Source: Candidatus Cloacimonadota bacterium (GTDB lineage Bacteria > Cloacimonadota > Cloacimonadia > JGIOTU-2). From it: DNA of 49,055 nt. Numbering within the stretch: the stretch's first letter is position 1; each line of letters opens with the position of its first letter. The notes beneath the pieces were generated by a model. It did not search any database and was not told the origin of the DNA. It saw nothing but the letters and a program-made list of their open reading frames with translations. Both the position numbers and the translations under genes were made by a program. Shown here in pieces: positions 1 to 49,055 of the stretch. Location of the stretch: contig JAUWPE010000002.1 in NCBI GenBank assembly GCA_030611765.1, forward strand, positions 1 through 49,055, given 5' to 3'.

Positions 1-974
<974 letters not shown>

Positions 975-1027
975 TCAGAAAATACCTTAAATGAGTTCTG
1001 CAAAATAGTAAAATAATGATAAAAGTT

Positions 1028-1107
1028 GTCATTCTGAACGAAGTGAAGAATCTCTAACTCCCAAACATTTCGTTCATTATGAGATTCTTCGTTACACTCA
1101 GAATGAC
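1028..1107. repeat. Imperfect inverted-repeat hairpin element, related to the dispersed TCTTCACTTCGTTAC repeat family
   Basis: Arms gtcattctgaacgaagtgaagaatctc (1028-1054) and gagattcttcgttacactcagaatgac (1081-1107). The outer 10 and inner 9 nt pair perfectly around an 8-nt internal mismatch. The core aacgaagtgaaga matches the reverse complement of the repeat at 31711-31727. Confidence 0.6.
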
Positions 1108-1161
1108 AATTCTTGTGTAAATTTTGTAAAATATGCAATTTTGCAGATCTCATAAAATACC

Positions 1162-2133
1162 TTAATTTATTATTTTTGCTTTTTCTTTTAATTCTTCTGG
1201 AATTACTAAATTCAATTTTTGAGCTGTTTTTTCATTGATTATAAGAGTTCCCTTTTTGGTCATTACTATTGGAAGCCTGGAGGGTTTTACGCCGGAAAGA
1301 ATCTCTTTTGCCATGAGTGCGGCTTCCTTTCCTTGTTCATAACCGGATTGAGTATCTCCGCAAAGCACACCACCCTGAACCGAGAACTCTTCAAAACTGA
1401 AGGTGGGAAGCGTGTTGTTTTCCATCGTCCATTTCAGCACTTCTGCATCAGGGACACTTTCTTCAGAATCAACTTTCTTAAGAGTGAAATACATAAAAAT
1501 TCCCAGTGCATCAACTTCTGTCTGTATCTTTCTTACATACTTTTTCCACTCATCATAATCGTTAGTTTCAAAAACCTCATAAAGCTCAACCGGGAAATTC
1601 TCTTTTGTAAATCTGCTCACAGTCGCTTGAGAAGTGGGGCTATTATCAGTAATAATCGCTATAGTTTTAACTGACGGATCGAGTTTTTTCAAAAGATCGA
1701 TAGTGCCCGGAATGAGTTTGCGCTCAATAACGCCTGTAATATTTTTTGCAGGCATACCATATACTTCTGGGTCTTCATTGATGCCTGTAAAAACAAAGGG
1801 GAGTTTCTTATCAATAAACTGCTTAGCCACAAGCTGGCACGCATTATCATCACAGACAATAACAAGGTTGGGTTTGAAAGTTTTGATCTTCTGGAGCGCT
1901 TGGCCGGTAATATTCTTTTCCCATGTTTTGCTTGTCTTTCTTTTTGTATCCATATAAAAGGATTCGATGATGAGATTTTGATCACTGAAGACATCCTCAA
2001 TTCCCCTTTTCTCTTGCCGGCACCATTCATATTCGGGATGATAACTGTATATGACCAATAGCTTTTCAGGAGATTTCGAGCAGCTCATGATAGCAAGTAG
2101 AGCTGCGAATAAAAATATGATAATTTTTTTCAT
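1162..2133 (-). CDS. ABC-transporter-type substrate-binding lipoprotein (PF04392-like)
   Basis: Lipoprotein signal LLAIMSCS. The periplasmic-binding-fold pattern LLVIYSYHPEYEW...FVFTGINEDP...IAIITDNSPTS is typical of the ABC_sub_bind family. Ligand unknown. Confidence 0.55.
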   Translation of the reverse strand: MKKIIIFLFAALLAIMSCSKSPEKLLVIYSYHPEYEWCRQEKRGIEDVFSDQNLIIESFYMDTKRKTSKTWEKNITGQALQKIKTFKPNLVIVCDDNACQLVAKQFIDKKLPFVFTGINEDPEVYGMPAKNITGVIERKLIPGTIDLLKKLDPSVKTIAIITDNSPTSQATVSRFTKENFPVELYEVFETNDYDEWKKYVRKIQTEVDALGIFMYFTLKKVDSEESVPDAEVLKWTMENNTLPTFSFEEFSVQGGVLCGDTQSGYEQGKEAALMAKEILSGVKPSRLPIVMTKKGTLIINEKTAQKLNLVIPEELKEKAKIIN

Positions 2134-2214
2134 GATCTATTCTCCTTGCGTGATAACTTTTATCAATTTGTTAGTTTTGATTGTCAAGAGAATAGGTTCA
2201 TAAACAAACATAAT

Positions 2215-2245
2215 AAAAAAAGCCCGAAGATTGAAACTTCAGGCT
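2215..2245 (-). terminator. Rho-independent terminator after the S8 peptidase gene
   Basis: On the minus strand: agcctgaag-tttcaat-cttcgggct followed by T7. The stem is 9 bp with one G-U pair. Confidence 0.6.
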
Positions 2246-2281
2246 AAAAGTGTTTACTCTCAATACTGAATCTTACAAATA

Positions 2282-4375
2282 CTATTTCAGGATGAGCATT
2301 CGTTTTGTATCTGAAGTGTAATTACCTACCTCAAGTCTGTACAAATAAATACCACTAGGAACATTCCTGCCAAGATTATCTTTCCCATACCAGCAAACTT
2401 CATTTGTTTTACTTTGGCTCGATAGGTCATACTTTTTTACTAACTGTCCTTTAGCATTATAGATTTTGATATTCAATAATTCTGAAGTATCTTCGGGTAG
2501 TCGATACTTAATAGTAGTGGAGTATCTAAATGGGTTAGGGAAACATACTAAAAGCTCAGAGGTGGATTCATCTTGCTCTTCCATAATCCTTGTTTGGGGT
2601 GTTTCTGTTCCGCTTGTATCACTTGCCAAGGCCATCCCTAAAACAGTATAAGCATAGGTCGCATTACTCGCGGTCGTAGGAAACCAACCAATATATTGTC
2701 CAAGGGTATTATAAACCTTATACACATAGGTTTCAAGAGTTGCTGATGTAGATGTGATAGACTCTGGAACCACTCTGCACCACCCCATACCATAGTTGGG
2801 ATTTGCGAATGAAAATCCATTTGTCTCCACCCCTCTACCCCAAACATAGGGTGGAACATAAGAACATGTTCCAGGAAAAGTTACATCCTTTTGAACCTTA
2901 TGCCATTTTGCAAGATACATACCATTAGCGAGACCAGGGACATCAAAGAATAATCTAGTCTGGTAGGAAGAAGCTTGATCTACCACAGTACCTCCATTAG
3001 CTTCCCAGTGGTGAAGAGAATAAGCTGGAACAATGCTGGTGTGAATCAGTTTAAGTGCTTTATGAGCATTGATACGACCATAACCAACCTCAACATTCCA
3101 TCCATTTTCATCGTAATCATATAAATCTGTACGGATCTTATTTGAAGAAAGACTGATAATCTGTTCAATATCATCATTATAAAGGTTAGTTCTAAATCCT
3201 TTTAGAAGCCCAGCTAAACCTGAGACAAACGGGGTTGCCATTGATGTGCCAGATTTATCATCATAATAAGAACCCGTAGGGATACAACTCCAGATAGAAA
3301 CACCAGGCGCCACGACATCTATATGATTTCCCGTGCTAGAAAAGGTTGCTTTCACATCCCATTTATCTGTTGCACCAACTGCTATGATTCCCTGTCCAAA
3401 ACCAGCAGGATATTGAGTAACACCATCACCTTCATTACCCATTGCAACTACGGCAACTCTATTAAGTTTGTAGGCATTGGAAAAGGCTCGTCTAAGTGTA
3501 GTCGAATTGACGGGATTACCATTTTCATCTATCGCCCTCCAACTGTTATTGAGAATATGGCAGCCGGCATTCACGGCATCCATAATCTCATTGTAAACCT
3601 CAGGGGTGTCATCTCCATCAATTCTTTGAGAGTTTATCATAGCATTCCAATCAACACCGGCAACTCCTATATTATTATCTGTATTGGCAGCAGCAATACC
3701 TGCCACATGGAAGCCATGACCATTCCAACCCCAGCCAGCGTCACCGGTGACTTTTCCGCTTAAATCTTCGTGCCAGTTTTCCACACCTCCATCAATAATA
3801 CCAATTTTTATACCTGAACTGCCTTTGAAGATATTCCATGCTTCAGGAGCATCAATGTCTGCATCATCCGTGCCTCCACTTTGACCATAATTCCATAATC
3901 CCCATTGGTCTCCATTTTGAAAATGAGGGTCATTGGGATAAACCACAACTGGTTCCGGCATGCAATTAGGTTCTGCATATATTACTTCAGATAGAGTATC
4001 CATCTCAATGATAGCTGGTTGGACTTTTTCAGCCGAAGTAAGCCGAATTTTATAAACCTCAGACATATTTGCCAGTTTGACGGTATCACCTGTCTCTTCA
4101 ACAATTCCAAGGGTGTCTGCTAATTTGAATTCCGGAAAAGCTTTGATAATTAATTCAGTGTTATAATTCTCAAGAACTGAGCGCATCGTTGACGAAGTCT
4201 GAATCTCATCCAATGTAGAAGTATCTTCACCTTCCGGAAATATAAATGTTCCAGGTTTTACTTCAATAATAACCTCTCGATAAATTTCTTCGGGAGTGAG
4301 AGCAAAGGATAACAGAGCTGGAAATAAGCAACAAATAATGATTATGATAACCGAGTTTCTGAATTTTGTTGTCAT
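2282..4375 (-). CDS. Secreted subtilisin-family (S8) serine peptidase with T9SS-type C-terminal sorting domain
   Basis: Catalytic triad contexts IGIIDGGV (Asp), HGFHVAGIAAA (His) and SGTSMATPFVSG (Ser). N-terminal signal peptide. C-terminal FPNPF...IKIYNAKGQLV...GIYLYRL matches the Por/T9SS CTD pattern. Confidence 0.9.
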   Translation of the reverse strand: MTTKFRNSVIIIIICCLFPALLSFALTPEEIYREVIIEVKPGTFIFPEGEDTSTLDEIQTSSTMRSVLENYNTELIIKAFPEFKLADTLGIVEETGDTVKLANMSEVYKIRLTSAEKVQPAIIEMDTLSEVIYAEPNCMPEPVVVYPNDPHFQNGDQWGLWNYGQSGGTDDADIDAPEAWNIFKGSSGIKIGIIDGGVENWHEDLSGKVTGDAGWGWNGHGFHVAGIAAANTDNNIGVAGVDWNAMINSQRIDGDDTPEVYNEIMDAVNAGCHILNNSWRAIDENGNPVNSTTLRRAFSNAYKLNRVAVVAMGNEGDGVTQYPAGFGQGIIAVGATDKWDVKATFSSTGNHIDVVAPGVSIWSCIPTGSYYDDKSGTSMATPFVSGLAGLLKGFRTNLYNDDIEQIISLSSNKIRTDLYDYDENGWNVEVGYGRINAHKALKLIHTSIVPAYSLHHWEANGGTVVDQASSYQTRLFFDVPGLANGMYLAKWHKVQKDVTFPGTCSYVPPYVWGRGVETNGFSFANPNYGMGWCRVVPESITSTSATLETYVYKVYNTLGQYIGWFPTTASNATYAYTVLGMALASDTSGTETPQTRIMEEQDESTSELLVCFPNPFRYSTTIKYRLPEDTSELLNIKIYNAKGQLVKKYDLSSQSKTNEVCWYGKDNLGRNVPSGIYLYRLEVGNYTSDTKRMLILK

Positions 4376-4410
4376 TTTTTACCTCCATGGAGAGTATAAT
4401 TCTCCATTAA

Positions 4411-5337
4411 TTATTGGTCGTTTGGGCCAAAGGTTAATTGGCACTTATTTGTGCCGTCATCGTTCATAATCCATAGAGTTCCATTCTCCTGTGGATTATA
4501 AACCCAACAATCATATTGAGAGTAAACAATTTTTTCTCCACCCGGTGACCAGGCTGGTGTAATACCGCCTTTTGTAGTTAACTGCTGAGGATTACTTCCG
4601 TCTGCATCCATTACCCATATCTGAGGTGCTTCACCCTTTTCTTGAGAAGAAAATGCAATCTTTAAGCCATCAGGCGACCAGACAGGATATCTATTATCTC
4701 TATCATTTGAGAACAAAAGATTTTGATTAGCACCACTGCTGTCAGCTACATAAATTCCATTGTAAACAATGTAAACAATCTTTGTCCCATCAGGTGACCA
4801 TTCTGGGAAGTTACCATGTAAGACCCAGTGGTCATTACTTCCATCAGCATTCATAATCCATATTCCAGAAGGATGTCCTGCTGTGGCAATACTCTGGTCA
4901 TAAGCGATCTTAGTGCCATCAGGTGACCAATCCGGAAAGAATGTTCTTCGTCCGGACGTAAGCTGAGTTAAGCTATCTCCGTTTGATCTGATTTTACATA
5001 TATCAGTACCAGTACCCACAAAAGCAATCCACTCTCCATCTGGAGACCAGTCTGGAAGATCTCCTCCTTGAAGGAACATACGAGGATTTGAACCATCTGC
5101 ATCAATGAACCAAATGCCGGTAGAGTCCCTATCATAATTATATATACCGCTCGGAAGAATATATTTCATGTGGTAATGATGGTAAGCAATACTATTTCCA
5201 TCGGGTGAGAAGCAGGGACAATCATCAATTTGCGGATAGACAGTGGTGGGTGGTTCGGCATGACCTCCATCATCCCAACTGCAGCCGTTGAGTAATAATA
5301 GTAAAAAAACTACAAAGAATAATATTATTCTTTTCAT
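4411..5337 (-). CDS. TolB-like (PD40/WD40-like) beta-propeller lipoprotein, paralog 1
   Basis: Lipobox LLLNGCS. Repeated DWSPDG / EWSPDG / VWSPDG / AWSPGG blades. Confidence 0.75.
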   Translation of the reverse strand: MKRIILFFVVFLLLLLNGCSWDDGGHAEPPTTVYPQIDDCPCFSPDGNSIAYHHYHMKYILPSGIYNYDRDSTGIWFIDADGSNPRMFLQGGDLPDWSPDGEWIAFVGTGTDICKIRSNGDSLTQLTSGRRTFFPDWSPDGTKIAYDQSIATAGHPSGIWIMNADGSNDHWVLHGNFPEWSPDGTKIVYIVYNGIYVADSSGANQNLLFSNDRDNRYPVWSPDGLKIAFSSQEKGEAPQIWVMDADGSNPQQLTTKGGITPAWSPGGEKIVYSQYDCWVYNPQENGTLWIMNDDGTNKCQLTFGPNDQ

Positions 5338-5451
5338 ATCTTCCTCTTGACCATGTCAAATGAATTCTCCTCTTTTTCTTTGTCAAATAAAAATTTCAAT
5401 AGTTATCACAACTGTGTTTCTTATTTTTTGTGTCATTTTTAACTCCGTTCA

Positions 5452-6372
5452 TTATTGGCTGTTTGGGCCAAAGGTTAATTGGCACTTATTTGTGCCGTCA
5501 GCGTTCATAATCCAGAGAGTTCCATTCTCCTGTGGATTATAAACCCAACAATCATATTGAGAGTAAACAATTTTTTCTCCATCAGGTGACCATGTCGGGG
5601 TAATACCACCTTTTGTTGTTAACTGCTGCGGATTACTTCCATTAGCGTCCATTACCCATATCTGAGGTGCTTCACCCTTTTCTTGCGAAGAAAACGCAAT
5701 CTTTAAGCCATCAGACGACCAGACAGGATATCTATTATCTCTATCATTTGAGAACAAAAGATTTTGATTAGCACCACTACTGTCGGCCATATATATTCCT
5801 GAATAAACAATCTTAATCCCATCCGGTGACCAATCAGGACATCTTGCATAGTTTATTATTAAATGGTCATTACTTCCATCAGCATTCATAATCCAGATTC
5901 CACGAGGATACCCTTCTGTTGAAAAACTTTGGTCATAGGCGATCTTTGTTCCATCAGGAGACCAATCAGGAAAGAATGTTCTTCGTCCGGACGTAAGCTG
6001 AGTTAAGCTATCTCCGTTTGATCTGATTTTACATATATCAGTACCAGTACCCACAAAAGCGATCCACTCTCCATCAGGTGACCAGTCTGGAAGGTCTCCT
6101 CCTTGAAGGAAGATGCGGGGATTTGAACCATCTGCATCGATGAACCAAATGCCGGTAGAATCTCTATCATAATTATATGAACCACTCGAAAGAATATATT
6201 TCATGTGGTAATGATGGTAAGCAATACTATTCCCATCAGGTGAGAAGCAGGGACAATCATCGATCTCCGGATAGACAGGAGTTGGTGGTTCGGCATGCCA
6301 CCCATCATCCCAACTACAACCGTTGAGTAATAATAGTAAGAAATATACAAAGAATAATATAATTCTTTTCAT
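5452..6372 (-). CDS. TolB-like (PD40/WD40-like) beta-propeller lipoprotein, paralog 2 (tandem duplicate)
   Basis: Same architecture as 4411-5337. Near-identical at the protein and DNA level except for a central segment. Confidence 0.75.
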   Translation of the reverse strand: MKRIILFFVYFLLLLLNGCSWDDGWHAEPPTPVYPEIDDCPCFSPDGNSIAYHHYHMKYILSSGSYNYDRDSTGIWFIDADGSNPRIFLQGGDLPDWSPDGEWIAFVGTGTDICKIRSNGDSLTQLTSGRRTFFPDWSPDGTKIAYDQSFSTEGYPRGIWIMNADGSNDHLIINYARCPDWSPDGIKIVYSGIYMADSSGANQNLLFSNDRDNRYPVWSSDGLKIAFSSQEKGEAPQIWVMDANGSNPQQLTTKGGITPTWSPDGEKIVYSQYDCWVYNPQENGTLWIMNADGTNKCQLTFGPNSQ

Positions 6373-6552
6373 GTTTTTCCCCTTGTGGAGAATAAAATAA
6401 TTTTCTTATTTTGATTGTCAAGAGAATAGCTGTAAGATCATAAAATTAAGTCAGAAAAACTATCTGTAATGACAGTTAAAAGCATAATAATTACTTCACC
6501 AATTTTGCCTGATATATTTGACACTAACAACAGCTTGAAAAAGTTAGTGTGT

Positions 6553-7584
6553 ATGAAAACATATATAATTTTGATTTTTATATTATTGTCGATACCTGTT
6601 ACTATTAATGCATTCTCTCCTCCCTTGTTAACGGATGTGCAAGTGAAGATAGATCAGGAATATTTAATAGTATCTTATAATATTGATAATTTTCAAGACG
6701 GTATAAATATTGGAATTAATATCTTCAAGAAAATTTCCAAAAAGCTACTTCCAATCAAAAATGATAAAATGAAAGGCAATATTGGCATTATTTCACCAAA
6801 GGAAGACTATAAGATTTTAATCGACCTGAAATCATTGCCGGATGATTTCAATTTAGAACATTATGTATGCTTTCCAAAATTAACATTCAAGGGACGGATT
6901 TATTATGAAATGTTGAAGATTCCTAAAGGGAAACATCCTGCGGTTATAGAAGAGGATCTGATAGAACTTGAAAGGACAGGTGGATTTTATATTTCCAAAT
7001 TTGAAGTTTCAAACGAACAGTTTGCAGCATTTATCAATGATGATGGCTATGAGATTAAAGAATATTGGCTGGTCAAAGAAGGGGTAATGGAAAATCAGGA
7101 GGTGGGTTGGAATTTTCAAGGAAGGTTCAAAATGAGTGCGCCTTTTGAGTGGAACTTAGATGAAATGCCTTATTGGAAATCTGCTTCATCCAATTTTATT
7201 TATGACCCTGTTACAACTCTCAGGTGGTTTGAAGCTAATGCTTTTTGTAACTGGATGGGATGTTCTCTACCTGACCTAACTGAAATTTCAATCTGCTTTT
7301 CTTTTAATTCAGTGGAAAATGACACTGTTTACAATCCAGTTTGTTTAGAAATAAATGATGATGGTCAATTCCCATTACATTTTATCAAAAGCAATGTTTC
7401 TGAATGGTTAATTTTGAGTGTTGACTCTAACGCACCCCCTTGTGGTCCAGGCTGTAGGGAGATGTTTTATTTAAAAAACAACTCCCAGATGCATGATGAA
7501 TTTCCCATCAAAGGTATTTCCTGTCCATTATATCGCAATGAGATACTTGGATTTAGACTTTTAATTGTACCCTTAAAAAAATAA
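6553..7584 (+). CDS. Secreted protein with C-terminal formylglycine-generating-enzyme/SUMF1-like domain
   Basis: GGFYISKFEVSNEQFAAFI, RWFEANAFCNWMG and the C-terminal GFRL are hallmarks of the FGE-sulfatase fold. I chose the start at M29 (MKTYIILIFILL signal peptide) rather than track start 6469. Confidence 0.55.
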   Translation: MKTYIILIFILLSIPVTINAFSPPLLTDVQVKIDQEYLIVSYNIDNFQDGINIGINIFKKISKKLLPIKNDKMKGNIGIISPKEDYKILIDLKSLPDDFNLEHYVCFPKLTFKGRIYYEMLKIPKGKHPAVIEEDLIELERTGGFYISKFEVSNEQFAAFINDDGYEIKEYWLVKEGVMENQEVGWNFQGRFKMSAPFEWNLDEMPYWKSASSNFIYDPVTTLRWFEANAFCNWMGCSLPDLTEISICFSFNSVENDTVYNPVCLEINDDGQFPLHFIKSNVSEWLILSVDSNAPPCGPGCREMFYLKNNSQMHDEFPIKGISCPLYRNEILGFRLLIVPLKK

Positions 7585-7596
7585 ACAAATCCATCA

Positions 7597-8223
7597 ATGA
7601 GCCATAGCATTCGCATTACTAAATTTATTATTTTATCTTCATTATTGTTAATATTGTTTTCAGCTACCAAAGTTCATACACACCCGCACATGTTTATAGA
7701 TAATACAACAAACTGTATTTTTGACGATAATGGTTTTAAGGGATTTTGGGTGGAGTGGATATTTGATGATATGTTTAGCAGTTCAATATTACTTGATTAC
7801 GATATAGATAAAGACGGTTCTTTTAATAAAAATGAAAGCAAAACAATTTATGAAGAAGCATTTTCAAATCTCGTTAATTTCAACTTTTTGTATCATGTAA
7901 ACATAGACGGTGATGAATTAAACATCTCACAGGTTGATAGTTTTTGTGTTGATTATAAAGAAGGGAAACTGATATATTCCTTTTTTATTCCATGTAAGAT
8001 CGATGCAAAAGAAGAAGAAACTAAGATGATATTGCTGGTATATGATGAGACGTATTTTATTGATGTGACTACAGATATAACTATCGGTGTTAATCTTGTT
8101 GAAAATGAAAAATTTGAGTCATATATAAACATAGAGGACTGTATGTATAATGACGAGATGTATGGAGAACTCATGAGCCGGAGAGCAACTATAATTTTCA
8201 AGAAAAAATCTAATACAGAATGA
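7597..8223 (+). CDS. DUF1007-family periplasmic metal-binding component of a nickel/cobalt transporter
   Basis: A signal peptide followed by the HPHMFID motif is typical of DUF1007. The gene overlaps the NicO-like gene by 4 nt (ATGA). Confidence 0.7.
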   Translation: MSHSIRITKFIILSSLLLILFSATKVHTHPHMFIDNTTNCIFDDNGFKGFWVEWIFDDMFSSSILLDYDIDKDGSFNKNESKTIYEEAFSNLVNFNFLYHVNIDGDELNISQVDSFCVDYKEGKLIYSFFIPCKIDAKEEETKMILLVYDETYFIDVTTDITIGVNLVENEKFESYINIEDCMYNDEMYGELMSRRATIIFKKKSNTE

Positions 8224-9119
8224 TAAAAAAGGTTCTTGTTCTTGTAATTATTTTTACAATTTTCTTAACTGCAACAGCTTATTCTCAAAATCCGTTATTC
8301 GAAAATGACAGGTCGGGTGAAGAGAAAGTTGAGAAACAAGAAAAGGTCACCAAATATCCGGCATTTATCCACAAATTCATTCTGACGATCTCAAAACTTC
8401 AGAAAGTTCTTCAGCAAAAATTATCAAATTTAGCCAAAAGTATAAAAGAGAAACCCTCTATTGAAACATATTTTTGGTTAATTTTATTTGCATTCATCTA
8501 TGGTGTCATTCATGCACTTGGACCAGGACATGGAAAATTTATTGCGTTATCCTATTTTATGTCCGAAGGTGTTGAGATCAAGAAAGGAATTATTGTTGGT
8601 TCTTCTATTGCATTTTTGCATGCCGGATCAGGTTTTGCGGCTGTTATGATATTGTACAAAATACTGAATAGTTCGTATCTCAAGACAATAGATAATGTGA
8701 GCAGGCAGATACAATTGATCAGCTATGGTCTTATTGCATTGGTGGGTCTTGTATTGCTCATCAAAAATATATTTCTTAACAGACAATCTAAAATCTCTAA
8801 CGATATTTCAGGGAAAGGTATGCTTTCCATGATCCTGGCAATCGGACTTGTTCCCTGTCCGGGTGCAGTAATCCTGACACTATTTTCCATATCAATAAAC
8901 AGCATTCACCTTGGTGCACTAATGGTTCTGGCAATGGCAGCTGGTATGGCTTTGACTATCTCAATAATTGGAATTGTTACTATACTACTGAAAAAAGGAA
9001 CACTTGGAATTTTTACTTCGCAGAGCGAACTTCAATGGAAATTAACAAAGGCAATTCAGATTTTTGGCTCTTCAGCAATCGTTTTAATTGGAGCGTTACT
9101 TTATTTTTCTAATATGTAA
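8220..9119 (+). CDS. NicO/RcnA-family nickel/cobalt transporter permease
   Basis: Signature HALGPGHGK and a second motif GLVPCPGA. Multi-TM protein. Confidence 0.8.
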   Translation: MIKKVLVLVIIFTIFLTATAYSQNPLFENDRSGEEKVEKQEKVTKYPAFIHKFILTISKLQKVLQQKLSNLAKSIKEKPSIETYFWLILFAFIYGVIHALGPGHGKFIALSYFMSEGVEIKKGIIVGSSIAFLHAGSGFAAVMILYKILNSSYLKTIDNVSRQIQLISYGLIALVGLVLLIKNIFLNRQSKISNDISGKGMLSMILAIGLVPCPGAVILTLFSISINSIHLGALMVLAMAAGMALTISIIGIVTILLKKGTLGIFTSQSELQWKLTKAIQIFGSSAIVLIGALLYFSNM

Positions 9120-9159
9120 CGGCACTATCCTTAAATATTATTTTGTTATTACAATAGTA

Positions 9160-11280
9160 TTACCTTATTAGAACAATTTTCTTGGTTTCTGAAACGAAAT
9201 CATTAGATACAAGACGGTAGAAATAGATGCCGGTTGGCAACTTATTCCCATTATTATCAGTTCCATCCCATATTACATCTTTAAGTTCTGAGTTAGAAAT
9301 TCGGAGTTCAAAATTTTTTACCAAATTTCCTTTTAAATTATAAATTTTTATCTTTGCCTGCCGGGGCGGAGCGGAGCGAAGCCTGGTGGCTGAAAACGAT
9401 ATTGTGGTTGAGCCACTAAATGGGTTTGGTTTATTTTGATAAAGGTGTATCTCATCTATCAATTGAAAATCATCTTCAACAGCTACACCAGAGATCACTG
9501 TAACATCCCATAATGTGCTATCTGCCAATTCACCATCTGATACTAATGCCTTTACCACAAAATTACCGGTATCTGAAAAGGTATAAGTAAATTCATTAAT
9601 ACTTGAACCTTGTTGTATATCATCAAGATACCAATAATAATATAGAGAATCATTATCAGGATCTTCAGCTGTTATGCTAAATAATTGCTCCGTGTTTTGC
9701 ACAATTGAAAATGCTGTTTCTTCAGGAGAAAAATATGTTATTACTGGAGCATGGTTTGAGATATATTCATCTGCTCCAATATCTGGATTTATTGCATTAC
9801 GAGGATCGTAATCAATATCAGTTGTAATTCCTGCAATAGGAGTTGCTTGACCAATGCAAGGGCTGTTGGAATTCAAATGAAGATCAGGGAAGCTCAAATC
9901 GGGATCGCCTGTAAGAGAATTAACATCTCTCGGAGCATATCCGGACGAACTTTGTAAATCTGTAAGAGTATTATAATAATTACTTCCAACTCGTGCCACA
10001 AAACGATTATCAGAAGGGTCTTCAGAATTTACAGTTAAGAAATTATGATCGCTTTCTGCAAATGAAGATGCAGTCTTCAGATAAAGCGCACAGTGATCAT
10101 TTCCACCAACATTTCCAGTTCGCTCATTGATCAGGATGTTATTCTTTAGAATATTATCGCTTGTATCTTTATAGATTTTTATACAGTAAAAGTCAGGATA
10201 TTCTCTATTACACACACCTCCCATATACAGAGTGTTGTAATAAATTTGATTATTTGTAGCATCACCGGAAGACAAGTAAATGCAATAGCTGGTATTTGCA
10301 GTAAGTCCGGGAACAAGATAGATAATATTATTATAGACCAGATTATCGTGTGAGTCGGATGTAATAAATATACCACGACAACCTGAATTCTCACTATGTT
10401 TCAAATCGTGAATATAATTATTATGGATTTTTGTAGTTCCACTGCAGCTTGATGAGCCAGCCCTTATTCCGTAAACAGAACTTCTTGCCTCATCAAAAGT
10501 TTGATATACTTCATTTTTTTCTACATTACAATCCGCAACATCTGTAAAGATGAAGATGCCGTATTTTTGAAAATCGTGAACATCATTATTAATAATGTTG
10601 AAGTTGGAAAGTTGAATGCCAGGGTCTCCATCCATATAAACGCCATAAGTGGAACCGCCGACAACTTCGCAGTTAGAAAGTGTGAACGAATCTATACCAA
10701 CTAAAGGTGAAGTAACACCATAAGTTGAACAATAAACAGGAGTGGACCAACCTGTATTAGTCGCTACACTTATACTGTTAACTATCAAATTTTCCAATGT
10801 GATATTGTCTGAACCATTTGCTAACCAAAAAACAAACATATCCTCGTCATTATTACGATAGCCATTTATTGTCATATCTCTGCTGCCATCTTCAGAATTA
10901 TAAGCAGTTCCATTAAAAGTAATATAGTCCGAATTGTGAATTTTTAATCCGCAACTATAATCCCCGGTTATGGTTATGTTAATTTCTACTGTTGCCCCAA
11001 CATCAGGTTGGAATATAACGGGATTTGATTCGGTTGCTGCAACATCGAGAATAGTTAGATTATCATTTTCAGGGTAAATTCCATTGCGGATCAGGAACGT
11101 TACACCGCCGGTTCCCACGCCTTGAGAATTCAAATCATTGATAGCAGACTCAATTGTAGCATAATCAGGAGATGTTCCCCCAATATATTTAATTCCGGTA
11201 AGCTGTGCATGTGATAATGAAGGTAATAACATAAGAAGGCACAGCAAAGTTAATCCAATAAATTCTTTTTTTCTTTTCAT
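9160..11280 (-). CDS. Secreted right-handed parallel beta-helix repeat protein with Ig-like domain and T9SS-type CTD
   Basis: Signal peptide. Repetitive N-x-I/V-x-N beta-helix rungs (IHNNYIHD, VYNNIIY, LKNNILIN). C-terminal NKPNPFSGSTTISF...IKIYNLKGNLV...GIYFYRL. Confidence 0.7.
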   Translation of the reverse strand: MKRKKEFIGLTLLCLLMLLPSLSHAQLTGIKYIGGTSPDYATIESAINDLNSQGVGTGGVTFLIRNGIYPENDNLTILDVAATESNPVIFQPDVGATVEINITITGDYSCGLKIHNSDYITFNGTAYNSEDGSRDMTINGYRNNDEDMFVFWLANGSDNITLENLIVNSISVATNTGWSTPVYCSTYGVTSPLVGIDSFTLSNCEVVGGSTYGVYMDGDPGIQLSNFNIINNDVHDFQKYGIFIFTDVADCNVEKNEVYQTFDEARSSVYGIRAGSSSCSGTTKIHNNYIHDLKHSENSGCRGIFITSDSHDNLVYNNIIYLVPGLTANTSYCIYLSSGDATNNQIYYNTLYMGGVCNREYPDFYCIKIYKDTSDNILKNNILINERTGNVGGNDHCALYLKTASSFAESDHNFLTVNSEDPSDNRFVARVGSNYYNTLTDLQSSSGYAPRDVNSLTGDPDLSFPDLHLNSNSPCIGQATPIAGITTDIDYDPRNAINPDIGADEYISNHAPVITYFSPEETAFSIVQNTEQLFSITAEDPDNDSLYYYWYLDDIQQGSSINEFTYTFSDTGNFVVKALVSDGELADSTLWDVTVISGVAVEDDFQLIDEIHLYQNKPNPFSGSTTISFSATRLRSAPPRQAKIKIYNLKGNLVKNFELRISNSELKDVIWDGTDNNGNKLPTGIYFYRLVSNDFVSETKKIVLIR

Positions 11281-11380
11281 TTTTTTCTCCTTACCAAATT
11301 TTTTTAGTTAATTAATCTATAATATTTACAATATAAATATAATAGTTTATAAAAATTTGTTGTCCAACTTTATCAAAACT

Positions 11381-12256
11381 TTACTTAATCAATAAACATT
11401 TTTTTATCATTGAATAATCATCAACAACAAACTGATAAAAATATACTCCTGATGGAAAACCACTTGTGTAACAAGTTAATGAATATGAACCGTGAGTCTG
11501 ATACTCATTTACAAGTGTTTCCATTAATTTTCCTTTTACGTTATAGATGGACAAGCTGACTTTTCCTGATTTTTGTAACTGGTATGAAATTGTTGTTTCT
11601 GTATTAAAGGGATTTGGATAATTTTCAATATTGACTGCCGGAGGTATAAGAGCATTCTCATCTACAGCACTTGGGGTATAGTTTATTTCTAGATAAGGAT
11701 GCAGATTGGGATTTGAATATTCTTTTGAATAGAATTTACTCCATTTGTAACCTGCTTGTGCTCTGATTACAAATCCATAATTTTCTAACTGGCTATTGAC
11801 CCAAGATTGAACAAGATCAGTAATATTTACTTCAAACCAAATACCATAATTTCCACCAGTACCACTAAAAGTGAAAGAAGTCCAGACATAAGGGTTATAT
11901 TGAATGTGTGTATGAGGGTTCCAGGTTTCTTCGCTCCATTCCTCTGTGATTGCGTAAAAATTTGTGGCTGTTGTGCCACTCATAGGGCAAGAAAAGAAAC
12001 GATATAGATGTAAAGTTGCATCTTCAATAGTTGCATTTTCTAATTCACTCAAATCAAATTGGATCATAATGCGTTCGAAATGGTTTGCACCTGAAAATTC
12101 AGCCACCCATAATTGATCAGATGTCGGTGGCGTGGTAGGATGCTCTACATCAGTATACATATCATCGCAAGGTTCCAAATAGATAGTATCTGCATTTGCC
12201 AATACAGTGAATCCCATAATTAAGATGGTTAATACTAAAGTTAAGTAATGTTTCAT
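11381..12256 (-). CDS. Secreted DNRLRE-like domain protein with T9SS-type CTD
   Basis: Signal peptide. MIQFDLSELENATIEDATLHLYRF resembles the DNRLRE domain core. C-terminal YPNPFNTETTISY...LSIYNVKGKLM...GVYFYQF. Confidence 0.55.
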   Translation of the reverse strand: MKHYLTLVLTILIMGFTVLANADTIYLEPCDDMYTDVEHPTTPPTSDQLWVAEFSGANHFERIMIQFDLSELENATIEDATLHLYRFFSCPMSGTTATNFYAITEEWSEETWNPHTHIQYNPYVWTSFTFSGTGGNYGIWFEVNITDLVQSWVNSQLENYGFVIRAQAGYKWSKFYSKEYSNPNLHPYLEINYTPSAVDENALIPPAVNIENYPNPFNTETTISYQLQKSGKVSLSIYNVKGKLMETLVNEYQTHGSYSLTCYTSGFPSGVYFYQFVVDDYSMIKKCLLIK

Positions 12257-12308
12257 TTTTGCTCCTTTTCCCGAATTATCGGGACATTTTTTTAGTTTTT
12301 AATCATGG

Positions 12309-13481
12309 TTAAAAACCACTCTGAATCCTAATTGTTAGTTTCTTTGCTTCCTTAAATTCATTATCAGGAACATCCACAGGCACCTCATAATCAATTTTCA
12401 GTTTGGTGTGTTTCTCATCTAATCCAATGGTAATACCGGCAGTAAAATAGCTGGAAACAAAATCATCACAATAAATATGTTCAACGATTTGAGTTGATCC
12501 AATATCCCAGTAATAACCTTTAGCATTTGAGGCCTTATTCCATGACTGATACATAGCATAGGGCTGGATATAAGGAATTTTGTCCCAATTTGTTTTGATG
12601 GTGTAGGCTCCTTCGATGTAAAAGGCGTTCATTTTAAGGTCTTTGGCAGATTTAACAGTATCCGGAATTGTGCTACCCGGAAATCCTTTGCCTGTGTAAT
12701 ATTCTCCACGAATAAAAATATTGTGAAAATCAAATTCAGCACCAAATCCCATTCTATTACTTTTTTCATAAATAGGTTCAAAAGTAACCGGATCAGTTTT
12801 TCCAAGGTCTTGCTTGATGTCATTATAGTATCCACAAATTGATATTCCCGGTAAAGGGGTGCGGAAAATCAGACCAATATTCCTATCATATTCTTTATCC
12901 AAAGATTTTCCCTTGAATCCGTTTAAAAAAGCAAGTTGTGTGGAAAAGCCCATCGTTTCAGAAACATCATAGTCTGCTTCCACAACAGCACCTGTAGCAT
13001 GACATTGACCTATAAATGCAGCACCCGAATGTGGTTTTTCTACTGTTAGCACTTCTGTGCAACATTGATGAATTTCAAACCCGCGCATAATATGTCCCTT
13101 CATAAGACCAAGTTTTATCCTTTCAAAAGGTCTATAAAAAACACCAGCTTCCTTTAGTCCAAAACCGGTTTCCTCTCCTGAGAAAGGACAAGTTGACACT
13201 CCAAATTCCATATTGTATTCAATACTCTTTCCGAATTTGCCAATTACTTCTATCATTGCACTACGAACAGCGAATTTACTATCAGGGACTTTATACAATG
13301 TTTTTTCAAAACTACCCTGCCAGGATGAATCTTGAACGACAACATCATCTCCAAAAGATGTTTCGATTTGCATAACGATATCTACATGAATTTCAGGTAA
13401 CTCTAATTCAGTAGCATTTAAGATGCCAATAGTTAGCAAAAACATTATTAACGATATTAATGATTTCACATTATTTTTCAT
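12309..13481 (-). CDS. Outer-membrane beta-barrel (porin-like) protein
   Basis: Signal peptide, alternating amphipathic strands and a C-terminal aromatic residue (IRIQSGF). No specific family recognised. Confidence 0.45.
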   Translation of the reverse strand: MKNNVKSLISLIMFLLTIGILNATELELPEIHVDIVMQIETSFGDDVVVQDSSWQGSFEKTLYKVPDSKFAVRSAMIEVIGKFGKSIEYNMEFGVSTCPFSGEETGFGLKEAGVFYRPFERIKLGLMKGHIMRGFEIHQCCTEVLTVEKPHSGAAFIGQCHATGAVVEADYDVSETMGFSTQLAFLNGFKGKSLDKEYDRNIGLIFRTPLPGISICGYYNDIKQDLGKTDPVTFEPIYEKSNRMGFGAEFDFHNIFIRGEYYTGKGFPGSTIPDTVKSAKDLKMNAFYIEGAYTIKTNWDKIPYIQPYAMYQSWNKASNAKGYYWDIGSTQIVEHIYCDDFVSSYFTAGITIGLDEKHTKLKIDYEVPVDVPDNEFKEAKKLTIRIQSGF

Positions 13482-13543
13482 TACCTAACTCCTTTTTCAT
13501 TTAATTTTTTATTTTTTAATCTATTCATTATAATTTTGTATCC

Positions 13544-14194
13544 TTATTCAACTATAAAAATATCCTTTACTGGCAAAGTCATAAATTTGTGTTTAAGTTC
13601 CCGCTTGATTACCCAAAAAGTCTCTTCCTTTTCAACCGTAAATGTTTTTCCGTATTTAACAATTTTCCGCAGTTCAAAGAATCCTTCAGGAAAAAGTCTT
13701 TCTTTCATTCGGATTCTAATAGAATCGTTGGTTGACTTCCGAATAAAAAGAAATTCAAAATTATTACTTTTCATATTTTCAATATCAGTTCCTGTAGGAA
13801 GCTCAAGTTTGAAATCATTCCCTTCCCCTCTTGTTGTCATGCGTGTAATAACTTCAAAACAATCTTTCGTTCCTGGAGTTGGGCAGGCACTAATTATTTT
13901 AAAATCACCTCTTTTGGGTATTTCATCCTGCCACAACTGTGAGATAGCCAGTTGCATTGCTCTAAATGCAACTGTAAGACAAAGGCACACATCACCATGA
14001 TATTTTCCCACATCTTCTATTGATATTTCAAGCAGATCTTCTTCATCATAAATAAATATAGGAGATATGTTGGCTATAACTTTTTGTGTGGTGAGAATTT
14101 CGGTAGTAGCTTTGTCAGCGCCTTCTATTTTCGTGAAGATACCGAAAATCAGTAAAAGGCACACAAAACAAATTATAGATTTTACTTTATTCAT
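13544..14194 (-). CDS. Secreted protein, possibly FmdE-like domain
   Basis: KYHGDVCLCLTVAFRAMQLA weakly resembles the FHGHxCPGxxxGxRA core of FmdE-family domains. Start moved to M13 (MNKVKSIICFV signal peptide). Confidence 0.3.
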   Translation of the reverse strand: MNKVKSIICFVCLLLIFGIFTKIEGADKATTEILTTQKVIANISPIFIYDEEDLLEISIEDVGKYHGDVCLCLTVAFRAMQLAISQLWQDEIPKRGDFKIISACPTPGTKDCFEVITRMTTRGEGNDFKLELPTGTDIENMKSNNFEFLFIRKSTNDSIRIRMKERLFPEGFFELRKIVKYGKTFTVEKEETFWVIKRELKHKFMTLPVKDIFIVE

Positions 14195-14220
14195 TTTTTC
14201 TTTTCTCTTTTTTCTATGAG

Positions 14221-14239
14221 ATTTAGACACATTCTCAAC
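14221..14239 (-). promoter_or_regulatory. Palindromic operator copy 1 (GTTGAGAATGTGTCTAAAT) with upstream TTGACA
   Basis: Lies 27 nt upstream of start 14194. TTGACA at 14258-14253 and a TATATTTTTT block in between. Confidence 0.5.
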
Positions 14240-14341
14240 TTGAAAAAATATATGTCAAGTCTTTTTTTCATTTTTTTTCTTAAGAGCAATATAAAACTTT
14301 TTTAACCATCAAAAATCAACCGCGATTTTGATACATTTAAT

Positions 14342-15070
14342 TTAGCACAAAAAACCAATTAATAAAACACATATCATTCCCAAAATTAGACTTACAATTC
14401 CTATTTTGGGATTCTGTTTTATTTGGGCTGCTGGAATTAGTTCTTCTATTGAGATGTATGTCATAAATCCAGCCGCAAGCGCAAGTGAGACACCTAATAG
14501 ATTTAAAGATGATCCTTTCAAAAGATAGTAGCCAAAAATAAAACCAACTAATTCAAACAATATTGTTATGGTTACGATAATGAAGGATTTCATCCTCTTT
14601 TTGGTTAAGCCATACAAAGGAACGATAGTTGCAATATTCTCTGGCACATCCTGTGCCGCAATTCCTAATGCGATTGTTATTCCAAGTGTAGGTGTTAAAG
14701 CAAATCCAACACCGATTGCCAATCCTTCTGGAATATTATGCAAAGCCATTCCAATAACAAGCATAGTAACACTTCTTTTTATAGACGGTTTTTCTTTCTT
14801 GAGCAATTCTGGATTTATATGTGGTAAGGTAATATCAATAATTCTAAATATTGCAATTCCAATGATAAAAGAGATAATAACTAAATAAAAAGGTATAATT
14901 TTCAGACTTTCAGGTATCAATTGAAGAAACGAAATACCCAGCATCATTGATGCGGCAAATGCTAAAGAACCATATAAAATTGTCTCTTTGGGCTTTTTTA
15001 TCAATCCAACCAAGCAACCCAGAGTTTGACCAACAAAGATTAGAACTATTATTAACAATAGATTTTCCAT
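14342..15070 (-). CDS. zupT: ZIP-family zinc/divalent metal transporter
   Basis: Multi-TM protein with the signature HNIPEGLAIG and the AAQDVPENIA region. Confidence 0.85.
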   Translation of the reverse strand: MENLLLIIVLIFVGQTLGCLVGLIKKPKETILYGSLAFAASMMLGISFLQLIPESLKIIPFYLVIISFIIGIAIFRIIDITLPHINPELLKKEKPSIKRSVTMLVIGMALHNIPEGLAIGVGFALTPTLGITIALGIAAQDVPENIATIVPLYGLTKKRMKSFIIVTITILFELVGFIFGYYLLKGSSLNLLGVSLALAAGFMTYISIEELIPAAQIKQNPKIGIVSLILGMICVLLIGFLC

Positions 15071-15306
15071 TTATTACCTATTCACTTAGTTATTTTTAAG
15101 CCTTTTAAACATCAATAGAGCCAAAATAACTTGTGTAATTGCAAGACTTTCAAATATTATCAATATTGCTATTTTCTCTATCTGGAACATCTCGAGACCT
15201 AAATTATGAATCATAATTATTGAAGTAAGGAAAGTAATAATTAAAGGTATTAAAACAGCTAACCACGGAATGTGTCAAGTATTTTTGGACACTTTTCGAG
15301 TTTAAA

Positions 15307-16314
15307 TTAAGCATCATTTTTTTCCTTATTTTCGATATTATCGGGTTTATTGATCCAAACAGATTTTGGCAGATTTTTCAATTTTGGTTTCATAAATCTA
15401 AATCGTTTGGGATTCTTCTCAAATGCATTTAACAAGACCTTCTTTCTATTTTCCAGAATATCCTCAGCAAAGCCATAGTGAACAGATTTCGGTGTTAGAA
15501 AACCTATTCCGGAATGGTAATGTTTCTTATTATACCAATCAAAGAATAAGTGGCAGAATTCCCTTGCTTCCGCCATTGAATTGAATCTCTCAGGGAAATC
15601 AGGGCGATATTTCATTGTCTTAAAATGTGATTCCGAAAACGGGTTATCATTACTGATATAAGGTCTGGAATGTGATTTTGTAACACCCAGATCGCTCAAA
15701 AGAAATGCTACCTGTTTTGATTTCATACTGCTTCCTCGATCAGCGTGAATGGTAAGTTGTCCAGGTTCAATATTTTGTCTTCTACATGTCTCCTCGATTA
15801 GTTGCCTAGCAAGTGAAGAGAGTTCTCTATACGCTACCATCCAACCCACAACAAAACGACTGAAGATGTCGATGATCACATATAAATAGAAATATGTCCA
15901 CTTCTCAGGTCCTTTCAATTTGGTGATATCCCAGCTCCAGATTTGATTAGCTTTGTTTGATAGAAGTTCCGGTTTCTGATAGTTATTAGACCTTCTCACT
16001 TTTCTTCTTTCTTTGACTTGATCATTTTCACTTAAAATACGATACATAGTGCGTACAGAACAACGATACTCTCCTGCATCAAGTTGGGAAGCATAAATCT
16101 CATATGGAGTTTGGTTCATATAAATATCAGAATTCATAACATTCAGGATTTCCTGCTTTTCTGCGGGTGTATAGGCAAAATCCGGTAATTTTCTTTCTTT
16201 ATACAGAGCTGGCTTTGTAGCAGGATGCTTCCAATAATAATAGGAAGATCGTGGAATGGAAAAACTATTACACGCTTTTTTTGTTCCTACTTTTGCGGAA
16301 AGTTCACTTACCAT
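15307..16314 (-). CDS. IS3-family transposase OrfB (DDE/rve integrase core)
   Basis: WSWDITKL (D), HADRGSSM (D) and NPFSESHFKTMK (E) follow the DDE pattern of IS3 transposases. The frame is open upstream to 16389. Confidence 0.9.
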   Translation of the reverse strand: MVSELSAKVGTKKACNSFSIPRSSYYYWKHPATKPALYKERKLPDFAYTPAEKQEILNVMNSDIYMNQTPYEIYASQLDAGEYRCSVRTMYRILSENDQVKERRKVRRSNNYQKPELLSNKANQIWSWDITKLKGPEKWTYFYLYVIIDIFSRFVVGWMVAYRELSSLARQLIEETCRRQNIEPGQLTIHADRGSSMKSKQVAFLLSDLGVTKSHSRPYISNDNPFSESHFKTMKYRPDFPERFNSMAEAREFCHLFFDWYNKKHYHSGIGFLTPKSVHYGFAEDILENRKKVLLNAFEKNPKRFRFMKPKLKNLPKSVWINKPDNIENKEKNDA

Positions 16315-16363
16315 TTTTCTGCAATCCTCATTTTTTATGACAAATCCTCCTGATCTAATATTT

Positions 16364-16789
16364 CTAAAATTTTTTTTGAGCTTCGATGATTAGTTTTGTC
16401 TGATTCAATTCTCTCTGGAGTTTTCTGTTCTTTTTTGATAATTCAGCTACTTTTTTCTGATTTTTATCTTTCAACTTTTTGTTTAATTTTCCCTGTTCCA
16501 GCTGTTCACGCCACTTTGTGATGTTAGAGGAATAGAGTCCTTCTCTTCGTAATATTGCTCCTATTTTTCCTGGTTGAGTACCCGCATCGATTTCTTTTAA
16601 TATTCTTAATTTGAACTCATTAGCAAATCTTCGTCTTCTCCTTTTCATACTTACTTCAGTATCTGGAATATCTTGATGAAGTTTTCGAATCGATTTTGGA
16701 GAATCTCCAGTCGACCTACGGTCTCCTTTCAATTCCCCAAAACCAATAACTCTCTTTGCAACAGCCCGTGAACAATCAATTTCTTTCAT
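16364..16789 (-). CDS. IS3-family transposase OrfA (HTH plus leucine-zipper-like tail)
   Basis: RRRRFANEFKLRILKEIDAG...ILRREGLYSSNITKWREQ is typical of IS3/IS911 OrfA. The ORF ends in an A8 run. Confidence 0.85.
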   Translation of the reverse strand: MKEIDCSRAVAKRVIGFGELKGDRRSTGDSPKSIRKLHQDIPDTEVSMKRRRRRFANEFKLRILKEIDAGTQPGKIGAILRREGLYSSNITKWREQLEQGKLNKKLKDKNQKKVAELSKKNRKLQRELNQTKLIIEAQKKF

Positions 16790-16852
16790 TTTTCACCTTT
16801 CGTTTCCTACACTAAATTAGTGTCGAAAAATGTCCAGTGTCATCTTGGCACA

Positions 16853-17061
16853 GAGGGCCAATGTGCCACGGGCTTAACTGCTTCTTTATATTTTTTAAGA
16901 GATAAAATCCCGATGAATGTTGTTAGAACTGTTGCAATTAATCCAAGTATTACTCCTCTAAAATAAACAAAACCACAAATATACCAAATCACTTTAAATA
17001 TAAAATACAATAAACCAAGTAGATTATAAATAAGATATATTTTCTCTTTTATGATTTTCAT
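16853..17061 (-). pseudogene. 5-prime part of a small membrane-protein gene apparently interrupted by the IS
   Basis: ORF 16840-17061 encodes two TM helices and runs into the IS terminal repeat. A hydrophobic open frame (PWLAVLIPLIITFLT...KRLKNN) also abuts the other IS end at about 15087-15270. I could not join the two in frame. Confidence 0.35.
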
Positions 17062-17208
17062 AATTTAACCTGTGTTCACCCCGTTAGATAAATTTAGCAT
17101 ATTTGATATTGAACTTCATTCGGATATGAGAAGTTACCTGATAAGATAACTACACACCAGCATGAATATCTAACGGGGTAAATCCGTTTTATCCGTGTAA
17201 TCCGCGTT

Positions 17209-17610
17209 CTATCTTTCTTTGAGCCACTTGAAAGAAACAATGTTCAGCATTATACCGGATATTAAAACAAATGTCAGCAAGACTATCTGATGCAGGTCAA
17301 CCGGACTTTCTCCAAGATGTTCAAACAGATGGAAAACATTCATCAAACTGAAAAGTAAACTGAACACAAAATTGGTAATCCTATACCATTTTGTTTCAAG
17401 GAATGAAGTAAGCACAATAATAATCATCGGGATTAGAAAGAAAAAGAGCATCATATACAAACTTGATTGCATCGGGTTTTTTGCAATTTGCTCTTGAGAC
17501 ATAGAAATGCTCTCTCCCCAAAAGAGCGGAAATATCCCTAAAAGTGAATGTAATATCATTCCAAAAAGGAATATTACCCACAAAGTTACTACTTTCATTT
17601 TGTTAGTCAT
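17209..17610 (-). CDS. Small integral membrane protein (4 predicted TM), unknown function
   Basis: Hydrophobic-helix pattern only. Confidence 0.4.
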   Translation of the reverse strand: MTNKMKVVTLWVIFLFGMILHSLLGIFPLFWGESISMSQEQIAKNPMQSSLYMMLFFFLIPMIIIVLTSFLETKWYRITNFVFSLLFSLMNVFHLFEHLGESPVDLHQIVLLTFVLISGIMLNIVSFKWLKER

Positions 17611-17631
17611 TACTAACCTCCATTTTTTTGT

Positions 17632-18240
17632 TTATTTTAGCAAATCCGAACATAATATTTTAGACCATTCACGAATTGCATTTGGATTGAGATATTCTCC
17701 TGTTTTTACTTCTTTTACAATCAAGGTTATAAATTTCATTAAAACTTTATGGAAAAAATTCAATCTACCGAAATCCAGTCGTCCTTTAAAAACAGCCACA
17801 CTTACCGGTTTCACATTTGGAATTATTTTAGATAATTGATTTCTATAAAAAGAACAGGTGTGTGATTTCTGCCACATATTCATTTCATTTTCTGGCTTTG
17901 GAATTATGTTGAATTGAGGATCTTCATAAACTATCGATTCCGGTGAATTCTTGCCTGTGATTTTTGTTAAACACATACAAGTGAAAAAGAAAGCGAAAGG
18001 TTTTTGTATCAGTTCTTTATCAAATCTTTTTAGAAATTTCTTAATCTTCGGAGTAGGCTTTCCATACCAGTTCGGACTTCCGACGATTATTACATCATAT
18101 TCTGAAATATCATCAATATCTATAATATTTCTCACATCTGATTCGGTTTTAAGTCTTTTCATTTCTTCACCAATAATTTCTGCCACTTCTCTTGTTGAAC
18201 CGGATTCGGTATCGTAGATAATCAATATTTTTTTGTTCAT
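17632..18240 (-). CDS. Flavodoxin-family protein
   Basis: The N-terminal KILIIYDTESGSTREVAEII FMN-phosphate loop and IIVGSPNWYG are typical of flavodoxin-like folds. Confidence 0.7.
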   Translation of the reverse strand: MNKKILIIYDTESGSTREVAEIIGEEMKRLKTESDVRNIIDIDDISEYDVIIVGSPNWYGKPTPKIKKFLKRFDKELIQKPFAFFFTCMCLTKITGKNSPESIVYEDPQFNIIPKPENEMNMWQKSHTCSFYRNQLSKIIPNVKPVSVAVFKGRLDFGRLNFFHKVLMKFITLIVKEVKTGEYLNPNAIREWSKILCSDLLK

Positions 18241-18341
18241 TTTTCATTACCTCTTTTTATAGGTTCGACCGGACTTCATCGCGAAGCAGATGGAGTTCAG
18301 TTTGATTGTCTTGTCGTCTCAAGTCCATTCTCGCTTCGCTC

Positions 18342-20837
18342 TTATGAACTCGAGTCATTCGTTATTTCTTCTTCCCCAAACACTTTAGCCATTTTAAGCA
18401 GTATCGGAGTTACAAAAAAATCTGCCAATAATGCAGCCGCAATACCGGAAGAAGCTAATAATCCCATATGAGATAATACTTTTGCATCAGAAGTAAGATA
18501 AGCGGAAAAATTCAAAACCAATACAGCCGAAGTAGCAAACAAAGCCGAACCGATTATAATAAATGTTCTTCGGATAGCGGAATGATAACTACCTGTTCGG
18601 TCAAATTCAAGATGACTGTGATTGATAAAGTGAATCGTATCATCCACCGCAAGTCCGAGCAGCATCGGCATGATCGTAACCGTCATCATATCTAACGGAA
18701 TATCTGCAAATCCCATAATTCCACCAACGACAAGAGCAGGTGCGATATTCGGGATTATTCCGATAAGTCCGGTTTTGATACTTCCAAAAACGAATATCAA
18801 TAAAACAGCGATTAAACCCAATGCTATCAGAAATGATTTGATCTGTCCAAAGGCAACGATATCCTGCATCGCAGTATATTTTGCTAAGGTTCCTGCTTTA
18901 ATAAGGTGCGCTTCTGGAAACAATTCGTTCGTTCTTTTGGAGATATAGGCAAGTTCGTGTTCTAGCTCGGTTGAATTATAATTTTTTAATTCCACCATTA
19001 TATGCAACCGTTGTTCATCATAATCCAGCCATCTTTCCGCTTCCGAACCGCCCGCATTCTCATAGAGCAGCATTATTTGAGCAATTATCTGTTTTTCGAT
19101 CTCGTTTTTTTCGTCTTGAGAAAGATCCATTTCCCGATATTCCGTAATATCATCGATGGACGGTATCTTATAAAATTCAGGATTCCCTTCATTCAACACC
19201 TGATTAATATCTTTAACTATATCGAGTAACGAGCTTGTTTTCTTGGTTAATTTCAGAGCTTTAACTTCATACTCAAGTATTTCGAATTTCCGCAGATTTT
19301 CCGGAATTTTCGCATCTCCCGGATTGGGAAATTCTATCCCGAGATCATAAGAATAGATGGACCCGATTTTGGAATCTCCGATATATAATAATCTCTTTGC
19401 GTAAGGAATTTTGTCTCCCATTGTTCGCTTGATGTCAAAAGATACTTCAACTTTCGTTAAACCCCAGATACAAACGATAATGATAATTCCAAAAGCTATC
19501 AGAATAGGAATTGGACGCTTCACGATACAATCGTTCAATTTTCCCATTGATCTTTCTAACAGCGGTGTTTTCTTTTTTCCGACATATTTGGCTGTTTTCT
19601 TTTTTTTACCGAAACTAAGAAGAGACGGTAATAATATCAGCGTTAAAAAATATGTTATGAGGACCAATGAAGCCGAAGTGAGACCGATCCAGCGAAGAGG
19701 TTTTACTGCAACAAAAAGAAATGACATCAAAGCAACAATAGTAGTGAGAGCTGTAAAAAGGATGGGCCAGCCGGTTTCTTCTATGGAAAAAATAGCTGCC
19801 TGTTTTGGATTTTCACCTTCACGAACTGCACGCTTATAAAAAGTAAATACATGAATCGAATAGCCCACGGAAACAGCGAATCCCAGAAACATCGGTAATG
19901 ATATCATACTGGGATCCATTTTTATTCCCATATATCCTTGAATGCCAAAAATAATGATCATAGAACTGATCGCACTGATAATCGGGAAAATAACTCCGCG
20001 TAATGATCTTAAAAATATAATGAGAACCATAACAGCCAGTAAAAGAGCCAGACCCATTAGGCGTGGTGTTTCCTTTTCAAACCATATCCGTTTTTCATAA
20101 TTTACCACCGGCATCCCGGCTCTTTTAGGATTCAGGATCTGATATTTTTCCTGATCTGTGATTTGTTTGAAAACATGACCGACGATAATCTCGGGCGATT
20201 CCGGTTTAGAAGTATCAAATCCCTCAAAAAACTGAGGAAATTCTTCTGCTGTTCTTTGAATGAATTGCAAATATTCCTTATCTGTTTCCCAATTTTCGGG
20301 GAATGTTTTCAGGCGAAGCATGATCCAGGTTTGATCACATTCTTTCGAGAGAAGTTTTCCTGCCAGATTTTGTTTGGAAAGAGCAAGTTGACGCAGTTTC
20401 TCCAATTCTGCTTTATCGGTGGGAATTTCAGCAGGAATCAGGTCGATGATCTCCATACCGTATTCTGTTCCGAGACTGAATTCAAAATGTGTTATTGAGA
20501 GAACTTCATCTGCGAGAGGAATATAATATTCCATCTCATTACTCAGTTCACGGATTTTGTTTAAAACTTCCGGTTGGAAGATATCGTCGGTTTCCACAAG
20601 AACTGCAGCATAATCGCTATTTCCGAAAATATCTTCAAACTCCTCTTGTGCTATCAATGCCGGATCATTTTCTAAAAACCAATTGTCATTTGAAGTATCT
20701 GTTTTGATCTTCTTTAATCCTGCAAAAGAAACTACCATGATCAATAGAAAAAGTGCAATATTCAGCCAACGCATTTTAACTATTCTTTCGCCTATTTTGG
20801 CGAACCTTTGATTGATCTTGTGTAAATTTAAACCCAT
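18342..20837 (-). CDS. MMPL/RND-superfamily exporter (12 TM, two large periplasmic loops)
   Basis: Duplicated 6-TM plus loop architecture and conserved GLAVDDTIHF near the C-terminal TM bundle. Start set at M25, which is preceded by AAAGGA. Confidence 0.8.
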   Translation of the reverse strand: MGLNLHKINQRFAKIGERIVKMRWLNIALFLLIMVVSFAGLKKIKTDTSNDNWFLENDPALIAQEEFEDIFGNSDYAAVLVETDDIFQPEVLNKIRELSNEMEYYIPLADEVLSITHFEFSLGTEYGMEIIDLIPAEIPTDKAELEKLRQLALSKQNLAGKLLSKECDQTWIMLRLKTFPENWETDKEYLQFIQRTAEEFPQFFEGFDTSKPESPEIIVGHVFKQITDQEKYQILNPKRAGMPVVNYEKRIWFEKETPRLMGLALLLAVMVLIIFLRSLRGVIFPIISAISSMIIIFGIQGYMGIKMDPSMISLPMFLGFAVSVGYSIHVFTFYKRAVREGENPKQAAIFSIEETGWPILFTALTTIVALMSFLFVAVKPLRWIGLTSASLVLITYFLTLILLPSLLSFGKKKKTAKYVGKKKTPLLERSMGKLNDCIVKRPIPILIAFGIIIIVCIWGLTKVEVSFDIKRTMGDKIPYAKRLLYIGDSKIGSIYSYDLGIEFPNPGDAKIPENLRKFEILEYEVKALKLTKKTSSLLDIVKDINQVLNEGNPEFYKIPSIDDITEYREMDLSQDEKNEIEKQIIAQIMLLYENAGGSEAERWLDYDEQRLHIMVELKNYNSTELEHELAYISKRTNELFPEAHLIKAGTLAKYTAMQDIVAFGQIKSFLIALGLIAVLLIFVFGSIKTGLIGIIPNIAPALVVGGIMGFADIPLDMMTVTIMPMLLGLAVDDTIHFINHSHLEFDRTGSYHSAIRRTFIIIGSALFATSAVLVLNFSAYLTSDAKVLSHMGLLASSGIAAALLADFFVTPILLKMAKVFGEEEITNDSSS

Positions 20838-20974
20838 TTTTATTTCCTTTCTTTTGGAACTTACCTTGAAAAGGTTTATAAGACTTCTCTTCCTGCTGAA
20901 CCTTTTCAACGGTTTTTAATATCATCTAACTTCAACCATTGCGAAGGTCTGCGACCATTCGCAAGGTTTCATTC

Positions 20975-22189
20975 CTAAAAACTATATTTCACCTTAAACC
21001 ATATTTGGCTGTTATCTTCATAACTTCCGAAATAACCTTCATCGCCTGCAAAAATATCCACACCGCAAAAAAGGTGTAATTCATCGGTCACCGCATAATC
21101 TATCGCGATCTGATCATAAATGTCTTTCTCATTGAAACCGTAATAAATCATATTGGAAAATTCCAATGTTTGACGCAGGATTTTTTTGGAAATATTCAAT
21201 GTTGCTAACGAATTATTTTCATCTGTTTCAAAATCGTCATCGTATTTCAGGATCATATCATTGGCAAATTGGAAACTAAAAGTCCAATCATCACCCGGAT
21301 ACCAATCAACACCTATCATTGCTTTCAGCAGATCTTTTTTATCTGTTTTGTCATCAGCAGAAAGATTTCTGAAGAATTTATTTTGATAAAACGCAATTTC
21401 GGAACGGACTACAAAATCACCGATCGGCTTATTCATTTCCATACCGAGATATTTCAGACGATGATGTTCCGGTTGCAGATAAGTTGTATCATTTACAGTT
21501 TGCTCGTGAATCGTGGGCAGATCATTCCAAGTATAAAAACCGGAAAAAGCAAGGTCGATTCCCGAAAGATATAAGGAAATTTTTCCCGCAATTTCGCTGT
21601 TTTCCAAACTTTTTTCCGGTTCTATCGTTTGTTTGAATACCGTCTCATTGTCAGTCTGATATGCTTGAGATATTTTCCACGGATTATCTTTGGAAGGCAA
21701 AACAGATGCTTTAAAGAAAGGCAGCCAGATTATTTCAAAATCAGCAAAACCCGGTAGCCAGCGAAATTTTACAGATTCTACCGGAATTCGGATATCATCA
21801 AAATCGCGGGTAATGAATTCGGTGTAATCTCCCGGACAAATAATATCCGTGATCTGCATTCCATCTGCTTTTCCCCAGGTAATTATCTGCCGTCCCACAC
21901 GAATATCCCATTTGGAAGCAACATATTCTATAAATGCTTCCCGCAGTTCTATTCCGGTTTCATCTTTCAAGATATTGTTGCTTGTTGCGTTGAAAGAGGT
22001 AAAGAAGGAAGCTTCTTCGATCTGATAAAACATCTCTCCTCGAAAACGAGTGCGTGATGCGTTGAATTCGTGTTCTCCCTTCAAACACACTGCATGATAG
22101 GTGTCTATAAATCCGTTAAATTCCAAATCGGAAGCGGACAAATATAAAAATGTTCCGAGCAAACCGATTATCAGGAATAACTTTTTCAT
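20975..22189 (-). CDS. Outer-membrane beta-barrel protein (DUF1302-like partner of the MMPL exporter)
   Basis: Signal peptide, beta-strand periodicity and the C-terminal FKVKYSF. Overlaps the upstream LolA-like gene by 4 nt. Confidence 0.5.
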   Translation of the reverse strand: MKKLFLIIGLLGTFLYLSASDLEFNGFIDTYHAVCLKGEHEFNASRTRFRGEMFYQIEEASFFTSFNATSNNILKDETGIELREAFIEYVASKWDIRVGRQIITWGKADGMQITDIICPGDYTEFITRDFDDIRIPVESVKFRWLPGFADFEIIWLPFFKASVLPSKDNPWKISQAYQTDNETVFKQTIEPEKSLENSEIAGKISLYLSGIDLAFSGFYTWNDLPTIHEQTVNDTTYLQPEHHRLKYLGMEMNKPIGDFVVRSEIAFYQNKFFRNLSADDKTDKKDLLKAMIGVDWYPGDDWTFSFQFANDMILKYDDDFETDENNSLATLNISKKILRQTLEFSNMIYYGFNEKDIYDQIAIDYAVTDELHLFCGVDIFAGDEGYFGSYEDNSQIWFKVKYSF

Positions 22190-22968
22190 TTCAATCTACC
22201 TCGCTCGATAGCGGAAACGGTAAACATATTATCTTTCAGATCCTGATTGATGTTTATTTTATTAAATTTGAGAACAGTCTGATGTTTCTCCGCTTTATTA
22301 TCCATGAACATTTCATGAGCTGTCCAAATACCGTCAACCTGCTTGATATTGCTGATGGTGAGTGTTTTCATCAAACCAAGTTTATCGTAATATTCTACTT
22401 TTACAGACATTTTCACATCTTGTCGAACCCAAACAATTTTCTTCGCATACATATTGTCCTTTTCTTTTGGAATCGATTCAACCACCCAGCAAAGCTGTTC
22501 ATTCAGCTCTTCTTCTCTTAACAAAGTATGAGTATCTTCATCCACATTGCGACCGCCCATATCGTCATAAGTAAAATCAGAACCCATGAAATAATCATTC
22601 TCGGAAGAACCGCTGATCCTGCGAACTTTTTTCAGTGCCGGCATATAAAGCCAACGGTCATCATCTTTGTTGTTATCATCATATTCCCACGAAAGAAATC
22701 CGGTTCCTTTTACATCAGCAGGTTTTTGAAAGATCATAACTGTTTTAGAATCTTTGCCATAATCTTTGTTGTAACTGAGAACTTGCCGAATTCTTTTTCT
22801 GCCCCGTTTATTGATCAGGATCATTTCCATTTCAACTCTGCGGTCATTTCCATCATCCCGCTCATCCACCAGCACCATAATATCACGACCGGAAAGCTCT
22901 ATTGCCTGCAATTTCACGACCTGAAATATGGTTACGATCATCACGATTAATACAATTACTTTTTTCAT
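22186..22968 (-). CDS. Outer-membrane lipoprotein-sorting (LolA-like) protein
   Basis: Signal peptide. RWLYMPALKKVRRISG and YAKKIVWVRQD...VEYYDKLGLMKTL resemble the LolA_like family commonly found next to MMPL exporters. Confidence 0.7.
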   Translation of the reverse strand: MKKVIVLIVMIVTIFQVVKLQAIELSGRDIMVLVDERDDGNDRRVEMEMILINKRGRKRIRQVLSYNKDYGKDSKTVMIFQKPADVKGTGFLSWEYDDNNKDDDRWLYMPALKKVRRISGSSENDYFMGSDFTYDDMGGRNVDEDTHTLLREEELNEQLCWVVESIPKEKDNMYAKKIVWVRQDVKMSVKVEYYDKLGLMKTLTISNIKQVDGIWTAHEMFMDNKAEKHQTVLKFNKININQDLKDNMFTVSAIERGRLK

Positions 22969-22997
22969 TTATTTTTACTCCTTTTTTATTTAATGAT

Positions 22998-23016
22998 ATT
23001 GAGACGCAATCTCAAT
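22998..23016 (-). promoter_or_regulatory. Palindromic operator copy 2 (ATTGAGATTGCGTCTCAAT)
   Basis: Perfect 7-5-7 palindrome 30 nt upstream of start 22968. Confidence 0.55.
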
Positions 23017-23046
23017 CGATGAATAAAAAAATATAGCCTACACTAT

Positions 23047-23535
23047 TTACTCATCGCAACTCCTTATTTTTTTCTTCGATAGAACAACTGTTTTACTCAT
23101 AATTATTCCGGGTCTCTTTATGATTTGAAAACCTGTCTTTTGAGCGTCTGCAATCACTTTATCGAAACATTCTTTGGAAGTATGCATTCTGGGTTCGGAA
23201 AGGAATAATATTCCATCAGGCTTCAGAAGGCTGTGTATCTGTTTCAAAAAGTCAAGAGCATCCGGTGTTTCGTGGATCATCCAGAAGGCAAGAGCAAAAT
23301 CGAGTTTTTCTTCGATACCGATTTTATCCACAAAACATTGATGCGTTTCGATAATATCGGCAACATTTGCTTTTTCGGCTCGCTTCATCAACCTATCCAG
23401 CATTCCTTTTTGCAAATCGACAGAACGAACCCTTCCTTTTTCTCCAACCATTTTCGCCAGACCGATAGAGAAGCAACCGAGTCCGCAGCCAATATCCATT
23501 ACGGTCATTCCTTCTTTTACATATTCTTTTTTCAT
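23047..23535 (-). CDS. Class I SAM-dependent methyltransferase
   Basis: Motif I VMDIGCGLGCFS, followed by VRSVDL and ILFLSEP, which are typical post-I motifs. Confidence 0.75.
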   Translation of the reverse strand: MKKEYVKEGMTVMDIGCGLGCFSIGLAKMVGEKGRVRSVDLQKGMLDRLMKRAEKANVADIIETHQCFVDKIGIEEKLDFALAFWMIHETPDALDFLKQIHSLLKPDGILFLSEPRMHTSKECFDKVIADAQKTGFQIIKRPGIIMSKTVVLSKKKIRSCDE

Positions 23536-23568
23536 ATTTTTTTACTTTCTTTTTAATTTTTATACGAG

Positions 23569-23587
23569 AATGAGACACAATCTCAAT
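23569..23587 (-). promoter_or_regulatory. Palindromic operator copy 3 (ATTGAGATTGTGTCTCATT) with upstream TTGACA
   Basis: Lies 34 nt upstream of start 23535. TTGACA at 23606-23601. Confidence 0.55.
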
Positions 23588-23629
23588 TATAAAAAATATA
23601 TGTCAAGCTTTTTCTGGTTTTTTTCTTAA

Positions 23630-24286
23630 TTATATTGAATAAGGTCCCGGAATCAATCTCCATCCCCAAATATATTCCAGAACTGTCCAAGCACATAAAA
23701 GCCCGAAATACGACCAGAACATTATTGAGTTAATGCCTTTATTCTTCTTCGCTTTATAAATAGAAAAACCTGCTAAAATTAGAAAAATCCCACACATTAT
23801 ATAAGTTGTGAAATGCGTTTTGGAAAGCACTTCATATTGGAAGATCAATATGTAATGCATAGACCAGATCAATAAGAAACTGGAAAGGGAGAATTGAACA
23901 GGAACAGGTAAATGCTTTCTTAAATTCAGGAATAGAAAGATCATTAAAAGCAAAATTGGAAGAAAATTCCAATGTGCTATTTCCACTGTTGCATCTTTAA
24001 TATACAGATCAGCATTTTCCAAAAATTCTCCGGAAAATCCCCAGAGAGAAATTCCGGCAAAAATAGCTAGCGTGTTGCTCCAAAATTGATTTATTTTCAT
24101 TTTAGGGGAAATGAAAAAGAGACAGATTCCCAACAAAAGCAAGAACAAACCTGCAAAGAGGTAAGGAATCTCACCTATCCGGCTGGTGATTACCAAAAGC
24201 ATATAGGTAATACCGAAGAAAAAAAGTGTGAGCGAAACTGTATTAAGGGCGATCTTTTTTGTATTATTCATTTTTAAAACCTGCAA
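23630..24286 (-). CDS. Integral membrane protein (about 6 TM), unknown function
   Basis: Hydrophobic-helix pattern. The start could be M6 (24271). Confidence 0.4.
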   Translation of the reverse strand: MQVLKMNNTKKIALNTVSLTLFFFGITYMLLVITSRIGEIPYLFAGLFLLLLGICLFFISPKMKINQFWSNTLAIFAGISLWGFSGEFLENADLYIKDATVEIAHWNFLPILLLMIFLFLNLRKHLPVPVQFSLSSFLLIWSMHYILIFQYEVLSKTHFTTYIMCGIFLILAGFSIYKAKKNKGINSIMFWSYFGLLCAWTVLEYIWGWRLIPGPYSI

Positions 24287-24337
24287 ATTTTATTTTAATA
24301 AAACTCATAAATACAATATTAAACATATATACCTGCC

Positions 24338-24904
24338 TTACTTAGTTTTCATTAAGGAATCAGAAATCATACATTTAAAATCATCAAACTCAAGGTACTT
24401 GTATATTTGTTTAAACGAATCCAATGTTTTGTTGATACTTTCAGTAAAAACATTCGATGTAATAGTAGCACCGGATACTAAGTAAGAAGGTCTTTCATCA
24501 GTTTCAATATTTTGTTTAGAAAGTACGGAAAAAATTTTGGATTTGAGAATGTTCTGCACATAGGGCTTTGTGTCATCAGAAAGAACAAATATTATTGTTT
24601 CGATATTTCCATCCTGATCTAAAATTATTAAAAGATTACTGTAGCCCTTATATCCTTTAAAAGACGTATAGTCAGAAGTGGATAACGCAATATGCACCGT
24701 TGAATCAGAGGTTGCCACGGCAAATCTGCCAACGGTTGAATTAATGATTTTTATTTCATTTTCCGGAAAAAGCTCTCGGATTTCAGTGATGAATTCCTTG
24801 TCATTCATCCTAGCATATTCAAGGGTGTTATGAGACTTTTTTGCATTTAATCCCAGAGAATTAAAAAATAAAAATGTTATAAGTAATAAAATTAATTTTT
24901 TCAT
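24338..24904 (-). CDS. Secreted FMN-binding-domain protein
   Basis: Signal peptide from M15 (MKKLILLLITFLFF). YLVSGATITSNV matches the SGAT(I/L)TS flavinylation motif of FMN_bind domains (NqrC/RnfG-type). Confidence 0.55.
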   Translation of the reverse strand: MKKLILLLITFLFFNSLGLNAKKSHNTLEYARMNDKEFITEIRELFPENEIKIINSTVGRFAVATSDSTVHIALSTSDYTSFKGYKGYSNLLIILDQDGNIETIIFVLSDDTKPYVQNILKSKIFSVLSKQNIETDERPSYLVSGATITSNVFTESINKTLDSFKQIYKYLEFDDFKCMISDSLMKTK

Positions 24905-24960
24905 AACAAATCCTAAGAAGGGGGGATACCAATCTGGTATCCCCACTGGTTGATATTTTA

Positions 24961-25908
24961 TTAATAGAAGGTGTACATTAGTCCGATTTTCAAAGTGTAA
25001 TCCGGGACTGTGTTATTTTTGAAGGAATAGGGAATACCGAAATGACAAAATATTTTTCTCTTTTCATAATCCAGACCGTAGGGTCTTATTTCTAATGAAA
25101 GAGCCGCTTTATGGATATAAAACATTTCTTCGAAGCACGTGTTATTTTGCCATGTTTTTTCTTTCTTTAGATTTGTCCAGCCACTTACTCCAGCGCCCAA
25201 TCCAATTACCGGGTGAATATCATATTCAAACTTGAACATGTAATTAATTCTGTCAGCAAGTTCGACGCCCGATTTTCCATATGCGGGTTTTCCCTGAGTG
25301 TTTTCAACTTTCTTTGCTTGTCCGCGATACCAATAGAGAAGATGTCCGGCAAAATCGATAGGTCCAATCCCACCATGAGTCAGAAAACCTGATTTCAATT
25401 CATCAGCACCATTTGAAACGGACTTTGTTATAAGATCTTCATCTTTACAGAGAGGAATCTTATAACCTGCTCCAAAACTTAGTTTCATATAGGTGAAAGG
25501 TTTCAGTTCGGCAGCATCGAGGAATATGTACTTTGCACTCAACCACAATCCCGTGAGCGCAGACTCGTCAGTTTTGGTTAATTGGCTGTTTTTCAGCTTT
25601 TCTGTCTTAACATTGGTGAATTTTGCAAGAATACCAATGTCCATCTTTGTGGTGAGTCCGTATCCAATCCTGATCCCCAACTCTGTTTTCGTTTTCTTTT
25701 GTAATCCGGTGCCAGTAGCGATATCAACCATTTCACCTGTTGAGAAATCAAATTTCCGAGATGCATCAGTATAAGAAACATCTATCCGAGGCCAAATTGT
25801 TCCTTTCATAATACCCTTAGGGCAACCTAACACGTCTTCAGCCAATAAGTGGGCATTCATAGCAATGAAAGCCAGTGTCATGACTAGAATAATACCTGTT
25901 TTCTTCAT
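24961..25908 (-). CDS. Outer-membrane beta-barrel protein, unknown family
   Basis: Signal peptide, beta-strand periodicity and the C-terminal GLMYTFY. Confidence 0.5.
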   Translation of the reverse strand: MKKTGIILVMTLAFIAMNAHLLAEDVLGCPKGIMKGTIWPRIDVSYTDASRKFDFSTGEMVDIATGTGLQKKTKTELGIRIGYGLTTKMDIGILAKFTNVKTEKLKNSQLTKTDESALTGLWLSAKYIFLDAAELKPFTYMKLSFGAGYKIPLCKDEDLITKSVSNGADELKSGFLTHGGIGPIDFAGHLLYWYRGQAKKVENTQGKPAYGKSGVELADRINYMFKFEYDIHPVIGLGAGVSGWTNLKKEKTWQNNTCFEEMFYIHKAALSLEIRPYGLDYEKRKIFCHFGIPYSFKNNTVPDYTLKIGLMYTFY

Positions 25909-25957
25909 TTTCTTACTTCCTTTCTTTTATTTTGATAAAAACATAATTTAGCATAAG

Positions 25958-25976
25958 ATTAAGACGCAATCTCAAT
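25958..25976 (-). promoter_or_regulatory. Palindromic operator copy 4 (ATTGAGATTGCGTCTTAAT)
   Basis: Lies 50 nt upstream of start 25908. Confidence 0.5.
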
Positions 25977-25999
25977 ACACAATTAAAAAAATATACCAT

Positions 26000-27730
26000 C
26001 TACAGAATCAGATTGAGAATTCCACCAACAATAAGAGTAGAAAGAATCATGATTCCGGCAGATTTCAGCATATCAACAATCCCAAGTTCTTTGATTAACA
26101 TAGCAAAGGTTGCCACGCAGGGAAAATACATTGTCAGAACTACGGAAGCAATCACCATCTGGTTCATTGTTAATCCTAATGGAACAAGCATTCCAACTGC
26201 CACATCTTTTCTGAGGAAGCCAACAACCAATGCTCCAATTGCATCTTTGGGCAGACCAAGAATGCCAGTTACTACCGGTGCAGCAAGTTTGCCAATGAAC
26301 TCAATTATATGAAGTGCATAAAGAATGTTTACAATTAAAACTCCCAGGAGCACAAGAGGAACAGCTTCTTTCAAAAACCACAGAACTCTCATCCAGAGCT
26401 TTTTTAGAAGCGCTGGAAAATATGGAAAACGATACGGCGGTATCTCTACAAATATTTCAGGGCTTTCCCCTTTCAATATCAGATTCATTAGGACTCCGAG
26501 TATAACCCACACTATGAAAAGTGTGCCGAAGACAAGCATAAGTGCGGATGCTCCATACTTGCCAACCAGTCCAAATACCATTGCAATTTGAGCCATACAT
26601 GGAATTGCTATTGCCATAAGTGTTGCAGCAATAAAACGCTCTCTTTTAGTCTCTAATACCCTTGTTGCCATTGCACCAGGCACATTGCATCCTATTCCAA
26701 GTAACATAGGAATTATTGCTAAACCGTGAATTCCGAGCTTATGCATAAAATTATCAAGTAGAACTCCAAGGCGAGGAAGATAACCAGAATCTTCCAAAAA
26801 ACTTAACACAAGATAGAATGCTACAATATACGGTAAAACCATTGCAATGGGAACGAATAGTCCTGTTGTTAAGAGCCCCATTGATTCTACGAAATCTATT
26901 CCACCATCAATTAGTTTGCCAATCAAGACATCGTGAATAAATCCAGAAGAGCCTAACAATGCTGACAATTTCATCATTAAAGGTGCCCATAAATTTTCAA
27001 ATAAGGGTTCAAAAATATATCCAATCAATGATTCCCCGATAAAACGAACAATTTTAAATGAAAGAAATAAAACGATGATTGCAATTGGAATCCCTGTTAT
27101 GGAATGTATTGAAGCATCACCTATTCTTTCAAAAATTGTGTGATGGCGATGTGTTAACTTCTGGACTTCACTAATAATTTTGCCAATAGAGGACCATCTT
27201 CCTCCATCTTTGTATTGATATGTACTGACCTTCGGTTCTTTCAATCTTGATACAAGTTCTTTGATGCCTTCGCCAGTTATTCCGCAAGTTGGGACAACAG
27301 GAATTCCTAAAATTCTCTCCAGTTTTTCTATATCAATATGAACTCCTGTATGTTTTGTTTCATCCCAGAAATTCAGGCAGATGACAAGAGGTATCCCTTT
27401 TTTGATGAGCTGAAGAGTAAGACTTAGGTTTCTTTCAAGATTAGTAGCGTCCACAATATTTATTACAATTGTATCGTTATTATCATTTTCTTTGAGAGTA
27501 TCATTAAGCATCTTAACCGCGACTTCTTCTGCCATTGAAGTTGGTTCAAGAGTATAGGTGCCTGGCACATCAATTACTTCAGCTCTTTCACCTTCTAATC
27601 GCATGTATCCTTTTGTAAATTCAACTGTAGTTCCTGAATAGTTGGAAGCGATGACATGAACTCCTGTTAATCTTGAAAAAATAACACTCTTTCCAACATT
27701 TGGATTACCCATTAAAAGTATCTTTCTCAT
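26000..27730 (-). CDS. feoB: Ferrous iron transporter FeoB (short form)
   Basis: N-terminal G-domain LMGNPNVGKS and DVPGTYTL, followed by a polytopic membrane domain containing the gate motifs. Confidence 0.9.
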   Translation of the reverse strand: MRKILLMGNPNVGKSVIFSRLTGVHVIASNYSGTTVEFTKGYMRLEGERAEVIDVPGTYTLEPTSMAEEVAVKMLNDTLKENDNNDTIVINIVDATNLERNLSLTLQLIKKGIPLVICLNFWDETKHTGVHIDIEKLERILGIPVVPTCGITGEGIKELVSRLKEPKVSTYQYKDGGRWSSIGKIISEVQKLTHRHHTIFERIGDASIHSITGIPIAIIVLFLSFKIVRFIGESLIGYIFEPLFENLWAPLMMKLSALLGSSGFIHDVLIGKLIDGGIDFVESMGLLTTGLFVPIAMVLPYIVAFYLVLSFLEDSGYLPRLGVLLDNFMHKLGIHGLAIIPMLLGIGCNVPGAMATRVLETKRERFIAATLMAIAIPCMAQIAMVFGLVGKYGASALMLVFGTLFIVWVILGVLMNLILKGESPEIFVEIPPYRFPYFPALLKKLWMRVLWFLKEAVPLVLLGVLIVNILYALHIIEFIGKLAAPVVTGILGLPKDAIGALVVGFLRKDVAVGMLVPLGLTMNQMVIASVVLTMYFPCVATFAMLIKELGIVDMLKSAGIMILSTLIVGGILNLIL

Positions 27731-27805
27731 TTTTACACACCTAATATTTTACCACAAAGACACCCCGTTAAATCTGATTTTTATTTAACTGGGGTGTCTT
27801 AGTGG

Positions 27806-28039
27806 TTAAATTCTTTCTATAATAATTTTTTGAGCCATTCCAAATCCTAAAGCAACTTGAGTATTTCCAACTTGAACTGTGGTGGGACCCCGCATAAATT
27901 GTGAGGAAATTTTTCTTATTTTTGCTCCAACCCTAATCCCAAGTGATTCAATCCGCCGTCTGAGTCCATATCCCCCTTGAATTGCAACGATAATGCCCTC
28001 TTCTCCTGATTTCATCTGTGTTAAGTTGATATTTTCCAT
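27806..28039 (-). CDS. feoA: FeoA-family protein
   Basis: A 77-aa SH3-like protein (LTQMKSGEEGIIVAI...LGIRVGAKI) directly upstream of feoB. Confidence 0.8.
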   Translation of the reverse strand: MENINLTQMKSGEEGIIVAIQGGYGLRRRIESLGIRVGAKIRKISSQFMRGPTTVQVGNTQVALGFGMAQKIIIERI

Positions 28040-28042
28040 TCT

Positions 28043-28510
28043 TCACTCTCCTTCCCGCTCAGACTCATTTTTAGTTTCTTTTTTCTTCTGACAGTCAGAA
28101 CAAATACCATAAATTTTTAGACAATGTCCTGTCATCCTAAAATTATTTTCCAGAGCAACTTTTTTTTGTAACTCTTCTATTCCCTCGCATTGGAATTCAA
28201 TAATCTTACCGCATTCCTGACAGATGAGATGGTCATGATGCTCGTGCCCAAAAATATGCTCGTATAGATGCTTACCACTCTGCATTTGTATTCTGCTAAC
28301 AAAATGGCTTTTTTCTAAAAGATCCAAAGTTCTGTATACTGTTGCCCGAGAAATATTTTTCCCTTTCTGGTTCAGCTGAATAAACAAATCATCAGCAGTG
28401 AAATGATAATCATTATCAATAACCTGCTCAGTTATAATTTCTCTTTCTTTAGACCACAAAAAGTTGTGGCTCTTAAGGAAGTCTTTAAATTTTACTATTA
28501 CATTTTCCAT
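28043..28510 (-). CDS. fur: Fur-family metalloregulator
   Basis: DNA-binding helix SRATVYRTLDLL, the HHDHLICQECGKIIEF motif and the C-terminal CSDC. Start set at M12. Confidence 0.85.
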   Translation of the reverse strand: MENVIVKFKDFLKSHNFLWSKEREIITEQVIDNDYHFTADDLFIQLNQKGKNISRATVYRTLDLLEKSHFVSRIQMQSGKHLYEHIFGHEHHDHLICQECGKIIEFQCEGIEELQKKVALENNFRMTGHCLKIYGICSDCQKKKETKNESEREGE

Positions 28511-28527
28511 AAAAAAATCTTTATAAG

Positions 28528-28546
28528 ATTGAGACACAATCACAAC
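28528..28546 (-). promoter_or_regulatory. Palindromic operator copy 5 (GTTGTGATTGTGTCTCAAT) with upstream TTGACA
   Basis: Lies 18 nt upstream of fur start 28510. TTGACA at 28565-28560. Confidence 0.55.
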
Positions 28547-28579
28547 TAAAAAATGAGTATGTCAAGAAAAATGTAAAAT

Positions 28580-28609
28580 AAAAAAACCCGAAGTATAAAA
28601 CTCCGGGTT
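28580..28609 (-). terminator. Rho-independent terminator after OMP gene 28632-29537
   Basis: On the minus strand: aacccggag-ttttata-cttcgggtt followed by T7. Confidence 0.6.
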
Positions 28610-28631
28610 AATTAAAATAAATTCTTTTGCT

Positions 28632-29537
28632 TTAAATCGAAAATCCAACACCTGCACGGACTGTTTGATATTTACCAACCGAGTAATCAACCATCACATC
28701 GAGGAGTAATATTTTTACACAAGCGCCGGCAGTAACACGGAAACCGTTATCACCTGTAATGTTGAGATCAATATCATGTGGTGTGCCGCCCTCCCAGGGT
28801 TCCGTATAGGTATATTTTGCTTCGAGTGTGGTGTGCTCGTATCCGATTCCACCATAGAAAGTGAGAGGAAAAACGACAAGTCCTCTACTTGCATGGAGGT
28901 TCACAAAAGCGCTGTTAATAGTGACGTCATCTCCCAGTTTAAATTGCTGATATGTGCCTTGAATGGCAATAGGAACAATCGTTGAAAGCATGGGGATAAG
29001 TTTGCTTACCTGGTATTTAACGCCAGCACCCACAAAGGAGATTTTACCCATATCCTTAATTTCATAAGGAGGAATATAGCGGACTTCAACTTCGAAACCC
29101 CCCGGTAAGCCAAGATGGGCTTGTGGCACAATAAGAAGTACCATACCTACATCGACACCGCGAGGTAGAGATAAATCAGTGACAACCTGTGTATCTTTGG
29201 ATTCGAAAATCGCACCATTATTTCCGAAAACTGTTGCTGTTACTTCATAATCTCCATTATACAGACTATCATTTGGATTATGAATTAAAAATGTTTTATC
29301 GTCATCAGGAACAACTGCAAGCATTGCATTAAAAGTCAGACCAAAGCTCATAGGACTCGTTTTTGCAGTACTGAACCAGCCGGAATTCAAGTCGCTTCCA
29401 AAAGCAGTGACAAATGGCTTCATATACTTCTCACCATTCTCTTTACCAAATTGTTTTAAGTCCTCAATAATATCTCCTTGAGCGAGAGACATTGCACCGA
29501 AAAGGATTATAAAAAAAATCGATACTATCTTCTTCAT
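28632..29537 (-). CDS. Outer-membrane beta-barrel protein, unknown family
   Basis: Signal peptide from M19 (MKKIVSIFFIILFGAMSLAQG) and beta-strand periodicity. Confidence 0.4.
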   Translation of the reverse strand: MKKIVSIFFIILFGAMSLAQGDIIEDLKQFGKENGEKYMKPFVTAFGSDLNSGWFSTAKTSPMSFGLTFNAMLAVVPDDDKTFLIHNPNDSLYNGDYEVTATVFGNNGAIFESKDTQVVTDLSLPRGVDVGMVLLIVPQAHLGLPGGFEVEVRYIPPYEIKDMGKISFVGAGVKYQVSKLIPMLSTIVPIAIQGTYQQFKLGDDVTINSAFVNLHASRGLVVFPLTFYGGIGYEHTTLEAKYTYTEPWEGGTPHDIDLNITGDNGFRVTAGACVKILLLDVMVDYSVGKYQTVRAGVGFSI

Positions 29538-29606
29538 GTGTACCTCCACATTTTTTTTAAAAAAACTTTTTATTTCTATGCAAACTGTCAAGAAAAACAG
29601 TATTTT

Positions 29607-30839
29607 CTATTCGGTGAGCAGCTTACAAAAACGCCGTTTGCCAACTTTTATGACCATGCCGTTTCCCGGTACCAATTCATAATTCATGTCTGAAATTCTA
29701 TTTCCATCAATGGAAACAGCGCCTTGATTGATCATTCTTCTACCTTCGCCATTTGATTGGACAAGTCCTGCATCATTGAGAAGTTGAACGAGCCATATCT
29801 TTTCGGGTTTTACTTTATATTCAGGAATTTCATCAGGGATTTTTTTCTGAGTAAAAACTGTATTGAAATGATTCTCTGCTTTCTGCACAGCTTCTTTGTC
29901 ATGATAAAGCTCAACTATTTTTCGAGCTAACTTCTGCTTGATAAGCTTGGGATTGATCCCTTTATTTAATTCATCTTTGATAGTGGTGATTTCTTGAGGA
30001 GAAGCAAAGGCAGCATATAGGAAATAATTCTCAATTAATTCATCGGGAATGGACATGATCTTTCCGTATTTATCTTCAGGTGGGTCAAATATTGCGATGT
30101 AATTACCGAGACTTTTACTCATCTTCTCGACACCGTCTGTGCCGATAAGAATAGGCATAAGCACTGCAACCTGTTCGGGCATGTTGAAGTAACGTTGCAT
30201 ATCTCTTCCTGCGAGAATATTGAATTTTTGCTCAGTTGCACCAAGTTCGACATCAGCTTTTATTGCAACGGAATCATATGCTTGCAAGATCGGGTACATC
30301 ATTTCATGAAGCCCAAAGGGAAGACCTTCTTCATAGCGTCTGCGGAAAGTATCGTGCGCCATGATCTGCGCCATTGTAAATTTTCCGAGTATTGAAATAA
30401 ATTCAGAAAGTTGCATCGGTCCAAACCACTCACTTTGAAAGCGGACTTCAGTCTTATCCTTATCAAGTACGTAATAGAGCTGTTCCATAAATCTTTCGGA
30501 GTTGCGTTTCACTTCTTCTGAAGAAAGATGTGCTCTGGACTCATTTCTTCCTGTCGGGTCACCGATCTGTGCTGTATAGTCGCCGATCACGATCACACCA
30601 ATATGCCCGAGATCCTGAAATCTTCGCATGATCCGGACAGGAACCATATGCCCGATATGCACGTCAGCAGCAGTCGGGTCGATGCCGTATTTTATTCTAA
30701 GGGGAATATTTGTTTCCTGTGATTTGTTTAATTTTTCAACGAGTTCTTCTTCGGGAATGATCTCTTCCACTCCCTGCTTAATGATTTCCATTTGCTTTTG
30801 TATATCCAAAATTTCTCCCAATAAATGATTTGAATTCAT
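29607..30839 (-). CDS. tyrS: Tyrosine--tRNA ligase (with C-terminal S4-like domain)
   Basis: HIGH motif (DVHIGH), KMSKS motif (KMSKSLGN) and the AQIGDPTGR region. Start set at M17. Confidence 0.9.
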   Translation of the reverse strand: MNSNHLLGEILDIQKQMEIIKQGVEEIIPEEELVEKLNKSQETNIPLRIKYGIDPTAADVHIGHMVPVRIMRRFQDLGHIGVIVIGDYTAQIGDPTGRNESRAHLSSEEVKRNSERFMEQLYYVLDKDKTEVRFQSEWFGPMQLSEFISILGKFTMAQIMAHDTFRRRYEEGLPFGLHEMMYPILQAYDSVAIKADVELGATEQKFNILAGRDMQRYFNMPEQVAVLMPILIGTDGVEKMSKSLGNYIAIFDPPEDKYGKIMSIPDELIENYFLYAAFASPQEITTIKDELNKGINPKLIKQKLARKIVELYHDKEAVQKAENHFNTVFTQKKIPDEIPEYKVKPEKIWLVQLLNDAGLVQSNGEGRRMINQGAVSIDGNRISDMNYELVPGNGMVIKVGKRRFCKLLTE

Positions 30840-30894
30840 AAGGTTTATTCTTGACAACAGATACGCTCGCTTTAAGAGCTGAAACATAAATTAT

Positions 30895-30982
30895 TGGTGC
30901 TGAAGAGGGGACTCGAACCCCTACATCCATAATGGACACTAGGTCCTGAACCTAGCGCGTCTACCACTTCCGCCACTTCAGC
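30895..30982 (-). tRNA. tRNA-Leu (anticodon CAG), CCA encoded
   Basis: Hand fold: acceptor GCTGAAG/CTTCAGC, anticodon stem CTAGG/CCTAG with loop TTCAGGA, long variable arm, T-arm GGGGTTCGAGTCCCC and a 3-prime ACCA. Confidence 0.85.
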
Positions 30983-31074
30983 ACGAGTGAGAAAATTCAG
31001 ATACTCACGTTTGAGCGTCAAGAAAATCACGTTACAAAAATAATGAAGAAAAGATTGATGAAGAGAGATTACGC

Positions 31075-31650
31075 ATGAGCAGAAAAGAAATTGAGAAAAT
31101 ATTAGTTGAATCCGGTGCATTTCTTGAAGGACATTTCAAGCTGACATCCGGCAAGCATAGTAAATATTATATCGAAAAGATAAAACTCATCCAGCAACCC
31201 GAAGATGTAGTAAAGATCGGTAAAGCTTTTGCTATGAAATGTGCTCATCTTGATTTTGATGTCGTGGTAAGTCCCGCACTTGGAGCGATAGTGCTCGGTT
31301 ATGAAGTTGCAAAACAGATGGGCAAACGGTTCGTATTCACTCAAAGAAAAGATGATAAAATGTCAATACGTAGCGGGTTCGATCTGCAGCCGCATGAAAA
31401 AGTACTCATAATCGAAGACGTGACAACTACCGGCGGAAGTGTTTTGGAAGTAATTGATTGCGTAAAAGAGCGGAATGCAGATATTGTCGGAGTAGGACTC
31501 ATCGTGGATAGAAGCGGTGGAACTATCGATTTTGGCGTGCCGGTTTTTCCTTTATTGACATTGAAGATCACAGCGTATGAACCAGATGAGTGCCCTTTGT
31601 GTAAAGAAAACATTCCCATCACAAAACCCGGATCGAGTGATAAAAAATGA
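31075..31650 (+). CDS. pyrE: Orotate phosphoribosyltransferase
   Basis: PRPP-binding loop VLIIEDVTTTGGS. Size and N-terminal FLEGHFKLTSGKHS pattern fit the family. Confidence 0.9.
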   Translation: MSRKEIEKILVESGAFLEGHFKLTSGKHSKYYIEKIKLIQQPEDVVKIGKAFAMKCAHLDFDVVVSPALGAIVLGYEVAKQMGKRFVFTQRKDDKMSIRSGFDLQPHEKVLIIEDVTTTGGSVLEVIDCVKERNADIVGVGLIVDRSGGTIDFGVPVFPLLTLKITAYEPDECPLCKENIPITKPGSSDKK

Positions 31651-31694
31651 TCATAGAGAATCGTTTAGTAAAATATTTTCACCACAGAGAACAT

Positions 31695-31774
31695 CCGTCT
31701 TCATTACATTTCAGTCTTCACTTCGTTACGCCCAGACAGGACGCCGAGACAAGCAGAGCCCACAGAGAGAAGAC
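31695..31774 (+). repeat. Dispersed intergenic repeat, copy A
   Basis: ccgtcttcattacatttcagtcttcacttcgttacgcccagacaggacgccgagacaagcagagcccacagagagaagac. Related copies lie at 34670-34700 (-), 39682-39784 and 42226-42285. Confidence 0.7.
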
Positions 31775-31922
31775 AAATGATTTTTTTATCAAAAATATTA
31801 ACCATATGCTTTTTAACCCGTTTACCCTGTGTAATCTCTTATATCTTTTATTACACATGGGTGAAATTCGCAGGATTTTTAACTGGGTAAGCGTGTGGGA
31901 TAAAACAAGGAGTTTATAAAGT

Positions 31923-33614
31923 ATGAAAATTGTTGAATGTGTTCCGAATTTTAGTGAAGGACGCGATGAAGCGATAATCAAACAGATTACTGACCGGATC
32001 GAGGAAGTTGACGGGGTAGTGCTGCTCGATGTTGACCCAGGCAAGGACACAAACAGAACAGTTGTGACTTTCGTGGGAACTCCCGAAGGCGTTGAGGAAG
32101 CAGCATTCAGAGCGATCAAGAAAGCATCAGAGCTAATTGATATGCGGCAACATTCCGGCGCTCATCCGCGTATGGGAGCTACCGACGTCTGCCCTTTTGT
32201 GCCTGTCGCTGGTGTCACAACCGAGGACTGTATTGAGATATCTAAAACGCTTGGTAAAAGAGTTGGTGAAGAATTAAAAATACCTGTATATCTTTATGAG
32301 CATTCTGCATCTACAATCGAGAGACAGAACCTTGCGAATATACGGCAGGGAGAATTTGAAGGACTGGCAAAGAAACTGGAAGATCCACACTGGAAACCTG
32401 ATTTTGGTCCTGCAAAGATACATGAAAATGCTGGCGCCCTGGTAACCGGCGCGCGTGAATTCCTTATCGCTTACAACATAGATCTGAACACAAGAGATAC
32501 ACAAAAAGCAAAAGAGATTGCGCTTACTATTCGCGAAAAGGGTCGCCGAATGCGTAATGAAAATTATCAACCGGTGACGAATGATGAAGGAAATCTCGTT
32601 GTTATTCCCGGAATTTTTGATAATGTGAAGGCGATCGGCTGGTATATTCCGGAATATGGACAGGCACAAATTTCAATAAATCTTACTAATTACAAAATCG
32701 CACCTCCACATCTTGTGTTTGATAAAGTAAGAGAGATCGCACTTGAAAAGGGTTTGGTCGTGACAGGCAGCGAACTTGTTGGCTTGATCCCTCTTGAAGC
32801 GATGCTGAATGCAGGAAGGTATTTTCTGGAGAAGCAGGGTTCATCTTATGCGGTTTCTGATAAAGAATTGGTTCATACTGCGATTGTTTCTCTTGGACTG
32901 AATGACATCTCCAAGTTCGATCCGGATGAAAAGATAATTGAGTACAAAATCGCAAAACATAACCTCCTTGCTAATCTTACAGTTAAAGACTTTATAGATG
33001 AGCTTGCATCAGATTCACCTGCTCCGGGTGGAGGAAGTGTTGCAGCATTATGCGGAAGTCTGGCTGCAGGTTTGACTGCAATGGTCGGCAATCTCACAAC
33101 TGGAAAGTACAAATTTAAAAATTCTGAAGAAAGAAGTGCTTACCAGGAGAATGAAGCTCGCATGCTCACAATGGCGTGGGAAGCGCAGCAAATGAAGAAA
33201 CAACTGCTCGAAGCGATCGATAAAGATACAGAAGCATTTAATGGTTACATGGCTGCAATGAAACTTCCCAAGAAAAAAGAAGAGGATAAGAAAAAAAGGT
33301 CAATAGCAATTCAAAAAGCGATAAAAAATGCTACTCTGGTTCCATTACACACAATGAAGCTGTGCTGGGAAGTCATCGTACTAACTGAGACTGCTGCAAA
33401 ATATGGAAATCAAAATGCGGTATCCGATGCTGGAGTTTCTGCGATTACAGCACTAACCGGTGTCAAAGGTGCGTATCTTAATGTGCGTATCAATCTACCC
33501 GGAGTGAAAGACGAAGAATTCAAAAAGAATATTCTTGAACAGGCAGAAAATATCCTTAAACAATCGATAGAACTCGCTGAAAAAGTTGAAAAAAACGTTT
33601 TAGAGAAATTATAA
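31923..33614 (+). CDS. ftcD: Bifunctional glutamate formimidoyltransferase / formimidoyltetrahydrofolate cyclodeaminase
   Basis: N-terminal MKIVECVPNFSEGRD and HPRMGATDV are transferase hallmarks. The C-terminal helical cyclodeaminase domain carries SDSPAPGGGSVAA. Confidence 0.9.
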   Translation: MKIVECVPNFSEGRDEAIIKQITDRIEEVDGVVLLDVDPGKDTNRTVVTFVGTPEGVEEAAFRAIKKASELIDMRQHSGAHPRMGATDVCPFVPVAGVTTEDCIEISKTLGKRVGEELKIPVYLYEHSASTIERQNLANIRQGEFEGLAKKLEDPHWKPDFGPAKIHENAGALVTGAREFLIAYNIDLNTRDTQKAKEIALTIREKGRRMRNENYQPVTNDEGNLVVIPGIFDNVKAIGWYIPEYGQAQISINLTNYKIAPPHLVFDKVREIALEKGLVVTGSELVGLIPLEAMLNAGRYFLEKQGSSYAVSDKELVHTAIVSLGLNDISKFDPDEKIIEYKIAKHNLLANLTVKDFIDELASDSPAPGGGSVAALCGSLAAGLTAMVGNLTTGKYKFKNSEERSAYQENEARMLTMAWEAQQMKKQLLEAIDKDTEAFNGYMAAMKLPKKKEEDKKKRSIAIQKAIKNATLVPLHTMKLCWEVIVLTETAAKYGNQNAVSDAGVSAITALTGVKGAYLNVRINLPGVKDEEFKKNILEQAENILKQSIELAEKVEKNVLEKL

Positions 33615-33634
33615 GCTATAACATGAAAAGTTTT

Positions 33635-33674
33635 GATGCGCATGAATGAATGATTTGTGTGCATCTTTTTATTT
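33635..33674 (+). terminator. Probable rho-independent terminator after ftcD
   Basis: gatgcgca ... tgtgcatc stem (one G-U pair) followed by tttttattt. It abuts the nfo start codon. Confidence 0.45.
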
Positions 33675-34517
33675 ATGAAATATATTGGAGTCCATGTCAG
33701 CATAAGCGGAGGAGTGCAGAATGCTCCGCTCAATGCTCATGAAATTGGAGCAAATGCCTTTGCTATGTTCACAAAGAATCAAAGGCAGTGGCACGCAAAA
33801 TCGCTCGAAGATAAGGATATTTCAGCTTTCAAGAAAAATTGTGAAAATTTAGGATTTTCATCAAAGTACATTCTGCCACATGACAGCTACCTGATAAATC
33901 TTGGCCATCCTGAAAAAGATGCCCTTGAAAAATCCCGTGCAGCATTTCTCGATGAAGTAGAACGATGTGAATTATTGGGATTGGACTACCTGAACTTTCA
34001 TCCCGGCAGCACACTGAATAGGATCACCAGTGAAAATTGTATTGACATCATCGCAGAGTCTCTAAGTTTAACAATTGAGAAAACCCACAATCTGACTCTT
34101 GTACTGGAAACAACAGCAGGAATGGGATCGAGCGTGGGAGCTTCTTTCAAAGAACTTGCACATATTATTGAAAAAGTAAAAAATAAATCCAGAATCGGCG
34201 TGTGCATTGACACCTGTCATATATTCGCAGCAGGATACGATATCAGCACAAAAAAGAAATATGAAGAAACCATGAATAGGTTCGAGAAAGAAATTGGTAT
34301 TCAGTATCTCAAAGGTGTTCATCTGAACGATTCAAAGAAAAAATGTGGAAGCAGAATAGACAGGCATGCACCTATCGGCAAAGGTTTCATAGGCATTGGC
34401 GGATTCAGTTATATTATGAATGATGAAAGATTCGATAATAAACCTCTCATTCTGGAAACGCCGGATAGAGAAAACTGGAAAAACGAAATAAAACTTCTCT
34501 ATGACCTTATTGAATAG
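33675..34517 (+). CDS. nfo: Endonuclease IV
   Basis: MKYIGVHVSISGG start, as in characterised Nfo. Also LNFHPGS, CIDTCHIFAAGYD and HLNDSK metal-ligand motifs. Confidence 0.9.
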   Translation: MKYIGVHVSISGGVQNAPLNAHEIGANAFAMFTKNQRQWHAKSLEDKDISAFKKNCENLGFSSKYILPHDSYLINLGHPEKDALEKSRAAFLDEVERCELLGLDYLNFHPGSTLNRITSENCIDIIAESLSLTIEKTHNLTLVLETTAGMGSSVGASFKELAHIIEKVKNKSRIGVCIDTCHIFAAGYDISTKKKYEETMNRFEKEIGIQYLKGVHLNDSKKKCGSRIDRHAPIGKGFIGIGGFSYIMNDERFDNKPLILETPDRENWKNEIKLLYDLIE

Positions 34518-34530
34518 AGAAGGAGGTTCA

Positions 34531-35239
34531 ATGAATAAAAAAATTGCAGTTTTAGGGGCCGGACTTGTCGGTCATGCGATCGTGAAAGATCTGGCAAAAG
34601 ACAAATTAGCCGCAAAATTACACAAAAATTATTTTTGTTACTTTTTATATTAATAGATAATATTTTTTTCGCCTGCCACGGCGTAACGTAGTGAAGACTG
34701 GTATTTTCGTGGCTCATCTATGATTCCTTACAGACGGACTTCGCACACTGCTGAAAACGACACATATTCCCTTTATGAAAGAAAAAACCTTGCGATATCA
34801 GGGACATGCCCAGACCATGCAGATGCTGCGGGACAATAATTTCTTAAGCTATAAAGAAATCGATGTGAACGGGAAAAAGATCAAGCCGATAGAACTGACA
34901 TCTAAACTCCTTTTCAAGAACTGGCAGTTTGATGAAGGAGAAGAGGATATTACGTTTTTGAGAGTCATCATAGATGGTAAAAAACACGATTCGAATTATT
35001 CATTTATCTATGATCTGCTTGATTCTTATGATAAAAAAACAGGCACTTCATCCATGGCGAGAACGACCGGCTATACCTGCACAGCAGTTGCAAGATTACT
35101 TCTGAAGGGAAAAATAATCCAAAAAGGTATCTGCCCTCCGGAATATATAGGTATGGATGAAAATAATTACAACTTTATAATTGATGAATTGGTAAAAAGA
35201 AATATCATTTTACACGAAGTGGTGAAAGAGATTGTATAG
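34531..35239 (+). pseudogene. Saccharopine-dehydrogenase-family gene with internal deletion
   Basis: The N-terminal Rossmann start MNKKIAVLGAGLVGHAIVKDLAKD (34531 onward) stops at 34653. The C-terminal domain ORF 34775-35239 contains SSMARTTGYTCTAVARLLLKG. The middle of the gene is missing and the junction carries a repeat copy (34670-34700). Confidence 0.6.
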
Positions 35240-35248
35240 GAGGTCAAA

Positions 35249-35467
35249 ATGACTGCATTTAATGTTTTGTTATTAGTTTTCGGTATCGTACTTTTATTGT
35301 ATTGTTTCTATGCTGTCACCGCAGGTAGGTTACGCATAAAGCACCCAAGAGAGTGGAAAGAAAATCCCAAAGAATTCAAAAGAGAGAAATTGCCGTTTAT
35401 TTACTATTTCATGATCCTGGTATGTTTTATCATCGGTATGGCTTTGATAGTGATAGCACTATTATAG
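35249..35467 (+). CDS. Small 2-TM membrane protein, unknown function
   Basis: 72 aa with two hydrophobic helices. GGAGG lies upstream of the ATG. Confidence 0.35.
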   Translation: MTAFNVLLLVFGIVLLLYCFYAVTAGRLRIKHPREWKENPKEFKREKLPFIYYFMILVCFIIGMALIVIALL

Positions 35468-35683
35468 GAAGATACAAACATGAAAGATAAGATTTTACTT
35501 GGTTTGAAGTTACGTAAGATTCAACTCGCTGAATTGAAGGTTGTAAAATTGTGACTTGAATGTTACTAATTGAGAAAACAGTTGACATTAATCTCAGGGT
35601 CGCAAAAACTCGCATCGCAAAACAGTGAGTTGGCTGGGTTGTTAAATAGCGAGTCGTAAAACAACGACCTGAAAAGAGGTTTG

Positions 35684-36814
35684 ATGGAAAATCCTTTTAA
35701 ATACGGAGAAGTCGTTTCGGGAGAAAATTTCTGTAACAGGAAAAAAGAATTAAAAGAAATCAATAGAGCAATTGTCAACGGATATTCTTTTTGGATGTAT
35801 TCTCCTCGCAGGTTCGGTAAATCATCATTGATTTTGAAAGCGTTTGATGGGCTAGATGACAAGAATATTATTACGATCTATTTCGATATGTATAAGCTCG
35901 AAACATTGGATGATTTTGCCAGAGAATATTCTGCTTTATTGGCAAAAGAGCTTTTCGATTGGAAAATTGGGATTAAGAAATTAACCCAGAAAATCGGAAA
36001 ATTATTTCACAATCTTTATCCAAAAATTTCATTTGATTCTTATGGAAATCCGTCAGTCTCTCTCGAAATTCAGAAAATCGAAGATCATACCGATATTGAA
36101 ACTATTTTAAATATTCCTGATAAAATTGCTGAAAAAAACGATATTAAAATATGTATTGCTTTTGACGAATTTCAAGAAATTCAAAGAATAAAACCTTTTT
36201 TAATTAATTGGATGCGTTCTCTTTTCCAATTTCATAAGAAAGTGTCTTACATTTTTTTGGGAAGCAAACAATCTCTTATGGAATATATTTTTACGGATAT
36301 GAATTCTCCATTTTATGAGTTTGGTTTCAAAATGCCAATTAATCCGATTTCAAATGATGATCTTACATCTTTTATAAAAAAACAGTTTAGGAAAACAAAA
36401 TTGAATATTTGTAATGAAACTATATCTGATATTTTGAACAGATCAAGGAGTCATCCTCATTTCACACAATATTTTGCGGCTGTGGTCTGGGAAATGATTT
36501 TGGAAGGATTTGATGACAAAAACCCTGATTTTAATACATTGTGGATGAAAAGAATCATCGATAGCCAGTCCTTTATTTTCCAGAATATTTATGACCAATT
36601 AAATTTAAATCAAAGAAAAACTCTAATTGCGATCTCAAATCTAAAAGATGAAAAACTGTTTTCAGGTGAATATCGGAAAAGATTTGATTTGCCTGAAACA
36701 TCTTCATTAACATCTACAATAAACAGTTTAATAAAAAAGAATTTGATCCAAAAAGTTAGTGGGGGTTATGAGATTATTAATCCTGTTTTTGAGGAATGGA
36801 TTAGGAATTTGTGA
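35684..36814 (+). CDS. P-loop NTPase of the AAA+/ATPase_2 (PF01637-like) type with winged-helix-like C-terminus
   Basis: Walker A SPRRFGKS (35801-35824) and Walker B ICIAFDEFQE (DE at 36164-36169). The N-terminal NPFKYGEVVSGENFCNRKKEL is typical of this family. AGAGG precedes the ATG. The track start 35681 is a TTG one codon earlier. Confidence 0.75.
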   Translation: MENPFKYGEVVSGENFCNRKKELKEINRAIVNGYSFWMYSPRRFGKSSLILKAFDGLDDKNIITIYFDMYKLETLDDFAREYSALLAKELFDWKIGIKKLTQKIGKLFHNLYPKISFDSYGNPSVSLEIQKIEDHTDIETILNIPDKIAEKNDIKICIAFDEFQEIQRIKPFLINWMRSLFQFHKKVSYIFLGSKQSLMEYIFTDMNSPFYEFGFKMPINPISNDDLTSFIKKQFRKTKLNICNETISDILNRSRSHPHFTQYFAAVVWEMILEGFDDKNPDFNTLWMKRIIDSQSFIFQNIYDQLNLNQRKTLIAISNLKDEKLFSGEYRKRFDLPETSSLTSTINSLIKKNLIQKVSGGYEIINPVFEEWIRNL

Positions 36815-36828
36815 TTTAAGGTAAAATT

Positions 36829-39204
36829 ATGAAACAGTCCCCATATTCAATTTATATCGATAAACGTCCAATAAGGATTGCGTTTTTAATCAATCCAGAA
36901 AAGGATACAATTGTTCAAATTCAGAGAGTTATTGAATACAATTTGTATAAATGGGGTGGTAGATATAATCCGATTATATTTACGGATGGAAAAACCATTA
37001 AAAACAATTGGTGGAAATTGTTAAATGACGTTGATCCTGATATAATTATTTCTTTTATAGAATTAGACGAAAAAATATTAAGAAAAATTGATTTATTTCT
37101 TTCACCAATATCTTTAGAAATTATCATTCCTTTACATCACAACATTCATTCAACATATGATGGATTATCTATTTATCCAACTTTACGGAATATTAATAAA
37201 TTATTTAGTTCAACACTTGCTCTTTTTGATTTTGATGAAAATTTAGATTCGATTATTAAGAAATTTATAAATATTAATTTCGGTTCATATCCGATTAAAC
37301 TTAAAGATATTCTTGATTTAAATGATAAAAACAAAAAGATATTACAAATAAATAATAAAGATGATTTAATTTCTTCTTTAAAAGACCTATGTGAATATAA
37401 AAATTTTACATATCCTATTCAGATATGTTCAATTCCACACAAGTTTAGGGAAGTTGAAAATAGTGGAGTCGAAAGACCATTTACAGTAATTATCGGAGAT
37501 TCACCAGAAGATATTGTATATAATTGGAATATTATTCATTCCTACTCAAACTGGCAAAAAAAATATTTTAATAATATCTGGCTTCCAATTGATTTAGCAA
37601 ACGATATAGAGTTTGGAGAATCGTTAAAAAAGTGGTTAAAAAAAATCTGTAGCAATAGTGATAGATTTAATCATCGGATAAAATTCATTAGTTTTAGTCT
37701 TTCAAAAAAAGAACTGAAAGTTATATCAGATAGGCTTACAAAAAATACACTGTCTAATATCACAGAAACTTTTAATGAAATTAAAACTCCAGAATTTCAA
37801 CAAAATAGCAATTTTGTTGAAATTTCAAATGAAATGGATTCTTATCACATAACAGGCGATCAAAATCGAATAAATTTAAATCCGCCAGATGTTGAAAAAA
37901 GATTGATTTCAAATGAATTGTGGGTTGCTGACATATATATGCATTTTCGTCCTGAACGTTTTCCTAATATTCAAGGAGGAACTTTATGGTGGAAGCTACC
38001 GAAACATAATAGATTAGCATATGATTTATTTAGTTCTACATCAAGAATATGTTCAAATGGATTTCCTGCAGTTTTTCTATCAAGAGAAAATCCAAAATTG
38101 AGTATTAATTTATTATCGGATTCAGAAATATTTAGGATACTATTAACAAAAGAAAACAGAGCAATTCTAAAATCTGATCCAAGAAATTGTTTGGAGCAAA
38201 ATGTTTTTGCTTTTGCTAACCCATCAGATAAGGGAAAATATATGTCTGGTTTTGTAAATCTTTTTATAGATATATTTAATGCAAAACAGTTTTTAGAGAA
38301 AAAATATTGGCGTCATATGTTCGATATTTTATCGAATGCAAATCCCAAAAAGGATAATAGAAAAAGAGAAACAATATATAAAACTTTGGATAAAAAAAAT
38401 GAGAATTTTCTAAAGAGTGAGAAAGGCTTAACTTGGTTAATAGATTGCGTGCTAAAATTATCTAGAGACATTGTTAATTTGAATAAAGAAGTAGATTTTT
38501 TTATTTTTAAGGAAGAAGCTAAAAAAGAATATGAAAATTTCAATTCAATTAACGAGAATAAGCGACTTGGTTATTTTAATAAATATTTTATTGAACGTAT
38601 GTCAGAGACTTTGAATGAGTTAATTGAAAAAAAAATAATTCAAATTGGAATACGACCTCAATGTCCTATTTGTGGTTTGAGCCGATGGTTTCATATTGAT
38701 GAAATTCATCAGAATATTGTATGCAAAGGTTGTCGTAATGAGTTTGATGTCAGGGCAGAAGAGAAATGGTTTTATAGATTAAATAGTCTAATTCGACAGG
38801 GGCATTCTCAACACGGTTTAACACCAGTTATTTTAGTGTTAGGTCAGTTGCTTGAAGAAAGTAAAACCTCATTTATATATGATACAACTTTAAATATTTT
38901 TAAAAAAGGTGTTGCTGAAGAATTTACCGACTTGGATATTGTGTGTATTCAGGATGGTAAATTTATTATTGGTGAGATTAAACAAAAAAATACAGGTTTT
39001 GAAAAAAAAGATTTTAAAACTTTAAAGGAAGTAGCAGAAAGAATAAAACCTGATGTGATAATTTTTTCCTCATTAGAAAAAAAATGTAATGAAGGAATTA
39101 TACAGGAAATTAAAAATTTACAAAAAGATTTAAAATCACTTAAAATTGAAGTTAAATGGTATCCATTAAGAGATAATGTATTTGAATCAACACCATTTCT
39201 ATAA
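36829..39204 (+). CDS. Large (791 aa) uncharacterised protein with Zn-ribbon and C-terminal PD-(D/E)xK-like nuclease motif
   Basis: Long uninterrupted ORF 14 nt after the NTPase gene. CPICG-x16-CKGC (38662-38733). TDLDIVCIQDGKFIIGEIKQK (38929-38982) fits the D...ExK core. I recognise no family for the N-terminal 600 aa. Confidence 0.6.
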   Translation: MKQSPYSIYIDKRPIRIAFLINPEKDTIVQIQRVIEYNLYKWGGRYNPIIFTDGKTIKNNWWKLLNDVDPDIIISFIELDEKILRKIDLFLSPISLEIIIPLHHNIHSTYDGLSIYPTLRNINKLFSSTLALFDFDENLDSIIKKFININFGSYPIKLKDILDLNDKNKKILQINNKDDLISSLKDLCEYKNFTYPIQICSIPHKFREVENSGVERPFTVIIGDSPEDIVYNWNIIHSYSNWQKKYFNNIWLPIDLANDIEFGESLKKWLKKICSNSDRFNHRIKFISFSLSKKELKVISDRLTKNTLSNITETFNEIKTPEFQQNSNFVEISNEMDSYHITGDQNRINLNPPDVEKRLISNELWVADIYMHFRPERFPNIQGGTLWWKLPKHNRLAYDLFSSTSRICSNGFPAVFLSRENPKLSINLLSDSEIFRILLTKENRAILKSDPRNCLEQNVFAFANPSDKGKYMSGFVNLFIDIFNAKQFLEKKYWRHMFDILSNANPKKDNRKRETIYKTLDKKNENFLKSEKGLTWLIDCVLKLSRDIVNLNKEVDFFIFKEEAKKEYENFNSINENKRLGYFNKYFIERMSETLNELIEKKIIQIGIRPQCPICGLSRWFHIDEIHQNIVCKGCRNEFDVRAEEKWFYRLNSLIRQGHSQHGLTPVILVLGQLLEESKTSFIYDTTLNIFKKGVAEEFTDLDIVCIQDGKFIIGEIKQKNTGFEKKDFKTLKEVAERIKPDVIIFSSLEKKCNEGIIQEIKNLQKDLKSLKIEVKWYPLRDNVFESTPFL

Positions 39205-39220
39205 AAGATGAAGAGGTTAA

Positions 39221-39632
39221 ATGAACACATTAAAATTAATCGATAGTCTGGAATGGCTCCGCTCGGACATCATCGGACGCAATAAATTATTCCAAACGCC
39301 TTACGGTGAAAAATCGCTTGTTTATGCAGATTATACAGCCAGTGGAAGATGTTTATATTCGATAGAGAATTATATGCTTCATCTGATGCAGTATTACGCA
39401 AATACTCACACAGAAGATGATTTTACCGGAAAAACAATGACAGAAATTCTTCATAAAGCAGAAAAAAATAATTAAGAAAATCGTGAATGCTGGAGAAACT
39501 GGAAAAGTTATTTTTACCGAATCGGGAACAACCGGCGGAATTACCAGATTACAGCAGATTCTTAGTGTGTATTGGCCTCCTGCCATGAAAAAGCGCATCA
39601 ATGAATTTATAGCAGACCCCGAATGCTTTTAG
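39221..39632 (+). pseudogene. Frameshifted, truncated class-V aminotransferase (cysteine-desulfurase-like) gene remnant
   Basis: LVYADYTASGR...YANTHTE (39221-39475) continues in another frame after an A7 run at about 39463 as IVNAGETGKVIFTESGTTGGI, then stops at 39632. Only about the first quarter of a normal gene is present. Confidence 0.6.
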
Positions 39633-39681
39633 GATAAATATAAAACTAAACCCACTTTCCGACCGAAGCCGTATACCTCTT

Positions 39682-39784
39682 CCGTCTTCATTTCATTATG
39701 GCCAGACGAGCAAGAGAAAATTTTCTCTGTGCTCTCTGCTTGCCAAGGCGTAGTGCAACGAAGCCTGAAGCGCAGCGAAGACGG
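39682..39784. repeat. Dispersed intergenic repeat, copy C, with 8-bp terminal inverted repeats CCGTCTTC/GAAGACGG
   Basis: The reverse complement of the right half aligns with copy A: ccgtcttcgctgcgcttcaggcttcgttgcactacgcc...aagcagagagcacagagaaaa. Confidence 0.65.
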
Positions 39785-39814
39785 ATGCTTTTATTTATTT
39801 TTGTGGTTAAGAGA

Positions 39815-42019
39815 TTACATGATTCCGAGGAATTGCTGAATTGCAGGTGAGAATGCAACAATCAAACCTGCAAATACAATACTTACCATACTCATCAATT
39901 TAATAAGAATATTAATAGAAGGACCTGCAGTATCTTTGAAAGGATCTCCGACAGTATCACCAACTACACATGCCTTATGAATTTCTGAGCCCTTACCACC
40001 GTAGTGTCCGATCTCGACATATTTTTTTGCATTATCCCAAGCACCACCTGAGTTGTTCATCATAACTGCAAGAGTAAAACCGGTTGTCAGTCCACCAACG
40101 AGGAGTCCCATCACGCCGGCAACACCAAGAATTAGACCCACAACAATAGGAGTAATAATGCCGAGAAGCGCTGGGGAGACCATTTCTTTCTGAGCTCCTT
40201 TAGTTGAGATGTGCACGCATTTTGCATATTCCGGTTCGGCTGTACCTTCCAGAATACCGGGAATTTCTTTAAACTGACGGCGAACTTCAGCAACCATATC
40301 ACCCGCCGCACGACCAACTGCTTTGAGCGTCATCGCCGCAAAGACAAAGGTAACCATTGCGCCAATAAAGATGCCGACAAGCGTTTTGGGATTCATAAGT
40401 GTAATATTATAATGTTCAACAAAATTGGCAATAGAGGCAGTACTCAGATCAACACCTGCGATCATTGTTTCTCCTGCGAGTTTCAAGCCGGTTCGAACTT
40501 CTTCAAGGTAAGCTGCCAGAAGCGCCATTACAGTAAGCGCAGCAGAACCGATTGCAAACCCTTTTCCTGTTGCAGCCGTTGTATTTCCAACAGAGTCGAG
40601 CGCATCGGTACGTTCACGAACTTCTTTGGGAAGTTTGGACATCTCAGCATTCCCACCGGCATTGTCTGCAATAGGACCAAAGGCATCCATCGCAAGAGTG
40701 ACACCGAGTGTAGAAAGCATACCTACTGCACCAAAACCAATACCATACAATCCAACTTCCGGAATAAGGAAACCTTTACTCACCGCAAAGGCAGAAAGAA
40801 TAGCGATGGCAATAATGATAACGGGAGCACCTGTAGATCTCATTCCAACTGCAAGCCCGTCTATTATAACCGTTGCAGGTCCGTATTCCGCTTGTTTTGC
40901 TATTCCCTTTGTTGATTTAAAACTGTAAGAAGTAGCACGTTCTGTGAACACACCAATCAAAATACCCGCAAGCAATCCTATGACCAATGCAAAAAAGACG
41001 CCTAATGAATATTCCGGCGGAAGCATCCAACGAGTGACGAAGAACGCAACAATTGCAATGAGAATTGAACTGCCATACACACCTTTATTCAGTGCGAACA
41101 TGAGATCTTTTGTGGTGGCATCCTCTTTTGTAGAAACCATAAAAATACCAATAATTGAGAGAAATGCACCGATACCGGCAAGGATCATTGGGGCTGTAAC
41201 AAATCGGATCGCAAGGTCCTGCAAAGCTGGTGCTCTTGCTGCTATTTGTGTGAACGCAGCCATACCGAGTGCGGCAGTTGCGAGGATCGAGCAGGTATAG
41301 GATTCGTAAAGATCAGCGCCCATGCCTGCTACATCACCCACATTATCACCCACGTTATCTGCGATAGTTGCAGGATTTCGCGGGTCGTCTTCAGGAATGC
41401 CGGCTTCTAATTTACCAACGAGGTCAGCTCCCACATCGGCAGCTTTGGTATAAATACCGCCACCAAGACGTGCAAAAAGCGCCTGCGTTGAAGCACCCAT
41501 TCCAAAACTAAGCATTATCACAGTTATTGTATGAAGGTCCATTTTGAACGCATTCAGTACAAAGAACCAGGCAGAAATATAAATAAGAGCAAGTCCCACA
41601 ACTACGAGTCCCATCACACCACCGGCACGAAATGCAATGGTCAGCCCTTTATTAAGACTCTGCCGGGCGCCCTGAGCGGTTCGGTTAGAAGCGAGTGTAG
41701 CTGTGTTCATACCGATCCAGCCAGCCAGTCCGCTGAAAAATCCACCGGTTAAAAATGCCCATGGAATAAGCGGATGAAGGACTTTCAGCACCCAAGCCAT
41801 GATGTTAAAAACTATAAAGGCAATAATGAAAAATATTCCCACTCCTTTATACTGCTGTTTAAGATAAGCGAATGCTCCTTCACGCACATACTTAGCGATT
41901 TTCTGCATCTTCTCATTGCCGGGATCTTCCTTCTTTACGCTTCTATAAAGAATAAAAGCAAAAATCAGTGCGGTAACAGCACCGGCAGGTGCAACGATCC
42001 ATAACAAAGGGATGTTCAT
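39815..42019 (-). CDS. hppA: Membrane-integral pyrophosphatase (K+-dependent type)
   Basis: 734 aa, about 16 TM, with [18 protein letters not shown] and DNVGDNVGD. The GNTTAA (Ala, not Lys) signature marks K+-dependent H+/Na+-PPases. Confidence 0.95.
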
Positions 42020-42128
42020 GAAGAATCCTCCTGAAATTAATGTTGATTTTGGGTCAGATTTTTAAGCCCTTTTCGGTTTGTCAAGGATTGGGAGGTTGAT
42101 AAATTATTTGAAGAATTAAAAGCAAGTT

Positions 42129-42301
42129 TGTAACGCAAGACTCCGATCTTGCGTAAATCCTCAACATCGGAATGTTGAGTTACGTAAAACAAGACTCCGA
42201 TCTTGTTCGAACAGTGTGCTCAACATCAGTCTTTGTTTCACTTCAGTCTTCGCTACGCTACGCCCAGACAGGACGCTTCGACAGGTCGGAATGTTGAGTT
42301 A
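42129..42301 (+). repeat. Two tandem hairpin-repeat units; the second carries a nested 60-nt copy of the dispersed repeat
   Basis: Unit 1 (42129-42182) and unit 2 (42183-42301) share caagactccgatcttg and ctcaacat...cggaatgttgagttac. In unit 2 the hairpin loop is split by 42226-42285. Confidence 0.7.
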
Positions 42302-42585
42302 CAATGTAAAACAATAAATATCAATTTGAAAAATTAACAGGAATAGATACCTACGAAGAAATTTTCATGCTCATTTGGTTGAGATTTCTGGAGTAAAATC
42401 CAGGTTGGTTTTGTGCCATACAAAAAAATGAAAACTGAAAATGCAGTTGATTTTTAAATTTAGAAATCTTTCTCAGAAAAACTTGACACGTTGACAAACA
42501 CCAAATGTTTTACCGACCAAATAATTTACTTCAAAAAAACATATTATATGATTAGACCTAAATGCTTGAATGAGAAAGGACAGAA

Positions 42586-43608
42586 ATGGTCGTTTCAAAA
42601 TCCGATATAATTAAATTTTTCGATACTATACAATCAGAATATGATATTTTTGTTCCCTACAAAACCGAGCGGGAAATTGATGGACTGGTATTTAAGAAAT
42701 ATGATCCTGAAAAAGAATTTGTACTTGATAAATATCGAACTGTCGATCCCGTAAGAACTCTGTTTTACATGCCCTCCGAGAGCGTGCTTCCGCCATCTGC
42801 AAAATCAAACAAGAGAATCATTGCTGGTGTGAAAAACTGCGATCTGCTTGGGCTTGCAGTTCTGGATGATGCACTTCTCAAGGATAACTTCATTGAACCC
42901 AATTATAAGATATGGAGGGATAGTTCATACATTATTAGCTGTGACTGTACAGATGCCCTGCCGACTTGTCATTGTGTTCTGCTTGATAATAATCCTTATC
43001 CAAATGCTAGTAAAGAAGGTGAATCTTTATTTGATATTAACCTTTCCCCGATTAAAGAAAAATTTGTTATTACAGTTGGCAGTAAGAAGGGCGAAGAACT
43101 TCTTGAGAAGATCAAGGAAGTATGCTTGCTGACAGAAGCTACAGATAATGATAAAGAAATTTGCGAAGCAAATCATGCTGAAGTTCTCAAAAAAGTTAGG
43201 GATATAAATTCTGATTTCACGCCCGACAGAAATTACGATGTCATTACAGAAAATAAGGAAGCTTCTGTATGGAAAGAGTTCTGCAATGAATGCGTTCAGT
43301 GCGGCGCATGTACAAATATTTGCCCGACCTGCTACTGTCTTATTCTTAATGATGAAAGCACTGAAGAAGAATTCCGCAAGGTTCGTTCGTGGGATTCCTG
43401 CCAGCTTGTGGGATATGCTGAAGTCGCTGGCGGTGCTACACCACGTGAACACCGATGGGAAACCTTCAGAAACCGCTATCAATGCAAACACAATTTCATG
43501 AAATTTAATTTCGATAAATTAGGATGCACGGGCTGTGGACGTTGTATTTCCGCATGTCCTGCTGAAATTGATTTACGAGAAGTTATTCAAAGTTTACAGG
43601 AGGTTTAG
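42586..43608 (+). CDS. AsrA / sulfhydrogenase-beta-like 4Fe-4S cluster protein
   Basis: CVQCGACTNICPTCYC and CTGCGRCISACPAEID cluster motifs. The N-terminal region resembles the anaerobic sulfite reductase subunit A / HydB family. Confidence 0.65.
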   Translation: MVVSKSDIIKFFDTIQSEYDIFVPYKTEREIDGLVFKKYDPEKEFVLDKYRTVDPVRTLFYMPSESVLPPSAKSNKRIIAGVKNCDLLGLAVLDDALLKDNFIEPNYKIWRDSSYIISCDCTDALPTCHCVLLDNNPYPNASKEGESLFDINLSPIKEKFVITVGSKKGEELLEKIKEVCLLTEATDNDKEICEANHAEVLKKVRDINSDFTPDRNYDVITENKEASVWKEFCNECVQCGACTNICPTCYCLILNDESTEEEFRKVRSWDSCQLVGYAEVAGGATPREHRWETFRNRYQCKHNFMKFNFDKLGCTGCGRCISACPAEIDLREVIQSLQEV

Positions 43609-43609
43609 G

Positions 43610-44437
43610 TTGCCAGACAAAAACCCCTACGAAGTATTAAAAGCTGATGTCCTTGAAGTCATCGAAGAATCTCCAACGATCAAGTCTTTCTATCTCAAGC
43701 CGGAGAGACCTTTTGAATTTGTTACTGGGCAGTTCATTGAACTCTCATTACCCGGAATTGGCGAAGCGCCATTTACTCCTTCATCATCACATTATGAAAC
43801 AGAAAAAATTTGGGTGACTATCATGAATGCCGGATTTGTGACCAATGAAATTCACAAAGCCAAAAAAGGCGATGTGATGGGCATTCGCGGACCTTATGGA
43901 AAGGGCTATCCTCTTGATAAGTTCAAAGGAAAAGATGTTCTGCTTCTTGGTGGTGGTGTAGGACTTGCTCCTCTTAGATGCCTTCTTCAAACCATGATCC
44001 ATGATGTCAAAGATTACAAAAGCATTACTGTGTGCTTTGGTGCGAGAACACCTGATGATATGATCTACAAGGATCAGATCGATGGCTGGAAGAGTGTTGA
44101 TGGGGTTCATCATCTCTGCACTGTCGATAAATGCTCGGATGCAGACAAGTGGAACGGGAAAACCGGCGTGGTAACAGTTCTGTTGGATGACATCACAATC
44201 GAGCCCAAAGATGCGATCTCAGTTGTATGCGGACCTCCTATCATGATGAAGTTTGGAACCTTCTCTTTGCTCGACAAAGGTTTTCTACCGGAGAATATTT
44301 ATCTGTCTATGGAGAAAAAGATGTACTGCGGATTCGGACAGTGCCGCCATTGCGTGATTGGTAAATACTATGCTTGTAAAGATGGTCCCGTATTCACCTA
44401 TGAACAGATCAAAGACGAAGAAAAAATCTGGGATTAA
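43610..44437 (+). CDS. AsrB / sulfhydrogenase-gamma / PyrK-like FAD-NAD(P)-binding 2Fe-2S oxidoreductase
   Basis: FNR-like fold (GQFIELSLPG, LLLGGGVGLAPL) and a C-terminal CGFGQCRHCV 2Fe-2S motif. TTG start at 43610 is preceded by ACAGGAGG and lies 1 nt after the upstream stop. Confidence 0.7.
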   Translation: MPDKNPYEVLKADVLEVIEESPTIKSFYLKPERPFEFVTGQFIELSLPGIGEAPFTPSSSHYETEKIWVTIMNAGFVTNEIHKAKKGDVMGIRGPYGKGYPLDKFKGKDVLLLGGGVGLAPLRCLLQTMIHDVKDYKSITVCFGARTPDDMIYKDQIDGWKSVDGVHHLCTVDKCSDADKWNGKTGVVTVLLDDITIEPKDAISVVCGPPIMMKFGTFSLLDKGFLPENIYLSMEKKMYCGFGQCRHCVIGKYYACKDGPVFTYEQIKDEEKIWD

Positions 44438-44465
44438 GTTTATATATTAAAGGAAAGACAGTATC

Positions 44466-44972
44466 ATGAAAAGATTATTTGTAGATATACCAAGACTTGT
44501 CAAAGAAGAAAGTCTCGAATGCATTGATTGTGAATATCTGTATCATGAAGGAGCTAATCGCGGTGTATTTTCTATTTTAGAGATCGCAGAATTCGGCGCT
44601 TATTGCCGCCAGTGTAAGGAATCCTTCTGCATTGAAGCATGCCCAACGGATGCACTTGAGCATGGTGAAAATAATACGATAATACGTCATAATATGCGCT
44701 GTGTGGGTTGCAAAAGCTGTATCCTTGCCTGTCCCTTTGGTACGATCTTTCCGGAGGTTATCAATTATATATCGCAGAAATGTGATTTCTGTTTAAATCA
44801 ATTGGAAAATGATCCGAACTATATTCCGCTCTGTGTAAAAACTGCACCAAATGAAACACTCAGAATGGTCGATATTGATGAAGATGATCCTGAAAATAAT
44901 ATCTATCTTGTGGGCAGCAGAATGGCAGTGAAAACACACCATTGGCGCAATAAAGTCGGGAAAAATAAATAG
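44466..44972 (+). CDS. HycB-like 4Fe-4S ferredoxin-type electron-transfer subunit
   Basis: CRQCKESFCIEACP, CVGCKSCILACP and CDFC motifs. Confidence 0.75.
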   Translation: MKRLFVDIPRLVKEESLECIDCEYLYHEGANRGVFSILEIAEFGAYCRQCKESFCIEACPTDALEHGENNTIIRHNMRCVGCKSCILACPFGTIFPEVINYISQKCDFCLNQLENDPNYIPLCVKTAPNETLRMVDIDEDDPENNIYLVGSRMAVKTHHWRNKVGKNK

Positions 44973-45000
44973 TGTAGGATGATGAGGTTCAGGAGATAAA

Positions 45001-45930
45001 ATGCTAAAATATTTGTTCTATTTGCTCGTGTTCCCGGGTTTTCTATTTGCATCTGTATTCGGTCTTATCGTGGGGTGGATAGAGAGAAAGGTCAGCGCGC
45101 GAGTTCAATTCCGTGTTGGTCCTCCATTCTTTCAGAATTTTTATGATGTATTCAAATTGTGGGGAAAAGAGATCATTCTCATAAAGAACTCTCCATATTT
45201 TATATTTATTATCGCACCCATCATTGCTTTTGCTTCTGTGATAATGACCACTACGATCGTGGGCATGTCTTTCTTCTATCATGTCGGCATCGGCGGAGAT
45301 CTGATTTTCATAATATATCTTATGTTTATCTATTCGGTATGTTTGATACTTGGTTCATCGTCCACAGGAAATGTATATTCCAGTATTGGTGCAGGACGAG
45401 AAATGAAAATGCTCATTTCCGACGAACTCGCTTTCGTGATGGTTATCCTTGTTCCCATCATTCAGGCAGGATATAAGATCGATCTCACACAAATTTTAGC
45501 ATATCAAAACGCCAATGGTATGATCATTGGTACTGCCTCAGGCATTATTGCGTTTATAGTTGGCATTATCTGTCTTCAGGCAAAGATGGGTATGGTTCCT
45601 TTTGATATTGCGGAAGCAGAAACAGAAATTGTTGGAGGTCCGCTAATGGAGTATTCGGGTCCGCTGCTTGCTTTCTGGAAACTTGCACATTATATGATGT
45701 ATGTATTCCTGCCTATGCTTCTTGTTATTCTTTTCTGTGGTGGAATGAGCTTTGCTTCTTTTGGATCGATCATAGCCGGCATCGGGAAATATCTGCTTAT
45801 AGTAGTTATTATGATCCTTATAAGAAATACAAACCCACGTGTACGTATTGATACTGCAATTAACTTCTTCTGGAAATGGGCAAGCCCTCTTGCTCTTATC
45901 GCCGTAATTCTGGCAATCATAGGAGTGTAA
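45001..45930 (+). CDS. Group-4 hydrogenase membrane subunit (NuoH/HycD/EchB-like)
   Basis: GWIERKVSARVQFRVGPP signature. 8-TM pattern. Confidence 0.85.
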   Translation: MLKYLFYLLVFPGFLFASVFGLIVGWIERKVSARVQFRVGPPFFQNFYDVFKLWGKEIILIKNSPYFIFIIAPIIAFASVIMTTTIVGMSFFYHVGIGGDLIFIIYLMFIYSVCLILGSSSTGNVYSSIGAGREMKMLISDELAFVMVILVPIIQAGYKIDLTQILAYQNANGMIIGTASGIIAFIVGIICLQAKMGMVPFDIAEAETEIVGGPLMEYSGPLLAFWKLAHYMMYVFLPMLLVILFCGGMSFASFGSIIAGIGKYLLIVVIMILIRNTNPRVRIDTAINFFWKWASPLALIAVILAIIGV

Positions 45931-45933
45931 ATT

Positions 45934-46353
45934 ATGGCATTCTATAATAAAATTATAAAAAAATCAATTTGGGTTTTCCATGTAAGTGCGAGCCCTTGTA
46001 ACAACTGTGATATTGAAATCCTCGATCTCATCACACCCGGATATGATATTGAACGGTTCGGCATCAAACTGGTCGGCTCTGTCCGCCACGCAGATGTTCT
46101 TCTTGTAACTGGAATAGTATCCTATAAAGTTGCTCCACGTATCAAACAATTATATGAGCAGGCAGCAAAACCAATCTTTGTAATCGGTATTGGAACCTGT
46201 ACAGCAGGCGGCGCAACATTCAAGACAAGCTATAATAAAGCAGGAGTTCCACTTGAAAAGGTTATCCCTGTGAATGCCTATGTGACGGGCTGTCCCCCGA
46301 AACCCGAAGCTATGATAGATGGTGTATTAAAATTATTAGGAACATTAAAATGA
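45934..46353 (+). CDS. Group-4 [NiFe]-hydrogenase small subunit (NuoB/EchC/MbhJ-like)
   Basis: The Cys ligands CNNC, GTCTAGG and GCPPKPE indicate a single proximal 4Fe-4S cluster. Confidence 0.9.
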   Translation: MAFYNKIIKKSIWVFHVSASPCNNCDIEILDLITPGYDIERFGIKLVGSVRHADVLLVTGIVSYKVAPRIKQLYEQAAKPIFVIGIGTCTAGGATFKTSYNKAGVPLEKVIPVNAYVTGCPPKPEAMIDGVLKLLGTLK

Positions 46354-46799
46354 GCGATAAAGGTACTGAATTTTTTGAGAAATTTCAAGATAAAATAACG
46401 AAAGTTATTAAGAAGCCGAAAAGAATTTACTTCAATGTAAAAAACGAAGACATTTGGGAGATATCTGACTATCTCTCTAACACAATGGGCTGCCGTCTTT
46501 CTGTCTGTACTGCTACAGAGGTATATGACGGGCTCGAGGTTCTTTACCATTTTTCTGATGACACAACCGGAATTTATTATAGTCCGCGTGTCAAAACCGG
46601 TCTGAAAAATCCTGAAATAAATTCTATTACACCACTGATCGAAGGTGCGAATTGGATCGAAAGAGAAATGTATGATCTTTTTGGTATTAAATTCAAAGGA
46701 CATCCCGATCTGAAAAAATTGTTGACAATAAACAATCCGCATTTTAGTGAGGATGACCATCCTATGCGTTTTAATCGTAACAGAACGAAAGAGAAGTAA
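46350..46799 (+). CDS. NuoC/EchD/MbhK-like hydrogenase subunit
   Basis: ANWIEREMYDLFGIKFKGHPDL is the NuoC-family core. Confidence 0.8.
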   Translation: MSDKGTEFFEKFQDKITKVIKKPKRIYFNVKNEDIWEISDYLSNTMGCRLSVCTATEVYDGLEVLYHFSDDTTGIYYSPRVKTGLKNPEINSITPLIEGANWIEREMYDLFGIKFKGHPDLKKLLTINNPHFSEDDHPMRFNRNRTKEK

Positions 46800-46823
46800 C
46801 AGGTTTATGCAGAGGAGTATGTA

Positions 46824-48041
46824 ATGAGTAAATGTAGAATTCCTTTAGGTCCTTTTCATCCATTATTGGAAGAAGCGGAATTCTTTGATATAAAAGTCGA
46901 AGGTGAAAAAGTTGTTGATATTGAGATGGAAACCGGCTGGATGCATAGAGGTCATGAAAAGATATCCGAAACAAGATCCTATACGCAGTCAATCTTTCTC
47001 GTTGAGCGTATTTGTGGAATTTGTTCAACGTCTCATCCCTTTGCTGCAACCCATGCAATGGAAGATATTGATAATGTTGAAATACCTGAAAGGGCACAAT
47101 ATATAAGAATTTTTATCGGAGAGATGGAAAGAATTCACAGCCATCTTCTTTGGCTGGGTCTTGCAGGTCATTTTATTGGATATGATACGCTCTGGATGTG
47201 GACGTGGAAATATCGCGAACCGGTTCTTCAAATTTTTGAAAAAGTATCGGGCAACAGAAATCATTATGCAATGTTCCGCGTCGGTGGCGTAAGCAGAGAT
47301 TTCGATAATGCATTGATCCCGGAAATTCATCCTGTTCTTGATATGCTTGAAAAGAAAATGCTTATGATCGCCGGTGCAGCTAAAGATGATCCAGTGCTGA
47401 GGTCACGCCTTAAAGGAGTGGGTGTCCTGACAAAAGAGGATGCAATAAATTACTGTGCGAACGGACCTACAGCTCGTGCTTCCGGTGTGGATATCGATGT
47501 GCGCCGAGATGATGGACTCGAGTATAATCTGATAAATTTTGATGTTATAGTATTGCCTAATGGCGATGTATATGACAAGCTTGTTTTACGTGTACTGGAG
47601 ATCATTGAATCGGTTAAGATCGCACGACAATGTCTCGATGCATTCCCCAAAATTGGTGGTGACTATCTTAATAAAGTAAAGCATATTTCTCCCGGTGAAG
47701 GCATCGGACGTTATGAAGCTCCTCGCGGCGAGGTTTTCCATTACATAAGAAGTGACGGCTCAAACCGTCCTCTTCGTCATAAAATTCGTGCTCCCAGTTT
47801 TTCAAATATTCCTACTTATAAAGCATCCTGTCTGGGCATTCCGCTTGCCGATGCGCTTATTACACTTGCTGCTGTTGATCCTTGTTATTGCTGCACAGAA
47901 AGAAGCATTCGTGTCGTTGATAAAAATAACAAAAAATTAGAACATAATCTATTGACCATGTCTCGTGAGAAAACTGCAAATATTAAAAAGGCAGTTGCCG
48001 GTAGCGAGAAAACACCCATTGATAGAATTTTTGAAGATTAG
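46824..48041 (+). CDS. Group-4 [NiFe]-hydrogenase large (catalytic) subunit (EchE/MbhL/HycE-like)
   Basis: N-terminal RICGICSTSH and C-terminal DPCYCCTER carry the four Ni-Fe-ligating cysteines. This distinguishes the protein from NuoD. Confidence 0.9.
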   Translation: MSKCRIPLGPFHPLLEEAEFFDIKVEGEKVVDIEMETGWMHRGHEKISETRSYTQSIFLVERICGICSTSHPFAATHAMEDIDNVEIPERAQYIRIFIGEMERIHSHLLWLGLAGHFIGYDTLWMWTWKYREPVLQIFEKVSGNRNHYAMFRVGGVSRDFDNALIPEIHPVLDMLEKKMLMIAGAAKDDPVLRSRLKGVGVLTKEDAINYCANGPTARASGVDIDVRRDDGLEYNLINFDVIVLPNGDVYDKLVLRVLEIIESVKIARQCLDAFPKIGGDYLNKVKHISPGEGIGRYEAPRGEVFHYIRSDGSNRPLRHKIRAPSFSNIPTYKASCLGIPLADALITLAAVDPCYCCTERSIRVVDKNNKKLEHNLLTMSREKTANIKKAVAGSEKTPIDRIFED

Positions 48042-48066
48042 GATTTCAAGAAGAAAGGGTACATAA

Positions 48067-49055
48067 ATGTGGAATAATTATCTATTTTTGCTTATCGTTG
48101 TCCCGATAATTGCAACCATTATTAATCTTTTTGTACCAAAGATTATAAAGAAAATTATCACTATTGCTTCTGTGATTTGGTCGCTTGTGCTGAGTATCAA
48201 AGTGTTCAGCGCATCCGCTTTGAGTTTTTCTTTATTCGACTCAACGATTTTCCAGACCGATGCATTATCAAAGTTCATTTTGCTTTTTATTAATATTCTC
48301 AGCACGATCATTCTTATTTACTGCCTCAAGAATGTGGAAAAGGAATATGAAGGAAAGTTCTTCCTGCTTTTTACATTGACAGTCAGTTTCTGTAATGGCG
48401 TAGCAATCAGTTCCAATATGATCGCTTTCATAATTTTCTGGGGACTTTCCGGGTTAATGATTTATCTGTTCGGTTTATTAAAAGGAGAAGTGGCAGCAGA
48501 AAGCTCAAGAAAAGCATTTATCATCATTGGGGCTTCAGATGTACTTCTTCTTTTTGGATTAGCAGTAATATATGTGATGACGCAGAATTCCAATCTTTAT
48601 TTAACAAAAGTTACTCTCTCAAGTGTCTTGACATACATCGCGTTCTTCTGCATGCTTCTTGCTTCTTTTGCAAAAGCCGGCGCTTTTCCAATGCACACTT
48701 GGCTTCCTGACTATGCAAAGGATGCACCGATTGAAGCGGTAGCAGAACTTCCGGCTGCTATGGATAAGCTGCTTGGTATTTATCTTTTTGCTCGTATAAT
48801 GATGCATCTTTTTGTCTATCCCTTTGCGATCCAGGCGATCATCATGATAATAGGTGCGCTTACGATAATATTTGCGGTGATGATGGCGCTTGTTCAGCAC
48901 AATGCGCGTAAGCTGCTGGGATATCATGCTGTAAGTCAGGTAGGGTATATGATATTGGGAATTGGAACCGGTACTCCAATTGGGATTATCGGGGGACTCT
49001 TCCACATGTTAAATAATGCAATATACAAATCAAGCTTGTTCTTATCTCTTGGTTC
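48067..49055 (+). CDS. NuoL/M/N- or MrpD-like antiporter-type membrane subunit, 3-prime end beyond window
   Basis: ATG at 48067 and an open frame to the window end. KAGAFPMHTWLPDYAKDAP and LGYHAVSQVGYM are signatures of this family. The ORF is absent from the track because it has no stop. Confidence 0.8.
   Translation, partial: MWNNYLFLLIVVPIIATIINLFVPKIIKKIITIASVIWSLVLSIKVFSASALSFSLFDSTIFQTDALSKFILLFINILSTIILIYCLKNVEKEYEGKFFLLFTLTVSFCNGVAISSNMIAFIIFWGLSGLMIYLFGLLKGEVAAESSRKAFIIIGASDVLLLFGLAVIYVMTQNSNLYLTKVTLSSVLTYIAFFCMLLASFAKAGAFPMHTWLPDYAKDAPIEAVAELPAAMDKLLGIYLFARIMMHLFVYPFAIQAIIMIIGALTIIFAVMMALVQHNARKLLGYHAVSQVGYMILGIGTGTPIGIIGGLFHMLNNAIYKSSLFLSLG

Follow-up and report, generated by a model that had tools for sequence, protein, structure and literature searches.

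A member of an unnamed zinc-ribbon and PD-(D/E)xK nuclease family, a candidate for anti-phage defence, next to a locus-resident PF01637 ATPase in Cloacimonadota

In a 49,055-nucleotide stretch of a Candidatus Cloacimonadota genome (contig JAUWPE010000002.1; the whole stretch is hereafter called the window), an ATPase gene (gene 1) is followed on the same strand by a gene encoding a 791-aa nuclease-like protein (gene 2), raising the question whether the two form one system or are separate genes that came to lie side by side. The original prediction favoured the former and proposed a two-gene cassette of defence type. The ORF coordinates confirmed both co-oriented genes and the 14-nt gap between them (Table 1). 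The ORF listing also offers a TTG start for gene 1 at 35681; since homologs are 376 aa long, the ATG was preferred, from which the Walker A lysine is K46 (K47 if numbered from the TTG). The cassette proved as AT-rich as it had appeared by eye, with GC contents of 29.7% (gene 1) and 26.6% (gene 2) compared to 37.6% in the remaining window, and a GC3 of 17% in gene 2 compared to 35-37% in ftcD, nfo, and hppA. A TTGACA sequence does exist at 35582-35587, where a promoter had been suggested at about 35583, but no credible -10 element accompanies it and promoter-like sites were not enriched (25 observed vs 28.9 +/- 4.9 expected). Gene remnants of a saccharopine dehydrogenase and an aminotransferase flank the cassette as described, but the repeat copies said to surround it were not found, just short AT-rich chance matches and one hairpin. 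The cassette is accessory DNA, as first read.

Table 1. Positions of the features discussed in the text, numbered from the first nucleotide of the window.
Feature	Position	Strand	Basis or detail
Gene 1, PF01637 ATPase, 376 aa	35684..36814	+	ATG start
Gene 2, unnamed-family protein, 791 aa	36829..39204	+	ORF
Gene 2 N-terminal region, residues 1-600	36829..38628	+	model
Four-cysteine zinc ribbon, residues 604-650	38638..38778	+	C612, C615, C632, C635
PD-(D/E)xK domain, residues 651-791	38779..39201	+	model and Foldseek
Catalytic candidates	D703 38935-38937; E716 38974-38976; K718 38980-38982		
Segment replaced vs closest syntenic relatives	36790..39788	.	blastn collinearity with L084
Class-V aminotransferase 5' remnant, ~150 codons, frameshifted	39221..39611	+	BLASTP and tblastn
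Saccharopine dehydrogenase remnant, C-terminal 154 aa only	34775..35239	+	Pfam Sacchrp_dh_C positions 119-264 of 265
Hairpin, 36 nt	39703-39738		

Gene 1 is a P-loop NTPase of the ATPase_2 family, as predicted. It matched PF01637 with an E-value of 4.4e-12 and 46.7 bits (cut-off 33.2 bits), carries a Walker A (SPRRFGKS) and a Walker B motif (ICIAFDEF, residues 156-163), and gave a profile match at 7e-6 over residues 113-368 to the solved PF01637 protein PDB 2qen, a "Walker-type ATPase." The tail, described as winged-helix-like, is probably a winged helix, as suggested by a weak match to a SarA/Rot-type HTH (residues 306-359, E 0.0076) and by the 2qen match reaching residue 368. It is 85-90% identical to the ATPases of two loci (L084 and L089) at the same ftcD...hppA position, and its dN/dS is 0.05-0.12. 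Gene 1 is a resident of this locus and is not obligately paired with gene 2.

For gene 2, Pfam, NCBIfam, PADLOC, and PHROGs gave no covering family, in agreement with the initial failure to recognise one. A word search identified 126 homologs and an exhaustive profile search with a threshold of E<=1e-3 yielded 4,226 cluster representatives; the architecture is uniform at approximately 800 aa, being full-length at every locus and in the best 150 of the 4,226 representatives. Gene 2 belongs to a large, unnamed family combining a zinc ribbon with a restriction-endonuclease fold. The family is rare and patchy, with 170 matches among 185,579 species genomes (~0.1%) and 79 loci spanning more than 10 phyla, and no viral relatives were detected among 2.9 million viral contigs. 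A dN/dS of 0.22-0.30 indicates purifying selection on the gene. The AlphaFold2 model (pLDDT 89.8, pTM 0.86) predicts an N-terminal region of approximately 600 aa followed by the zinc ribbon and a PD-(D/E)xK nuclease. The N-terminal region is modelled as two Rossmann-like alpha/beta modules (residues 1-335), a beta-rich module (336-466), and a helical bundle (467-600), and its invariant residues include W42 G43 G44 R45, D71, W233, W365, D368, S466, G469, and G474. Outside the C-terminal domain there was no significant Foldseek match and no family or fold was assignable, and a Walker A-like motif is present in just one of 51 family members.

The C-terminal part bears out what had been read from its motifs. 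All four cysteines of the proposed CxxC...CxxC zinc ribbon are invariant in 51/51 homologs with identities down to 24%, and the models place beta-hairpins at this position; Zn_ribbon_IS1595 and other zinc-ribbon Pfam models matched 33 of the 51 members weakly, the matches being generic (E >= 0.0065). Within the proposed D...ExK core, D703 and K718 are likewise conserved in 51/51 homologs and E716 in 50, with Asp in the remaining one, and the nuclease-domain model (pLDDT 89.1) places the three residues on consecutive strands, beta2 and beta3. Foldseek searches of this domain against the PDB returned Can2 (8bao, E 2.8e-5), EcoT38I (7e8r, 6.4e-5), and VC1899 (1xmx, 4.9e-3), all with probability 1.00; Cdn1 was also among the matches, and several BFVD matches carry the annotation "restriction endonuclease." The predicted structures thereby confirmed a restriction-endonuclease fold at the C-terminus.

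The genomic surroundings of the family point to restriction-modification (R-M). R-M genes (Type I, Type ISP, IIG) were located within 10 kb at 24 of the 79 nuclease loci (many of these 24 belong to Poribacteria and are not phylogenetically independent), compared to 1/83 ATPase loci serving as control; approximately 70% of nuclease loci, including the copy in the window, had no R-M gene within this distance. In at least six phyla, the nuclease gene was found within hsdR-hsdS-X-hsdM operons or behind either hsdM-hsdS-hsdR-YgjP or a Type ISP enzyme, and other loci adjoin integrases or NACHT, HEPN, Schlafen/AlbA_2, or nSTAND genes. CRISPR-Cas was not encountered among the nuclease-gene neighbours, and the ATPase loci showed no R-M or defence enrichment. 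R-M is the recurrent partner of the nuclease family, and genes embedded in defence operons can be defence genes (bioRxiv 10.1101/2024.01.29.577857; PMC11411939). By this context the defence-type role proposed for the cassette is credible for the 791-aa protein, a candidate anti-phage nuclease, but not for the two genes as one system.

A narrower form of this role is that of an R-M guard acting by abortive infection, in which gene 2 would stay latent until anti-restriction proteins of a phage knock out Type I or Type ISP enzymes and would then degrade host and phage nucleic acid, resembling PrrC, PARIS, and Ronin in logic only. We consider this unlikely, and a sub-case of a defence nuclease rather than an alternative to it. 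More than 20 loci have the gene between hsdS and hsdM, or co-oriented right after hsdR-YgjP or a Type ISP enzyme; R-M-linked guards have precedents (bioRxiv 10.1101/2023.04.06.535777), PrrC is nested nearly exclusively within Type I R-M (bioRxiv 10.1101/2024.01.29.577857), and the nearest structural neighbours, the Can2/Card1 nucleases, are ligand-gated (PMC12825302). However, most members, the window copy among them, lack R-M within 10 kb, which makes an obligatory physical association with Hsd proteins unlikely, and gene 2 has no sequence or fold likeness to PrrC, AriAB, or RonA.

The proposal that NTPase and nuclease form one two-gene system did not withstand comparison of the two families, which mostly occur apart. 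The ATPase is missing from approximately 75 of the 79 nuclease loci, and the nuclease from approximately 80 of the 83 ATPase loci (non-redundant; 85 fetched), where unrelated genes lie downstream instead, namely a Fer4 protein, a 656-aa protein plus HNH_5, a 1037-aa ankyrin protein matching PDC-M72A, or opposite-strand genes. Of 83 nuclease loci searched with an ATPase HMM, just the window, L001/L010, L009, and L011 showed a neighbouring ATPase, and among the 85 fetched ATPase loci L089 was the only case of a nuclease following the ATPase, confining the pairing to a few Cloacimonadota loci (window, L001, L011, L009, and L089). At L009 the ATPase has decayed to a 110-aa remnant beside an intact nuclease gene, and at L011 it lies 1.25 kb from the nuclease gene with a DUF1016 gene inserted between. 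Identities are discordant as well: the window and L089 share 89.9% identity in the ATPase and 56.6% in the nuclease, the L089 nuclease grouping with those of L012 and L013, sister Cloacimonadota loci at the purine-biosynthesis (pur) locus where the ATPase is absent, and the ATPases of L001 and L085 are 87.7% identical with different downstream cargo. No recurrent immediate neighbour of the nuclease gene was found among 139 flanking genes. The two genes do not co-vary, an outcome that the original prediction had itself listed as speaking against it, and the gene 2 family is usually a single-gene unit, not a conserved pair. That the cassette matches no named system holds within PADLOC, and neither protein fits the models for Septu, Gabija, PARIS, Hachiman, or AVAST.

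Cooperation restricted to Cloacimonadota, with the ATPase as sensor or motor and the 791-aa nuclease as effector of one operon, is in our view quite unlikely. The co-orientation and short spacing (14-22 nt in the window, L001, and L089) leave room for such a lineage-specific link, as do two divergent nuclease alleles directly behind ATPase paralogs at two chromosomal loci; furthermore, in L009 and L011 the nuclease gene is immediately preceded by ATPase 3' remnants, a distant ATPase_2 gene lies inside two nuclease-carrying Poribacteria R-M operons (L005 and L032), and the varied ATPase cargo is readable as one sensor with swappable effectors. Against this stand the mutual absences described above (the sisters L012 and L013, from the same pur locus, lack the ATPase, and the ATPase cargo includes a plain Fe-S protein), the lack of co-variation, the decay at L009 and insertion at L011, the ATPase loci not being enriched for R-M or defence, and PADLOC system models matching neither protein.

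Comparison with close relatives revealed a mosaic history of the locus. Collinearity of the window with L084 in blastn ends at 36789 and restarts at 39789, and relatives carry a gene for a 390-aa 4Fe-4S protein where the window has gene 2 and the aminotransferase stub, the order in L084 and L090-L092 being ATPase, Fer4, hppA. Gene 2 and the stub have replaced the Fe-S gene behind the resident ATPase in the window. Between the window and L089 the flanks are 95-100% identical and the nuclease gene 54-80% (nucleotide); the ATPase follows the chromosomal locus, whereas the nuclease alleles behind it have been exchanged. The aminotransferase remnant showed 79% identity to residues 23-104 of a 600-aa L001 protein, a match extending to residue 152 in tblastn (full-length protein ~590-600 aa), and in other Cloacimonadota the pur locus has this aminotransferase gene behind gene 2; the stub arrived together with gene 2. 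On the other side, the saccharopine dehydrogenase gene, intact in L084 (381 aa), has a deletion of ~555 nt at 34605-34723 in the window.

That gene 2 is a selfish mobile-element gene, such as a transposase or a homing-type nuclease furthering its own spread, rather than a host defence gene is a reading that we regard as highly improbable. The gene is variable in location and often near integrases or transposases, the 33 weak zinc-ribbon matches involve an IS1595 transposase model, and some transposition proteins contain PD-(D/E)xK domains. However, neither terminal inverted repeats nor target duplications surround the gene, and each locus has one copy. In Cloacimonadota it fits without a break between purQ and the aminotransferase gene, with which it overlaps or from which it is spaced by 3-15 nt, and its movement is explained by recombination in homologous genes on either side. 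The generic nature of the zinc-ribbon matches and the absence of relatives among the 2.9 million viral contigs also argue against this reading. A housekeeping gene for DNA repair, recombination or metabolism, acting in Cloacimonadota with the purine operon or the aminotransferase, has hardly any probability: the gene is under purifying selection and tightly packed in the order purL-purQ-X-aminotransferase-purH (L012, L013, and L001; in L012 and L013 it starts 3-15 nt past purQ and shares 4 nt with the aminotransferase gene), but the L085 pur locus has the 656-aa protein and HNH in its place, the syntenic hppA locus of L084 and L090-L092 lacks it, it is found patchily in so few species genomes, its GC is lower than that of the flanks at every Cloacimonadota locus (by 7-10 points), and the aminotransferase link is restricted to this phylum.

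The explanation we favour, and hold to be rather probable, is that two separate accessory genes were juxtaposed by cassette exchange and that gene 2 is a stand-alone, gated defence nuclease. Gene 1 would be the locus-resident ATPase with a swap site at its 3' flank, holding in close relatives either the Fe-S gene or one of two nuclease alleles (57% identical), and gene 2 would be variable cargo. Because no fold was assigned to the conserved 600-aa N-terminal region, its label as a sensor or specificity module is one that we infer; it may keep the zinc-ribbon and PD-(D/E)xK nuclease silent in the absence of a non-self cue. Since most loci are without a cognate methyltransferase, this cue would most likely be either a DNA feature missing from the host, comparable to what modification-dependent Type IV enzymes respond to, or a signal of infection or of anti-restriction, which would fit an R-M guard. 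Once activated, the nuclease would cut nucleic acid via D703, E716, and K718 and a metal ion.

Among known systems, the PF01637 family to which gene 1 belongs is without established function; gene 1 matched PADLOC PDC-S01 weakly and N-terminally only (residues 16-84, 2e-5) and belongs to no named defence system in PADLOC. For gene 2, PADLOC-DB v2.0.0 gave no consistent match across the 51 members, the best being that of one member to LmuA/DUF4297 (1.9e-5). PrrC, TgvAB/GmrSD-like proteins, and the PADLOC HEC and PDC candidates are embedded in defence operons, and the gene 2 family follows the same genomic logic, being inserted into Type I R-M operons or added onto them and occupying variable slots (bioRxiv 10.1101/2024.01.29.577857; PMC11411939); however, its domain content differs from theirs and the larger part of its family is not beside R-M. 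The best structural matches of its C-terminus are Can2/Card1/Cdn1 (DUF1887; CARF plus PD-(D/E)xK, type III CRISPR ancillary nucleases) and VC1899 (8bao, 1xmx, 8q3y, and 9u49; probability 0.96-1.0), with which it may share the logic of an N-terminal sensor preceding a C-terminal PD-(D/E)xK domain. Unlike Can2/Card1, gene 2 has no CARF or DUF1887 sequence match, carries a helical bundle and zinc ribbon instead of a CARF Rossmann domain just upstream of the nuclease, is twice as long with 12-18% identity, and showed no CRISPR-Cas link among its neighbours. EcoT38I and the Mrr-like domain of the Type ISP enzyme LlaBIII (4xqk) have the same catalytic fold, with D...(D/E)xK on beta2 and beta3, and R-M systems are also the genomic company of the gene 2 family. 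Gene 2 nevertheless differs from Type II and Type IV restriction endonucleases in that it is not a member of the Pfam restriction-endonuclease families (weak NERD or PDDEXK_10 matches in 1-2 of 51 members), most of its loci lack a cognate methyltransferase, and its N-terminal 600 aa are unlike known reader or specificity domains in the searches run here. Type IV enzymes of the Mrr and MspJI types combine an N-terminal recognition part with a C-terminal nuclease, and the layout of gene 2 resembles theirs.

The two ORFs predicted at this locus, gene 1 for a P-loop ATPase and gene 2 for a 791-aa protein with a zinc ribbon and a nuclease-like C-terminus, were borne out as co-oriented genes separated by 14 nt. 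The start of gene 1 was placed at the ATG at 35684 and not at the TTG at 35681 proposed by the ORF caller, since all close homologs are 376 aa long. Its assignment to PF01637 (ATPase_2) held, scoring 46.7 bits against the Pfam gathering cut-off of 33.2; Walker A and Walker B were invariant among 21 homologs, and the homolog profile matched PDB 2qen, a solved PF01637-type protein (7e-6). In PADLOC, gene 1 gave a weak N-terminal match to PDC-S01 (2.1e-5), and a literature search on PF01637/DUF234 found nothing relevant. The family has at least 1,692 matches, and across Cloacimonadota, Cytophagales, Bacteroidales and Aminicenantes (homologs P0121-P0240) identity within the family is 52-91%, with approximately 85 invariant residues and a dN/dS of 0.05-0.12. 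Such unusually high cross-phylum conservation points to a recent spread by horizontal transfer, with strong constraint on the sequence. Gene 1 itself is unremarkable as a PF01637 ATPase. In Aminicenantes, the gene after an ATPase homolog encodes a 1037-aa ankyrin-repeat protein that matches the PADLOC candidate PDC-M72A (1e-153), and the next one a 412-aa protein.

Positions of the features discussed, in nucleotides of the window unless another locus or residues are named
Feature	Position	Strand	Description
Collinear with locus L084, left	31000-36789		84-89% nucleotide identity
Region of the saccharopine dehydrogenase deletion	34517-34775		compared with L084 4254-4809
TTGACA	35582-35587
Gene 1	35684-36814	+	376-aa PF01637 P-loop ATPase
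Walker A of gene 1	K46 (from the ATG)		GKS
Walker B of gene 1	residues 156-163		ICIAFDEF
Similar to pur locus	36727/36841-39611		71-77% identity to other Cloacimonadota
Gene 2	36829-39204	+	791-aa protein
Gene 2, CWB2-like segment	36961-37170 (residues 45-114)		non-significant
Gene 2, N-terminal part	residues 1-335		two Rossmann-like alpha/beta modules (AlphaFold2 model)
Gene 2, middle part	residues 336-466		beta-rich module (AlphaFold2 model)
Gene 2, helical part	residues 467-600		helical bundle (AlphaFold2 model)
Gene 2, zinc ribbon	residues 604-650		zinc ribbon (AlphaFold2 model)
Gene 2, C-terminal domain	residues 651-791		alpha-beta-beta-beta-alpha-beta, D703 on beta2, E716-x-K718 on beta3 (AlphaFold2 model)
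Aminotransferase remnant	39221-39611		first ~150 codons, class V
Inverted repeat	39703-39738		36 nt, 89% complementary
Collinear with locus L084, right	39789-42208		84-89% nucleotide identity
Aminotransferase of pur locus	L001 10328-12130		~590 aa, class V
Ankyrin-repeat gene after an ATPase homolog	L087/L088 7272-10385		Aminicenantes

The AlphaFold2 model of gene 2 reached a pLDDT of 89.8 and a pTM of 0.86, and a separate domain model of residues 596-791 a pLDDT of 89.1. The latter (helix 70-82; strands 87-96, 103-113 and 116-123; helix 131-144; strand 148-153) displays the alpha-beta-beta-beta-alpha-beta core that defines the PD-(D/E)xK fold, with the acidic residue and the (D/E)xK motif on consecutive strands. 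With the full model, Foldseek ranked VC1899, Cdn1 and Can2 top, and with the domain model it returned Can2 (8bao, 2.8e-5) and the restriction endonuclease EcoT38I (6.4e-5), both, like VC1899, at probability 1.0; T. brockii Can2 and Cdn1 matched as well, the whole set lying at 0.96-1.0. These matches to Can2, Cdn1, VC1899 and EcoT38I confirmed the PD-(D/E)xK call made earlier from sequence motifs, and the C-terminus of gene 2 is very probably a nuclease of this superfamily, as predicted by the models. For the N-terminal 600 aa, neither Pfam and profile searches nor Foldseek against PDB and BFVD gave a significant match to a family or solved fold. Since the Foldseek matches of this region (glycosyltransferases, LacI-type proteins, shikimate dehydrogenase and acyl-CoA synthetases) had E > 0.05 and low probability, no GT-B or periplasmic-binding-protein-like fold was assigned. 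A weak resemblance to the cell-wall-binding domain CWB2 of C. difficile S-layer proteins, based in the family profile on the strand-loop pattern 'PI(i/v)xxDGK...DxDIIxx', was dismissed at a non-significant E of 0.038.

In an alignment of 51 gene 2 family members with identities down to 24%, the zinc ribbon cysteines C612, C615, C632 and C635 were invariant, D703 and K718 were present in 51 of 51 sequences each, and E716 in 50 of 51, the remaining one having Asp. Invariant positions of the N-terminal region include W42-G43-G44-R45, D71, W233, W365, D368 and G469; a Walker A-like motif was seen in a single member of the 51. The dN/dS of 0.22-0.30 indicates that the gene is maintained by selection. 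A word-indexed search yielded 126 homologs. When 1.84 billion representatives of 50%-identity clusters were searched exhaustively with a profile, there were 4,226 matches at E ≤ 1e-3, 2,642 at ≤ 1e-10 and 818 at ≤ 1e-30, and nearly all of the best 150 of the 4,226 were 790-850 aa long and aligned over their full length. The family was found in 170 of 185,579 species genomes, and no relatives were found in the viral contigs scanned. The 83 loci with relatives that were compared represent Cloacimonadota, Bacteroidota, several CPR phyla, Poribacteria, Acidobacteriota, Nitrospirota, Armatimonadota, Gemmatimonadota, Bdellovibrionota, Proteobacteria and Firmicutes, and the family is especially common in little-studied lineages, namely Poribacteria, CPR/Patescibacteria, Cloacimonadota and Acidobacteriota. 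As a single protein, gene 2 matched no family in Pfam, NCBIfam, PADLOC, PHROGs or the PDB sequences, and the 51 members and their profiles gave at most generic zinc-ribbon matches in the same databases.

The original prediction had treated the two genes as one candidate defence system, a claim that did not survive the comparison across lineages, where neither conserved co-occurrence nor co-variation was found. In a search of every ORF from 83 loci carrying gene 2 relatives with the ATPase HMM, the ATPase stood beside the nuclease in approximately 4 of 79 nuclease loci, namely the window, L001/L010, L009 and L011; the copy in L009 is a 110-aa remnant, and that in L011 lies 1.25 kb from the nuclease, separated from it by a DUF1016/YhcG nuclease gene. 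Among 83 non-redundant ATPase loci (85 fetched), a gene 2 relative lay downstream of the ATPase in L089 alone. At the others, this position is taken by a 4Fe-4S protein (390 aa), a coiled-coil protein (656 aa) with HNH_5 or the ankyrin protein (1037 aa), or the genes there run on the opposite strand. Moreover, the divergences of the two proteins are discordant: between the window and L089 the ATPases are 89.9% and the nucleases 56.6% identical, between the window and L001 the values are 69.3% and 67.8%, and L001 and L085 share 87.7% ATPase identity with different cargo downstream. The L089 nuclease groups with those of L012 and L013, two loci without the ATPase. Very probably, the two genes do not form an obligate system. 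A model in which the ATPase is one sensor with swappable effectors was also rejected as the main explanation, because a plain Fe-S protein and opposite-strand genes are among what lies downstream and because ATPase loci show no enrichment of restriction-modification (R-M) genes.

The AT-richness noticed earlier was upheld (29.7% GC in gene 1 and 26.6% in gene 2 against 37.6% elsewhere in the window; at 17%, GC3 is lower still in gene 2), as were gene remnants on both flanks. Upstream lies a C-terminal saccharopine dehydrogenase fragment (154-aa ORF), whose counterpart in L084, a related locus, is intact at 381 aa, the window having lost the N-terminal half by a deletion of ~555 nt; downstream lies the start of a class-V aminotransferase gene. 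The TTGACA noted upstream is present, but no convincing -10 element goes with it, and the number of promoter-like sites does not exceed chance expectation. The repeat copies thought to bound the cassette were not found in a terminal-repeat search. Within the stretch separating the aminotransferase remnant from the 3' end of hppA lies an inverted repeat, a possible terminator of hppA.

The window and L084 share the order ftcD, nfo, saccharopine dehydrogenase, 72-aa ORF, ATPase and then hppA, and between the collinear stretches L084 carries an Fe-S gene where the window has gene 2 and the aminotransferase stub. The latter segment resembles the pur locus of other Cloacimonadota, arranged purL-purQ-[variable]-aminotransferase-purH, in which the slot between purQ and the aminotransferase is a variable hotspot (L001, L009, L011, L012, L013 and L085). 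This slot holds the nuclease alone, the ATPase and nuclease, the ATPase with a DUF1016/YhcG gene and the nuclease, or the ATPase with a 656-aa coiled-coil protein and an HNH_5 protein. The coiled-coil protein has a weak ZorA-like match (1.7e-5). The aminotransferase matched the PADLOC model for DndA, a cysteine desulfurase (5.8e-13; 5/5 loci), probably through generic NifS/IscS-type similarity. Between the window and L089, both flanks are 95-100% identical and the nuclease gene 54-80%, which amounts to an allele swap between very close strains. In L009 and L011, the nuclease gene has carried 3' remnants of the ATPase gene along with it. From these comparisons, the adjacency is best explained by recombination in which the resident conserved ATPase gene served as left anchor. 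Tight spacing and a plausible NTPase/nuclease logic had pointed to an operon-encoded system; comparative genomics instead points to cassette exchange behind a resident gene, which calls for caution with the former kind of argument.

The 139 immediate neighbours of the nuclease family include no single recurring partner, the commonest being N6_Mtase/HsdM (5), a clade-specific aminotransferase (5), YgjP (4), phage integrase (4) and Schlafen/AlbA_2 (4). Type I or Type ISP R-M genes lie within 10 kb in 24 of 79 nuclease loci as compared to 1 of 83 ATPase control loci, and in none of the 28 control loci of at least 8 kb. In five Poribacteria loci (L004, L005, L032, L035 and L040) the genes run on a single strand as hsdR-(Fic or ATPase_2)-hsdS-p153-X-hsdM, where X is the gene 2 family member, here a longer variant of 905-920 aa, and p153 a conserved ORF of ~153 aa without a Pfam match that always precedes it. 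The slot between hsdR and hsdS is occupied by Fic in L004, L032 and L040 and by a distant ATPase_2/nSTAND-like ATPase in L005, L032 having both. Other Poribacteria carry a Type ISP enzyme, a small ORF and then X, and a co-oriented hsdM-hsdS-hsdR-YgjP-X arrangement occurs in Saccharibacteria, Parcubacteria, Bacteroidales and Gammaproteobacteria. Further nuclease loci adjoin integrases, prophage lysis genes, NACHT/nSTAND NTPases or HEPN proteins, or sit between serine recombinases. Genes nested within R-M, BREX or Hma operons often serve in defence (bioRxiv 10.1101/2024.01.29.577857), TgvAB being an example (PMC11411939); such embedding in a multi-gene defence operon is seen for the gene 2 family in other loci and not in the window. 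On balance, we lean towards a defence function for the family.

The fold, catalytic motif, zinc ribbon, full-length architecture and partner independence of gene 2 are established by the analyses, and we propose that the protein would act as a stand-alone gated nuclease. Since no methyltransferase adjoins it in the window or in most loci, it should not be able to act as a constitutive sequence-specific restriction enzyme, and the N-terminal region would therefore have to restrict the nuclease or hold it off. This region could confine activity to DNA carrying a feature foreign to the host, in the manner of Type IV restriction, or could keep the nuclease inactive until it is triggered by a signal of infection or anti-restriction. 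The R-M-linked guards PrrC, PARIS and Ronin offer mechanistic precedent (bioRxiv 10.1101/2023.04.06.535777). RonA of the Ronin system was considered as a relative of gene 2 and set aside, being an unrelated 61-aa membrane peptide. A bolder reading, which we regard as speculative and rather unlikely, is that gene 2 exemplifies a widespread and unnamed class of immune nucleases acting as single proteins (over 4,000 clusters at 50% identity, at least ten phyla), with the 600-aa N-terminus as a new sensor type, that co-evolved with Type I and ISP R-M as a second layer, cutting modified DNA that escapes R-M or firing when anti-restriction proteins disable R-M. If confirmed, a large family without a model in Pfam, NCBIfam, PADLOC or PHROGs would join the prokaryotic immune repertoire, and its 600-aa module would be a candidate for a new kind of sensor. 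This large family lacks any annotation, and its link to R-M is clear; comparable candidates are common, and gene 2 is a good lead rather than a surprise.

Among known systems, the likeness to Septu, Gabija, PARIS, Hachiman and AVAST-type systems was not sustained, as in PADLOC gene 1 had only its weak N-terminal PDC-S01 match and gene 2 none, and no family of these systems recurred among the 51 homologs. PADLOC-DB v2.0.0 gave sporadic weak matches to the 51 gene 2 family members with no recurring family, and, judged by these models, gene 2 belongs to no PADLOC system. With the PADLOC PDC/HEC candidates the family shares operon embedding, whereas a model match is absent. Can2, Card1 and Cdn1 combine a CARF domain with a PD-(D/E)xK nuclease (PMC12825302). 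In Can2 and Card1 the CARF domain is N-terminal and binds cyclic oligoadenylate, whereas none of the 51 members has a CARF or DUF1887 Pfam match; in the model of gene 2, a helical region and the zinc ribbon precede the nuclease domain instead, and the Foldseek alignments to Can2 extend over no more than 178 columns of a C-terminal query of 196 residues. Can2 and Card1 are also associated in genomes with type III CRISPR-Cas, whereas no Cas family was among the top 25 Pfam/PADLOC families listed for the 139 neighbours of the gene 2 family or among its recurrent neighbour clusters. Lacking a CARF domain and a CRISPR link, gene 2 is not a member of the Can2/Card1 group, although its C-terminal domain is of the same superfamily and is predicted to work like their nuclease domain or that of a restriction endonuclease. 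Like Type IV restriction enzymes, gene 2 has a nuclease domain and no methyltransferase beside it, in the window and in most loci. Gene 2 would be a sensor-nuclease gene of defence islands, in which the predicted sensor region is new and the nuclease superfamily is known.
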